Part shown: positions 1 to 64,000 of the stretch, piece after piece | How the letters are laid out: the number at the start of each line of letters is the position of its first letter | Numbering within the stretch: position 1 is the first letter of the stretch | Source of the DNA: Craspedostauros australis | Lineage: Eukaryota | NCBI GenBank assembly: GCA_030167865.1 | Contig: JALAGF010005880.1 | Coordinates: 1 to 64,000 of the forward strand | Reading direction: 5' to 3' | Length of the DNA: 64,000 nt | The notes under the pieces: model-generated | What the model saw: the letters and a program-made list of their open reading frames with translations, nothing else | Database searches by the model: none | Told to the model about the DNA's origin: nothing | Translations under genes and position numbers: made by a program

Positions 1-2641
1 TCCAAGTGCGTATGAGAGAATAGCGGGTGAACGATGCACATATATACGTACATCTTGACATATACTCACATGTACATCTCGACAGACGCTGCCCAAAGCA
101 ATTTGTATGCGTGTCGCTTGAGGTCGCTGATCGCCCGCTCCGCTCGGTTTTGATTCTGATTCATGGAAGCAGTGAAGGAGTGCTCGATCATGTACCGCAT
201 CGCCACAGCCTTCCATGCCTTGACGGTTTGGACCTGTGAGTAGTCTGAGATGAGTAAATCAGGTGCCCTGACCTGTACAATGAAATCGGTGAGCGCCTCT
301 GGCTCCATCGCCTCTCGTCGGAGCGGCTTGACCCAGATGAATTTGGACTCGCTGTGTGCAAAGAGCTGGAAGCACTTGTAGTGTCAAATGGATGGGACCG
401 TGGAGAAGAATAGATCGGTTTCCACTCTTCCCTTGATTTGGTGTGGCCGTAGCGCGCCCGCTCGCTGCGCACGGTACTGCCTCGGGATGAGTCTTGACTC
501 CGCGTCGATGGGAGTATCGGCCAGCTGCGTCGATGCTGTTTTCGTTTTCTCGACCACCTGTTGTGAGAGATACCGGAAAACCTTGTTGAAGTTAACACTG
601 GTGTGGGATTGCCAAACGTGTCTGTGTCTGTCGCATATAGTAATATTCTTAGTTTGAGTTAGCTCGCGAGCTGTCGGTTTACGAATTGGGATGCACAGGG
701 TATTGCTGTCGTGATTGGCCAGTGGGATGCTGATGTCAGATGTGCGCATGTGGTGTGTATTGAACAGCGACTCCATCTGCCGTGGATGCTTATCAAGAGC
801 CATGTAATATGCCTTGATGAGGATCACTCTGCCTTCTGGCGGCTCGTACGCTGCCACCGCGTCAACCATTGGAAACGTCTCGATTTGCGAGTCGACTGTC
901 GCCCCTCAGGGTGGAACTGCTGCTGGTGATTTTGGGTTACCACCCATCCAGACTCATGAACAATGTCGCCGTCCGCGCCTGAGTCTAGAATGATATTGCC
1001 ATGGCTACTATTAGTTACTCTTGCCCGTCGAATCGTGTGCTCTGTATGCGGGTCGGCGCTTCTTGGACGCGACTCTCGTAGCGTATCCGGGGTTGTATGC
1101 CCTGGCCCGCTCTCCGCGGCCTTTTGCGTCAAGTCCACACTGTCTTGGTCCTTGATGCATATGGCGACCTCCGACTGCTGGCACGAAGTGCCTGTCATTG
1201 GTTGTCAGGAGCCATTGTCACATGGTCCATACTTCTTGGTTCAATTGGTCTTGTTGCCGAATCTGGTGCGCTTGTTGGGTTTGCGCTGAGCGTGCTGCTC
1301 CTGGGTCTTGGCAAACTCAGCGGGTTTGTTGTGCTTGAGCGTCTCCTTGCTGATGAGCTCTCCTATCTCGCGGAAGTGACGCGAGGATTCCACCACAATC
1401 ACTTGTGCGGGGGTGGGAAGGCTACAGAATACAATATCTGGTAGTCGGTACATCGGTGGTTTCTTGCGATCCCCGGATGTAGCTTCAAACGGTCGCTTGC
1501 GGTCCGTTTGCCCATCCTTCTGGTGCGCGCGTCGATTGCACCATGGAGATCTGTCGATCTCCGCGTTGGAGAGGCCCTTGTTGTGCTTCATGAGAGTCTC
1601 GCAGACCCAATCAAAGGGCTCAGCTGTCTCTTGGAGGCAAGAGACCATACTGGTGAATCGCTCATCGCAAATGTTGTGGAAGAATCTTGCAATCTTCTGC
1701 TTGTCGCTCATTGCCTTCCCGTTGTTTTCTATTGCCTGAACAGACATGGAGAAGTCATTGACAAACGCGCTGAACGGTCCAGATCCGTTGTAGACGAGTT
1801 TGGACAGTTTGTCTTCCTCTGTTGCCACAATGTCGGCCCTGTTCTCAGTGGATTTGTATGTACGGATGAGGGCCTGGAAGGCTGCATGACCGCTGTCTCT
1901 TTTCGCGAGGATCATGTAGTTAGCGTGTCCTTGGCACGTTGTCGAGTTAAGCACTGTGTAGAACTGGGTGTCGACGTCCTTGCAGTAGTGGGCCTGGTGT
2001 GTCTTTTGCATGTAGTCTGCGTATCTGGTCGTGACTAGCTGGCGGATGAAGTTGATCTTCCACTGGTACCATTCAATGTTGAGTCCGCTGAATGGCTCCG
2101 CATCTAGCAGGGCGACTTGTCATACTTCCATCCGGTTGGCATTGATGGCGATCGGCGTACTTCCAGTGGGCGCCTTGGTGAGTGTACCACAACCTCGTGG
2201 CTTGTTGCCTTGGCGAGTTCACGATTGGCAGCTTCCTTCATTGCGAGTTCCAATTGCATTTTGGTCGCCTTGCTGGCGACAGGAGTCTCAATGGTTGGTA
2301 CCTCATATCCGGTTGTTGTAGTGAACTCGTTGATGGCCGCCCAATCGGTTGCTTGGTCGATTTGCCGTTCTTTCGCGAAAGCGAAGATGCAAAGGATGTT
2401 CTCAATGTTGATCGAGGTGAGTGTTGGTGAGATGGCCAGCGCTTGGATGATTCTTTTTGTCTGGACTCTTGATGGCGCGTTCGATCCTTCTGAGTTGCTT
2501 GTTGATGAACTCCATTTCTTTGTCATCGAGGTCAGCAAGTTCCTTGGTTACGGCTGTCAAAGCTCGGTTGTTGATTGGTCTTGCCATGGTGGTTGATGTC
2601 GTAAAGGTGATATGCTTGTTGGTAAACCATGACTCTTAATC
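1..2641 (-). mobile_element. Decayed Ty1/copia LTR retrotransposon (CoDi-like), internal region, truncated by the window edge (element A)
   Basis: Collinear minus-strand fragments. Gag starts at ATG 2587 and includes EPFSGLNIEWYQWKINF just upstream of ORF 1241-2011. Protease IILDSGAD is in ORF 824-1198, followed by VDAVAAYE...ESLFNTHHMR (384-869) and integrase core APDLLISD...QNQNRAERAISDLK (66-308). Several frameshifts and in-frame TGA stops (2120-2122, 1241-1243, 1205-1207). Confidence 0.9.
2628..2641 (-). promoter_or_regulatory. Primer-binding site GATTAAGAGTCATG, complementary to the anticodon arm of tRNA-Lys(CUU)
   Basis: On the minus strand it directly follows ...CTTTGACA (LTR end). 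The plus strand reads CATGA-CT-CTT-AA-TC, an anticodon stem-loop with CTT. It lies 41 nt upstream of the gag ATG. Confidence 0.7.
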
Positions 2642-2790
2642 TGTCAAAGTGCACAAGTAAATCCTGGAGACGTATTGGCCCGTTGTTGCGTGCCCTGGTC
2701 GGAGCTCTTGTTCTTTTATTGTGAGTTGTTCGAGGACAACCTCCGACCAGTATTTTGACTCATATGATTAGTAAAGAGGTAAAAAGTACA
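2642..2790 (-). repeat. 5' LTR of element A (inner end firm, outer end uncertain)
   Basis: Inner boundary TGTCA (plus strand) abuts the PBS. Minus-strand AATAAA at 2715-2720. Candidate outer end GTACA at 2786-2790 gives TGT...ACA termini. No partner LTR is in the window. Confidence 0.5.
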
Positions 2791-2800
2791 GAGAAAGCTG

Positions 2801-3573
2801 TCACCTGCCATCGTCACCATCGTTTCTCTTGCCAACATCACCTTCATTGCCATCACCATTGCCTTCCGTGATGGGATCATTCAGGTTGCTTTCCCCATCA
2901 CCATCTTTGTTGCCATTACCACCATCGTCCTTGGCAACAGCATCGCTGTGGCTAGCACCACCACCTTTGTTGCCGTGGTGGCGACCATAGCCACTGACAA
3001 CGCTATCCTGGGCGTCATCATGGCTGTCTATGTCAATGCTGCCCCAATCAACACCACTGTCGCTGTCAGCATCATCGTGGTCATCGAATGCATGACAGAT
3101 AACGCCATGTCTGTCATGAAATAGGAGTAGTACCTTTGTGTGCGGTCTGGGGTAGCCGTCGTCAAAACGGAATGATGGATGTAGATCTTCATGAACAAGT
3201 TGAAAAACGCAGATGATAGTTGAATTGGATAGATCGCCCTGAATATTTGTTGTCGATGGCATGGATGATACCAATGGAGGGTTGTTGACAAACGGGATGA
3301 CGACGAGGAGCACGTAGCCTGTGACGAACAAGGCAATTCGCATTCACAAGAAGCTGCAGGAAAAGCGAGACAACCAAGTGCGGGAACCAGAGAATAGCGC
3401 AATGAAATGCCCATCATGAATAGATCAAGATAGCGACGTTGCGATAGAAAGAAACGCTGACGAGGCGCATATCGCCAAAATATAACCGTAATTAACCAAA
3501 AAGACACCATCGAAAATATTAAGTCACGAACAACCAAGACCCATTTCCAAAATTTGAGGAGGAAAAATAACAC
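2801..3573 (-). other. Overlapping uncharacterised ORFs (hydrophobic N-part, D/G-rich C-part), probably TE-derived or decayed
   Basis: ORFs 3028-3573 and 2801-3343 are in different frames, have no recognisable motif and sit between retroelements. Confidence 0.25.
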
Positions 3574-3755
3574 GGCGTTGTGCGTGGTAGATAAGGGTGT
3601 ATAACTCTTGAAGCAAAGGTCGGATGAAGACCATTTTTATATGGATAAGATCGCGCGGTGGTCTAGATTATGTTTTTATATGTCATTTTAAATTTTACGA
3701 AAATCTGAGTCACGACTAGGCGCGACTGCACCTTCGTTCACTCAAGTGGGTCTTA

Positions 3756-3829
3756 TCGTTTAAGGACGTTCATTCCCTTACGGTTTGCAGCTTTTCGTTC
3801 AAGGACGTACATTCCCTTACGATTTGCAG
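3756..3829 (+). repeat. Two near-identical 35-bp direct repeats (period 39) just upstream of the 3840 ORF
   Basis: tcgtttaaggacgttcattcccttacggtttgcag and tcgttcaaggacgtacattcccttacgatttgcag, with 3 mismatches. Confidence 0.85.
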
Positions 3830-3839
3830 TATCTACATC

Positions 3840-5327
3840 ATGCCTTCCAACACCCCCGCCCATCGCCTCGCTCCATCATCCGCCATGTCCTTCGATGCAT
3901 CTGACACATGCGCAGGGCTGCCTGACAGTCTCGTCACCGCTGAGACCATCACGCGCCGCCTCGGATGGATTTGGTTGGCAACGCTGCTCGCAGACATGCA
4001 AGTCGAGTGCGACGATGAGTTCTTTGATCTGCTTGAACTCTCAGAGCACGAGTTCTATGCATGCATGTGCGCGTCGCCAGTGGTCACCATCATCCGCATG
4101 CGCAGTATGTGGAAGCTCCGCTCGTGGTATCAGGACTTTGGTCAGGGCGCTCATGGCGATTGGATTGATGCCATTGGCATGCTTGATGCACACTCCTTCC
4201 GTGCGTATCGCCGGGGCGAAGACATCATTCCCGCAGCATACATTGGCTCCGTCTTCCATGCACGTACGCCATTGGCATCAACATCATCTTGTCGCAACAT
4301 CGGCATCAACCATCCTGATGATGGCCATTCACTTGCTGTCCAACGTGCCCACAGCCGCTGTGTTTCGCATGACAACGCTTGCTTCCGTGGCAACCGCGTT
4401 GGAGACAACTGCACCATGGCTGCGCAACGCATCCACAGTGCTCACGATCGCAACGGTGTTGATGGCCACAACGCGCCTCCGCCTCTTGTTCCGAACGAGA
4501 ATTTTGCTGACACTGGTGTTCCGCCGAACCTTCGCAGCAAAGATCTCGACGATGCACGCTCGCCTCCCATTGGCTTGAGCACGGATCCCAGTGACGTTTT
4601 CGAGCCCATTGCAGAACACGGTTCTGACATCATTTTGTGTGGTCTCGCGGATCGTCTCAAGTCGGACGAATCCGGTCGTCAGCGTCATGGTGGGTACCAT
4701 GCCTACACCCCACCTGGACGACTTGATGGTTGCACATCCCAAGCATGGGATCTGTGCTTGGTGCGTCTCAAGGATGATCCGCCCACCACTGTACTCTATG
4801 GTAGTACCCACTTATGGGTCCCAGCGGATCCGGCCCTTGGAGCATNNNNNNNNNNNNNNNNNNNNNNNNNNNNNNNNNNNNNNNNNNNNNNNNNNACTGG
4901 TGTTCCGCCGAACCTTCGCAGCAAAGATCTCGACGATGCACGCTCGCCTCCCATTGGCTTGAGCACGGATCCCAGTGACGTTTTCGAGCCCATTGCAGAA
5001 CACGGTTCTGACATCATTTTGTGTGGTCTCGCGGATCGTCTCAAGTCGGACGAATCCGGTCGTCAGCGTCATGGTGGGTACCATNCCTACACCCCACCTG
5101 GACGACTTGATGGTTGCACATCCCAAGCATGGGATCTGTGCTTGGTGCGTCTCAAGGATGATCCGCCCACCACTGTACTCTATGGTAGTACCCACTTATG
5201 GGTCCCAGCGGATCCGGCCCTTGGAGCATTTTGTGATCATGCCGGTGTAACTCAACCCTATTCGGCCTTGCCTGATGGGTTGGATGGTTTCGCAAACATT
5301 GCTTGCCAACATGCAAGTCAAGCCTAA
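3840..5327 (+). mobile_element. Gag-like ORF of a probable non-autonomous plus-strand LTR element (element C); ~367 aa once the 384-nt gap duplication is removed
   Basis: The N-terminal helical segment (DDEFFDLLEL...MWKLRSWY...DWIDAIGMLDAHSFRAYRR) resembles diatom Copia Gag N-termini by eye. No pol motifs. Followed by a G-tract and TGTTG. Confidence 0.4.
4512..5229. repeat. Assembly overlap: 4512-4845 duplicated at 4896-5229 across a 50-N gap
   Basis: Essentially identical 334-bp copies directly flank the N-run. Confidence 0.9.
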
Positions 5328-5594
5328 CGAGATCCACCATCTGGACGTTTAGCACATCGGCATTTGCGCATTCGCCGTCAATTTTCAAGAACATACGAGC
5401 TCATCCTCGTTGTTGACTGGCTTCGAGCAAGGATATTCAAGCAACCTACTTCCACGCTTGAGATCTTCGAACGTGCACAATTCACGAGCCGATTGCATAC
5501 AACTTCCAGCACCCGTATGATGATATGGTCCCACCTATACTTGCGTGGGACATGTGGATTTCTTTCTTTGCCTTTGCGAAACTGGTATTTTTTC

Positions 5595-5796
5595 CGCTGA
5601 CGATCGTCAGCGTGGGGGGGGTGTTGGCATACCCGTGGGCCTGACGAAGGACAGACAGTCCGCAAGGCCCTCACACAGGAGGAGACACAGAGCCATCCGT
5701 CTCCTGTCCTCATAATTCCTCTCCGATCCTCATCCTACACACAGTATAACATCATAGCATCACACTATCACCCTCACGATACTGACACGATCAACA
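5595..5796 (+). repeat. Palindrome, polypurine tract and candidate 3' LTR (5622-5796) of element C
   Basis: Perfect 18-bp palindrome CGCTGACGATCGTCAGCG (5595-5612), G8 tract (5614-5621), then TGTTG...CAACA 5-bp terminal inverted repeats 175 bp apart. Confidence 0.55.
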
Positions 5797-5816
5797 GTTC
5801 ACAATTTGTGATGCCA

Positions 5817-8800
5817 TCACCACCCCATGAGCATGCGGCGCAGATGTTCAAACGCGTCCCGCGCGAGGCCTTTGGTGAAGATGTCGGCAATTTGGTGAGG
5901 TGTTGGCACATGAAGGATCCGGATGAAACCCTCCTTGACCCAGTGCCAGAAGAAGTGCCACTTGGTCAGAAAGTGTTTGGTTCGTGCTGTGATCTTGTGG
6001 TTTGTCGCCAGCGAGATGCACGCCTCGTTATCCTCAAACACGGTGCATTGGATGTTGGTTTGCAGTGGTTGGTTGAGGTTGGTTGATGCGTTCACCTCGT
6101 TGATGAGTTGTTGCGTCGGGATGAGGGCACGCATAGCAAGAGACAGTGCGGCGTACTCCGATTCCATAGTGGACAAAGCGATTTCCGTCTGTAGTTTTGA
6201 TTTCCACACGAGTGGGCAGCCGCCGAGGATGATGACATACCCCGTGCGAGAGCGCACCGCATTTGGGGAGTCGTCGGACTCGCGCTTGTATAGACCGGCG
6301 AAGTCGGCGTCGACATAGCATTCCATGTTGAGCTGGCCTGTTGGCCGTACGATGGTTCCCATAGTTTTGGTGTGGCGGAGATAACGCACTATCATTTTGA
6401 TGGCCTTTGCGTGTGGCTGGCGAGGATCGTTGCTGAATCGAGCCACCTGGGATACGGCGAAGGCCAGGTCGGGGCGCGTGTTCGTTGTCAAGTAGAGCAG
6501 CATGCCGACGATGGAGCAGTAGTTCCATGCTTCCTTCATTGGGACTTGGTCGGTCGATGCTCCAAGTGACAGTTGCGTTGTAGGCGTCACATTGGGTTTG
6601 CAGTCCTGCATGCCGGTGGCTTCGATGATCTTGTTGATGAGACCGGTCTGCTTGAGGTGGATGGTGTTTGCCTTGGGGTCCCTGTGCAGCGATATCCCCA
6701 GGAATTCTGTGAAGGTACCTTCTCGTGTGAGGTCAAATCCACGCTTGCGCATGGACTCAATGAATGTGTCCGCTTCTTCTTCCGTGCGCGAAGCAATGCC
6801 GGCATCGTCCACATAAAGGACGATCATCATCCCATCGCGCATGAATAGACACTTCTCTTGATCACACGCATGGAACCCTTCCGCGAGAAGAGCGCGCACA
6901 AGGTGTTGGTACCATAGCTTGGGAGCTATAGTTAACCCGTAGAGGCTCTTGATCAGCTTGAGGCATGTATCGGGTCCGTTGGTTGATCTGAATCCGCGTG
7001 GAAGGTGTAGGTACACAGGCCGATGGATGTCGGCTTGGACGAATGCATTCGAAAAATCAATCGATGTCGTGACCCAGCGAAGCAGAATGGAAAGGATGAG
7101 AAAAACTCGGACGGACGACCACGCGACGACTGGAGCGTAGGTAGCTTCCGTTTCGGTCATCATGTCGCCTCTGCAGCACCATCGGCCCTTGTACTTCTTG
7201 ACTGTGCCATCAGGCATTCGCTTGCGTCGGAATACCCACGTGCCTGGAAAGATGCGGTCGGTGGTGGAGGACTTTGGTACCTCAATCCATGTCCCTTTCT
7301 TAGTGAGGTCGTGGATTTCCTTGTGTGCGGCGGCCATCCATTTGCTCTTGTTGTCGTCGTTCATTGCCTTGTTGAAGGAAAGCGTGTCTGGGTCGGCTTT
7401 TGACGCCTTGTAGCTGAAGTATCGGTCTGTGATGCTGAGGTCACCGCCGCTGGTGAAAAAGCTGAGTAGGTCGTATGTGATGAGAGCGTTGTGCTCGCCG
7501 TCGTCGTTGTTGTCGCGGTCGAGGGTGGCTGCCATCGCATGATGCTCGGTGCGTTCAGAAGGCTCGAACTCACTTGGTGGAACCGGGATATCCGGTGGGA
7601 TTGCCGGAGCCACTCCGAGTTGGACGAGCAGGTGATGCAGTGCGACTTCGTAGCGTTCATTATGTGTGACGATGTTCCAAACGCAGCTGGCTCGGGTCAT
7701 GAAGTTGTACAGTCTTTCGCTGTCGTCAGGTGGCCGCACGTCGTTATTGACTGCTGTGATTGCTCGCTCGAGGGTGTATGGTACTCCCTCTGTCTGTGGA
7801 ATGAAACCGAAGTAGGAGACCGGTAGCTCGTATTCGTCAGCAAGGATGAGGTCGTCGAGGGTTTCGATGAGTTGGCGGATGGCGTAGTAGAGGCACTGCA
7901 TGCGAACGTCTCTCGATGGGAACCTGAAGTGCACAACATGATCGAAATAATGTTCCATGTATTGGACGACGCGTGGAAGTTGGGTCCACAAGGTTGCCAT
8001 CTCCGTGGGCCCCATTTCGGAATCGTCAGAAGAATTGTTGTCATCCGCGAGTGTGTCGGGCGGATTACTTGCCATTAGCACGTGGTGCTCGTTGGTTGGC
8101 GCTCCTCCGCTCGCCGCTGTGTCCTCTTGTTCCTTGCGCATTCTGGCTCGGATTTCGAGTTGTTGGATGCGAAGCATCCTTTCCATCTCGAGGTCACCCT
8201 GTGCCCAGCGTCGTTCTTCCCAAGTCAATTCTGTGGTTTCGATTGTCGCTAGATTTCGGAGCATGGAGTCAGCGTCGCGCACCAGAGCGTGGGCCTTCTG
8301 TGTTACTGTGTCATCCTGATGAGTGGTGTACTTCTTGAGTGTCGCAAGGCAGGTCTGGAGAGTGTTCTTCATGTCTGCCACGGCTTGGTCCTTGCTGGGT
8401 TCACTCATTGCGATGGTGGTTACGTTTGCGCTGGTTTCGGATGGTTGTTTGATGTCGTTGGCCCAGACCACTTTTCCACCCAACGTGTTGTAGGTGAGGC
8501 GCTCGACGGTCCGTCGCTCTCGTGTTGTGCGCTTGTTGATGCGTTCAGAGCGGCGTAGTGGAGGCGGTTTTGCCTTTCTAAACGTCGGTTGTTCTGTTGG
8601 TGCAGTGATGGGTTTGCGCAGCGGTGAAGTTGGAGGGGAGTCGATCGGTGGTTGCATGTCGTCGTCACTGTTGTCGTTGGCAACTCCCTCTGTCGGTGGC
8701 AACGGTTTAGGGAGACTTGTCGGAGTCTCTTCGGCTCCCTCTGTCGACGGCATTGGTGGCGTCGGCTTGTTGGTATCGGTGGTTGTTGGCGAACGACTGA

Positions 8801-11800
8801 TTTGTTGAGGTGGCTGCACTTGGTCAGTTGGGGTGATATCGTCCTTCGTGTGTGTTGTCACAGGTTGCCTCAAAATGTGAGTTGGTGAATTTTTTTCATT
8901 CACAACCGGAGTTCTTGTGTTTGGCGTTTCTGGCAACAATTTTGCTGGCGGATCGTCATCGTGTGAGGGAAGGAATCGCTGATGGTCGGCTTCATCCTCT
9001 CGCTCAATGTCCCGCTCTTCCATAGCAACGACATCGTCGTCATCGAACGGTATTTGATACGTAGTATCGCCAAACATGTGTGTCCATTCCGTTGAATTGT
9101 AGTCTGGGAGATCAGCCAGATCAGTCGCTATCGTCGCAAACCAATCGTCAAACACAACGTGAAATTGTGGTGTGATTGATCCCGTCCTCGGCGAGAGGAC
9201 CAGCGGAACCGTGGATGCGTGGCGAGCGGAGAGTCCCATGTTTACATAGCGTTCCCCACGTGGTTCCCATCTTGGTATCTTGCGGCTGTCGCCGAGCGCC
9301 TTGTTCAAGACGTAGACGGGGCTGCCCCACACATGTAGGTTGTGTAGCTGTTTCAGGGGCATGCGCGTGCGCGAGAGAATATCCAAAGGCGTGAGACCTG
9401 TTGCTGCGCTTGGTACGCGATTGTGTACGTAAGCGGCATGGACGACGGCCATGGGCCAGTGCTGGGCATCGAACATCGTAGGCCAATGAATGCTTTGATG
9501 CATCATCATTGTTCGTGCCATAGAGATGATCGTGCGGATGCTGCGCTCGGCCACTCCGTTGTGATGGTGNGCGCCGACTCCAGCAAAGCGGTGCACTTGA
9601 TGAAACCGTTTGAGGTGTTCGGCGTAGTCTGGCGATGTAAAGGTGGTGGCGTTGTCCGAGAGGTACGAACGCACGGGTACACCCACATCGCGGCACATGG
9701 ACTCGAAGCGTTCCTTCGCTTCCAATGTAGCGTGGNNNNNNNNNNNNNNNNNNNNNNNNNNNNNNNNNNNNNNNNNNNNNNNNNNGAACATCGTAGGCCA
9801 ATGAATGCTTTGATGCATCATCATTGTTCGTGCCATAGAGATGATCGTGCGGATGCTGCGCTCGGCCACCCCGTTGTGATGGTGAGCGCCGACTCCAGCG
9901 AAGCGGTGCACTTGATGAAACTGTTTGAGGTGTTCAGCGTAATCTGGCGATGTAAAGGTGGTGGCATTGTCCGAGAGGTACGAACGCACGGGTACACCCA
10001 CATCGCGGCACATGGACTCGAAGCGTTCCTTCGCTTCCAATGTAGCGTGGGTCGTGAGGGATGCGACTGGTTCCACGTGTATGTAGCCAGATGCGTGGTC
10101 CACAAACATTGCTCCACCCTTGTACATCTCCGACGCATCGGACTTGCCTCTTCCTGTGAAAAGGCGACCCAAGGTGCGCCCCACGAAGTGGTCCACGGAG
10201 ACTTGTTGGCCCGGGAAGAGGTGATCCGTCTTGATCACTCCCTGTCGGTCTTGGACGGCGTGCTGTGTTGTGCCTGGTGTAGTCCTGCAGTGCTGTTTGC
10301 CAAACTGGCACGCCGCACACAGCGGGCATTCTTGTACGCGGGCAGCGGCTGTCTGCATTTTCCTTGATGCCTCAGTGTTGACGAGGGCGCCGGATCGGAG
10401 TAGGAACTGCACTCGTCTGAAGGAGAGGTGCCCGAGTCGATAGTGCCACTTGAGCAGCTCCTTTTGCGGTTGAGTCAGGTTTTGGTTCTGCTCTGCCACG
10501 GAAGTAACAGTTGTGGTGAGCGCCCCTGGGAGTTCGGTGAGGTCGCTAGTGCGGTATGCACGTGAGGTCGGAAGGTTGTTCGATTTCTTGTTGTGGGCGA
10601 TGCTGGGACCTCGTTCGTCGTTTCCAGGGATGCCGCTCAGCTGGATGTTGTTCGCTTCCACGACAATATTCTCCCCTTTGTATTCATTGAGGAGGCATGC
10701 GGTGCTGATGAGCTTGACTGAGGACTCCGGCACATAGAAAGCCGGAAGGGATAAGGATCGAGGGTTGCCGTTGACGTCGAGGATGGACCATTCCACCCTG
10801 CCTTTCGTCTTTACCTTGGTGCGTCGAAGAAATCCGTTGAGGAAGGTTGGCGAGGTTGGTGCCGAGGTAGCACCTACGAAATCGTTGATATCGTTGGTCA
10901 CGCAAATGGAGGCGCCGGTGTCCCACACCACGTCGAAGGAGCCGTCTTGAGGGATGATTCCTTCCACCTTGTGGGGTGCGGCGAAAGCATGTTGGAAACC
11001 GAAGGTTGTGGCAAGGGTGTGATAGGCGTTGGTGAATATGCTGGTACCTGCGTGTTCGCTTGGGTCTGTGTGAGACGTACGCATGGAGCGAGTGGGAGTC
11101 CTTAAGTGATCGATGTCGCGATGATGTTTTGTGTACCGGTTTGGTGGATGAGCGGGATTCGTTTTGTTTCGCGCGCGACAGGAGTTTTGGTGTTTTCGGA
11201 ACCGGCGAGCACGGCGAACCTTGTTTTGGTGGTTCGCACATGGGGCGTGACGTGGGACGTGGTGTTTGGTGTTGGTGCGCTTGTGAAGGAGAAAATGTTT
11301 GAAGTCGTCGTTCCCGAACAGAGAGTCGTAGAGATCGTTCGAGGGCGTTGCCGGGTAGTGATAGAAGCGTGGTCTTGCTCTATTTGACTTGTTTTGCTTC
11401 TTCCTCCATGTGTTGACTTGGCGGATGGTTCCCATTGGAGTTGGCTGGTACTGGCGTGGGACATTGGTGTGAAGGGCGAATAGCACAACGGCTGTTGTCA
11501 TCCACATCATGATACTCATCACATGCCATCCGCACTCGATGCCGAGTAGAGCGACTTGTGCTGCACAAAGGAGGAGAAAGGTGCCGGTAACCATGTTGAT
11601 GGTTTTGAAGGCTGTGAACACGTTCCACACGGCGGTCCACCAGGAGCGTTCGTTTGCGTGGGCTTCAGCGGAGAGGCAGGTCCATGCTGCATGGTCGATT
11701 TCGAGCTGTGGACTGTTTGGTTTGTGCTTGAAATCGTCGATGTGGCCGGCAGTGCCGTGGGAGATGCGCCAGTGGCGGCACTTCGCGCACCAGTGGAAGG

Positions 11801-13328
11801 TCTTGTTGTTCATGAGCTTTTGTTGCGGCTCACCCTTCCGTGGAGGTGTTGTGATCCACGGGTCCTTCTTTTGTTGTGTTTTCTTGTTGACCTGTTTGCC
11901 CTTGGCGTTCATGAGTTTGCCTCCTTTGTTTTGTTCCAGAAGGCGAGCTTCCTTTGTAGTCGAGGAGTGGTTCGCATGCAAGCGCGGGGTGTTGCGGTCA
12001 CAGGAGTGCCTGTTGGCGTGCCAGGAGTTTCCCTGCAGCTCGTCGAGATAGGCATCCTCAGCTACGCTACAAATGTCCATCCAGGTGAGGTCCTCGCGGA
12101 GAAGGTGGGGCTCCGCTCGCTCGTAGGTCTTGAGGGACTTGTCTTCGATCAGTCGTCTGAGTCGATCGCTGATGTCGAGGATTCGATGACGGTATCGTTC
12201 TCCTGACGTGGTTCTGCCTCCTGCCATGAAGAAGTTGTCTGTCATGGTACGGAGAAGCAAGATCTCGAACTGGTCGGCGTCTTGAAGTTCCTTGCACATG
12301 ATGCGAAGGGTGTCAGCCATGGCTTGGATGTTCTCTCCCTGAAACTTCTGAGGTGTGGTCTTCCTGACCTTCTCTTGGAGCCGTGCGTACTTGTCCAGCG
12401 AGCTCGAGGTGATACTCTTGATGAGTTCGGTGAAAATCACGTTGAAGTCTTGTTGGTACTTCGGCTTGATGCGATTCATCAGGCGGTCTTCGAGGTCGGG
12501 GTCAAGGCTGTCGCGGAGGAATCGAGCGGCAGATGCGTTGTTCTGCTTGTCGTATCGATCCCACAAGTGGCGATAGAAGTCATGGTGGTCAGTGGCTTGG
12601 CTGATGGTGGTGCTGCCTGGGGCATCGAGGACACACACCATCTCGTCGGGGTGTTCGTTGCTCCTCATGTAGGTCATCGAGATGAGGCCTGCGGTGGACA
12701 TGTGATCCTTGAGGAGGCGCAGCATGCGCTGACGGTTGTCTCCGATCCGGAAGCGAGGGCGGATGCCTTTCTCTCGCTCCGGTTGGTTCTTGGAGTCCGA
12801 GCCGTTGTGGAGGACGCGCTGCTGTTGGGAGCTGTCGTAGGACGTGGCTGCGTCTTCTGCAAGGCCAGTCCACTCGACGTTCGGTTTCCCTCCCGTCCAG
12901 GGCACCCAGTGACGGCCAGCCTTGGTGAGGCCACCCATGATGGGTTTCTCTGGCTTGTCCTCGCTCTCGTACGCTACGTACGTGGTTTCGGGTCCGATGG
13001 GACCTTCGTCGGCGTCAAAAGGAAAGGCACCTCCAGTGGATCCAGTTTGGTTGCCTGCGTTCCCTTCGCGTCCTGCGGTTCCCTCGGTTTCACCAGGGTT
13101 CGGTGGGTTGTTGGTATCCCCGGTGTTGCCTTGGGCGAGGTCGCCTTCTTCTTGCCCGGCGGCCGTTTGATCCCCTTGCCGAGCTGGGATGGGGTTGGCT
13201 CCTCGCGAGATTCGTGATTCGTTGAGATCTCGAAGAGCTTGAGCGGCTTGCTGGTTGAGTCGCTCCACGAAGGCCTCCAGCCTGCGTTCTTCGCTGCTGA
13301 TGCTCGTGTCTTCTCCTTGGACGCTCAT
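5817..13328 (-). mobile_element. Ty1/copia (CoDi-like) retrotransposon with uninterrupted gag-pol polyprotein (element B); ~2398 aa after removing the 315-nt gap duplication
   Basis: Order is Gag (WCAKC...H...H knuckle), protease (VVWDTGAS), GAG-pre-integrase (LLKWHYRLGH...CAAC), integrase (VSVDHF, YLSDN, NGVAER), RT (YKGRWCCRGD, IDFSNAF, KSLYGL, LYVDD), RNase H (YVDADFAG, FEDNEAC, ADIFTKGL). Integrase before RT defines Copia. Confidence 0.97.
9471..10050. repeat. Assembly overlap: 9471-9735 duplicated at 9786-10050 across a 50-N gap
   Basis: 265-bp copies flank the N-run and differ at about 6 transitions. Confidence 0.9.
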
Positions 13329-14434
13329 GGTGAGGCGGTGGAGGTGTCGAAGTCGTTGGGCTTCGCTTGGTGTCGACGGTTGTCTCGGGCTTGGCTGCGC
13401 TTCCCCCTTCGATGGTGAAGGTGTGCATGGGGTGTTGGCAGGAGTGCTCTTGAGACGTACACCTGGTTTGCAGGTGTTGGTGGGTGCGCTTGCTTAGCAA
13501 GGGCTTGGTTTGATGATGTTAGAACGAAATCAAGGATGGGATTCCGCACCGAAACGTAGAGTGATCAGATCGTTGTTGGGGTGAGGATGAGTGTTTGTTN
13601 NNNNNNNNNNNNNNNNNNNNNNNNNNNNNNNNNNNNNNNNNNNNNNNNNNNNNNNNNNNNNNNNNNNNNNNNNNNNNNNNNNNNNNNNNNNNNNNNNNNN
13701 NNNNNNNNNNNNNNNNNNNNNNNNNNNNNNNNNNNNNNNNNNNNAATTAACACGGAGACAACACGGCAAATGTGCGTGTTACTGCGTGAAGATGAGGTGC
13801 AAAAGTCAATGAACAAAAACACCGCGATGGCCCGTGTTGTGAATTACGTCTTCTCACGATGTTGCTAGTAGTACGATCACACGATTGACCGTATTCACTT
13901 GAGAAGGTCAGGACAAGATTCGCACGTGTCACACCCAAGATCCAAGTCTGTCCTGATTGGGCAGATTGGTTCATCTTGGCAAGAAATCAATTTCCACGAC
14001 ATTTTTGGATCTGTGATTGAGGGAAAACGATTCTTGCGACGCGAAATGCGACACAAATCTGACACAACGGATTTTCGACCAAAATTTCCNTTCGGAACGG
14101 AAAAGGTAAGAAAAGTGGAGATTTCTGATTGGTCGACGGGTGTCGCTATTGTTAGAGATTTAGCGTGCGCTAATAGATGAGTTGCCTTCGGGCTAACTTC
14201 ATCGGTTGCTTATCAGGATCGTTTTTCCTGAGAGGCTTGGAGCCTTGGGGCTCGGTGTCGTTGGACACAGCGATCTGCGCGCTGAGGAAGTCTCTTTGAG
14301 AGTGAGGAAGGTGGATGTAAGCGAGAACCATTCGCAGCTACCAGTTAGTATTCCGTGTCTTCTGCACGTTGTCAGGAGGATGATCTGTCCTTCAACCGGT
14401 TTTGACGCCGTTTGATGTTGAGAACAAAGCTGTA

Positions 14435-15298
14435 TCAGACGATGATGTAACTGTAGTAGATTTGAAAGTAAGCTGTAAAGATTGTTTCTGATTGCTTGTT
14501 TTATGTGTTAAGCTTACTNTTGACAGGACGATCGAGTAAAAGGGCAGGGTTCATGCTGTCGTGCTTGAGCCGTTTGTGTTGTACATCAACATGTCGTGGT
14601 GGTTCGGCACATTCACAGCTGTTCAGCAGCTCCATCCGCAGAGCAGTACTTGATCCACAGGCATGGATATGCTTCAAGATGCCTGCAGGATTCGCAAGAT
14701 GGTGAGCTGAACAGGTGGCGTGGTTACAGGAGCTGGAGGGTGAGCAGGGCATGGATTGTGGTTCAACTACACACCATGCGCGCGGTAGCCTTTCATTGCA
14801 GTATCGGGTTCGGATACCGGGTACCGTGTACGCAACATGGANNNNNNNNNNNNNNNNNNNNNNNNNNNNNNNNNNNNNNNNNNNNNNNNNNTCAGACGAT
14901 GATGTAACTGTAGTAGATTTGAAAGTAAGCTGTAAAGATTGTTTCTGATTGCTTGTTTTATGTGTTAAGCTTACTATTGACAGGACGATCGAGTAAAAGG
15001 GCAGGGTTCATGCTGTCGTGCTTGAGCCGTTTGTGTTGTACATCAACATGTCGTGGTGGTTCGGCACATTCACAGCTGTTCAGCAGCTCCATCCGCAGAG
15101 CAGTACTTGATCCACAGGCATGGATATGCTTCAAGATGCCTGCAGGATTCGCAAGATGGTGAGCTGAACAGGTGGCGTGGTTACAGGAGCTGGAGGGTGA
15201 GCAGGGCATGGATTGTGGTTCAACTACACACCATGCGCGCGGTAGCCTTTCATTGCAGTATCGGGTTCGGATACCGGGTACCGTGTACGCAACATGGA
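14435..15298. repeat. Assembly overlap: 14435-14841 duplicated at 14892-15298 across a 50-N gap
   Basis: Essentially identical 407-bp copies flank the N-run. Confidence 0.9.
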
Positions 15299-15773
15299 TG
15301 ATTGAGTCCCGGATGGATCCCGGACCAAGTCTGTCCCAACTGTATGGTACCAAACGTACGAGTATGGTCCTGCCCATGAAGTGCGTTTGTGTTCTACGAC
15401 CATGCAGTAATAGTACACTCTCTAGATAGTACGCATGTGAATGTGATAGGTGTGAATCGTTGCTCAGGAATACCAATTTCAGTCCTTCTGCTTCATTGAA
15501 TATTGTGGTGTGTCAAATACACCATCTCATGTCACTGTTTCTCTCCCGAGACACAAAGAGCTCATGTGCATGCGATTTCGATCATTCTTTGCAGAAGACA
15601 ACCAACGCAATCTACGCCACATGACTATGCACGATGAGACAATGAGGCACGCAAGTAGTAGCTGTTGAATTCTTTCGTTCGTTCGAGAGTGGCTCCGTTC
15701 TCCCAGCATGGAATCCACCACGCTGATTTCTGGGCCGAAATCCCTTCCGCGCCGGCTATGAACACTCACACTC

Positions 15774-18700
15774 TTACGAGCTCTGTTCATTCCCGGTGCC
15801 ACCATGATTGTCCGCTGAACTGGATTGGTTGTGGCCCTGCGCAGAATCTCTGTCTGGTCCATCCGTTGCTCCCTGCCGGCCGGAGTGAGAACCGTAGTTT
15901 TGGTACCCACCGCCACTGCCACCCCCACCACGGCCACCGCCGCGACCGCGGCCTCTCCCGGACCGTCTGCCTCGTCCACCATGCCCACGGCCTCCTCGAC
16001 CACGTCCACCGACATCAGAATCGTCCATCCCACCGTGTGGCATGTACCCGCCACCAGCATACGCCATCGGGCCTCCGTTGTATGGCGGTGCTGCATTGCC
16101 ACCAACATGCATTGGTGGTGCAACGCCATTCGGAACTGGGAACATGTGGCGATACGGCGCGCCGTTGGGGCCAACGGGAATCGGTTGGGCTGCTGTGACG
16201 AAGTGACCGCCGTACGTTGGATTGTGACCGGGCACTGGCATGCCATTCCCATAGAATGGCACGTGCGGTGGGATGCCGTAATGGGTCATGGGAGCTCCAC
16301 GGGTCTGCTGTGCGTGAGGAGCTGGATTTGCGATCCCCTGCTGAGGTGTATTTGTGTCCGCATCTCCATCTACTTTCGCTTCACCGTCCTTCGCAGCGTC
16401 AGGCCCAGATGGAGCGAACTGTGGCTGGTTCGGCACCACTGGCTGCATCGGGTGTGGGTGCTGCTCCATGTTTCCGTATGGAGCTTGATATCCCATACCA
16501 CCGTATGGCATGTTCATCACATTGATCATGCCTGCTGTTGAGCCATGGTACGGGGAAGATTTGTGTTCGCGTGTTTGCGTCATCAAGTTTGCGTCCAAAG
16601 TGTCAGTAAATACAGAGGCATTCGAATGTACGTCTTGCTGAGCTTCCACCTAGTACAGAGATGCACGAGTGCATATGGATCCATATCTTGCAGAATCAGG
16701 AGATGGATGAACAGAGCAACACGGACGGTAGGGAGACGGACGACAAAAGGACCTTCTGATCGATCCAAATACTTGTCGCTCACTGATTGACGACGCAGAT
16801 ATGTACAGGTGCACGTGTGCATGTACTCATATGGCAGTCAGACGTGCTGGAAGGTGTCTGGCGATAATACAACAGGCAAACTAGAAAACCCACACTAAAA
16901 CTAACACGCACACTAACACGCACACTAACACGCACATTCACATCCACACTGAGCCAAATAGTGCATCAAACTTACCTGGCTGGTTCATCGCTGGTGGCTG
17001 CATGTAATGGCCACCGTGCATTGCATTTGGCGGCATGACATGGACTGGATTTTCTGCCTGGCTTTGCTGTCCACCAGGTGCCGCTGATTGTGGTGCAGGT
17101 GCTGGAGAAACGGAACTGGGCGTAAATGACTTCGCGGATGGGTTGAAGATGAATGTCTTCGCAGTGGCGCTCAGCTTGCTTGGCTTTGATGACGACGCTG
17201 CTTCGGATGCAGAATCCTTCTTCGCGGCAGCGCCACCAGAAACTGTGTCCTTGGCTGGCCCGCCACCACCACCACCACCAGCAGTATCTTTCTTCGCAGT
17301 CTCCGCCGACGCTTCTGGATTGCTGGATCTGCCTGCATCCTTTTTCTCGGAAGTCTTCGACGAAGCGAGTGGTGCAGCACCCTGTTTTGCTGCAGTGGTG
17401 TCGCTCTTTCGTGGTGCTGTAGCCGGTGCACCAGCTTTGGCATCGACGGCGCCCTTGGATTTGGCGTCCTTTCCCTTGCTCTTTTCAGGGGTAGGAGGTG
17501 CAGCCTTTCTGTCCGTAGCAGCGGTAGCAGTAGTGCCGGACTTGGAAACGAAACCTGGAGGAGCAACCTTGCTTGTTGCAGGCTTATCGTTTCGAGCGTT
17601 TGGCTTTGCTGCGGCTGCGGCATAGTTCATGACATGACCAGCCTTGCCCTTCGTTGTCGATGTGCGCGAAAGATCACGACCAGGAGTACTGCCCTGGACG
17701 GAGGATGTCTTGGCCTCGTGCCGGTTCTTGCCAGACATCGTGAGGACTCCTGAGTACCTATCTTCTTCGTCGAAGTCTGTTTCCATTTTCTGACCACGTT
17801 CTTCAGCGATGTGGATGTTCGTGCTGGTGGAGCCCTCAATTTCTCGCGCGATGCGCTCCGCTTCGGTCTTTTTGGCCAGACCAATGGATGACTTGTCCAG
17901 TTGCGTCGTGTACAAGTTTTCATCGAAAGTTGCGCTGACGTTGAAGAGCTGTTGGTTAGCCTTGAACTGATCCCAACTGCCGATGTTTCCTCGCAAACCG
18001 GCGGTTCCAGCTACCTTGCCCTTGCCATCATCAAGCGGTTGCCCCTTCGATGGCCCGCCAGGACCAGCAACCCAGGCGCTCCCTGCTGCGACGAGGTTCT
18101 TGTTCCGGCCACCTTGGCGTCCTGAGATCTCAGCGTCGGTGATGAATTCGTCTGTCTTGCCCCGACCGTTGGTTTCTGAGGATGATGATGCCGTGGCCCT
18201 GTTGATGGGATCCCATTCCACTCGTTTTGCATGAAGCATTGCAACGTCCGTGGTTGAAATAACAATGGTGCCTCCGCTCTGGAAGTCTGCGAACTGTTTA
18301 CCGTCGCCGTCCTTGGCGATTTTGGCACTTTTGAGAACGACCTTGTTCCTGTGGGTCGGAGCCAAGTCTCCGAAAGGAGTGTACGTATGAAAAATCCCCT
18401 CGACTACAGCTCCGTCTAGCAGCGTCACGCTAGCATGGCTGCCAACGAGGGAGAGCGCCAAGTGCACCACTCGGTGCCTTGGCAGATGAGAAGAAGCTCC
18501 GCCTGGCAATGTGGAGATTGGTGCAGTCGCCGTCGTCGTCGTCGTCGCTGCGACTACTCCTTCACGTTTGGGTTGCGCAGATGCCGAGAGGATGCCGGGT
18601 GGTGGACTTGGCGTTCCAATCTTGGAGCTTTGGAGCGGTTTATTCCAAGCATTTGCCCTGACGGGTTTCTTGGCGACGTCGTTCTTCGTGTCGGTTCTGG

Positions 18701-19016
18701 GAGAATCGAGAAGAATAATTGGATAGAATGCGTATCCATAGATGACATGAAAACAAGGGAGGTGCCATGAATCGGAGAGTGCGAGAATGAGAGGGGCAAG
18801 TGACGAGGCGAGACATGTGAAGAGTGCATATAAACGGCGCATGGCAGATGGCATGCGAGAGTTATAGTAGCAGTGGTAGCTCGCAATAGTGCAGCATATG
18901 ATGGTGCTGCAGGCAGTTGACATCTGTCGCAGCAGGACTCTGTTGGCAATACAGCTTTTCGCCACTCGTCGGTTTGCGTCTCCGTCACGACATCACCATG
19001 ATTCACGACCCTATCC

Positions 19017-19056
<40 letters not shown>

Positions 19057-19253
19057 AGCCATGTGGCACAGCGCAGCGCACGGAACCCGATGCGCTGATG
19101 TGGCGCCCTCACGATTGGGAGGGAACGTAGTTCCACGGGCGCAGCCGATACGCGGGAGCTGGGTATCTTTGTTCTGATGGTGGTGGAGGTATCGCCGCAA
19201 TACTGGGTTCTTTGCTTCACTTACTTCGGAGCTTGCTGTGGTTTGGCTGGCAT
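15774..19253 (-). CDS. ATXN2: Ataxin-2 / PBP1-family RNA-binding protein (Lsm, LsmAD, PAM2, RGG tail)
   Basis: Phase-consistent exons 19253-19225, 18696-16976, 16534(or 16531)-15774 with GT..AG ends. Sm-like LVGSHASVTLLDGAVVEGIFHT, FITDAEIS, LsmAD WDQFKANQQLFNVSATFDENLYTTQLD, PAM2 SKLSATAKTFIFNPSAKSFTP, C-terminal RGG. Confidence 0.9.
16891..16936. repeat. Intronic 12-bp tandem repeat (CACACTAACACG)
   Basis: About 3-4 copies visible. Confidence 0.75.
19019..19055. repeat. (GA)n microsatellite in ataxin-2 intron 1
   Basis: Read directly from the sequence. Confidence 0.95.
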
Positions 19254-20282
19254 GATGTTCTTCTATCTCGATCGGTCTGGCCTGGTTTAGATTGGACTGA
19301 TTTGGTTTGGCTGAATTTGAGCAGTCTGTTGCTTTCTCTCTTGGTTGAGTGGTCCGGAATTGTCTCGGTGATTATTTGGATGTCGGTAGGTCGCCGAAGA
19401 CGAACGTGCTGACTCTGGCGCTGACGATAGCGATGGCGATGATGATGATAACGGAAGGTGTTCTGGTGGGAGATGGAGGCGGGTTGGTGTTGCTACGAGT
19501 CCACTATTGTTGGTGTGGTGGGAGTCGGCAGGTGTGATGTGCGTGTTTGTATTGGGAGGTCGTACACGTATGTGTGTGCTCGTCTGCGTGAGTGTCGGCA
19601 ATGACTGGTGGTGTTTGTGCGGTTGTGGTTGCGTCTGTGGTACTCGGACTCGTTCTCGCACAGCCACAGAGCCAGGCCACACAGAGAGAACTGCTGGTTT
19701 GACGCTGTCTGGTATCTTTCCTTCTCTCTTTTCTCTCTCCTGTTTGTGTGTGTTGGTGTGTGTGTGGACGAAAACGATGTCGTACACACAAACGGACGAA
19801 TCGGCGTCGGTTGTTCTTCCTTGCGTCGTAGGCATGAAAATGAGCCTAGACAAGCCTCCAAACCGTACCACTGACAAATCTCAAGCATTCTCCCCAGAAC
19901 AAAAACGACAAGCGTTTGCTCTCTAGATCGTACTCTACTCTGCTCTACTGAATAGAGTATGCTCTATCATGGCATTGCTCTGGTCCAGAATGATGACCCT
20001 CGAAGAAGGCATGTCACGTGGTTGTACGAGTACTCTATTGAACCTCTGGGTGGCGCGGAGCACACGTACCTACGCCTGCACTCTCTATTATAATGGAGAG
20101 TACTGTTCATCAACTTCAAACAAAGCAAGATGAGAGTGTGACACTCGCATGTTGTCACAGGGTGGATCAGAGTGGCCTATAGAATAGCGCAACATCACTC
20201 TTCTGAGCGTGTGTATGTGTGCGTGTGTGGGAGAGAGAGAGAGAGAGGGTACTCTCGGGTGCGTAGGTAGTAACCATCAACT

Positions 20283-21596
20283 CTACTCAATAGCTGGGAT
20301 GTTTGCCTCGTGTTGTTCATGGTTGTAGGCGCACATTTCCCTGGGCAAAAAGGAGGCAGATCTGTAATCGGCCATGCCACGAATCGCGAAGATGGAAAGC
20401 AGGACTGACCTGGCCATGTTGCCGTTGTGATGCTCCTCATTTTGGCCCTGTTGGATTCGTTCCCTGGGTTCCACCACGGCAACTTGGATCCATTTCTTGA
20501 GGTCCACCCGTAGCTCCGCCTCGGACCTGCCTAGACTGGCGATGAGTCTGTCGTTGCATGCCTCCAGCAAGCGACTCAGTGAGATCGTGTCCAGGTCGAC
20601 GTTCTGATCAACAATGAACGTGTCAGCATCTTCGATGCGTTTGAGATGCGTCAGCAGCTTGCCTCGCCTGACGAACCCAGGCAAGAATGAGCCGAAGGGA
20701 TTGGGACCTTCAACAGCATCGACCAGCCCGTTCAGGACCACCTTGGGCAGGTGGGTGAGCCTCATGGAGGCCCTAGTCAGTGGTGCAGCGGAGTAGATCA
20801 TGGGTTCCACTTCTGCCAGGATGTTATCGACCGAGAACCGGTCAGTCTTGAGTAGATTCCAGGCACCGGCACTGAGCTGGGTGAGGTTGGACATGACCGC
20901 GCGTTGCTTTTTCCGACCGAAGATGTTGAGCTTTGCCAGCTGCGGCACTTCTTTCGCTGACCGTTCGATGTCCATCAAGGTCTTGATGACAGCATGGGAT
21001 CTCTGCCGCGTCATCTTCTCCAGTTTCGTCTCCTGCGTGTTGGTAGCCGTGGACGCGAAAGGGGACGGGAGCATGTCGGGGTAGAACATGAGGGCGTAGG
21101 GGAAGAACCGGGGTGCTCCCCACATGATGAAGAGCAGATTCATGACCTTGCCGCGGTCGTCCTTGCCTTGCTGGAGGAACATGAATTCATCGTACGTGAT
21201 GCCACCGTTCACGTTCTTCAACCGTTGCCTGAGCACCTTGGGAGACAGGTCCTTCTCCGTCATCTCGTATTTCGCCTTGACCTGCTCGCGGTAGTCCTTC
21301 TGCTTGGACCTGATGTCGTTGCACCGCTTGTGGTTGTACCACATCTCCTTGGATCCATCGACTGCCCGCGTCACCGAATCCTTTACATACTTGCCCAGTT
21401 GCACCACGACGTTGCCACCCCCGCTGTTGTCTCGCGAAGGCGTCACGCTCTGCTCTTGCAGCATGGCCGAGGCCGGCGCTGGTGCGGACGCAGATGCGGA
21501 GGCGAGCACCAGCCCACCGATGGTCGACCATGCAACAAGGCACAGCAGCAGCCACGCAGGATGCAGACTTCCCATCCTTCTCTGCGCTTGCTTCAT
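20283..21596 (-). CDS. LETM1-like domain protein with N-terminal signal peptide
   Basis: Likely start MKQAQRRMG (the upstream ORF extension runs through a microsatellite). Hydrophobic WLLLCLVAW leader, FFPYALMFYPDMLPSPF, and IEDADTFIVDQNVDLDTISLSRLLEACNDR resembling the LETM1 DD..I....SLS..EL..AC..R motif. Confidence 0.65.
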   Translation of the reverse strand: MKQAQRRMGSLHPAWLLLCLVAWSTIGGLVLASASASAPAPASAMLQEQSVTPSRDNSGGGNVVVQLGKYVKDSVTRAVDGSKEMWYNHKRCNDIRSKQKDYREQVKAKYEMTEKDLSPKVLRQRLKNVNGGITYDEFMFLQQGKDDRGKVMNLLFIMWGAPRFFPYALMFYPDMLPSPFASTATNTQETKLEKMTRQRSHAVIKTLMDIERSAKEVPQLAKLNIFGRKKQRAVMSNLTQLSAGAWNLLKTDRFSVDNILAEVEPMIYSAAPLTRASMRLTHLPKVVLNGLVDAVEGPNPFGSFLPGFVRRGKLLTHLKRIEDADTFIVDQNVDLDTISLSRLLEACNDRLIASLGRSEAELRVDLKKWIQVAVVEPRERIQQGQNEEHHNGNMARSVLLSIFAIRGMADYRSASFLPREMCAYNHEQHEANIPAIE

Positions 21597-21616
21597 CGTG
21601 CTCGTCGGGGTCGCAC

Positions 21617-21664
21617 GGTGTGGTGTGGTGTGGTGTGGTGTGGTGTGGTGTGGTGTGGTGTGGT
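21617..21664. repeat. (GGTGT)n pentanucleotide microsatellite upstream of the LETM1-like start
   Basis: About 9 perfect copies. Confidence 0.95.
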
Positions 21665-22767
21665 ATATGTAAGACCGTAGAACACAACAGCGGAGTTTTT
21701 GTATACAAATGTATTCTCCGTATCCGGAGAGAGAATGCAATACTGCTCTGTACTTTGTGATGTCGCGTAATGTGAACGTGGTGCCTCGCACTTTTGGACA
21801 GCGTCTCCGGCGGTTCTTTGTGTGGTGTTTTGTGTGAGGATTTTCGTCCGGGTCGGTCCCAAGCACGCCCCTGCGGAAGATGTTGGTGTCGGTGTGGGTG
21901 TCAGCACTGATGATGCCGTAAACAACGATCAGCGAAGCCAAAGATCGCGACGGCGAAAAATGTGGAAGGGAAGAATCGGCATGTGTGACATCAGATCACA
22001 TCACATGGATATTCCACGTGGAATTGCAACGGACCAACCACCAATCATCAACCAACCCAAACACAAGGACCAAAACCACAAGACAACAATCAGATCCTCT
22101 CTCCGGTGAATGACAGACGGGACGCACAACATGATCACCAACGCCTGCCCAAAGTTGAAGACCGATCACCTAACACGACAACAACAGTGAAGGGACGAAA
22201 GTCGCCCAAACATCAACTCCGAAACACGGAACTGGGGACAACAGAGTAGTCGTAGGACAGACCACGAGGACACCAAACCTTGCTCTCGGCTGTCCTCTCC
22301 AGCACAAGATCGTGACAGTCCGCATTGATATCAGTCGCCTCACCGATTCAAAGAAGAAGAGGCTTGAACGAGATTCCTGTTGGGTACTTCAGAGCGCTCG
22401 TCTCCTTCGTCGCCTCCCCCCTCCTCGCCATCCATAGCACGTGTTCACAACTATCAACAAGTCGCAGTCCAGACACTCTACAGTACTCTGCGAGCTACTC
22501 TGCCCTACTCTATCGGTTCTGAAGACCGCAAGTGCGACCCACCATACTCGTACCCACACCACAAGCAATTGTTGCGCGCTTGTATACTCCACCAGTACTC
22601 TGCTCATCTTCAATCACATTCTCAAGACACTGCTCTTTGAGACTCATCGGTTGAATTACTGACCAAAGCCATTTGAGTTATTGGGTGATCCGATTCAGCA
22701 GGAAATCAGGAGGAAACAATCACGAACCTCCCAACAGCAGAGCACAGACAACAGACCAACCACAACC

Positions 22768-25700
22768 ATGGCACCAAACAAGAAAAACAAGAAGAAGCAG
22801 TCCACTGGCGAGGACAGCCTCACGAGAATCGCCATCATTAACTCATCCCGCTGCAAGCCCAAGAAATGCCGACAGGAGTGCAAGAAGTCCTGCCCTGTGG
22901 TCAAGCTGGGAAAGCTGTGCATCGAAGTCGAGCCCACCAGCAAGCTCGCTTTCATTTCCGAACCACTTTGCATCGGTACGTTCCGCTATCGGCCCCTTCA
23001 CAATTGAGCGGGAGGTTGTGCAGAATTCGTAACAAGGTGGTTGTGATTTTCGATGCGTGCGGTTGTCTTCAAATATGTACGCGTCCAGGTACACCTCCAC
23101 GTTTTCGCACGTCTATATGCGTCCGAGTGAGGACGCATACCTACAGGCACATATCGTGGATTTCGTGCACATTTCCTTTCCCGTGCGATCACAGTTGCCT
23201 CCGACGCCAGAGTACTGCACGTGCTGGCTGACCAGCACAGAATTGGCACTTGTGGGCACTGTCTGCAGCACGCAGAATGCAACACGCAACGTTTGCAAAC
23301 AATGTCCCAGAGGACTGCCTGCATTGCGCTTGCGCAGGACGCCGTTCGTCGAATGGATCTAATTCAGTGACGGTGCGGCACTGGACATGGCTTACGATGC
23401 TGTTCGCGAGGGTGCTTTAGTTGCACTCGTTGGATCCACTTGACTCCGTCTCACAATTGCAAAATGCTTGCGACTGCCACCACCACCACCATCATCTCCC
23501 CCATTCTGCCGATCGGTACTACTCCACATTCTACTATTTTCGGTTCGTTGTGACCACTTGCAGGATGTGGTATCTGCGTGAAGAAGTGCCCATTCGAGGC
23601 CATCAACATCATCAACTTACCAAAAGACCTGGAGCGCAACACCACGCACCGGTACGGGCCAAACTCCTTCAAACTCCATCGCCTACCGATGCCACGTCCT
23701 GGCCAGGTACTTGGTTTGGTGGGAACGAACGGCATCGGCAAGTCAACGGCGTTGAAAATTCTGGCAGGTAAGCTCAAACCCAACCTCGGGCGGTACGACG
23801 CGCCCCCGGACTGGGAAGAGATTCTCGTCCATTTCCGAGGCAGCGAGCTCCAAAGCTACTTCATGAAGATCCTGGAGGATTCGCTCAAGGCAACCATCAA
23901 GCCGCAGTACGTGGATCACATCCCCCGTGCCGTGCGCGGGCAGGTTGGCGACGTGCTCCGAACGAAGGACGAACGCACGGAGGTCGAGGGTTGGGACTGT
24001 TTTGACTGGGCCATCACCGAGGCGGAACTGAAGCATCTGTTGGATCGTGAAATCAGAGATTTGTCAGGTGGCGAATTGCAGCGTTTCGCGATTGCTGCAG
24101 TGGCAGTGCAAGTCAGCGATGTGTACATGTTCGACGAGCCATCGTCTTACCTCGACGTAAAGCAACGATTGACGGCCGCCCACATGATCCGTCAAATCCT
24201 CGAAGTGGCAGACGGCGACAGACGTTACGTGCTTGTTGTGGAGCACGATCTCGCCGTGTTAGACTACCTCAGCGACTACGTCTGCGTGTTGTACGGAAGT
24301 GCTGGAGGCTACGGTGTTGTCACAATGCCCTTCGGTGTGCGCACAGGAATCAACGCGTTCCTTGCAGGCTTCATCCCAACTGAGAATCTTCGCTTCAGAG
24401 AGGACTCTCTCTCTTTCAAGGTACGTAGGAGTTGTGTGATGGGTGCACGTGAAGGTGGAGACGAAAGCAGCCATGACCGAGACCAAGATGATGGACATTT
24501 CAACGTCGTGATGTCGTTACGATGTCGCAGCTTCACAACCATGGCGGGCCGACCCGCGTCGATTTGATTTGGGATGGGAGTCGCGCATGGCTTCTGTTGC
24601 TCCGGTGTTGTCTAGTGCAAGGCCTCGACGATGCGTCGATACGCTCTGCCATCCCGTGGTCTTGTATCGAACCCAGATTGCGTAGTCCATCGCTAATGGT
24701 ATCCCCTCTGCCGCTCCATCCGTGTTTTAATGCCGCGTCGGCCATATCATACCATACCCTCTCAACATGCAGGTGTCCGAACGAGCTGAGGTTGAGTCGT
24801 CCAAGAACGATATCATCAATAATTACACCTACCCGAAGATGACCAAGACACAGACCCGTGGCCCAGCAAAGTTCATTTTGCACGTTGAAGAGGGAGCTTT
24901 CACGGATTCCGAAATCATCGTCTTGTTGGGGGAGAATGGTACCGGCAAAACGACGTTCGTCCGCATGTTAGCAGGGTTGCTGAAAAGCGACAAGCAGGTG
25001 GAGCTCGAGAAGGAGAACATGATGTACGAGGCTTCGCAAGCCGGTGCACCTGACCTACATGTCAGTTACAAGCCGCAAAAGATCTCTCCAAAGTTCAAGG
25101 GAACCGTGAGACAGCTGCTGCACAAGAAGATCCGGGATGCTTACGTTCATCCCCAGTTCATCTCCGATGTGATGAAGCCACTGATCATCGAAAACATCAT
25201 CGACAACGGAGTGCAGACCCTGTCCGGAGGTGAACTGCAGCGACTCGCAATCACCGTGGCCTTGGGAAAGCCTGCCGATGTGTATCTGGTCGACGAACCA
25301 AGCGCGTATCTGGACTCAGAGCAACGCATTAACTGTGCGAAGGTGATCAAGCGATTCATCATGCACAGCAAGAAGACCGCCTTCGTCGTGGAGCACGATT
25401 TCATCATGGCAACCTACCTGGCTGACCGCGTCGTTGTGTATCATGGTCGTCCCGGTATCGAGGCAACCGCCTCCGCTCCGCAATCGCTGCTGACCGGGAT
25501 GAACCGATTCCTCAAGAGCCTTGCAGTGACTTTCAGACGCGACCCCGTGAACTTCCGTCCAAGGTACATACGCTTTCTTTCAACTCGTGTGTGACTTGAT
25601 CTGACACGCTTGGCGTGGTCGTGGCAATCCTCGTTGGTATGATTTTATCATGTCATCTGGACGGGCTAGAGCGCGAACGTTATCATGACCCATGGCGATC

Positions 25701-25926
25701 CTTGTTAATTCCCGCCCCCCGTGTGCATCTCTCAGCATCCCACTGACTCCACCTTTCTTTTCCTGCCATGCTCTCATTTCTCACAACACAACACAACACA
25801 CAACGAAGAATCAACAAGCGCGGATCTCAGAAGGACGCGGAGCAAAAGAAGAACGGCAACTATTTCTTCTATGACGATGAGGAGGACAAGGATGACGACA
25901 GCGTTGAAGACGACGATGATCTCTAG
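22768..25926 (+). CDS. ABCE1: ABCE1/RLI1 ribosome recycling ATPase
   Basis: Exons 22768-22975, 23564-24420, 24773-25563, 25809-25926. Fe-S motifs [15 protein letters not shown] and [12 protein letters not shown] (formed across the intron), two Walker A motifs ([16 protein letters not shown]), two LSGGELQR signatures, terminal RPRINK...KD.EQK..GNYF. Confidence 0.98.
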
Positions 25927-26713
25927 ATTCGAGCAAGCTGCGTGAGGTCCTCCCTGCAGCCGCCCTGTCACCTTTCCGTGAGCGCAGGTCTGCCCGCGTC
26001 GAGCTTCCTACTCACATAAAACTGCGTCCCTCTGCGGCACCGCCACTCCATCCCCTGACCCTGTCTACCATCACAGCTCTGCAGCTTGTCATGAACGCTC
26101 TCGGACCAACCATCTCTTCATTTTAATACACGTACACGTACGCAGTAAGTAAAGCCTGGAGTAGTATACTCTTGAGAGAAATATTATCTATCTTATTGCA
26201 ATACACGGTAATTTCAAGCACCTCCGATGCAGCAATTGTGCGCGTAGGATAGCTCCTACTCGTACTGCATATTACTTTGTCAGTGCGCTTTGAGTATGGT
26301 GGAGTGCACGCTGGTGCTGATGTGAGCGGAGGACGGTATGAATACGAGCACACAGTGCACGAGTACTGGTATGTATGGTACATGCCCATGGCAGGCAGCT
26401 GATGCTCGTATCCGTAGCGTACGGACACACTCTTCTCTCGCTCTCCACGCTATGTGCGAGTGTAGGTACTCCGATGTTTTGGGGGTAGCTTTGCGTGTTT
26501 CTGTTCGTCCTTCGTACGAGATTTGGCGCCAATCAACCTGTCGCTGGGAAAAAAGCGGATCACCAACCGACACAAAACTACCACAACAAGAGCCTCTCCG
26601 ACGCTCGCGTGCATGATGACGAAACGCGGAACGGAGGTGGCCAAGCACAAGGGGTGAAGAGACAGAATGGAGCAGAAGGAATCGGCGTGAATCCTCTCTC
26701 GGCAAAATCAGAC

Positions 26714-26772
26714 TCACGCTCACACTCACGCTCACGCTCACACTCACAATCACAATCACAATCACAATCACA
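26714..26772. repeat. Hexamer repeat (TCACGC/TCACAC/TCACAA) in the 5' region of the DUF1764 gene
   Basis: About 10 degenerate copies. Confidence 0.85.
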
Positions 26773-26797
26773 CGCGTGCACAAAACAGTCGAAAACA

Positions 26798-27289
26798 ATG
26801 AAACGCGACAGAGACGGGAACAAGGCCGAGGCGAAGAGCAGCGGCTCATCAAAGCGCGATGCGAAACAGAAACACAGTCCGAACAGTTTTGCGAGTCAGA
26901 GTGATAGCGGCAAGAGAGACAGCGAAAGCAAAACGAACAAGAACGGGCTGGACGAAATCGACAGCTTGTTCTCACAGAAAAAGACGCAGACCTTGAAGGA
27001 ATCTTCATCACAAGGTGGAGGCAAGGACGAAGCCAAGCGGAAGAAGCCAAGGCATGGCGGGTCGGTTGGTGAACCCACGAGCAGCAAAAGAAGGAGGGCG
27101 ACGGGTGCCGTTGGCAATGCGAGCTCGGGAGATTGGGTTGACGATGGTCGTGGTGGCCGTTACAACGGCGAAGGATACACTGGGCGTGTCGAAGACGGCA
27201 TCCGCATCTTCAAAGCGCACGTCCTCAATGGACCGTCCTTTGGATCGACGCCTCAATGCCCCTTCGACTGTGATTGTTGCGTCATTTGA
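26798..27289 (+). CDS. DUF1764-family protein
   Basis: Basic low-complexity N-terminus, DEIDSLF, RVEDGIRIF, and C-terminal GSTPQCPFDCDCC typical of DUF1764. Confidence 0.85.
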   Translation: MKRDRDGNKAEAKSSGSSKRDAKQKHSPNSFASQSDSGKRDSESKTNKNGLDEIDSLFSQKKTQTLKESSSQGGGKDEAKRKKPRHGGSVGEPTSSKRRRATGAVGNASSGDWVDDGRGGRYNGEGYTGRVEDGIRIFKAHVLNGPSFGSTPQCPFDCDCCVI

Positions 27290-27943
27290 TGCATGAGTAC
27301 TCCACAGCACTCGGCTAGTGCTCGTGCTCGGAATCTGCCCTGATGGCGGACGATTATTGTACGTGGTAGTATGTACATGCACACAGTGGTAGAGTGGTAG
27401 AGTTTTGCTGTGTAACTCTCCCACATCGTATTAATGGAGTCGACAAGGGTACTTTGGAGAACATATGTTAGGTACTCTTTCAACTTCAGCCTTGGTAACA
27501 ACGGGGGCAGTGCACATGCTCTGCTCTACTCAGCTCTACTCTCCCATAGAGTACTCTCATTGTCTCCATCGTCGTGACATTCACCACTACCGTGCACACA
27601 TTGTCATGCACGAATGCAACATTGCGCTCCCAGTGCATGTACCATACTCTACATTTACGTACATGTACGCTCAGAAGAGATGCTGGAGTTGAGTATCCTC
27701 TCATTTGTCGCTACTGGGACATACTACGCACCAATACTTAGAGTACTGATAGCCTTGGTATACTCGTAAATTGTATCAGAAGTGTAAGACCGTGCTTTGA
27801 AGTCCTTGTGAATCCGGATTCCGTGTTGGCAACACATCTTAGTTGCACTCGCAGGTGCTGTGGCAACTGCCAATGTTTGGCGAGCAAGGCAAACCAAGGG
27901 ACGGAACGAAACGGAAGAGGCGATCATAACAAGGTCTTCCCCG

Positions 27944-29296
<1,353 letters not shown>

Positions 29297-29995
29297 GTTT
29301 GTTCGTGGTTTCAAATGTACTCGTGCTCGTCCTCGCAGAGCTGTTGGGTGCAACAAAAGAGTCGCTTGTTGGGACGACCAGAACAGTCCGCTTCCTGATG
29401 GCAATCGGCTCCAGGACTGTCAGGACGTCGTCAGAACGGTCGTTGAATCTCCTTCCTTCCTGTCTGTCTGTGCTGGTCCTTGGTGTTGGCCCCGACAATC
29501 CTATTGTTTCATGTAATACAATGTTGTGTGATACAATATATAATATAATATAATAATAGAATACAATAGAGGACGGTACTACGAGCAACGATTGGTGCGA
29601 TACTCGTGGAACACACGACAATGTGAGTTGGTGTAGTCGGCGAGAATGTCGAGAGCAGCGTCATTTCATGTTTGCGTCTCGATTTGTTCGCAAAAGCAAG
29701 TCGTTTTTGGTGGCGAGCCGACAATCACGAGCATGTGCCGAGTCACGAGAAGGCATTCTACAAGCATTAACGTAGCGTGATCGAAACACAAGAAGAATCC
29801 TCTGGTCTTGTCCATAAACCATGTGCTCCATTCGTCCGTGTGGGATTGGTATCTGTCACTTTATGGTTATACTGCACAGTAGGACGTTCGAGGCTCTCTT
29901 GAGCGCTCCACCATCATGCGAGTGCTCACAGGCGTACATACCCAAGTACTCTGATGGTATCGAGATGGCGGATTGGACGCGTTTGGTTCGGGTTC

Positions 29996-32900
29996 TTAGA
30001 TGGACGACTCGGCAGAATCTGCGCTGTGCTGTGCAGACAATGGATTGTCCCACACAATCTTGGACCGGTCAAGCGTGAAGTAGTAGAAGCTTCCACTTTT
30101 GGGATCCATCGCCTTGGCCCATCCGACCGCGAACAGATCCTCATCAGTCGGGACAACCTCCAAGCTGCTTGTTGATTCTTGTAGGGAGAAAGAGGAGGCG
30201 TGATCATCGTCCTTCGCGGTTTGGGTGGAGAGAGATGACGCGTTCTTTGACCTGAACCTCCTTGCTGAATTCTTGGATGACACAGACGCATCGGTCGGAA
30301 TGTGTTGCCCCAGAACCGTCGAACCACCGAACGTCGACGAATCACCAGGCAAAGTCGAATCTAGAGAGTACTCCAGAGACACTCCGGAACTGTTCCTTTC
30401 GACGAACGCCTGCGTGGTGGCGTACTGCGTCTTTTTTGGCACGGCGTGCTGACCACCGGCGGCGGATCCTCCTTTACTTGCATTGGTCCCTGATCCAAGA
30501 GCTGACCCAGGGGCAGATCCAGGTACAGTGCCTGAGGAAGCTGTTGTGTTGTTTGCGGTACGTTGCGGTCTGCCATTCGCAGCTTGTCGCTGGCGGGCAG
30601 CGTGTTTTTCCTGTGACCTAGCGTCGCTATCTGCTTGGCGTTGCTTGTTGGCATGGGCGGCATCATGGACATCGAGCCCATCATTCTGAAAAAACAAAAG
30701 AAATGCACCGGAGAAGATTCAAGTCCGTGACGAACGTATTGGTTGGATCGGCACAAGTGTGAGACAGCAGGTGAGAGAGTGCGGATGCGGGCATGGGCAT
30801 GGTTCTTGACATGGGCACGATGTAATGGATCCGATGTGCTTGGGGTTGCGAATACAAGGACGGGTGGCAGATGGATCCCAACGTTCTCATGCACTTCCTC
30901 AGGGGATGCACAGTGGTGACAACACAACACGTAGTCCAGCCTTCTCTGATCTGCAGGTACGAAAGAGATCGTGGGCGGTATATGAAGGGAAGACGTGTTT
31001 ACCATCCACTTTCCTTGCAAGTGCATAGGCGTATATCCACGCAGGGTGCTGCGAAATAATCTTTGAAACGAAGCGATTTCCATCATTGCGATCCTTTCTC
31101 CATCCCCCGCTTGGTCGGCGGCGCATCCCATTGTCTTCCCATCAACCAACCACCTTCGACAAGTGATCCAAACCCCTTCCAAGCCAGATCCAACCATCCC
31201 TGCAGTCAACATCATATGAGTGCTCATCACACATGTATTCATGGAAGCACATCTTTTCCAAACTCACCTTGACACCATCCAACCAATCCTCATCGCTTGC
31301 GAGTCGCGATGGGTCGTCGTTGGCAGCAAGTCCAGGCTTTCCACCACTGCTCGGAGAACCAGGCTCTTTCTTTTCCTCCTCAACGCCATCGCCTCTGTAG
31401 GACACCCCCTGGGGATCCGAAGGTTTGTGCCCAAGGCTGTTGCCATTTGGCTCCGATTTGTTCCTGTCGTTCTGCGCAGCCCTGCGGGTGTAAACATCGC
31501 CGCCACTGCCGCTGTTTTGGGCACCCTTATTCTTGCTATCTGCCTCACCGTTGGCAAAATCAGCAACGGCTGCATCCAAATCGGTTGATGACGGTGGCTC
31601 TTTCTTCGCCGGAGGAACACGATTGGTGTCTTGTTCGTGCTTTTGGTCCAAAGATCGGTTGCGACCATCGCCATCGTCGACGTCATCGTCATCGTCACCC
31701 CCATTACGGGCCACCGAAACGTTCTTTCGCTCGGCGCCTGCTCCGGGCGAGTTGGCTTGACCCGCGTCGGCCATAGCTTGTGCGCGATCCGTCATCTGTC
31801 CATCGCTCTTCCCAAGGCTGACAAGTTCGGAGCCGATGGCGCTCTTTTCCGTCGAGGTTGCATCCGGATCCTTTCGAATGCGTTCGCTGTGCGTATTCGC
31901 ATCATCGTAACCTTTCGCGTGCCGACTGGATCGAGGAGTCGCCTGCGGTTCGGCATCCATGCACCGACCCATTGGTTCGCTGGTCGGGGACTGGAATGAC
32001 TCTCCTGCGCTCCCATCGTCCCATTTCGTTTGCGGATCGAGACTACACAGTGCAGCGGACCCTTGCCTTGCACCCTCCTGGAAGCTGCCTTGATTGTCGC
32101 TGTTGGCGCCTGGGCTTGCGCCACTCTTGTGCTCATCGCCACTGCCATTGCTGTCTGCACCGTCGTAGCCCCTTGGTGAGGTGAGCGACGCGTCTGCTTC
32201 GGCTGAGAAATCGAAGTGGTCCCCTTGTGCGTGGCTGTGATCGTAGTGCACGTTTCCATCGTGTGTTCCTGCATCGTGAGTATGATACTCCGAAGGTGCA
32301 TCGTACAGGTCGTCTTCGTCATCGTCGTCGTCCAAGTGCACGGTGGTAAGATGCTGTGCCTTCGTAGACTTCGGCGTTCTAGTGATGAGAGAATCGTCCA
32401 AGATGTGCGAGGTGTCCACTTCGTGGTGGATAGTGACCTCGTTCGCCATGAACCCGCCGGCGCCGTTATCTCCACCGCAGCCGCACATCGTGGAGAGAAG
32501 GACGCTTGGCGTCACCAAGCGCGGGATGGGTTGAGAGGTCCATTCGCGGCGCTTCTTGTCCCAGCTCTTCTCGAGCACGTTCAGGAGAAGACTTCTGGTC
32601 ATTTTGGTTGTGTACGGCGGCTCAAAGTTTGGCGGGAAGTAGTTTGTGGGCACGCCATCTCTCATGAGGTAGATTCCGTGCGGCTTCGCGACTTCTTCGG
32701 GCGTCGAATCGCCCTGGATGTAGGCGAGTTGTGGGTCCAGGTATTGGGGACCTCTCTCGCGCCAGGCGTCGATGACCCTTTCGGCATGCGCGAAGTACCT
32801 GTTCATGTGCTTCACCGTCTTCCACCTCACCTTCTTGGCGAGAGTGATGGAGAACGGTCTCTGGCTCCACTTCGCACCGGCTCCGTGGAAGTACTCGTAG

Positions 32901-34258
32901 ATCTGGTTGTGCATGAACTCTAGGCACCAGTTCGGCCATTCGTCCGGGGGGAGATCATCGTTGCGCTCCGTCCCAAAACGCACCACCAGATCTGGCGGTG
33001 ACACACCGTTGACGCTGAGGGCCTCCGGAAGGACTGTCATGTGTGGGATGAAAATCTCGCCAGTCGCTAGCGCCGAGATGATGGCATCCACCACTTGCTG
33101 AGAGCCAGTCTCCACCTCGATGATGGGGATATGGACCGTGTCAGGCGAGGGGTCCTTCTCGGACGACGAGCTTAGCCTATCCTTGCTGCCTCCTTGCTTT
33201 CCGCCGCTCTGGTCGGTCTGGCGGAACGCGGGATCCGAAGCCTCCTTGCCTGATCTAGAAGATCGACGGAGGCCGCCGGCTTCGCCGCCACCTGCTCTCC
33301 ACCCCTTGCTGTCTGTGCTGGAGACGTACTTGTAGGCTCTGTCCTGTAGTTCGTTGAAATCAAACGCCGACTGTCGAGTGACGGTGCTGGGATGTCCGAT
33401 GGTGTGCCTTCGGCTGAGAGATAGCCCAATCGTGATGGTCTGATTCCTGACTTGACCATTCGATTTGTCCCGCCTTCCGCGTAATCCGCCGGCCCCTCCG
33501 TTTCCACCATCGACAAGCTGCTCCACCCTCCAAGAGTCGGCGTCGTCATCGCCCCAACCATGATCCGCCACGGAGGCGCTGTTCGATCGGCTCTTGGGTC
33601 CTCGTGAGGATTCAAGGCGGTTGGCGTTCCCAACTATTCCCGGTATCGCGTGTGACAGCGTGTCGAGCACTGTCGGGTTTCCGATTCCGCCAGGGGCGCC
33701 CACGGGCTTTCCACCTCCCCTGCCCCGGTTCTTCTTTGCCTGCTGTTGAGCCTTCAAGAGCTTCCGTTCGCGCTCCGCCATGGAGGATGGAGTCATCGTC
33801 TTCGGGTTGTCCGTGACTTCGCTCACCAGTGCCCTGGCGAGCAAAGCGGACGTTGGGTTCGATCTCCCCCTTTGCCCATCGGTACGGGCACCCGGACCTG
33901 TGCCGGAACTATCGTTGTCGTTGTTGGCGATCTCGCTGGCAACTCCATGCGATTTCCACTGGTTTCGTGCCCGACGCGCGAGTGCCTGCTTGCCAATCTC
34001 CTCGTACTCGCTGTGGACCAGGTCGTTGAATTCTCCGAAGTCTGCCCCAGCAGCTGACGATGGGGACGTCGCGCAGAGACCCTCAGTGTGATTGAATATC
34101 TTCTGCAGTCCTTTCTCGGCTGCTGCACTTCTTTTGCTGCTGCCGTGCCGAGGTGAATCGGCATCGTCCACCTGCCCGCACACAGGGATCTTCTCCAGAA
34201 ACTCCGAGAGTTTCTTGTTCGCCTCGTCTGTCGCCGGAGTCGATTCTGCGTTGCCCAT
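29996..34258 (-). CDS. Large protein with N-myristoylation motif, central globular region of unknown function and C-terminal WW domain
   Basis: Exons 34258-31268 and 30685-29996 (AAG|GTGAGT ... TTTTTCAG|AAT, phase 0). MGNAES start. WW domain GWAKAMDPKSGSFYYFTLDRSKIVWDNP. An additional small exon is not excluded. Confidence 0.8.
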
Positions 34259-34283
34259 CGTTTCGTTGGGTTGTGCGAGTACT

Positions 34284-34286
<3 letters not shown>

Positions 34287-34320
<34 letters not shown>
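34287..34320. repeat. (CT)n microsatellite
   Basis: Read directly from the sequence. Confidence 0.95.
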
Positions 34321-34322
<2 letters not shown>

Positions 34323-35357
34323 AGAAGGTGTACGGTGTGCTACTCCACTCTATTCAGGTTTGAACGTCGACCTGAAGTCACACAACGCAAACGCAGAAAT
34401 GTCAGATCAGACAGTCGTCGCCCTTCTTGACCGGTCGTCTGACCGTTGCAGTCGTTGCGAAGGAACCGCAGATGGATGACTGGCTGGATGGCTGGATAAC
34501 TCGCTGATCGGCTCGATTGACGCTCCCAAGATGCGGTGCGATGCGACCTGGTGCGACGGAATGGCGTATAGTCAATGCCGTATGTGGCGTTGAGTATCGG
34601 GTGCGTCCAGTGCCGTCCACGGTTCGAGGAATGAGGCGGAGAAGCGCGTTGGTGTTGTCGATGAATGATGGGTGATGATGGTGTTGCTGATGGTGAGGCG
34701 ATGAGGAGTGGTGGGGCAAGGTGAGGGAGGTATTGGTAACGTCGTCGAGGGCTGTTTGCTCTGCTTCACTTGCCATTGCTGTGGAGATGTTGGCCTTTTA
34801 CAGAGCGTTGGTCGTGTTGCCAGTCTCTCTCGACGTTGATGTCGAGGTCAATGTCGTTGTGTTGTTTTGGCTTTGCTTCGGTTTTTGCGTGAATCAACAC
34901 GTTTTCCTTTTCTGTCATCGCCAAACCTCCGCCCACGCAACCAATGCCTTCCCGACCGCTCGCCTGCCCGGCGCACTTTTTGTCCGTTGCGAAGTTCGTG
35001 CAGGTGTGCACAGCGCATGACAGGCATAGTGCGGGTGCATGCCAGACTGATTGAAAGATGAGTAAAATATTTTTCCTGGCGACGTTTTGTTCTGGTGTGT
35101 CCGCCATCACCCAACACAAACGAAACACGACCACAAACACAAGCACAAGGACACACACGACAAGACAGAGACGGACGAAACCCTTCTGGATCCAGCCTCT
35201 CGTCAACTAGCAGCAATCAGTGCAGCACAAGCATCATACTCTCTCTCTCTCTCTCTCTCTTCCCGGAGAGCACGATACCTTGTTTGGGGACTGGACTGAA
35301 GTGGATGCGCATGTGCATGTGCATGTACTTAAACAAGGAGACTCGCGGTGGCGCAAA

Positions 35358-35990
35358 ATGACAGAAGGGAATGACGAAGAAGTTGGAACAGAAGGAGGCG
35401 CCGGCGATGACGATGGTTCCCTGAGTTGGGACCTGGAACCCATCTTGGAGAGTGCGTGCAAGGTCACATTCGCTGGGCTTGGCGGTGCCTTGGTTGGCCT
35501 GTCGAAGGAGCGGGGGGCGGATTCATCTCGGATGGTGTCGGGGAAGGTGGCTGCTGGGAATGCACGTGTCAACAGGTCCCTGGGCGTATCGCAGGTCAAC
35601 ATGCCGGTAGCGTGGTCAATCTCATGCGCCCTATTTGTGGGAATCATAGAGTCGGTCCACCACATGTCTCCAGTCACCACGGTGGTTCGTGAATTTCAAC
35701 GTCACCAAATGATACCCGCGATGGATGAGACGTCCGCCACGGCGAAGAGCCTGATCACATTGAGCAACTACGGGCTGGGCGGCACGCTTGCCGGTCTCGC
35801 AGGATCTGTGGCAAGAAATGTCAGCCTGAGATCGGCTGTGCCAAGGCACATGGTGCCAAGAGCACGGCTCTGGTCGGGCCTGGTGCCTGGATTGATTCTG
35901 GGGGTGACCGCCGGGGCTGTACAGGTCACCGTCGATCTGGCAAATCGTTTCGCGGCAGACTCTGATGCGAGTTCTGGAGAGACGAAGTAG
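35358..35990 (+). CDS. Small multi-pass membrane protein, Tim17/Tim22/Tim23-like
   Basis: Start MTEGNDEE. Four glycine-zipper hydrophobic segments (AGLGGALVG, WSISCALFVGI, GLGGTLAGLAG, GLVPGLILGVTAG). Family assignment is by pattern only. Confidence 0.6.
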   Translation: MTEGNDEEVGTEGGAGDDDGSLSWDLEPILESACKVTFAGLGGALVGLSKERGADSSRMVSGKVAAGNARVNRSLGVSQVNMPVAWSISCALFVGIIESVHHMSPVTTVVREFQRHQMIPAMDETSATAKSLITLSNYGLGGTLAGLAGSVARNVSLRSAVPRHMVPRARLWSGLVPGLILGVTAGAVQVTVDLANRFAADSDASSGETK

Positions 35991-36377
35991 CGCAGAGCAG
36001 AGCATGGTACAGATACTCCACACTCGTAGACGGTCATACGCGCATGCTGGCCCAAGTGCAGGAGCGCGACGTCATGCCTGCACCAACTAAGTACTTTCTG
36101 CGTTGGCACGCACAATAGAGCAGGTTACATTCTCTCTCTCTCTCTCTATTGGTAGAGAGTACCCTCCTGTGCGCGAATCCGTGTTCTACCTACTCTACTA
36201 ATCTCGAGCACTATACTCCAAGCGCAACCTCGAGACATGAGAATACACGTGCGTCCAGCGCGTTGATTCGACCGACAGCGGTGTGCCAATCCCATGCTGT
36301 TCTGCGCATTGGAATTGATTGTCTCTCTGGAGTGAGAAGACCGATGCCCACGCCAAGGACGCTTGAAACAACAGTTG

Positions 36378-37841
36378 TCAAGGAGGGCAACGAGACGAAT
36401 GAGATGATCTTGATTTCCTTGCCTCTCGTCGATCGATGTTGCCGTCCACCTCGGACTGCCGAAGCACAACGCCGAATTTGTTGGTGGCCTTGCTCGCTTT
36501 TCTGCAGATCTGCAGCGTGGTCCACTTGGGATCGATGCGTGCCTCCGGCCGGACCTGCGGTCGCTCGCAGATGAAGAAGGATACTTTCTCTGTTTCGCGC
36601 GTGGATGTCACGACGAACCCGACACCAGTTTCCGCCAGCAGCGCGCAGAAGGATTGCTTGTCGATACATTCCGACCTCGTCAGGCAGGACTTTGGAAGGG
36701 TGAGGAAGCAGATGCCTCCAGGTCGCAGATGGTGAAACAGACCTGCCAGCATTAGCCCGCGGTCCTGCGGCGTCGTCACGCAATTGATCACCATGGAACA
36801 AACGATGACATCGTATCTCATCCGCGGATCCTCATGGCTGAGGGGGAGATCAAGGAAGTTGATCTCCTCTATCGACGCGTGCATGGAGTGGATGTCGATT
36901 GCCCGGACTTCGACATCATGTTTCAATCTCTTGCGGCGCTGAGGTGATCTCGAAGAATTCGAATCATCGGCGGTGTCGCCATTCTTGGTGCGGGCCCCAG
37001 CAATACCGCGATTCCCCATGGATACCAGTTCTGTGTTGATCGCACCGACTTCCAGCAACCGCAAAGGCCTTGCGATTGCGTCACCCATATCCTGACCCTT
37101 GGTTGCTCTCCGTTTATCCGCTTCTCCATCAGCCAGTCCATTTCTTCTGTTCCCTCCGATGCCGTATATCCATTTGTTCTTGGTGAGGTATGCAATGACC
37201 CATTTTGAAGTCGAATGGAAGGAGGTGCTCAATTGGCTCGCCTGCTGGTACGCACGCACCCCGCCAAACGACTCAATCTTCCTAGTGCAAGATTTCGCCA
37301 GCTCCGCATTGCCCTCCGAAATTGCCCTGTCTCTCGCGCTCTGTCCGTTGTTGGTGGGTGTCAGGTAAAAATCAAGTGGAGTATCATGGTATGTGCAGCA
37401 GAGTGGAGTTGCTGGGGCGTTCGCTATTGGGCGTGAGCAAGAAGCAAAGGATTGCTGCGCATGATGTGTTCTTGGAGCATATGATAGCACAAGGAAGGAG
37501 CATACTCATCATATCATGGCACAAACACCCTCATCACGGTGTCCCACTGTATGACGAACAGACGTACACACATGTAACAAAATACGAAACACCAAATACC
37601 GCACGCCACATGCCAGGACAACCATCGTTCGTCATCCATCATTCGTTATCCATCCTGCTATCGATGCATGGCAAAGCAAAGCACGCATATCCGGAAACCA
37701 CCGAAGGAGCCGCGATCGCACCGAAAAACGCACCGTGAGCTTGTGAAACGCAGTCGTAATTCTTCTGGCTTTCTTCCGACTGCGAATCGAAGGCGGCTTT
37801 TTCGTGACAGGGATGGGACGTCTTCTCTTGCTGCTTCCCAT
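36378..37841 (-). CDS. BMT2: BMT2-like 25S rRNA (adenine-N1) methyltransferase
   Basis: Exons 37841-37734 and 37340-36378. ARRITTAFHKL, FGGVRAYQQASQLS, LLEVGA, AIDI, YDVIVCSMVINCVTTPQDRGLML, LTLPKSCL. Confidence 0.85.
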
Positions 37842-38831
37842 CGTGTCTTCTTACTCGCAACTCTTCTGCTTGATACTTGCACTCCTCTGGTGTAGGGGAT
37901 GCTATTCTACTCTTCGGGTGCTATGACGGCGCTTTGCCTGTCTGAGCATTCTGTCGTTTTTGGTGGAGCCGTTCATTTTGTTCCTCTTGGTTCTCGTCCT
38001 GCGGTTGGATGGTCTTGGTTCAGTTTGGCATTATTATTAGTGCTTTGTAAATACTCCATGTCCGAATTATGGGTAAATGCGATACTTACAATTCCGATTC
38101 TGTGGTTGTTGAGAAATCTCCCGCCTCTGCATTCGCAGAAGGAGAAAGACAGCATCACGGAACCATAATCGATAGACCATTGGTTGCTTTGCACGTGTCC
38201 TAATATTCATTCGAATTGAGCCGCAAAATAAATGAGTAGCAATAGGACCGGACCACAAGCACGAGCGTAGTCGGCACGAACTCAGCTCATCTACTCCAAG
38301 TCAGATGCTAACTGCGCTGCTCCGAGCATTGTATCTTGTGACTGTACTCGAACTATATGACTGATACCCACCACCCAAACCTTCCCTGCTCCGTGCTTAG
38401 ATCCTAGCTTCCCGGTCGATCCTCGTGCAACGTTGTTTTTCTCTCGTTCCAAGGTTGTGTTTCATTGACGTCCTGTCCGAGGAAGGAGGAGAGAAGTGTC
38501 GTCCTCTTCACAGGAGTGCAACATAGTCTGTGAAACGAAGCCTCTGCGACCGCATGTAAGTCTCAACGTGTTTCTACGAGGATGTAGCGTCCCTGCAACT
38601 TTCTTCAATGATCCGTTCTCCCGCTGCAAAAAGCCTCCAAGACATACTCATACACGCACTCGTCCACGCACTCGTCCACGCACACGCACTCGTTCTCGCA
38701 CTACTACACACACATCGGTCAACCACCTCAGCTCCAGCAAGCTCGAAGATCTCAATCAAACATCGATACAAGGTGGGAAATACCTGATTGATTGGACCAT
38801 ACGATGGGCTCATGCAAGCCCCGCCACAAAG

Positions 38832-41800
38832 ATGGAGCACAAAGAATATACAGCACCCAGGCCCTGGTCCAACGAACCAACCCCACACGACGTCCACACG
38901 CCAATATGTCACCTCCGCTGAACTCAGGTCGAACGTGGCAACTTCATGAGATGCACGAATGTGTTGTTTCACATTTCCTCTACGCTTGCAGTTGGACAGT
39001 CGTCATCCGCCCTCACGCATGGGCCCTCGATTGACGAGACACAAAGAGAGACGTAGACAGAAGAATACGCATCACCGCAAACAGATCCAGCCAAGCAAGT
39101 GCATTGCAACCAAGACCTCATAAGGTACATTGAAACAATAATATGTCCATCCATGATATGACGCCAGCAAACCAACCTTCCATGTGCATTTTGCAGAACT
39201 TTGACAGTTATTCTTCAGCCAACAAATGCAACTCTCCGAACAACGACATGAGAACGACGGATATCTGCGACTACATCCTAGTTCAGTCCGACAACATTGC
39301 CATCGCCGAAAGCACAGGACGCATGTAGAAGTGAGAGTAGTCGAACTCGCTATATTGCACAAACATGATGTAAACTAAGATGATGGGCGTGATTTGAATG
39401 ATATAACGGAAAATATAGTAAACGCAGGTTGTTGTATCGTCACTAAAACCAGTCGAAGATGATATTCTCCGCTTGTCCCAAGAGCAAAACGACCGAGTCA
39501 AATACTTGTTCTCAGGCAACGCAGGACAAACTGAAAACACAAAGACCCCCCTCACCTTCTCGTGGAGACTGCCTGTTGCCGAAGCATGTAACTACGATCA
39601 GACATGGACAATGTTCAAGTCACAGGACTAACACCACTGAAAAACTGTCTGAAGTCAACACAACCTACAACTGAGAAAAGCTCCACAACACGAAAACAGA
39701 GAAAGAATCATACTCCGTGGTGTGGTTTGGCACAACACAGAAGCTACACAACATACGAGGTGTACCCAACATAAATCGTAAGCAAGGAGCAGCAAATCTT
39801 ACGCAGAAATAAACATCGCCTCTAATTCGATTCAGGTTTTGAGACAATAAAAGCTGGCATTCGGCAACAATGCTGCGATAGTTTGGAATGATTTAACAAT
39901 GCAGAAGCGGTGATTGAAATTCGAATACTTCAATATTGCTGAACAGCTGTTGCATTTTTGTCCGTAGCGACCAAAAAGTCAATATTTGCTATTGAAGTTG
40001 ATGGCAAACACACATATTGTCGATTCAAACAATCAGCGACGAAAAAAGTCACTGTCGGGATCAGGAAACGACACGTTCTTGCGAAACTGGATTCTTCTCG
40101 TGCAGTTGAACTATACTCTGTTTTCGTTCGAAGTTCATTGAACCCATTCGAAGACCTCGACTTGAAATCGAGAAATCTCTGCTGCACAATTGGCTCTGTT
40201 GGTGTGAACGTAGACATGCTATGTAGCACTCGATATCTACGACCCAGTGACTTCAGGAAGTCATAGAAAAAGTGGAAACATCAACAACTTACGGAATGCC
40301 TCCAATTTCGCACTTCGTCGGTGCTTTCAAGACGGCAACGAACAAAACCTCATTTTTTGAGTACTCCATTGCATGTTATTGGTGTGCTGGCAATCTGGGT
40401 CAGGTCAAATTGAGCTTGAAACCTAGATGACTGTGTTCAAGGTCCGATCTCATTGGACTCGTGAATGAAAGGTTGCATTGGTGTCTTGACACAGCACTTG
40501 TCTGTCAAAGACGTGGGTGAATGGTGGATCGTTGACTAATTGTGACTCATACCAGCACTCAACTGATTTCGTTGGATATGTACGTTGGGTGGTTCCTTAC
40601 CAAATTGAAACTCTGTGACAGTCATTGTATGCGAATGGAATTTCCAGTTCGAACGTCAGAAATGACGTTGTGTGGTGCTGCGTGCACTTCTTTCCGCCGA
40701 TGATTTGCATTCTCATTGCTTGAACTAAACCCATTACGGCAAAACAGGTGTCACTGCTACTTGCAAAATGATGATTCGCATAGAGGGGGCACTTTGAAAA
40801 GGCTTCAACAGATTGAATCGGGAAAGCCGGAGTCATGTTGTGTGGTGACGGACCAGGAGCAGAATTTCGATATGACGAACGAGAAGACCGCAGCGGTTGA
40901 TTCACATGTATGGTGACGGGATGGTTGTGAGGTTCAATGTATGCCAGAGGCTCGCAACATTGATATTGTGGCATCAAATTTCTTGTTGTGCAGCTTGCAC
41001 GGCATCATCATTGACCATCCGCCGTCCCCCTTGCGATAACCGGACGTGCACCCTTCGACAGAATGTGAAGGTGCTGCCGTGGTAACAAATGCTTCTCCGT
41101 CCAGTTTTCGATCTCAAAAAGGCAATAATATCTCTCATGTTCGTCTTTTCTCAATACAGTCGTGCTTAGCTTTGTCTTCACATTGGTCAATTCGATTCTT
41201 GGACCAACAGTAGATGGCAGTTGTAAAATTGCGGGCATTGAAGCCCCATGAAGGAGTTGCATTGCTCTCTTGTCATCATTCTTCCTTCGTTGGGCTTGCT
41301 CAAGCGGTGAATGTAGTTTGCGAGCCTCGACGTGAAAACTCCAATTTCCATTTCGTTCCTCATGTTGGTTGCCGGCGTACGTTGCTGCTGGGAAGGATTG
41401 CTGCAGTCGATGTTGTTGAATGGAGCCAAAAAATGACTCTGCCTCTGTGCTGTCAGTGCTTCCTATCCTACGCTGGACAACGTCTGAAATACATGATCAC
41501 AGCTCCAACGTGTATCATAGTTCTGGGAAAATAATGCGAGCAAAGAAGCCATAACGAGATCATGATTTAGATATGCACGTTTCCCTTCTGAAAGTCAATG
41601 CAGAGGAACCAAATTTTCCTCTTCTTCTCTACTGATTCTTTTCTGGTAGAATTCAAACCAATGTGTGCCACTACTCCTCCAGTGAGAACTGTCGAGTCCT
41701 CGCAACCCCGTCGCATGGCCTGCATTGCATACAGAGTTCAACTTGTCCAATACCATGCGCCCTCCAGGTGGTTCGTGCAATTTTCGGATATCGAGTTTTC

Positions 41801-43570
41801 GTTCCTATCCTTCTATTGTTGGATCATACTCTGAGGGGAGGCCATGGGAGATTTGAACCACGAAACAAAGACTTTTGCCAAGCACCGGCCCAGCGAAATA
41901 TTTGTGGCGGGGCATGTCGATACTTCGACGCTTTGCGGCGCTGCCGATGAAGCCAGCTGAAACTTCTTACACTTGTGCTGGTGACATAAAACACAGAATA
42001 TGATATGATCAATTCTGCTCTCCTAGTCATTCTACTGGCTATGGGGAATCTTCGTGTTCTCTTTCATGTCCAACCTGCTTGTCAGTGCGTTCATTCTTGC
42101 GAAGGCTATGTTCAATGAGGCAAGAAACCCAAGTGTTAGGACACACAGAGGACATGGGCTGGGTCGTTGAGCGCTCCACTAGAGAACTACGACGATGGTA
42201 CTGTTTTTTCCAGTTCACATGGCAAACTCGATTGCGTCAGTGCGACATCACCACTAGGAGTCTCCGTTCGTAAATCTCTGATGAGGAAAGTTGTGCAAAC
42301 GCCTCAATTGCAATGTGCAGAAAGAAATATGCACGTATTGCCAGAGTCAATTTGACCGTGCCAAAGCACCACACCTTATGACGAACCCGACATCTCTCGA
42401 TTGCACTAGTTATTCGATATTGACTCGGCAATGGCATTTGAAGGCAATCCTTGGGTGCGGGGAAAACTGTTGCTCATCATCTGGGTACGCTATGGAAGAA
42501 AATGATGTTGCAAAATGTCTCATACGTCTTATCGTGCCAACCGAAGCATGCACAGAGACGCGCTACGCGAATTATTCAAATTCCAGAAATGTATGGTGCA
42601 TTTTCCGAATCTATGAAGCGGGACGTTTACATTTTGTCAAAATGGGAACTGTTGTCTTGGGAATAGACGATTGAATGTAATGGGGAGTTGATCTGTTGAA
42701 ATCGCATTCATGGAAGCGGCATTTTTGAACACGTGGATCAGACCTGTGTCTGTGTGTTCTTGTGTTCGGATGGACAATACAGCAATATTGATTTGGTGCG
42801 TAGTTGCGTTCCATTCATGCCGTTCTCTTGCAAGAAGTTGTTCTCGCCTTGTTTTGCTAACCATTGCGGGTGCAAGTATTGGTCCTTTTGTGGAGCAAAC
42901 GATATGGCGTCGTCTTTGCTTTTGATTGTAAATGCATTGTTGTGTTCACACTGAATGGCCCCTTTGTACGTCAGAACAAATTCCATCGCACCGTTTTGAT
43001 ACGTGTTGTTTCGATGCTACTGGAACATTCTGAGGTTGATTGACCAGTTGGGAGACTATCGATCATATTCAGTTTTCTCTGTTCCTGTTTCTTCATCTTG
43101 TCCATGTATTTTCTAGTGATAATTTGTTTCTGTCGCGACCATCCCATATTGTCTGTTGATGTTGATTGTTCGATTCACGTGCGCATGTCCAACAACAATG
43201 CTATCATCTTTCTCATATATTTTGCTCGTCGATTGGTATCGGTACTCTCCAAGTTGCCCCTCATGTGGCGAGATGAATTGCAGACATATTGTTGTATGCT
43301 ACTATTTTTTATTTTCATTTCATTTTGAACAGCTATTGTGTCCAAATTTGTGTTCACATTTGTTGTTGCAACTCAATTGATTGGAACGTGCGGTGTTGGA
43401 TGTTTCCAGCGTGGAGTGCAGCAACATGGTTTTCGCAAGACTCCAAATTAACCCGCTCGCTTACAACATCATGCCAGCAGAGTCGACGCGAGTACACGAC
43501 CAAAGACGAGGAATGATGTCTGCGCACATCTATCACTTATCATTGCTTGTATGCACTACTTGTATTTTAT
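38832..43570 (+). pseudogene. Low-GC, ORF-poor island; possibly a heavily eroded LRR plus multi-TM gene
   Basis: No ORF above ~130 aa. Sampled 60-nt lines are 30-43% GC, clearly below the flanking genes. Plus-strand relics: FEDLDLKSRNLCCTIG, VQGPIS, LGGSLP, and later hydrophobic runs such as FYWLWGIFVFSFMSNLLVSAFIL. Confidence 0.3.
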
Positions 43571-43818
43571 AAATCATTCTGCGCAGCATCGCGTAATTAT
43601 TATTTTGGGTGGGTGCGAACGAAATTGAGCACGTTTATCTCGCGGTGTCATGGAATAGTTCCCCTCCCACAGCAAGTGACGCCTGAATGATGAATTTACA
43701 TGTTACACTCTGGTTAAAACATTATCGACGTTGCCTAATGATGGTGGTTGTGCTTAATTCGCCGATTCTCCATGTTTGCTCTCTCCTTGTTGCTTGCTCT
43801 AAATAATATCTTGGCGCA

Positions 43819-46800
43819 TCAAAGTTTGACGGTGAGGACGTAGCGCAAACGAACCTGCTCTTCGTTGTAGACGAGGAACTCGTCGTGGTAGAAGGAGCTG
43901 GAGGCGTTTTTGCTTTCCTGCTTGCATGCGCCTTGCGGCACCTTCACCGTCTTGCCATCGATGGACATGGTGGACCACTTCTTGGGTTGAAGCTGACCCT
44001 TCGCGTGAACGGAGTCGAAACCCTTGGGGGCCTGTTTGAGGCTGGATGCGTGGTGCCCGTCTTGATCCACGGGGTGTTGCTTGCCCAGTGGCGCCTCGCA
44101 CAGGAACATGCATGCGTACTTGGCGCCATACCCAGACGTGTACTGCGCGCTCTTCGCCTGCATGCTGGCAAGGTAGATGCCGGATCCGACGCGGCCGCCG
44201 GAGTGCGGCATGATGCGGAGTCCGCTGGTGATGATGGGGGCGACGACAGCGATGTTGGTGCCGTGCCACAGCAGGCACCTGTTGTCGACCTCATCGAAGG
44301 GCTTGAAACGATCGGCCTCGCCACCGCGATTGACGGACCAGACATTGAGGAGCTGCGAGTTCGAGGATTGACCGCCGGTGCCCAGGAAGCATTGCTTGAT
44401 GGTGCTGAACTCCATGGAATTCGGATCGACGAAGCTCAAGTCGGCGCCAAGCGACTTGTAGTGCTGGTCGATGGGGTTTGGTAGGACGGTCTTCTCCGCC
44501 ATCTCCTCGTGCTGCTCTCGTTCGATGCGCCGGACGGTCTCGTTGGTGTCGAACATGTCCATGAGGATGTTGCACATATCGTACCGCGAGCGCAACGCCT
44601 CATCTGTCTGGATCACGGGTGGCCTCGAGCGGCCAAAGGAATGCGGGATGGCGGTGTAAAAGTCCGACGACAACGACATGTACGAATCCCGAATGGAGCG
44701 GTCGCCACTGAGCTTCTTTTCGATGTTGGCAAGGATGTCCACGCCGCGGTTGATCTGCTGCTGCGATGGCACGCCGAGCGGAAGGCGCTTGAGGTCGAGG
44801 TTGAAGGAGCTGAGCGCCTCGTTGCGCATGTCCTGGGAAAAGAGCGTGGAGATGAGCTCCTGTGTCTTGGCATGGAGTTGGCTGTCCATGTACTCCACTT
44901 CCTGCTTGTTGGCAGCCGGCGCGACCTTGTACTCATCGCTGACTTTCACGTTGTTGTCTATCTCGATCAGGGTGTATTTGCCGGTGTGGGGGACGAACTC
45001 GTCGGCTCCGAACGAATTCTTCGTCTTTGCTGAGAACTTCTTGCGGAATTCCTTGATGGCGTTGGTCGAGGAGAAGTACGGTCCCATCCACGTGCTGGCG
45101 CTGGACCTGGCTGGTTCGCCAACACGACCCCAGCGAAACCAGGCGAAGTACTCGCCAGTGCTGTTGTGTTCCAGGCACTGGAGACGGTAGTACTTGTTGT
45201 TGTTGCCCCCGATGTTGCATTGATTCAGCACAGCGTCATACCATAGGCCATCCTCCTCCAGCACTGTGAACGATGATGCTTGCTTGCCGGCGACGGAGAT
45301 ATCTGGATCGACGGGATGACCTCCGCTATTGCTCTTTGCGTTGCTGCTGCTGCTGGTTGTGGTTGTGGTGGTGGCGTTGGTTGGCGTGGCGTTGGTTGGC
45401 GTGGCGTTGGTTGGCGTGGCGTTGGTTGGCGTGACGATTGTCGCTCCGTTGCTGGCGTTTGCGGTGGCACTGGCGGTGTTGGTGTTGACGCTGAGGTTGA
45501 TGTTGGTGCTGCTGGCGACAATGGCCACTGGTGGTGAGTCGTCGAGGTTGCTGCCGACTGGGAAGCGGCGGATGCGGCGTTGGGTGCGGTTGGGGTGTCT
45601 GACGTTGGTCTGCACGAGGTTGTGCAGGTCCACGTCGTATGCGTACATGCCGCTGTCGATGGATCGGCCGCTGATGTTCTGGTTGTTAGCAAATTCGTGG
45701 AAGAGCTGCTCGACGAGCTTGGAGGCGGAGGCGTCGTAATCGTACCATCCATCCTGCTTGTTGTCCACGCCATCGTCCACCCAGTACTGCCACTTGGCTC
45801 CGGTGTAACCATTCAGCTTTTGTTCGAAATCCTGGCGGATGAACCGATAATTCTTGCCCTTGGTGGGTTCGTCGCGGTCTTCCCAGGCCAGCCCTGTCTT
45901 GCTCTTGAATTTGGACATGAACGAGCTGGTGGCCTCATCCTCATCCGCGTACTCCACCAACTGGGCTTGGCCCTTCGTCCCAGTGCGCCCCCACCGCGTG
46001 TACACTGCAAACTTCTTCTTCGTCTTGCGCTTGTCGTGGTTAAGGATAAGCTGGAGGATGAAGAATTTGTCCATCGATTTGCTGGGATCGACGAGCACGA
46101 GCATGGCGTCGCACGGCTCCTCATCGCGGGTGATGATGGATCCCTTGATCTTTGCCTCGGGATCAATGACGCCCAGCGGCGCGGATGTGTCTGTGATGGC
46201 CTGCTTCAGGCCTGTCTTCCTGGTCTTCTTTGGCGGTTCTGCCTTTCTGCTTGTTTGCTTCTGTTTGCTGCTAGCAGCCTTGCGCTTCTTCGTCACTGCT
46301 GTTGTTGTGGCAATTGATTGTGGCAATTGATGCAGTTGACGCAATCACCGAATGGGATAGCACGCAAGGGTGAATAGTATTGGAACGCAACAGTACATTC
46401 CATCATGCAACAAAATGTTATATTTTGCAATATAATTATGAAATGGCATAATGGATGGTAGCACGATATCAGTTGGTGCAGTGTGGATGTATGCATGGAT
46501 GTATTGCACGCACGTCGTGGCGGAGGCGGAGAGATGGCAGTGTGAGCGCGAGCGTCTGGGTGAGCGTCAGGGTGAGGGTCAGCGTGGACAGAGAACAATC
46601 GCAAAATGGCTTGCTGATGGCAATGAATCGCACTCCTCCTGTGGATGGAAACGTTGTGGTCCTCGTTGAACTGGTTGTGCTCCCATAGACACCTGCAGAT
46701 ATTGTGGATGCTCACCTTTTGCTGGCGCTTCTTCTTCAGTTGTTGGGACTGGCTTTGGCTTTTCTGCAACCTTGGCAAGCCTGGCGCTTCGCCTTGGTGG

Positions 46801-46824
46801 GATGGTGGCGGTGGTGGCTTTCAT
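43819..46824 (-). CDS. PARP3-like ADP-ribosyltransferase: WGR-WWE-WGR-regulatory-catalytic
   Basis: Exons 46824-46716 and 46298(or 46295)-43819. Two WGR domains (VYTRWGRTG, WFRWGRVG), WWE (WQYW...WYDYD...VEQ...YDVDLHNLVQTN...RRIRR), LPLG/FYTAIPHSFG regulatory domain, LLWHGT, SGGRVGSGIYLA, DEFLVY. Confidence 0.95.
45372..45432. repeat. 15-bp coding tandem repeat (TPTNA x4) in the PARP linker
   Basis: ggcgttggttggcgt x4. Confidence 0.9.
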
Positions 46825-48174
46825 GTCGACAAGTTTGCTTGTGCTTGGACTTGTCCTGGTACGATGACTTTGTTGTGTTTTGTGATGATCTTCAACGATT
46901 GTTGTGATGCTTGTTGGTTGTCTTGTGATTGTTGTTGCGGTGGGGTTGTGGGATGATGAGTGTGGGTGTGGGTCTTCTCAACGATGCTGTTGTTTCCTTG
47001 GAGGTTGCTTTTTTTGTGGGTAGGTTGAGGAAGGGATGTGTCGAAGCGGATGCTGTTCCAGTGTCTCGGAGGCACCCAACGCTGTGTGTGTGCTCTCTGG
47101 TATCTTTTTGGCCCTTGTGGTGATGCTGTTGGTTGCAAGTTTCTGCATGAGCACATGTTCCTTCGGTCACGCACACGCAAACTCCCTCCCTTGTGGCAGT
47201 CCGCCAAGATTTCACTCCGACCTCTCAACATTCGTTGTTTACGGCAATGAATAACAATTAATGTCGTACCGTGACATGGAGATATGGCGAACAGTGTCAC
47301 ACGTCATGACGGGAGAATAGAAGATTCGAACACGACAAACTCATGGAGAGTAACCAGGACACAAACCGAATCCTGGACGAAACAACCTTCGCTCTCCACT
47401 TCCCACACGCATGTGTTGGCAGTGTCTGCCGTTATTGTCGGCAGTCACCAATAACGTACGAACTACTATGAACAGAGTGATCTCTATCTCTATCTCTCCT
47501 TTGCAGATGTTGCCATTGAGAATCGCAGCGATTCCGCAGAGAGTTGGTGATCGTCCGGTCTGCAGAGTCCTCGGAATCTTCGGAGCCCAATGTGCGAGCA
47601 ATGGCAACGAACAACCTGGATGCGCTGACAGCATAGAATCATGAGTGGTCAACGGATGAGCACATACATATGATAGAATACATCATTGAGAATCACGATG
47701 CTTGCTTGTGGCCCTCTCCTCTCTCTGTCTATCCGTCGCCCTGCACCTTCAAGGAAGTCGATGGGATTCGTATCAATTCAAAACAGTTCATTGTTATTCA
47801 ATCTACGAATACATAGTCGTAGTCGTACTTGTCCCACCAGTTCCTGCGCAAGTTCTGTTGTATAATATAATACTCTATTGTACTCTCAATGGGTCTCCCA
47901 AACCCCAACCTCCAGAGACACTTGTCCCTGTTGGCATCTATCATAAAGGACCCCTCTGTCTTTTCATGCAATCTATTATTCTATTATATATTATAGAATA
48001 CAACGATGGCTGGCACTGGCAGTGGCATCCGGAAGATCGTTGTGGCACTGGTCGCAGTGAAGCCACTTCCACCCCTTGGCATCAAAGAGATCACAACTCT
48101 ACGACCGGCCCCACCCCCTCAAACGTTCTTTCGAACAACTCCGCAAATCACCACGAGTCTTTCAACGGAACTAC

Positions 48175-48715
48175 ATGAGCGCACCTACTTCGATGTCAGC
48201 AGTGGCCGGGCTGAGGCAAATCGCATCGTCTTCACGGCCCTTGGAATCCAGTTCAAGCATGTCCGCCTCAAGGGTGCGGAATTCGGCGCCAAGAAGCAAG
48301 AAGGATTGCACCTCACAGGCCTCCCAATCGTGAAGGTTGGTGACACCGAGTACACCCATTCAGTGGCAAACTTGCGCAATCGGTGGAGAGTACCGCGTCC
48401 AAGCTGTATCCCAACGACCCCAGGCTATGTCTGAGCATGGATCAGGCCCTGGACGTCGCTCAGGACATGTGGTCCCACTTCCTGCTGGAGAAGGAATAGG
48501 AGGCAAAGAAGAAGAAGAAGGCTAGAACGAAGTACATGGCAGGAAAGGGAAAGGTGTTCTTCGTACAGCTGGACGAAATCCCCAACCGCACCGTTGGTCC
48601 CTTCATCGATGGAAATGACCCGCCCTTCGTTGATCTCAGTGTTGCGTCCGGAACCGTGAGGATGGTTGAGACCGGCTTCTTCGACTGTGTTCCCAAGGCA
48701 AGTGAACGTGTGTAG
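48175..48715 (+). pseudogene. Glutathione S-transferase (sigma-like) pseudogene
   Basis: TYFDVSSGRAEANR...LPIVKVGDTEYTHSVANLR, a frameshift near 48380-48400, then KLYPNDP...DQALDVAQD, in-frame TAG at 48497-48499, and GPFIDGND..FVDL...GFFDCVP. The ATG at 48175 is out of frame with TYFD. Confidence 0.85.
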
Positions 48716-49039
48716 TCAATACGCAAGCCAAAGATACATACTACAAGTTCTATCTCCTCACGATTGCAACGCTGACCCGTTTGCACAGCGGATTCCTTCT
48801 GCTCTGCTCTCTGCTTGACATACGACGATGATTTCTTCTGGTGCTGCATTAGGGTGCCATCCATCTTGATTGAACGGACCTACCTCTCATGCTCAAAACT
48901 GCATGCTGTGGGATACCGTGATATGATGTGACGTGATACTCGTAAACATGGAGCCAAGACAACTTCCCGGCTCTCTCAGCTTTGCCCACTGCTGTCGAGA
49001 CGCATCCGGTGGTGACGTGATATTCTCCGGAATGGAATA

Positions 49040-50989
49040 TCATTCGCAAGCATTCCGTGAATGTGTGGTCTCTTCGTTGATCCATTTGTCGTCTTTGGCT
49101 GTACCGGGGCCGCTGGGACTGCCAGCACCAGCGCCCGTGCCAGTGCCGCCGTTATCACGGAACTCATCAGAGCCGGAATCAGAGTTAGAAGCCTCGTCGT
49201 CTGAGTTTTGCATGGAACCCAGCTCGTAGTTCCCGAGATGGTCACCGTTCCTTTCGATCCGTTCTGTCTGGGGGGTCGGCCCCCCGAAGTGAGGTATCAG
49301 GAATTCATCGTCCAGACGCTTCCACAGACCCTTCGCCCCGTCGTGAACTCGTCTGGCGGCGATCTCGGGGTACAACGAGGCCATTCGACGTCGCTCAGGT
49401 GAGGGTGGTTGATAGGTGATGCTCGTGAGGTTCCAGTCCTGGGCGCCGTCATCATCGTTACTGAGTGCCATCGACAAGACGCCAGGACGCACATCCTCCT
49501 TCATGCCGAACAGGGTCAGCATTGGCTCGGTGAATCCACCGCAAACCACCGTGGTGAATATGCAAATGGACAGCGTGGCAGTCGCGTAAACCTCCTTGTT
49601 GGGGCCAGGCATGTTCTCGCTGAGGGCGAACGCAATCGCACCACGGAGCCCGGCGAACCACAGCACACACTGCATTTGGATCGGTATCTTGCTGTTCGTG
49701 CTGCTGTTGCGTCTGCACTGGTTGGCAATCCAGCTGAGCGGGAATATGTTGAAGAATCGTCCCACCAGGCAGAATACCAACGCCAAGACGGAGAACTGGA
49801 TATCCCAATTCTCGAATCGTCCCGTGAAAACGCCCATCCCCATGTACACGAAGACCACCGTCTCGGTGATGGTGGCCAGCGTGGAGAAGATTTGCTCCGA
49901 TGCCACGTGCGCCGTCGGGGAGAGGTTGTAGGAGTTGTAATGAGCCAGCACGATGCCCTGGAAGAACAGCGCCATGATGCCGCTTAGGCCCACAGCCTCC
50001 GCAGTGGCGTAGCATAGGTAGCAGAAGGAGAACAGCAACGACGTCTCCAGGTTGGGGTAGTCCGACAGCTGCGTGTGCTTGTACACCCAGCTGACGGTCA
50101 AGCCAAGAAATACTCCCACAAGGACGGAGAGCCCCGACATGGTCACGAATGACAGCAAGGCGCTTGGGACCTCGCTTCCCTTCCAGTCGGGACCCTCGGG
50201 GTCGTAGTACTTGAAGAAGGTTTTGAACAAAACGATCGCGATGGCATCGTTGAGCACGGACTCGCCAAAGACGAGCGAGAACAGGAGCGGGTCGCAGTTC
50301 AACTCCGCGCTGCCCATGATCGATATGGTGGCCACGGGGTCGACAGCGCTGATGAGGGCACCGAACAGCAAGCTTTCCATCGGATTTTCTTGGTCGATGT
50401 CGCGAATTAGCCCGGCCTTGGCGGAGTAAAAGCACAGCAAGCCGACGACGAAGGTCGAGATCAGCGTTCCGAGCATGGCGTACAGGACGATGGCACCGAG
50501 GTTGTCGAAGAACCCCTTTTGGTCCAACGAGTACCCAGCCTCGAAGATGATCGGCGGGAGCAGGACGAAGAAGAAGACCTCTGGCGAGAATTGGAACAGC
50601 TCAAGGTCGTTCGTTGTGAGACGGGCGATGCCACCGATCACAACCCCGATCAGCAATGCACCAGCAGATTCTGGCAGTGAGTATATCCGGAAGCGCTTCA
50701 CGTTGTAGGCCAGGATGATACACGCTATGAGCGTGACGTTCAACGCCAAGGCTGACCACGCATCGAACTCGTGCGCCTCTTCTGCCAGAACGGCATCGTG
50801 GAACGAACTTCCTGCCGACGTCGAATTGGCATCCACGGTGTCGGTACTCGTACTCGTACTCGTAGGTTCCAAAGTGCTGCTGTCGCTGCTGTTGCTGTTG
50901 CCACTGCCGTTGTAACCTCCGCCATCCCCATCCAGGGGAAAGTTGATGTTTTCCTCGGCCATCTGCCGGAATGATAGGCCTTCAAACAT
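49040..50989 (-). CDS. Na+/H+ exchanger (CPA1, NHE8/NHX-like)
   Basis: FSPEVFFFVLLPPIIFEAGYSL, FGALISAVDPVAT, LVFGESVLNDA, WFAGLRGAIAFAL. Start is 50989 or 50962. Confidence 0.96.
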   Translation of the reverse strand: MFEGLSFRQMAEENINFPLDGDGGGYNGSGNSNSSDSSTLEPTSTSTSTDTVDANSTSAGSSFHDAVLAEEAHEFDAWSALALNVTLIACIILAYNVKRFRIYSLPESAGALLIGVVIGGIARLTTNDLELFQFSPEVFFFVLLPPIIFEAGYSLDQKGFFDNLGAIVLYAMLGTLISTFVVGLLCFYSAKAGLIRDIDQENPMESLLFGALISAVDPVATISIMGSAELNCDPLLFSLVFGESVLNDAIAIVLFKTFFKYYDPEGPDWKGSEVPSALLSFVTMSGLSVLVGVFLGLTVSWVYKHTQLSDYPNLETSLLFSFCYLCYATAEAVGLSGIMALFFQGIVLAHYNSYNLSPTAHVASEQIFSTLATITETVVFVYMGMGVFTGRFENWDIQFSVLALVFCLVGRFFNIFPLSWIANQCRRNSSTNSKIPIQMQCVLWFAGLRGAIAFALSENMPGPNKEVYATATLSICIFTTVVCGGFTEPMLTLFGMKEDVRPGVLSMALSNDDDGAQDWNLTSITYQPPSPERRRMASLYPEIAARRVHDGAKGLWKRLDDEFLIPHFGGPTPQTERIERNGDHLGNYELGSMQNSDDEASNSDSGSDEFRDNGGTGTGAGAGSPSGPGTAKDDKWINEETTHSRNACE

Positions 50990-51719
50990 ATTGCGAATCG
51001 AGTAGTGTTCTTCTTGTTGGTACTTTTTCTGCAATCACTTGCACTCTCCGATCAGGAATGATGCATACGTGCGTGTATGGTATGGTACGACTATGTATTG
51101 CTCGGACTCCTGCATCAGCTGGTTGCTTGCGCCATTCTTTTGTCAACAAACACAGAAGTTGGCGCTTTCGGGGAAGAAATAGCCGAACGAGCAGCGAGCA
51201 GCCAGCCGTCCGCGGACGATCCCCATGGACGTGCGCGGTGGTGATGGCTGGTTTGGATTGTCACCGACAGGAATCGGTGTGTTCTCATTCATTGTCCGTT
51301 CATGTTGGTCCGTTTGGAGTATACTAAACGAAAGTCCTCGTTTGTACGTCATTGATTGTTCGACAACAGCATGGTACTGGATATTGAGTCGTGTATCTTC
51401 GGAACTGCACCCAACATCGTCATCTCTGTCCCAAAACAGGCACCTGCAGCCAAAAGATCATGCCGCTTGCGCGTATCATACCGACAACAGTACACACTAC
51501 TACACCACACAACAAACTGAGACAAGCTCCCTCCCTCCTTCTCACAACTTCCAAGCAAGCGCCGCACCCACTGCTCTGCACCATTGTTACTTGCACGTAC
51601 CACATACGGATACACAAACACATCATTACCTTGGTGCTCGATTATTGTAGTCTACCGACGGTACTTCCCGTGAGAGTAAGTAGATTTCGATCAGGAACGC
51701 GAACACACCGTCGACGAAC

Positions 51720-53099
51720 ATGCCCATCCCGAGCGACCGAACTTCATCCACCGCGGTTGCTGTAGTGACATCCACGGCAGCCGCGACAATCGGCGTCTGG
51801 ATGCTGCTGCGGCGCATGAAAGCCGCACGGACGAAACGATTGAGCAGTGATGCAGATGATCCGAACGAGTGCATCTACCTGGACTACAATGGGACGACCC
51901 CAGTGTACCCCGACGTCCTGCAGTCGATGATGCCGTACCTTCGGGAGCACTTTGGCAACCCATCATCGTCGCATGCATACGGCAAAGCGCCTAGAATGGC
52001 AATCGACAAGGCAAGAAATCAGTTGCTCCAACTGCTTGGAGTCGGAGCTGGCCTGCCCACCACGGTGCCGTCATCGTCCGTCTGGTTCACTGCCTGCGGC
52101 ACGGAGTCCGACAATTTGGCGATTCAGTTGGCATTGGAAGCCACGGAGCACACCTTCCAAGGTCAGGAGACCAGGAGGCCGCACATCGTCACGTCGAACG
52201 TGGAACATCCCGCTGTGAGCGAGTATCTGAAGAAGTTGGAAAGGCAAGGACGCATCAGCATCACGTATGTTCCCGTGCAGGGCGATGGCCGCATCCTGGT
52301 GAAAGATGCAATCTCCGCAATCGAGGAGCATGCGGATAACACCATCCTAGTCACCATCATGCTGGCCAACAACGAGTCAGGTGCAATCCAACCGATTCGC
52401 GAAATTTCGCAGCACTGTCGAAGGCGAGGTATCCTCATGCACACGGACGCTGCTCAGGCAGCTGGGAAGATCAGCATCGCGCTCGCAGATATCGGTGACC
52501 CAGACATGGTTTCCATCGTCGGTCACAAGATGGGAGCACCGAAAGGGGTGGCGGCCCTGTATGTGCGCGACGGGTGCATGGAGGAAGAGAATCGAAGGCA
52601 GCTGCCCTCGCGAAGCGGCGTGATGCTTGTTGGAGGCGGCCAGGAGTTTGGAAGGAGAGCTGGCACCGAGAACACACCGTACATAGTTGGTCTGGGAGCA
52701 GCGGCCGAATACGCCTGCAAGTGCCTTCGCGACAACCAAGTCCACTGCGAGAAGCTGAGGGGGCGATTGTTGGAGAAGCTCAGTATCCATCTGGGCAAGG
52801 AGACCGTCCATGCGCACGGTCCAAAAAGTCCCAAAGATCGGCTTCCGAACACTCTGAGCGTGGGGCTGCGCAATGTGCACTCGGGCGAACTTCTCGGTTC
52901 AATTGGCCACAAGGTCGCTGCGTCGGCAGGAGCGACGTGCCACTCCACCACGTCCGTCTCCAGCGTCTTGCAAGCCATGCGAATCCCCAACGACCTTGCT
53001 CGCGGAACCCTGCGGTTGAGCGTGGGTCCCAAAACGACCATGGTGGACGTCGACAGGGCTGCGCTGATCATTGCGAAGGCCGCGAACAAACATCTGTGA
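51720..53099 (+). CDS. NifS/selenocysteine-lyase-like PLP-dependent class V enzyme
   Basis: YLDYNGTTP, GNPSSSH, GTESDN, VEHPAV, HTDAAQ, PLP lysine in VGHKMG, GGGQE..RRAGTEN, catalytic Cys in SAGATCHS. Confidence 0.93.
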   Translation: MPIPSDRTSSTAVAVVTSTAAATIGVWMLLRRMKAARTKRLSSDADDPNECIYLDYNGTTPVYPDVLQSMMPYLREHFGNPSSSHAYGKAPRMAIDKARNQLLQLLGVGAGLPTTVPSSSVWFTACGTESDNLAIQLALEATEHTFQGQETRRPHIVTSNVEHPAVSEYLKKLERQGRISITYVPVQGDGRILVKDAISAIEEHADNTILVTIMLANNESGAIQPIREISQHCRRRGILMHTDAAQAAGKISIALADIGDPDMVSIVGHKMGAPKGVAALYVRDGCMEEENRRQLPSRSGVMLVGGGQEFGRRAGTENTPYIVGLGAAAEYACKCLRDNQVHCEKLRGRLLEKLSIHLGKETVHAHGPKSPKDRLPNTLSVGLRNVHSGELLGSIGHKVAASAGATCHSTTSVSSVLQAMRIPNDLARGTLRLSVGPKTTMVDVDRAALIIAKAANKHL

Positions 53100-53765
53100 T
53101 CGATTTTGTCAGCCCAAGAGGGCTTATGGTCCTCTCGAGTAGTCGGAGCGCGAGTGCAAGGTGGCAAAGGCACACTGAAGGGAAAGTTAAATTAGTGGCT
53201 GTCGTTGTTGAGTTCGTCCTCCTGCTTCGAACTTAGCTGGGCAGGGTGTATTTTAGGCTGGGCAAGTGCATTGCGCCGCATGCATGCATTCGTGGGCAGA
53301 GTGTGCATGAGCAGAGTGCGCATTTTCGCGGATGGGTTTCAAGTCTCCGCAAGGTTCCTGTCCGTATCATCAGATGCGAGACGATCGTGACGGCCTTTGT
53401 GCTGCATGGGACAGTGGATAGATCCGTTTTGGAGTACAGGAAAGAGCAGCGTCCTCCACGACTATTCGCCCCCACTCTAGCCCAGTCCACTCTCCCCCGC
53501 GCGGAAGAACGCAAACCTGCCTGTTCGTCCTATTGGAGTAAAATTAGGAGTATTGTCGCAACTCCCGAATCGAAACCAACGACGAACAACAAGAAACAGA
53601 TCCGAAATTGGATCGACAAGTGGTGGCAAAGCAGAAGAGAGGGTTCGCCCTGCCAACCTCACACACACAAGCACACCAGTGACACAGGCACGAGGCAACA
53701 CTTCGAACAACACGTCCACAGTACGAATAACCTTGCGCATCAAGAACCGACACGTTGGATTGAGA

Positions 53766-55646
53766 ATGATGGGTCCTCGAGGCATCTCAGCTATCGCCGC
53801 GGTTGGCCTGTTGGTTGTCACCAACATGATCCCTGTCGCGCGTGCGATACCGCTGCAAATGACCATCAACCAGCGGGATCTTGACTGCATGTACGAGCAG
53901 CTCGATAAGGAGTGAGTTGCTGCGATTGCTTGGATGTACCGGTGGTGGTGGTGGTGGTGGTGGTGGTGTTTGTCATGGTGGCGGAGACGCTGCCAATCGA
54001 TGCCGTAGTCACATACAGAGCGACACGGTGAGCTAACGGAGAGAGTGCAGGAGAAGACGGAGCTACTGTACGAGTACGCCCATGTAACGTTGCTTCCCGC
54101 GGCCTGCTGCCCGAAATCCTTTGCGCTCGCGGCACAAAGTGCGACACTCTGGTTTTGGCATCATGATGGGTCATCCTACAGCGTGCCAAGGCCGACGATG
54201 TGTCGCGATGTGATTACTCGTGAGAGCGGATTGAATGACCTTGTCCGGTTATTTGAAACTACCAACGGTGGTGGTTGTGCAAAATGCGCCCGTGTATCTC
54301 CTGGCCTGCCCCGCCCGCCCGCCCTGAGCTGCGCGCAATACACTACAGCAAACATGGCACATGGTTCTGCGTCGGTACGAAACCATTCATCTCACACAAT
54401 TCCATGTCTTGCTTTGGTTTGCCTTCGCTGATCATCAACTTGCCACGGCCGATGTTTGACGCCATGCCATCATTCACCGTCCATCTGCCTTCCGCCAACG
54501 AAACATGCTCGTTCTGGCAGCGAGAGCGTAACTATAAGCGCCTTCATCTTGTCTGGTCCAGAGCTCAAGGCGACGTTGACATTTGACGGGCCGATAGCTG
54601 CTGTGGACGAAATCAACACCGCCTCGGAGTTGCAACAGGCGTCGACATCGCACAGGCCAAACAACAGAGAGGGTGAATCGATCGGTTTCTCGACCGCATT
54701 GGATTTCGAGCATCTGCGGCCAGAGGTCGATGACGACGACGATGATCATACCGACAGCGGAGAAGTTGAGATCGAAGGAGAGAGCGACGCCGACAAGAGG
54801 AAGCGCCAACGCGAACAGCAGCGCGATCAGTTCATGGCGGCCAAGGAAAAGCGAGAGAGGATCAGGGCCCTGGAAAAGACGAAGGTCCGCGAGGACGGCG
54901 AACCATTCATTCACACCATGGTCTCGCCCACCAAAGGCTGGTACCGCCTCTGCCTTCTGGCGGATCAGAACCAGGTACGTTGCCAAAACTCTGTGGGCGA
55001 ATGCAGCGTGTTGCTCATGAGAGGACAGCCCCACTGATATGGGCGAGGGGAGAATGCCGATCCAGCGGGAGCGGTGCCTCGCGCGACAGCATGATTGCAA
55101 CAGCTCATCTCACTCCAACGTTTCGTGCTTGCCATCCTCCAAATCGTCCGCAACCTGATGTATTCCTTCGCCGTGCCAATGGCTTGCTTGCTTCGGAACA
55201 TCTGCACGTTGATGTGCACGTGTCTATTTGTCTATGTCTCTGTACCTTGCTGGGGTTCATGGTAGGTTGTGGTGGAACTCGAGCTCCGAAAGGAGTCCGT
55301 GCTCGGATTGAACGAAGATATGCAAGTCAACACATACGAGGAGAAGGCGATGCTCGATGAAGATGAGCTTTTGGAGCAAGACACAGCGGAAGAAGAGGGG
55401 ATCAAAGACGAGGACTTCCAGGAGACGAGGGCTTTGCTGAAAGATCTCCGCAAGATGCTCAACCAAATCCAAACCATGCAACAGCAGGAGCGACGACGAC
55501 TCACAGTGCACGCCGAGACTAGTTCGCATTCCCATTCTCGAATGGTGCTGAGCTCCGTCCTTGACACTGTCCTGTTCATGGCCGTAACCAGCTTCCAAGT
55601 TTACACCATTCGCAAGTGGTTTAGCGGAGCGCCATCTCTTGGATAA
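53766..55646 (+). CDS. p24/emp24 GOLD-domain cargo receptor-like protein
   Basis: Exons 53766-53911, 54521-54974, 55266-55646. Signal peptide, DCMYE, GWYRLC, coiled coil, C-terminal TM ending FQVYTIRKWF. Confidence 0.9.
53941..53968. repeat. (GGT)n microsatellite in p24 intron 1
   Basis: About 9 copies. Confidence 0.9.
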
Positions 55647-56196
55647 GAACGTACCAGCAAGCGAATCCAGGCACGAACAGGCATCAATACCAATACCCAA
55701 TTCCTGCGACCGCCTTTGGCTCAGACCCGGCGAATACGATAACGGAATTGAAGTTCAACATGAAAGCACGCTCCTTGTAATCAATACATGCGATTGGATG
55801 AAGAGTGTTGAGCAGCGAATTTGCATTCACGGCAACCACTGCACCACACACCACCCTATTGAGTTGTTGCTCGGGTAGGCATCAGGGAAGTTGCAGCGGC
55901 GTAGAGGACTCTGAACCATTCCGCTCTCTCTGGAGAGATTGATTCAAGTAAGACATCACATCGAACTACTCAGGCTATCGCTGTGGACGTGGTTGAGGCT
56001 CGTCTGGAAGTGTCACGGCCGGCAACGGTAATGTTTGGTCCTGGGCAGGTGGAGCAGAGCAGAGTGGAGTGTTGGTGCTCATGATATTGGGCGTACTGCT
56101 ATACAAATACCACTAAAGTGCGCTTCCCCATTCATTTGTAACTGAGCGCGTATGGTATCACACTGATCCCTGTGCTGCCTGCGATGACTTGCGGTC

Positions 56197-59100
56197 TCAT
56201 TCGTCCTCGAAGTGCAGCACTGTTATCTTCCTCTTCGTCCCACTGTTCGTTGCCATCAGCGTCATCACCTGCTCAGCAGTGAATGACCTCGTATCCACAT
56301 TGTCAACGGCGATGATCAGATCTCCAGGGAAGACATGGCCGAAGAGGCTGCTGCCATCTTTAACTGTGTGGACGGCCGGTCCGTCCTTGGTAGAATGAAT
56401 CACGATATGTAACTTGCCCGGTGGTGCGAAGCAATCCCTGCAGGCGATGCTCGACATGCGTGAATCTGGGATGCTACCCGCTGTCTTCTGATCGCCACTG
56501 GTCGTGGCGGACGATGGCGAGAGAACCTCGTCTCCTGAAACGTACGACAACGAGTCAGCAGCCTCGAGCTGTTGAGAGCTGGCGTCGTACCTGCTTTGGT
56601 GGTCAGCATCGCCATAACTTGACGATTGTCTGACGTCGGCAATCTTCTTCTCCAACCAGACCAAATCATTGATCAGCTGCTTGCTGGTGGATGCTTGCCC
56701 GTCTTCTGATTCGTGCGATTGAGACGAGCCGATGGATGGCTTCGATCTGTCGCTAGGCGACGAGATTGCCGCAGCTTCCACAGCACTGTGGATGCCGACG
56801 CCTTTCCCCTGCGGCATACTACTGGTCCGGCTTTGATTTGTGTCGTACGGGCTGGATGCATCCCTCTCCTGGGTTTGACGATCGAGATGCGGCACTGTGG
56901 CGATGTCGCCAAAGCGAAACTGTCGCGAAGGGGCGTCAGTACCAACGGTGCCTGAGATGGTGGAATCGTCCATAGAGCTGCAGTCGCTCCTCACCGACCA
57001 ATCCAATGGTTGCATCGCGTTGGTCTGGTACATCGCAGAGCCATCTGCCCCTGCGGTATTCCCAGCGTGCCTTCTGCTGCGATAAGCATCAGATGCATCG
57101 AAGTCGCTATTTAGGCTGGAGGACGGCGAGTACCGTGCTTGACCAGAGCTGAGAGTGCCACCCCTGTCGATCCCGATCGCCTCGGCCAACGGATGGGAGG
57201 CTTCCTCGACGGACGAATCGTTGCCTGTAGTAACATCAAGGAAATCTGCGATGTTGGGTTCCGGAGACAAGCACGGGAGAGCGTTGTTGCCATATCGGTC
57301 GATGAGGGTCTGGTTGAATCGGCCGCCCTTCAGGCCTCCCTTCAGAGGCTGTCCGTCAGCTGGAGAAGCAGCGGGCATAGGCCTCGAGACTTGAGGCGAC
57401 ACCTGCTGGCTGCTATCGGATTGGTCGGCAAGGAAACTCCCGATCATCGATGTGGCTCTGGCCGACATCTGTGCAGCCGAACTGGGCTCGTTGTCGTGAT
57501 CAATGACAATCGCAGGCCTCCCAGAGCTGCGTCCTTCCATGTAGTTGCTGTCGTCATCGGCGCTGCTGGGTGATGTCACAATGTTGGGTGGACCTGAGTT
57601 AAGGCTTTGCGCGGGAGTGGGTATCCTCTGGAGGGGATTCGCCGTCCCCGTACTAGTTGGCCTTACCTTGGCGCTTTGTCCCAAGGTGATCACCTCCATT
57701 GGGTTGGCAGTTGGCGAGCCCCCGGCAGGTACGGAAGCATTGGCATCCTCTCCTCCTTGTCGAGTTGCTGCTGCTGTGTCCTCTTCGATCGATTTTGAGA
57801 CATCCGATGATCTCTGCGACACTTCTTCCTCGATGTTGTCCAGAGTCGTGTCCATGTGGAACGAGAAGCCAGAGAAGTTGTTCGATGTGTTACTGCCGGC
57901 GGGGATCGGGGACTGCTTCGGTGACAGCATGAAGGAGCCCATGTTGTTTTGCTCCTTTCTTTCTGGATTTTCCTGCTGCTGCTGCTGTTGTTGTTGTTGT
58001 CGGTGTTCTCGCTGCATGTCAGTAGACTTGATTCGCACCCAGTCTCTGCTTCCACCAATCGCATGGACCGAGGAAACATCGTTGATGGAAACAAACACAT
58101 CCGCGGAAGCGCCTTCGGTGCTGTTTGGAGAGTAAACCGCCTCTGCGCCTTCCGCGTCTTCGATAGGACCGAATGATGCTGCGTGGCCTTCGTCAGCGTC
58201 GTTGTACTCACTGGATGTTATCGAGTTGTCTGCAGGATCATTGTGGCGGGTTCCCCACTGAATTGGCGAGCCGAGTACTCCGGGCATATGCTGCATGGGG
58301 TGGAGGACTTGTCCATTCTTCGGCGTGCGGATGATACCAGCACCGGCGCCAGCACCGGTGTGATAGTCTGAGGTGCTCGCAAGCGAAGGTTCCGATTCCA
58401 TTCCTGTGCTGTGCGATGGCTCGGACAGGGACATCGATGCCTCGGTCCCGCTGTCGTAGTGCATGGATGCAGGCAGGTGGATGACCGGTGCGCTTTCAAG
58501 GCTGTCGTCAATGCTGTACTCGTCAACGCCCCCCACGACGAAAATCTGCTTGCTCTCGTCGTCCTCCGTTTTTCGTCTTCGCTTGAGCAAGAAGAAGGCT
58601 GCAAGGGACATTACTGCTGCGCCTGCAAGGACCGAAGGGACGATGGTGCTCAACGACCCACCGTTGGTGTCCACCTGCCCTCGCGATTCGTCAGTCGGTG
58701 CTGGAGGAGGTTCCACCACTGGCGTCACAGGCTGCGGTGAAGGTGTGGGTGCTGCAGTTGGGGATGGCGTCGGGTACTCCACGCGTCTTGCGGTGTACAC
58801 GTCTTTCAGCTCCTCGTGTTGGAAGTATGCGATGTTCGATATGAAGAACGTAAGATCTGTCATTACCGACTCCATGATGGTCTCCACCTCTTCATCTTGG
58901 GGGGATGGCTCGCTGTCAAATTGGACGGTGACCTGAGCCTCCAACTGCGTCCCTGTCTCCTGCAAGTGTCTGGCCCGTCGGCCTGGCTCGCCCGTTGACT
59001 CAATTGGCACATGGGTGAGAATCCGGCTACTGACGAGGTCTACTTCGTTGTATTCGTTGTCGTATACCGCCCGGAGCTCAGCGATCAAGAACTTGTTCAA

Positions 59101-59394
59101 CGCTGCCTGGACGACCTCAATGGCGGAGTCGGACAGCTCACCCTGTGTTTCCGCAATCTCTAGCAGAAACGGCGATAACACCTTTGGATCAGAATCATCG
59201 GAGTTCGTGACGAGCTGTGTTCGACGATTGGGGCGTTGATCTTGGTCAAGGGGAAATTGTTGCTTTCGCAAGTTGTACATGGAATGTGGTCGCTGGACAC
59301 TTTCGCTCTCGTTTCTCTGCTGTGCATGACAACGTAGTCCGGTCAGGCCCAGAGCTACCAGCACGCTCCACAGGCAAAACCCCATGGTCTTCAT
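56197..59394 (-). CDS. Type I membrane protein with signal peptide, short ectodomain, long Ser-rich cytosolic tail and C-terminal PDZ-like domain
   Basis: MKTMGFCLWSVLVALGL leader, PTPSPTAAP stalk, TM IVPSVLAGAAVMSLAAFFLL-KRRRK, and terminal APPGKLHIVIHSTKDGPAVHTVKDGSSLFG..FPGDLIIAVDNVDTR. Confidence 0.88.
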   Translation of the reverse strand: MKTMGFCLWSVLVALGLTGLRCHAQQRNESESVQRPHSMYNLRKQQFPLDQDQRPNRRTQLVTNSDDSDPKVLSPFLLEIAETQGELSDSAIEVVQAALNKFLIAELRAVYDNEYNEVDLVSSRILTHVPIESTGEPGRRARHLQETGTQLEAQVTVQFDSEPSPQDEEVETIMESVMTDLTFFISNIAYFQHEELKDVYTARRVEYPTPSPTAAPTPSPQPVTPVVEPPPAPTDESRGQVDTNGGSLSTIVPSVLAGAAVMSLAAFFLLKRRRKTEDDESKQIFVVGGVDEYSIDDSLESAPVIHLPASMHYDSGTEASMSLSEPSHSTGMESEPSLASTSDYHTGAGAGAGIIRTPKNGQVLHPMQHMPGVLGSPIQWGTRHNDPADNSITSSEYNDADEGHAASFGPIEDAEGAEAVYSPNSTEGASADVFVSINDVSSVHAIGGSRDWVRIKSTDMQREHRQQQQQQQQQENPERKEQNNMGSFMLSPKQSPIPAGSNTSNNFSGFSFHMDTTLDNIEEEVSQRSSDVSKSIEEDTAAATRQGGEDANASVPAGGSPTANPMEVITLGQSAKVRPTSTGTANPLQRIPTPAQSLNSGPPNIVTSPSSADDDSNYMEGRSSGRPAIVIDHDNEPSSAAQMSARATSMIGSFLADQSDSSQQVSPQVSRPMPAASPADGQPLKGGLKGGRFNQTLIDRYGNNALPCLSPEPNIADFLDVTTGNDSSVEEASHPLAEAIGIDRGGTLSSGQARYSPSSSLNSDFDASDAYRSRRHAGNTAGADGSAMYQTNAMQPLDWSVRSDCSSMDDSTISGTVGTDAPSRQFRFGDIATVPHLDRQTQERDASSPYDTNQSRTSSMPQGKGVGIHSAVEAAAISSPSDRSKPSIGSSQSHESEDGQASTSKQLINDLVWLEKKIADVRQSSSYGDADHQSRYDASSQQLEAADSLSYVSGDEVLSPSSATTSGDQKTAGSIPDSRMSSIACRDCFAPPGKLHIVIHSTKDGPAVHTVKDGSSLFGHVFPGDLIIAVDNVDTRSFTAEQVMTLMATNSGTKRKITVLHFEDE

Positions 59395-59748
59395 GCTTCT
59401 TGCTACCCCTTTTGTTGCGTGATGGAAGACTGTAGGGGAACTGACTTGCTTGGGATCTCAATGCTTCGCTTGCGATGGAAACGTCTGGCGACTACGATTG
59501 TTTGGTGGAGATGGATGGAGGCCGTTGCGGTCTCTTGTGTTGTGATCTATCTTTTGCTTTGTCTTAAAGCCGACAGTGTTGCAGTCGGTGACGTTCTCGG
59601 CTCGTTTCTGATATGAGCTGTGGCAATCCCTGTCAACGTCGTTGCGTCCTGTAGCGTTGTGTGAGATGGATGCGGTTGTTGCGGTGTTATGCCGTTATGT
59701 CGTTATGTCGTGATGCTGTTATACTGTTATTCTGTTGTCGCCATCGAA

Positions 59749-59774
59749 GTTGTTGTTGTTGTTGTTGTTGTTGT
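59749..59774. repeat. (GTT)n microsatellite
   Basis: About 8 copies. Confidence 0.9.
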
Positions 59775-61107
59775 ATGAGGTTTGTTCCGTTTGTGTTTGT
59801 GATTGCTGCCGTTGATGTCGTGGATGCCGTTGTTGTGGTAACCGCCAACGTCATGGATGCACTCACGGACAGCGTCCTCGTGTGTCCACTATTGGAGTAT
59901 AGTGCCTACAGTTCACGCCACAGTGCAATTGGAGTTGCTGCTGCCGCTCCTATTGCTGTTGGGGGATGTCAACTACAGCTAGTTGGAGGGGGTGGAGACG
60001 CCAGGGCTCTGTTGTGTGAACGGAGTTGTGCCACAGTATTGTAGGCCTCTCCTCCATCCTCAAGGGTTGGTTTTGTGGCGGTTGTGGTGTGGATTTGTGA
60101 CAGATCGGAAGCAAAAAGTGAGAACCCACAAACGACATGTTGTATTGATGTATTCCTCAGAACTGGATAATTTTGAATGTAAAGCACCCGCAACGGGCTT
60201 TTGCAACGAGAACCAGTACCGCCCAAGTACTACAAAGACGGTACTACTCCACAACAGAACCCAGAGAAGAACTGGAGAAGAGGACATGAGTAGCAGTATT
60301 GTAGTTGTACACATAACACAAGCAACCACGAATACTTCAGAATAGAGGGTAGAGTTTGCCATGCTATGCTATTTTATATCATGTGTCAGACTCGTAATCA
60401 ACGGACATGTTTGGAATGATCAACAGAGTGTCTGTGCTCCCTGTCTACGAGGAGAGAGAGAGAGATTTGCATCCTCTGTATTTGAGAGAATACTTACTGC
60501 TCCCGAGAGAGAATACATGACTCGAAAGCGCGCAAGCGTCATTCTATCATGCCGTTCTGTGGAGAAAGACAACCACGACAATTCGTGGAGGACGAGCGAC
60601 CCAAACAGACCGCTCCCTGCGGAGAGTCATGGGTATTATAACAGTACAGCACATACTCCGCAGACACGTCACGGCATGTTTGCGCATGAATGGACATGCT
60701 CTCTTTGGAACAATACCACAATACTTCTGCAAATCTATGCGCCTCTCTCTCTCTCTCTGTAGAGATTCGATGGAGTAAATTTCACGAACTCTATAGACAC
60801 AACGGCGGAGTGGCAATCTACGAGTAAAACAACATAGTATGGAATATGCGAATGGAGTGCCATCCTGGTACGGAGTGCAACCTGCGATATATAAAATAAT
60901 TGTAGAGGAAGCACTTGGCTGCAAACGTGGCGGAGGGGGCAGCGCATGTTTTCTCCCCACCACACCTACGTTGCGTGGATGCATCTCCGTTCGACATCGA
61001 ATCGTGTGCTGCATTTCATTTCGTGGGGCCTCGTCGGACTTGAGCCAGAGCCAGCCCCGGCCTGATTTTCTACACACCTCGCACAGCGCGCCATGCAGTT
61101 GGGGCGC

Positions 61108-62480
61108 TCACAATCCAGTGAGGAACTCTTTGCCCAAACTCTGGAGCTTGTTGACTGCCATGATGGTTGAGACGGCGGCTTTGAACTTCCTCTTCGCGTT
61201 GAACCTTCTGAACTCCTTTAGGTTGACCCCGAGATCCTTCTTCGCCAGCGATGCGTCGTCGCCCTTGATCCATGGATTTTGCAGTGCCTGCGCGGCATCT
61301 AGGCGGCGACTTGGGTTGACCGTCAGAAGAGATGAGATTAGATCCTTGGCCTCCGATGAGACTGTGCCCCAGTACTCCTCATGGAATTCGTACTCGCCCC
61401 GTCGAATCTTTCGGAACAAGTCACGTTGGGTGCTTTCAATGAAGGGTGGGTAACCCCCGAGCAGGATGTAAAGAATGACTCCGACGGACCACATGTCAGC
61501 ACGCTGGTCGTACGGCGTGCCCTCAAGGATTTCCGGGGCGACGTACCCCGGGGTTCCGCACTGCGTGGTGAGGCAACATTCCTCACGACATTTCTTGGCG
61601 AATCCAAAGTCCGCAATCTTGACGGCGGAGTCGTCGTCCTGGCTAAGGAGTAGGAGGTTCTCTGGTTTTAGATCGCGGTGGGCGACGCTGTTTGAATGCA
61701 TGTAACCAACGGCCTCGAGGAGGATTTTGCAGGTATCTCGTGCCTCTTTTTCATTGTAGTATGCCTTTGCGACGATTCGATCGAAAAGCTCACCACCGCG
61801 CATTTGTTCCATAATGAGGTAATAGGTCGATGGCTCAGTGAAGAAATCGTACAATCGGATGATGTGACCCTGCTTCATTTCCTTCAGGATGGCAACTTCG
61901 TCCAACAAAGCCGCCTCATCCTCTTCGGAAAGCTTTGCTCTGTTCACGCATTTCACCGCATAGGAGATGCCCGTGTTCGATCGATGATAACCCTCGCGGA
62001 CGGTCGAGAATGCTCCAGTTCCGAGCTGAAGAAAGTAGGCAGAATGGGGATAGGGACGAGATGGGCGGGTTTGATGAGAGATGTGAAGCAAATGATTCGA
62101 TGATAATGCAACCAGTTGCAGCCTCGTATCCTTCCTCTGCGAATGCAAGCAAAGCTCGGGACAAACGCATGCCCGAGGCTCTGCTTCTGATGAACTCAAG
62201 TTTGAACTCAGGCCCTTTTGGATGAGGGCACAGCACAGCCCAGCCCAACATGATACGATACGATACAGCATAATATAGCATGGCCAAAAGTGCTGCACAA
62301 TGCCGAACCAGGACACGAGAAGATGATCGCCGACAACAGTAATCGCGACTCGCGACTTACCACTCCCTTTAACCGATACAGTTCATCGAATCGTTTTCCG
62401 CTGCTGGCATCTGGCTGCGGAACGTCCACTCTGTGTTCGTCGTCCAAGTCCTCCTTCGAGCTCTTCGCGTGAGATGGCAT
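61108..62480 (-). CDS. Ca2+/calmodulin-dependent-like Ser/Thr protein kinase (CaMK group)
   Basis: Exons 62480-62361 and 62025-61108. LGTGAFSTV, YAVK, HRDLKPEN, DFG, CGTPGYVAPE, and CaM-binding tail FRRFNAKRKFKAAV. Confidence 0.95.
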
Positions 62481-64000
62481 CCTGCACGTTGCCCCGTCTC
62501 TTTGTTGTCGTTGTCGTTGTCGATGTCGTCTCTGCCTCGCGTTACCGAATCAGAACTCGCGCTACTGATGGTTGCTGTCGATGTTACTGTCGGCTCTATT
62601 TGTATCGTCAGGTCGGCTTCTCTGAGGTAAGGCAGTCGCGAACCTTTTGATTCCAGCTTGACTACTCTATGCAGCAGCAAATGCAATTGATTGTCCTTCG
62701 CAAGTGTCACTCCCTCGTGCACTGTCTATCTGTATCCTAGCCTCGCTTGTCGGTTTGTTTGTTTGTTTGCTTGTTGCTCGTTGCTATTGTCGCCTGGTGG
62801 TCGATGTGCCTTTTTGTCTGCGTCCTGCGCTGTTGCTCGGTCTGTGTCGACGACCCAACACGAACCGAGATGCCTCCCACCCCAGAAATCGCCGCCCCTG
62901 CGCCGCTCTCGGCTCTCGCTGCTCTCTGCGGAGATCGTACCACACACAGCGCGCGTAGGGATAGTACGACAACAAGCCACAACTGCTGACACCAGAGAAG
63001 ACCAAACTGGCACATCAAACGAAGAACAGACCTGTTTGTCCCAAACGAAAAAGATGTGTCTGCGTTGCGAAAGTCATTCCCCAGACCAAGATGACCCTTC
63101 CCCGATCCGAAAAGAGAAAGGGACTTATTCTGTATACGATTAGTCGATCTTGTCGTCAAATTTCATGAATCGAAGTCTTCACATGACTCGAATGTGGTAT
63201 TCGTGATTGACGTGATGCGCATGAATGATCATGTCATTCATGCTCCAGGCACGCGCCACCCACGCTCCCACCGCGATGCAACACGTCTGAATGACACATG
63301 CCGACATCGAGAAAGCCGCGTGCACAGCAACCAGTTGACCATGGCCGCCACTTGGATGACACAACAAGAACCCGGCTCGGGGTGGCCAATGCGAGCGTCA
63401 CAAGAACTGTCACAGAACAGAACGAATGTGGAAGAACTGGACAAGAAGCAGCAGCGACACGCATGTGATCCGTGCCTGTGTCTGACTCTCTTTGCGCATC
63501 CACCGGTCGTGTTGCCGACTTCGACATGACTGGCATTGTTGCCGAAAGACTCGTGCGTGCCAAGTCCGAGTGCTCTGCGATTACGAACATGAGCTGTGTT
63601 TCTCATTAAAAACGAAACCGTCCAGCAATTCACAAAAGCAATTGCGCGTCCTCAGCTCGGCTCCAAGGCTCAAAGCGACCTCCGATCGGCGCCCAAGGCA
63701 ATCCGACAACACTCCTCGACCCCAGAACGTGCACAACAACTCATCTCCGACAGGCATACCTTCATCAATCCCAATCCCAATCTAAACCAAAGACAATACT
63801 ATTCTTCAACACTACAATACCTTGTGGAAAGCGTACAATGACGGAGAAAACTTTCGCAACAAAGATGCGCAGAATGCCAAAGCATTCGGCTCGCCCACTG
63901 ATCTTGAGCAAGATCCTCGCGGTCGTGCTGCTTTTCGCATTTCAACACATGGCGATGGTGTGCGCCTTCCACGCATCTTTCACTCCACAGCGCCAATCAC

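Follow-up and report, generated by a model that had tools for sequence, protein, structure and literature searches.

The minus strand of positions 1–2800 of the DNA that we analyzed, a 64-kb stretch (hereafter, the window), is best explained as a dead LTR retrotransposon of the Ty1/copia type, of which the 5′ part is present: an LTR, a primer-binding site (PBS), gag, protease and the remains of an integrase (Table 1). Judging from its letters, a 14-nt site adjoining the putative LTR end probably served as a primer site for half of a tRNA-Lys. We favored this reading because the site is an exact match to real tRNA-Lys(CUU) anticodon arms, lies in the appropriate position and on the appropriate strand before gag, and includes a motif published for the fungal Copia clade FunCo1. 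On the same grounds, the preliminary description was probably right to recognize a Copia PBS for half of a tRNA-Lys. It had also presented the use of an elongator tRNA as a new switch in priming, and this part did not stand: elongator tRNAs have already been published as half-tRNA primers, namely Lys (FunCo1; PMC5445492), Ile (Bianca; PMC6317226) and Tyr, Ile and Asp (rust-fungus Copia; PMC10886601).

Table 1. Features assigned to the element, in window coordinates.
Feature	Position	Strand	Basis
Putative 5′ LTR (U3-R-U5)	2642..2800, outer limit tentative	-	Read by eye; GC 0.425, AATAAA
Putative 3′ terminus of 5′ LTR	2642..2646	-	TGACA; inferred only from the usual terminal CA and the adjoining PBS-like site
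Putative PBS	2628..2641	-	GATTAAGAGTCATG, complementary to tRNA-Lys nt 27–40 (anticodon stem-loop, anticodon CUU)
gag, decayed	1241..2587	-	ATG 2587–2585; tblastn of relatives
Protease-like ORF	824..1198	-	Aspartic-protease LDSGAD motif, read by eye in translation
Integrase-like remains, several frames	1..869	-	ORFs 384–869, 188–598, 66–308 and 1–216

Direct readout of the sequence reproduced the letters and coordinates that had been given for 2628..2650. On the minus strand, TGACA (2646–2642), which we take to be the putative end of the LTR, is followed by the 14-mer GATTAAGAGTCATG (2641–2628), and the junction reads ...CTTTGACA/GATTAAGAGTCATGG, with the slash marking the boundary. On the plus strand, 2628–2641 reads CATGACTCTTAATC and 2642–2646 reads TGTCA. 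Downstream of the 14-mer, 40 nt separate it from the gag ATG (2587), which is on the same strand. As the preliminary description had stated, the CA is not followed directly by TGG; the nearest TGG past TGACA is 12 nt further on, at 2629–2627, and is itself preceded by CA.

This second CA allows a canonical arrangement, in which the LTR would end 12 nt further in (...GATTAAGAGTCA, with CA at 2631–2630), the PBS TGGTTTACCAAC... would pair with a whole tRNA at its 3′ CCA end, and the resemblance to the tRNA-Lys arm would fall on the last bases of U5. We consider this very unlikely, even though CA is followed there directly by TGG and the window holds no second LTR or other copy that would fix the boundary. 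Finding a TGG no more than 20 nt from a given point is common (about 0.3 by our own arithmetic), and the tRNA implied by the letters would have an A/U-rich acceptor stem starting with UU and a G at position 61, a position that is almost always C in tRNAs. A canonical PBS would also turn both the 14/14 match to tRNA-Lys(CUU) and the 10-nt identity to the FunCo1 PBS into coincidences.

The match to tRNA-Lys(CUU) was examined in viral contigs. Among 120 viral-contig loci holding the 14-mer, its complement corresponded to nt 27–40 of a tRNA-Lys(ctt) called by ARAGORN in 36, which bears out the earlier statement that the 14-mer has the form of an anticodon arm of tRNA-Lys(CUU), with its end at nt 40; these are viral or phage tRNAs, not those of the host. 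A manual count of the first 60 loci gave the same arm at nt 27–40 in 17. Two loci (L038 and L049) had a tRNA-Lys(ctt) with the full CATGA/TCATG stem; the L038 contig is labelled as a giant-virus MAG. Position 26 was a or g in the 16 distinct tRNAs printed, and since base 2627 would need a C at that position to pair, the length of the PBS was counted as 14 nt. An extended, bipartite PBS, in which the bases following the site, to 2613, would be bound by the 5′ acceptor strand of tRNA-Lys, was dropped, as its only basis was a yeast tRNA sequence. At its other end, the match stops exactly at nt 40, the priming position given for hemiviruses, which start their cDNA in the anticodon stem-loop, from the 3′-OH of nt 40 (PMC1181622).

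Part of the same arm occurs in a human RNA: the human fragment containing GACTCTTAATC is, we presume, derived from tRNA-Lys-CTT. It is described as a tRNA fragment and has GACTCTTAATC in common with the site (PMC13141492).

The arm reads in the tRNA sense on the plus strand, and some retrotransposons target tRNA genes (PMC5006619). The site might accordingly be pictured as the remnant of a plus-strand tRNA-Lys gene or of a tRNA-derived repeat, with the element inserted beside it. We regard this as highly improbable. Neither ARAGORN nor Rfam found a tRNA gene in the 64-kb window; because no tRNA gene overlaps the site, it does not appear to be such a remnant. The flanks contain neither a D arm nor a T arm, and the match stops at nt 27 and nt 40, which are both the ends expected of a PBS.

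We also compared the site with chance expectation. With up to two mismatches allowed, the 15-mer at the site occurred once in the window, against 0.15 occurrences expected. The 10-mer that the site has in common with the published FunCo1 PBS occurred once in the 64 kb, both strands counted, against 0.05 expected, and a shuffle control yielded a match in 5 of 100 shuffles. By our own arithmetic, the 10-mer would fall by chance on the right strand and no more than 200 nt upstream of gag with a probability of about 2 × 10⁻⁴. By these letter counts, the 14-mer site exceeds chance resemblance.

These values bear on the possibility that the 14-mer is a chance resemblance or a relic with no role in priming. 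TGACA would then not be an LTR end, and the true PBS would have been lost, would lie elsewhere, or would be replaced by self-priming, by a hairpin site like that of fungal GalEa, or by some other mode. The element is a single, decayed copy, the bare anticodon-loop-like shape is frequent (about 1 in 256 positions by our own estimate), and other priming modes are known in Copia (PMC5445492, PMC6317226). We nevertheless think this explanation improbable, since it leaves unaccounted for an independently published 10-mer that falls exactly at the place of a PBS, and a 14/14 match to real tRNA-Lys(CUU) arms that ends at nt 40.

The 16-mer consisting of the PBS and TG matched ten loci in viral contigs, none of them encoding anything related to the gag proteins or to the polyprotein of a second Copia element that the window contains (see below). 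A literature search on the motif gave no title about a retrotransposon PBS among the matches listed. The motif was not found in the supplements of PMC5445492, and in PMC12367836 it is present solely within a stem-loop RT primer. A preprint on S. osmophilus contained nothing that bears on the site.

We propose that the 14 nt GATTAAGAGTCATG directly after the CA would constitute the minus-strand PBS and would pair with nt 27–40 of cytoplasmic tRNA-Lys(CUU), not with a tRNA 3′ CCA end. The host tRNA-Lys(CUU) is expected to have the same 14-nt arm. On the model of copia, Ty5 and similar "hemivirus"-type elements, the PBS would be bound by a tRNA-Lys(CUU) 5′ fragment whose last base is nt 40, and the 3′-OH of this fragment would prime minus-strand strong-stop DNA through U5-R. 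The primer on this model would be a cleaved tRNA half, perhaps generated through specific cleavage of tRNA-Lys by the element or by the host. More broadly, diatoms or related protists may have a Copia lineage that is primed by the 5′ half of tRNA-Lys(CUU), either as an old lineage in common with FunCo1 or through independent capture; we offer this generalization tentatively, as slightly on the doubtful side.

The assignment of the element to the copia type came from gag. Relatives of the gag protein aligned by tblastn to window positions 2200–1463, in the frame of the ATG at 2587, with E = 7e-27 for one of them, P0001. P0001 has the copia-type gag domain PF14223, which was matched in 5 of 11 aligned gag members, and no Pfam family matched the gag ORF of the window itself. 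By transitive homology through the P0001 alignment and PF14223, the sequence thus identifies gag as copia-type. Only 10 relatives, all distant, were found among 1.84 billion representative proteins; the nearest named one is from the diatom Mayamaea pseudoterrestris (GKY93620.1), and the others are from a marine-protist transcriptome (P0011, an MMETSP transcript) and metagenomes. The window gag had no match among longer proteins, viral contigs or metagenome contigs. Used as queries, P0001 matched only itself among proteins and nothing in metagenome contigs, and a second relative, P0009, matched nothing in viral contigs.

The gag of the window is broken by five in-frame stops between 2587 and about 2100, where a competing ORF in another frame (2104–2538) overlaps it; an intact gag ORF of 256 amino acids is left at 1241–2011. 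With its stops and frameshifts, this copy of the element is dead, and because of this decay the locus is under no present selection. The family to which it belongs was presumably once active.

On the other side of the PBS, the GC content drops to 0.425 across the putative LTR, and AATAAA is visible there by eye. Ty1/copia LTRs run from TG to CA, and insertion of such an element leaves a 5-bp target-site duplication. Minus-strand TG-starts that might open the LTR are found at 2738, 2790, about 3096 and about 3290; the start at about 3290 makes a terminal inverted repeat of 6 nt with the putative LTR end. The ORF at 2801–3343 was considered as a bound on LTR length and set aside, its Atlas recognition being low and giving no usable lead. 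Repeat search and blastn detected neither a second nor a solo LTR in the 64-kb window, nor any other copy of the element. The element extends past the window start, so that RT/RNase H, the PPT and the 3′ LTR lie outside the window.

Ty1/copia elements have the gene order gag-PR-IN-RT-RH, in which the integrase precedes RT. In the window, after gag comes the protease motif and then the integrase-like stretch, an order based on motifs read by eye, with RT beyond the window. The translation of the ORF at 66–308 contains a ...NRAERAI... stretch, read by eye as the region of the integrase DDE "E". For the integrase-like piece, the nearest named Atlas clusters were rve (0.83) and rve_3 (0.81), which are weak leads only. 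A Pfam search of nine single ORFs, including the protease-like and integrase-like ones, gave no match, and comparison of the integrase-like ORF with longer proteins gave no homologues. A second Copia element in the window (5817–13328) had no detectable similarity to the element at 1–2800. The region upstream of this second element is interrupted by an N gap.

Of the systems that we compared, the closest in its PBS is FunCo1, a clade of Ty1/copia elements in Pezizomycotina fungi (Donnart et al. 2017, PMC5445492). Its PBS is described there as pairing with an internal part of tRNA-Lys. Like the site in the window, it follows directly after the (here putative) 5′ LTR and corresponds to the anticodon-arm region. 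Of the 11 nt printed for the FunCo1 PBS, ATTAAGAGTCT, 10 are identical and consecutive at window positions 2640–2631; the 11th base is A in the window element and T in FunCo1. The stems diverge past the common 10-mer, continuing as ...GTCT in FunCo1 and as ...GTCATG in the window. According to the same paper, FunCo1 is almost confined to Pezizomycotina, whereas the gag relatives of the window element come from a diatom, a marine protist and metagenomes. At the sequence level, having gag relatives from diatoms and marine protists instead of fungi argues against membership in FunCo1.

Priming by half of an initiator tRNA-Met in the copia/Ty5 hemivirus group was reportedly described by Kikuchi (1986) and Ke (1999). 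It is recorded for Drosophila copia and 1731, yeast Ty5 and Volvox Osser (Hemivirus, Pseudoviridae; PMC1181622, PMC8515867). The window element resembles these hemiviruses in being Copia-type and in having a PBS directed against an anticodon stem-loop, with cDNA predicted, here from sequence alone, to start from about nt 40. It differs in the tRNA, which would be the elongator tRNA-Lys(CUU) and not the initiator tRNA-Met. Half-tRNA or anticodon-loop priming has moved to elongator tRNAs several times, as two reports show: the plant Bianca lineage uses a 1/2 tRNA-Ile primer (PMC6317226), and rust-fungus Copia families and Helenus TRIMs use an anticodon loop, that of tRNA-Tyr, Ile, Asp or iMet (PMC10886601). 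These elements differ from the window element in their tRNAs and hosts, and the accessible parts of both papers do not name tRNA-Lys for either. The diatom CoDi clades (Maumus et al. 2009, PMC2806351) are also Copia-type and likely come from the same host group. They are defined by RT phylogeny, whereas the RT of the window element lies outside the window, and the main text of PMC2806351 does not mention a primer binding site, tRNA or PPT; the single "PBS" in it denotes a buffer.

The window element would possibly be the first half-tRNA-Lys-primed Copia to be noted in a diatom-like host. If the reading is correct, half-tRNA-Lys priming, which has so far been printed for one fungal Copia clade, would reach a very different host, probably a diatom, and would give further evidence of repeated changes, by Copia elements, in the tRNA anticodon arm that they use. 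With either origin, shared or independent, 5′ halves of tRNA-Lys(CUU) would have served repeatedly as primers in different eukaryotic supergroups. The host would be predicted to make or tolerate 40-nt 5′ fragments of tRNA-Lys(CUU), and diatoms would become a second system, beside tRNA-iMet in fly and yeast, in which to find the step that produces the half tRNA. The accepted view of how reverse transcription is primed is unchanged by the finding, and the copy in the window is dead. A practical use lies in PBS annotation in protist genomes, where LTR finders limited to tRNA 3′ ends report "no PBS" for such elements.

On the plus strand, positions 2628–2641 read CATGACTCTTAATC and are followed by TGTCA at 2642–2646. 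From these letters, the minus strand was derived to read ...CTTTGACA up to the junction and GATTAAGAGTCATGG... beyond it, in agreement with the preliminary description, which had placed the end of a Copia LTR here. As that description also claimed, no TGG follows directly after the CA; the nearest lies 12 nt further, at 2629–2627. The observation at 2641–2628 is real. An ATG at 2587 on the minus strand, 40 nt past the 14-mer, starts a short ORF (MARPINN...).

The complement of the 14-mer had been read as the anticodon arm of tRNA-Lys(CUU) ending at nt 40, and tRNA genes in viral contigs confirmed that it has this form. In a scan of these contigs, at least 120 loci matched the 14-mer together with two half-open positions. 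Among the matches listed, the 14-mer fell within an ARAGORN-called tRNA-Lys(ctt) in 36 of 120 loci (17 of the first 60, by hand count), the remaining 84 being unrelated matches, coding or non-coding. The motif corresponds to nt 27–40 where the anticodon begins at raw position 34, as at L038, a locus whose contig bears the label of a giant-virus MAG; the tRNAs at L038 and at a second locus, L049, have the complete five-pair stem CATGA/TCATG. The preceding base was a in 14 and g in two of 16 distinct printed tRNAs, and never c, so the complementarity is 14 nt, not 15. In yeast, the anticodon arm of tRNA-Lys(CUU) is almost the same. GACTCTTAATC is also part of a published tRNA fragment from human (PMC13141492); the parent of this fragment is presumably tRNA-Lys-CTT. 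In many phage contigs (L001, L007, L009, L019, L039, L041, L047 and others), genes for tRNA-Lys(ctt) and tRNA-Lys(ttt) stand side by side in a conserved tRNA cluster (Gln-Lys-Lys-His-Phe), and the 14-nt arm of this tRNA-Lys(ctt) is the same as the window motif. In the window itself, ARAGORN and Rfam detected no tRNA genes; a tRNA gene remnant at the site is excluded as far as these tools can see.

We consider it probable that the 14-mer is a binding site for a half-tRNA-Lys primer. In the proposed mechanism, the 5' part of tRNA-Lys(CUU) (nt 1–40) would pair through nt 27–40 with the RNA of the element just 3' of U5, and RT would elongate the fragment at its 3'-OH (nt 40), producing minus-strand strong-stop DNA, with later steps following the usual LTR-retroelement scheme. 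Either the host or the element may make the cut in the tRNA, as may also be the case for copia and Ty5. In the hemiviruses (Ty5, Osser, 1731 and copia), cDNA starts from the 3'-OH of anticodon stem-loop nt 40 of a half-tRNA primer (PMC1181622); 1/2 tRNA-Met is used by the plant elements Osser, Bryco and Gymco-II, and 1/2 tRNA-Ile by Bianca (PMC6317226). The site does not represent a new kind of priming: the mode is already in print for FunCo1, a fungal Copia clade of 39 families detected in 270 fungal species, with a PBS that complements an internal part of tRNA-Lys (PMC5445492). The site would be a further example of this mode, in a decayed single copy, and possibly the first case noted in a diatom-like host. 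The main text of the paper on the CoDi diatom Copia clades (PMC2806351) mentions neither primer binding, tRNA nor PPT, and we found no title or abstract on the PBS of diatom Copia elements, which is not proof of absence from print.

With up to two mismatches, a 15-mer pattern occurred once in the window against 0.15 expected, a count that proves little because the pattern was drawn from the site itself. A stronger chance test is provided by the independent FunCo1 PBS, printed as ATTAAGAGTCT (PMC5445492). Its first ten bases had a single exact occurrence across the two strands of the window, against 0.05 expected and matches in 5 of 100 shuffles, and this sole occurrence is the 14-mer site. When one mismatch was allowed there were three matches against 1.97 expected, which leaves the exact match as the only informative one. 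We calculate a chance of ~2e-4 that the 10-mer would lie on the gag strand and no more than 200 nt upstream of where gag starts. A 16-mer (PBS plus TG) gave 10 matches in viral contigs, none near a retroelement gene.

No second copy of the candidate LTR was found within the window, and the reading of TGACA as the LTR end consequently rests on the CA and the adjoining PBS-like site. A canonical PBS would place the LTR end at ...GAGTCA (2630), followed by TGGTTTACCAAC. Judging from these letters, it would need a tRNA with an acceptor stem starting UU and G at position 61, a combination that is very unusual in nuclear tRNA, and it would leave the identity with the Lys arm as a coincidence; we regard it as highly improbable. 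For the half-tRNA-Lys boundary, possible outer LTR ends are minus-strand TG-starts at 2738, 2790, ~3096 and ~3290, the last forming with the LTR end a 6-nt inverted repeat that is not significant in 700 nt. The ORF directly upstream of the candidate LTR was not recognised by the protein atlas (recognition 1948, best score 0.84), and may be a host gene or a portion of a longer LTR.

Located on the minus strand, the element extends past the window start, with its RT, PPT and 3' LTR beyond the window. A search of 1.84 billion representative proteins gave just 10 relatives of its longest intact gag ORF at E ≤ 0.001; the top one, P0001, had E = 4.8e-13 and 28% identity. The relatives comprise proteins from metagenomes (JGI/IMG or ENA), a transcript from MMETSP that clusters with P0001, and a single hypothetical protein from the diatom Mayamaea pseudoterrestris. 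Pfam gave no match to the window ORF itself; PF14223 ("gag-polypeptide of LTR copia-type") was present in P0001 and matched by 5 of 11 aligned gag sequences. By tblastn, the relatives mapped to 2200–1463 in the frame of ATG 2587 (P0001, E = 7e-27). Five stops interrupt this frame from 2587 to ~2100, and a rival frame is open across 2104–2538; the copy is decayed. Downstream of gag, Pfam supported neither the protease-like nor the integrase-like ORF, and the protein atlas gave weak leads to rve (0.83) and rve_3 (0.81) for the integrase-like part. For gag, a Copia-type identity is well supported; for the gene order, it is plausible. The alignment of the window gag with its relatives was too divergent as a search query. 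No loci encoding relatives of the window gag were found in viral or metagenome contigs, nor any for P0001 in metagenome contigs or for another relative, P0009, in viral contigs.

ORFs, repeats and gaps in the window
Feature	Position	Strand	Remarks
Integrase-like ORF	66–308	−	...NRAERAI... stretch, typical of integrase catalytic "E" region, read by eye
Protease-like ORF	824–1198	−	LDSGAD aspartic-protease motif, read by eye
Longest intact gag ORF	1241–2011	−	256 aa
ORF upstream of candidate LTR	2801–3343	−	180 aa; hydrophobic N-terminus, low-complexity D/G/N/H-rich tail
Tandem 39-nt units (two)	3752–3829		90% alike; AT-richer spacer before ORF 3840–5327
300-nt direct repeat pair	4512–4811 / 4896–5195		100% identical, spacing 384 nt; flanks run of X in ORF 3840–5327
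Second Copia	5817–13328	−	single 2503-aa ORF with gag_pre-integrase, rve, RVT_2
265-nt direct repeat	9471–9735 / 9786–10050		inside second Copia ORF; 97% identical, spacing 315 nt
N run	13601–13744		~270 nt upstream of second Copia ATG
300-nt direct repeat pair	14435–14734 / 14892–15191		100% identical, spacing 457 nt
Host ORFs	16938–62316		long, intron-free

A second Copia element in the window looks intact, with an unusually long polyprotein for Copia. It shares no detectable similarity with the element at 1–2640, and no flanking LTR pair was found. The N run probably hides its LTR–PBS junction. The 265-nt repeat duplicates part of the integrase core, giving the same peptide at ~aa 1110–1158 and ~aa 1215–1271, the second copy including an X; the repeat could reflect an artefact of assembly or a genuine duplication within the element. 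Both 300-nt pairs resemble contig ends left unmerged at gaps in the scaffold, not biology; N totals 299 in the window. The host ORFs include ataxin-2-like (LsmAD/SM-ATX) and LETM1-like proteins, an ABC ATPase, a Bmt2-type methyltransferase, a PARP with WWE and WGR domains, a Na+/H+ exchanger, a class-V aminotransferase and a protein kinase, and their long intron-free form fits a compact protist genome.

Follow-up and report, generated by a model that had tools for sequence, protein, structure and literature searches.

The polyprotein and its enzymatic domains

The 64,000-nt stretch of DNA analyzed here (the window) contains, on the minus strand, a polyprotein ORF of 2503 codons (5817..13328) that has no stop codons and follows the Ty1/Copia order gag-PR-IN-insert-RT-RNaseH. 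The Pfam matches to the polyprotein were, in that order, RVT_2 (1.4e-39, residues 2022-2251), gag_pre-integrs (1.3e-08) and weak rve and SH3_retrovirus. The motifs DTGAS (803), HYRLGH/CPLCAAC, VDHF, SDNATTF, NGVAER, YVDD (2172) and DADFAG (2340) are present. The element belongs to Ty1/Copia (Pseudoviridae), as given by its PR-IN-RT-RNaseH order, its Copia-type RT (RVT_2) and its catalytic motifs. Copia elements dominate the mobile DNA of diatoms (PMC2806351).

The RT-RNaseH (5820..7451, minus strand, residues 1960-2503) shares 48-58% identity with its best 120 matches, among which Fragilaria crotonensis, Mayamaea pseudoterrestris and Cylindrotheca closterium are named; in the junction alignment, conservation with these relatives starts at YKASKADPDTLSF (residue 1978). 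Judged by sequence similarity, in a comparison made without the reference CoDi clades A-D, the RT/RNaseH groups with diatom Copia elements (CoDi-like). The element forms a long branch in the tree with its relatives.

We did not find an LTR pair, that is, a direct repeat shared by both flanks of the ORF. The 5' LTR may be absent from the assembly, because, 270 bp upstream of the polyprotein start codon, there is a 145-N gap. A purine-rich tract follows the stop codon. Each 50-N gap of the assembly is flanked by duplications, as are other gaps, and about 105 aa of the ORF, in the integrase and away from the insert, are such a duplication flanking the N gap at 9736-9785. No second Copia copy was found in the window, and the insert is known from a single copy.

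An in-frame addition at the IN/RT junction

The Copia plan is usually described as a fixed gag-PR-IN-RT-RNaseH arrangement with a disordered spacer after the integrase. In this element the integrase SH3-like domain is followed by an acidic and then Pro/Thr-rich linker (8556..9137, minus strand, residues 1398-1591), an ordinary disordered-type spacer that starts in the same way as those of the relatives (ATVxS..LPDFNSPEW..). The linker leads into a basic landmark motif, RRSERINKRTTRERRTVERLTYNTL (8481..8555, minus strand, residues 1592-1616), the counterpart of the relatives' P-RRS-T-R-x-R-xAP-x-RLGYDGxQGxGY, which normally stands directly before the RT. Linker and basic motif together (residues 1398-1616) consist of 16% Pro, 20% Ser+Thr and 19% WFYILVCM. 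The 'GKGY' motif of Copia integrases is part of the SH3-like domain; a reading of RLGYDG..GY as this motif was dropped, as GKGY was placed in that domain further upstream. By analogy with RSKKR-IHLIA*AVKAV of Ty1 (PMC6952103 Table 1), the basic motif may act as a nuclear localisation signal.

The stretch from the basic motif to the RT is occupied by the insert (7452..8480, minus strand, residues 1617-1959), which makes this interval about 320 aa longer than usual. The distance from the integrase end to the RT anchor is 562 aa, compared to a median of 226.5 aa (110-358) in all 120 relatives. Counted from where the basic motif ends, it is 348 aa; among the 120 closest relatives, the 91 with a match to the basic-motif regex have a median of 29 aa (6-157) there. 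The first-pass annotation, which had reported extra cargo between integrase and RT, after the Pro/Thr-rich integrase tail, was thus right on the excess and on the position, exactly at the IN/RT junction; its coordinates and sequences were also correct, with the heptad motifs on the minus strand inside the ORF 5817-13328 and MSEPSKDQ reading from 8408 (residue 1641). The insert is an in-frame, element-specific addition, about 320-350 aa long, to the IN/RT junction of an otherwise intact Ty1/Copia polyprotein.

The frame of the insert is continuous with both IN and RT, while the other frames stay open for only about 110-120 codons. The in-frame codon LLR was 0.279 for block A (computed on 1638-1746) and 0.176 for block B (computed on 1780-1927). 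Gag and the enzymes gave 0.19-0.32, the Pro/Thr linker gave -0.066, and the other frames gave negative values. The GC content at the three codon positions matches that of the rest of the ORF. The lineage's usual landmarks flank the insert in the right order, and there is no N within 1.2 kb of it, the nearest gap being that at 9736. The insert is coding-like, and is translated as part of Pol since the RT lies downstream in the same frame. No family matched the ORFs in other frames or on the opposite strand across the insert, and a search for a duplication from gag or elsewhere did not reveal a source for it (blastp E 0.55 or worse).

Two predicted helical blocks

Block A (8124..8408, minus strand, residues 1641-1735, 95 aa) is a charged amphipathic segment with 1% Pro and three predicted helices, placed at 1646-1668, 1673-1698 and 1703-1739 by the AF2 model of the whole insert with pLDDT of about 50-69. 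Modeled as a homodimer, it gave an ipSAE of 0.64 compared to 0.01 for the best of three controls, with a partner pLDDT of at least 73. The predicted interface is formed by the first two helices (residues 1643-1696) with contacts spaced 3-4 residues apart, and at least 80% of contacts are shared by the three runs. Among microbial proteins, 21 of 30 solved homodimers attained the mark used in this test and 0 of 23 single chains did; the eukaryotic counts were 17 of 29 and 0 of 30, respectively. The test was run without an alignment and its calibration set excludes predicted or orphan chains. The models point to block A as a self-associating helical module, coiled-coil or hairpin, in agreement with the earlier description of an amphipathic/coiled-coil segment of about 100 aa.

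Block B (7614..7991, minus strand, residues 1780-1905) is hydrophobic and rich in aromatic residues (44% WFYILVCM, 13% aromatic), with five or six helices predicted as a bundle. The best of five AF2 models is all-helical with a pLDDT of 57.9 (range 38.6 to 57.9) and a pTM of 0.54. The helices were reproduced in two AF2 runs, one with block B alone and one with the whole insert, the latter at a pLDDT of 40.3. The earlier description of an aromatic-rich segment of about 170 aa holds for the composition and fails for the size: LWTQ to VQLG spans 126 aa, and heptads 1 and 2 (see below) lie about 174 aa apart. Neither block is of low complexity, as had been claimed; their composition is that of a folded protein, compared to 16% Pro and 19% WFYILVCM in the upstream linker.

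We searched for relatives of block B with the pLDDT 57.9 model. The best E value was 0.9 with Foldseek against the PDB and 0.5 against BFVD, and a wide VIA-align search found generic helical bundles (best Z 6.2) and no specific fold match. Mob1/phocein proteins were among the matches, with Foldseek rows at E 0.9-2.9 and TM 0.36-0.48 and with VIA-align scores of Z 6.0 for MOB4 (rmsd 3.6, 96 aligned) and Z 5.8 for MOB1 (rmsd 3.8, 114 aligned). These scores tie with those of GPCRs and designed bundles (Z 6.2), and Pfam Mob1_phocein did not match the insert at E up to 10.

Sequence searches with the insert were equally negative. A word-indexed search among polyprotein-length proteins left 0 of 946 candidates that match it, and exhaustive phmmer against 1.84 billion representatives returned none at E up to 0.001. 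Pfam gave no family for residues 1398-1637 and 1638-1958 at E up to 10, NCBIfam gave a sub-threshold row only, and PDB sequences gave no match at E up to 10. The ESM Atlas yielded no usable match for block B or block A, the JGI metagenome contigs yielded 56 pattern matches of which none was confirmed, and no match to the insert was found in IMG/VR contigs. We regard the insert as an orphan, because no homologue was recovered in sequence, family or fold searches. The first-pass annotation had named disorder of the blocks, or a match to a standard CoDi domain, as findings that would speak against its proposal of accessory proteins. Both blocks are instead predicted to be helical, in models of low confidence, and there is no Pfam family at E up to 10.

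Repeated heptads as candidate protease sites

Three heptads with the consensus E-H-[H/N]-hydrophobic x3-[A/T] are all the EH[H/N] occurrences in the 2503 aa. Heptad 1, EHHVLMA (8070..8090, minus strand, residues 1747-1753), lies in the acidic linker that joins block A to block B, in a coil segment of the model. Heptad 2, EHHAMAA (7527..7547, minus strand, residues 1928-1934), follows block B and a Pro-rich stretch, and heptad 3, EHNALIT (7476..7496, minus strand, residues 1945-1951), is 15 aa before the conserved RT region. The proposal that EH[H/N] motifs delimit the blocks is borne out by their location in linkers, in coil segments of the model. In shuffled inserts, three or more EH[HN] occurred in 1 of 20,000 and at least one EH[HN][AV][LM] in 39 of 20,000, for a pattern that was chosen after seeing it. 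We found no DNA-level repeat between the heptad sites. The codons differ among the three copies and the flanks are dissimilar, suggesting that the seven residues have been kept by something besides recent duplication.

Scanning the polyprotein for heptad-like sequences gave scores of 24.7-27.7 for the three heptads. LHHLLVQ (7620..7640, minus strand, residues 1897-1903) scored 14.0 and is probably structural, as it falls inside the last helix of block B (1891-1903). The top match outside the insert was AYHTLAT (11007..11027, minus strand, residues 768-774; score 12.3), located where the gag/PR junction is expected, 35 aa upstream of DTGAS. QHAFAAP at 779 was rejected as a gag/PR site, as it aligns with the relatives' RMALQAP, which is without His. 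The scan gave no candidate at the PR/IN junction. Among the 120 relatives, 23 have H..[LM]A at a distance of 35 to 50 residues upstream of the protease D[ST]G, and 4 have it in the IN/RT window. An H-hydrophobic motif occurs in the last 40 spacer residues of 17 of the 120, compared to 7.9% of random windows, and is not a lineage-wide mark of the junction.

The Ty1 protease sites are TARAH*NVSTS (Gag/PR), VPTIN*NVHTS (PR/IN) and RSKKRIHLIA*AVKAV (IN/RT), with His at P1 in TARAH*NVSTS or at P4 in IHLIA*AVKAV (Gazda et al. 2020, PMC6952103 Table 1). The Ty1 IN/RT site had earlier been given as IH/LIA; the actual site is IHLIA*AVKAV (PMC6952103 Table 1). Similar to the Ty1 sites, the heptads combine His with following small or hydrophobic residues, a basic patch upstream at IN/RT and a position at the IN/RT boundary. 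Ty1 has one site per junction; here, three copies of the motif fall within 200 aa and would enclose an additional polypeptide, and the likeness amounts to a few residues. Given this resemblance, and that to the motif upstream of PR, cleavage at the heptads is plausible, and heptad 3 is the best candidate for the IN/RT junction site. Its positional counterpart in the P0052 clade is a conserved xHAFLVA, 12 residues upstream of the RT anchor.

Extra modules at the same junction in relatives

Several relatives also carry extras between the basic motif and the RT start: a helical module (P0052, P0055, P0066 and P0078), another module (P0034) and two CCHC knuckles (P0097). They belong to separate clades and are shorter: the five in which the basic motif was found have tails of 139-157 aa. 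No sequence relation between these extras and the insert was detected (hhalign probability 0.3%; blastp E 0.89 for P0034). In P0066 and P0078, H[VA]NLA precedes the module and HAFLVA follows it, so that the module is bracketed by H-x-x-L-x-A motifs, and H[VA]NLA is almost identical to the HVNMA in their own gag/PR zone. The extras of the relatives thus resemble the insert in their place and, for P0066/P0078, in being bracketed by motifs. Between P0052 and P0055, identity is 67% in the extra module, 94-97% in the enzymes and 57% in the linker; extras of this kind thus change nearly as quickly as the linker does. The unrelated extras in other clades, together with the published CoDi-A chromodomain, suggest that the IN/RT site accepts modules.

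Interpretation of the insert

The best explanation of these results, to which we assign a probability of roughly 40%, is that the insert is functional, that the heptads are protease sites and that products are released. The heptad motif would be the recognition site of the element's own protease at the IN/RT junction, present three times. Processing would generate four products: the integrase with its basic tail and block A, a free block B polypeptide of about 180 aa, a 17-aa peptide and the RT-RNaseH. Block A would most likely be an integrase oligomerisation or tethering appendage, in the region where the targeting determinants of Ty1/Copia elements reside, and our best guess for block B is a protein-binding module inside the particle or the pre-integration complex. 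A broader and doubtful extension is that the IN/RT junction of diatom-type Copia is a cargo slot, in which polypeptides between duplicated protease sites are released in the particle as accessory proteins. The element would then carry the largest known load, an integrase-attached dimerising block plus a free orphan protein of about 20 kDa.

The insert might instead be an uncleaved C-terminal tail of the integrase, acting as a tethering or targeting domain, with the cut made at the site nearest the RT or at an unseen one and with the heptads serving as docking motifs for host factors (chromatin). The insert follows the conserved basic motif of the integrase, the dimer model of block A fits a multimeric integrase and short motifs repeated in linkers also fit avidity docking. 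Precedents are the integrase C-terminal regions of Ty1/Copia elements that decide integration targets (PMC11735389) and the CoDi-A integrase chromodomain at the same position (PMC2774666). We nevertheless consider such a tail unlikely, as heptad 3 sits exactly at the expected IN/RT cut with heptads 1 and 2 as near-copies of it, a similar motif (AYHTLAT) occurs in the gag/PR zone, and neither a known docking motif nor a chromatin-reader domain was detected with Pfam or NCBIfam. It is also rather improbable, in our judgment, that a fast-evolving spacer has simply accepted an insertion without a function of its own, which persists only through keeping the frame open, the heptads being relics of junction duplication. 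The failure of every homologue search, the spread of spacer lengths in the relatives (110 to 358 aa) with unrelated extras in separate clades, the near-linker divergence of the P0052/P0055 module (67% identity vs 57% in the linker and 94-97% in the enzymes) and the low pLDDT of the structure models (40.3 for the insert, 57.9 for block B) are what such a passenger would lead one to expect, and production of the RT demands an open frame anyway. However, about 340 open codons would be rare in a random insert, with the other frames reaching about 110-120, and the in-frame codon bias found here equals that of the enzymes, unlike that of the linker. In addition, the three heptads are kept despite differing flanks and codons, block B is very hydrophobic and aromatic with reproducible helices, and block A passed the dimer test against controls.

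The insert would be an artefact if the assembly were chimeric here, and would go untranslated if it were an intron spliced from the mRNA. The duplications around the 50-N and other gaps and the failure to find LTRs lend some weight to this, but we consider it very improbable: the insert is more than 1.2 kb from any N (nearest gap 9736), it resembles the rest of the ORF in codon-position GC and in in-frame codon bias, and the frame runs unbroken into IN and RT between the usual landmarks in their usual order.

The case rests on one copy and on low-confidence models and is a lead, not a result. If the end of the spacer does take up folded modules, LTR elements could gain accessory functions without a new ORF, and the point would carry more weight should copies of the protease site flank these modules. 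It would offer a handle on integration targeting and on the interaction with host silencing in diatoms, and a true cargo slot would amount to a retrovirus-like route to accessory proteins.

Comparison with known systems

Our literature search found no report of an extra released Pol domain for Copia/Pseudoviridae. Some retroviral Pol polyproteins include an extra cleavage product, such as dUTPase. These extras, too, are additional domains inside the polyprotein that the protease releases; they are recognisable enzymes with homologues, whereas the insert is an orphan without an enzymatic signature.

The Ty1 and Ty5 integrases have targeting domains. In the Copia elements Tal1 and EVD, integrase C-terminal regions (the IN2 region) set targeting (PMC11735389). 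The insert is like these regions in occupying a variable part of Pol downstream of the integrase core, a site of element-specific protein-interaction determinants. Such regions are short and mostly disordered with few residues that act, unlike the two blocks of about 100-130 aa with folded-protein composition seen here.

A close parallel is CoDi-A, a diatom Ty1/Copia with a putative chromodomain at the integrase C-terminus (Llorens et al. 2009, PMC2774666). Neither Pfam at E up to 10 on residues 1398-1637 and 1638-1958 nor the models, which are all-helical, gave a CoDi-A chromodomain in the present element. Both are diatom-type Copia elements that acquired a further module between integrase and RT, at the integrase's C-terminal end; the insert differs in being far larger, predicted all-helical, without a homologue and split by a repeated heptad. 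A diatom-type Copia with an extra module at the IN/RT junction is already known in CoDi-A; the insert described here is real and differs from it in form.

An insert between integrase and reverse transcriptase

The Ty1/Copia (diatom CoDi-like) polyprotein is encoded on the minus strand by one open reading frame of 2503 codons (5817-13328), a single frame that contains the insert and no internal stop codon. The Pfam domains keep the Copia order: gag_pre-integrs lies at residues 941-1012 of the polyprotein, RVT_2 at residues 2022-2251 (E 1.4e-39), and weak matches to rve and SH3_retrovirus fall between them. The catalytic motifs are complete, comprising DTGAS (803), the integrase HHCC and D,D,E, YVDD (2172) and DADFAG (2340).

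We compared the element with the 120 best relatives of its RT-RNaseH part (48-58% identity); the named ones belong to the diatom genera Fragilaria, Mayamaea and Cylindrotheca, and the remainder are metagenomic. From the end of integrase to the RT anchor the query measures 562 aa, against a median of 226.5 aa (range 110-358) in all 120 relatives. Near the end of this spacer the relatives have a common basic landmark, P-RRS-T-R-x-R-xAP-x-RLGYDGxQGxGY, followed by the RT start [FY]KA..DPDTLSF. The query copy, RRSERINK...RLTYNTL, is at residues 1592-1616 (8481-8555, minus strand), and its RT starts at 1978. The landmark, for which we found no name in the cited literature, probably serves both as the nuclear localisation signal of integrase and as a junction element. 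Between the end of this motif and the RT anchor the query has 348 aa and the relatives a median of 29 aa (range 6-157, in the 91 of 120 with a regular-expression match); the tail is at most 74 aa in 86 of these 91 and 139-157 aa in five. From this difference we conclude that roughly 320 aa have been inserted where IN meets RT, which bears out the first-pass annotation, which had proposed about 300 aa of extra cargo there and whose quoted peptides were all confirmed at their coordinates. The insert (residues 1617-1959; 7452..8480, minus strand) is real and coding-like, lies between the basic tail of integrase and RT, and is made up of two blocks rich in helices plus three repeated heptads.

Composition, coding and predicted structure of the two blocks

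Block A (1641-1735; 8124..8408) is charged, with 18% Asp+Glu, 16% Lys+Arg and 1% Pro. Block B (1780-1905; 7614..7991) is 44% WFYILVCM, compared with 30-37% in the enzymes of the element, and 13% aromatic. In the linker upstream of the insert (1398-1616), Pro makes up 16% of the residues, Ser+Thr 20%, and hydrophobic or aromatic residues 19%. Using a codon model trained on PR, IN, RT and RNaseH, we obtained in-frame log-likelihood ratios of 0.279 for block A and 0.176 for block B, compared to 0.19-0.26 for gag, which was kept out of training, and -0.066 for the Pro/Thr linker; the two remaining frames were clearly negative throughout.

AlphaFold2, run without an alignment, gave low-confidence models (pLDDT 40.3 for the whole insert; for block B alone, pLDDT 57.9 and pTM 0.54). 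The two runs agree, at this low confidence, on the helices, of which block A has three and block B five; the run on block B alone adds a short sixth helix at the block start. Block A scored 0.64 in a homodimer test, against 0.01 for the best control, the test being calibrated on solved structures and not on orphan predicted chains such as this one. Over 1643-1696 the predicted contacts are spaced 3-4 residues apart, with at least 80% agreement among three runs and a partner pLDDT of at least 73. The homodimer mark was reached by 21/30 solved homodimers and 0/23 single chains from microbes, and by 17/29 and 0/30, respectively, from eukaryotes.

Fold searches with the block B model (pLDDT 57.9) yielded nothing but generic helical bundles. 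The best Foldseek E value against PDB was 0.9, with several Mob1 entries at TM 0.36-0.48, and VIA-align gave a best Z of 6.2, with Mob entries (Z 5.8-6.0) level with GPCRs and designed bundles.

Three repeated heptads

The heptads EHHVLMA (1747-1753), EHHAMAA (1928-1934) and EHNALIT (1945-1951) hold the only three EH[HN] occurrences in the polyprotein. When the insert was shuffled 20,000 times, three or more such motifs appeared once, for a pattern chosen after it had been seen. Since the codons differ among the three sites and the flanks are dissimilar, a recent DNA duplication does not account for the heptads, and the seven residues are being kept by something. In the low-confidence AlphaFold2 model they fall between helical blocks. 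The third lies 15 aa before the RT anchor, and at its position a clade of eight relatives has a conserved [H/N/D/P]-[A/V/P]-F-L-[V/M]-A.

We scored every 7-mer of the polyprotein against the heptads. The best other match was LHHLLVQ, in the last helix of block B; beyond the insert AYHTLAT scored highest, at residue 768 and 35 aa before DTGAS. In this zone upstream of the protease, 23/120 relatives have H..[LM]A, mostly HVNMA. P0066 and P0078 have RHVNLAA and RHANLAS, near-identical to their own HVNMA, before their extra module, and HAFLVA after it. Against a general rule, an H-hydrophobic motif is present in the last 40 spacer residues of only 17/120 relatives, compared to 7.9% of random windows; H..[LM]A is found in the IN/RT window of only 4/120; and the scan of the polyprotein gave no heptad-like 7-mer at the PR/IN junction. 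A further point against it is QHAFAAP at 779, considered as a gag/PR site and rejected, since aligned relatives have RMALQAP, without the His.

The junction in relatives and searches for homologues

The relatives with long tails have different content at the same site, after the basic motif and ahead of the RT start: a helical module in P0052, P0055, P0066 and P0078, a different helical stretch in P0034, and two canonical CCHC zinc knuckles in P0097. These extras are unrelated to the query insert (hhalign probability 0.3%; P0034 blastp E 0.89), and the P0052-clade module is unrelated to the P0034 stretch (hhalign probability 0.1%). The extras are spread over separate clades of the RT tree and, judged from sequence, are independent.

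We recovered no homologue of the insert from a word-indexed protein collection or by phmmer among 1.84 billion representatives, and no match in Pfam, NCBIfam, PDB sequences, the ESM Atlas, or metagenome and viral contigs. The insert is not a recognizable copy of another part of the element, and the other frames and strand across it gave no family. The query RT forms a long branch in the RT tree, with at most 58% identity to any of the 120 best relatives. True sister inserts would be hard to detect in a spacer that changes so fast.

Gag region, assembly and genomic setting

The gag region of about 780 aa (residues 1-802; 10923-13328, minus strand) had no Pfam match. The protease of the relatives is likewise at about residue 750-850, in polyproteins of about 2000 aa; typical Copia elements are far shorter. 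Between gag and protease we observed a transmembrane-like hydrophobic segment (residues ~560-640; 11538-11594, minus strand), with a peak 19-residue Kyte-Doolittle window of 2.04 at residue 579. Among the relatives whose protease is preceded by more than 500 aa, 97/100 have such a window of at least 1.6; in the top-scoring relatives listed, about 240-380 aa separate the segment from the protease active site downstream of it. On these hydropathy profiles a membrane segment, of which we know no description in Copia Gag-Pol, looks lineage-wide.

Near-perfect duplicates of 265-300 bp flank each 50-N gap (4512-5195, 9471-10050 and 14435-15191) and are an assembly or gap-closing artefact. Around the gap at 9736-9785 an 88-aa repeat and 17 X inflate integrase by about 105 artefactual residues. 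An adjoining ORF of 495 aa (3840-5327, plus strand), without a Pfam family, includes another of these duplications, which doubles part of it. The flanks of the element (5200-5816 and 13329-14800) have no direct repeat in common that would mark an LTR pair; a gap of 145 N (13600-13744) is found 270 bp before the start codon, and assembly may have lost the 5' LTR. A purine-rich tract lies about 85 bp past the stop codon (~5693-5733). The 64-kb window contains no second Copia copy. The element has genes for neighbours and does not belong to a repeat island; the region 15774-62316 is rich in host genes whose ORFs are long and uninterrupted, encoding an ataxin-2-like protein (LsmAD), LETM1, a PARP with WWE and WGR, a Na/H exchanger, a class V aminotransferase, a protein kinase and Bmt2.

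Possible function and comparison with known elements

We propose that the heptads are candidate processing sites of the element's own protease, that block A would remain on integrase as an appendage that associates with itself, and that a polypeptide of about 180 aa with block B would be freed. We give this joint reading a probability of roughly 40%. An uncleaved integrase tail carrying docking motifs would agree with Copia targeting as described in PMC11735389, and we regard it as unlikely. To the same degree we think it unlikely that the insert is a tolerated passenger. A point in favour of a passenger is that in the pair P0052/P0055 the module is 67% identical, the linker 57% and the enzymes 94-97%; such extra modules evolve nearly as fast as the linker. 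An artefact or intron is very improbable, being opposed by the codon bias and the continuous frame.

The observation of the insert is solid and comes from one copy. The protease-site reading of the heptads is attractive but provisional, coming from that same copy, from low-confidence models and from an insert for which the searches recovered no homologue. A search of open-access PMC/bioRxiv full text turned up no Copia element reported to have, between IN and RT, an orphan insert exceeding 300 aa or repeated motifs of the junction.

The nearest published case is that of the CoDi-A elements, for which Llorens et al. (2009, PMC2774666) report a putative chromodomain at the integrase C-terminus; module gain there therefore has precedent. 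Unlike CoDi-A, the query has no chromodomain detectable by Pfam. The Ty1 sites in Table 1 of PMC6952103 are TARAH/NVSTS, VPTIN/NVHTS and RSKKRIHLIA/AVKAV, and the last of these has a basic patch followed by H-hydrophobic-A, as does the query insert.
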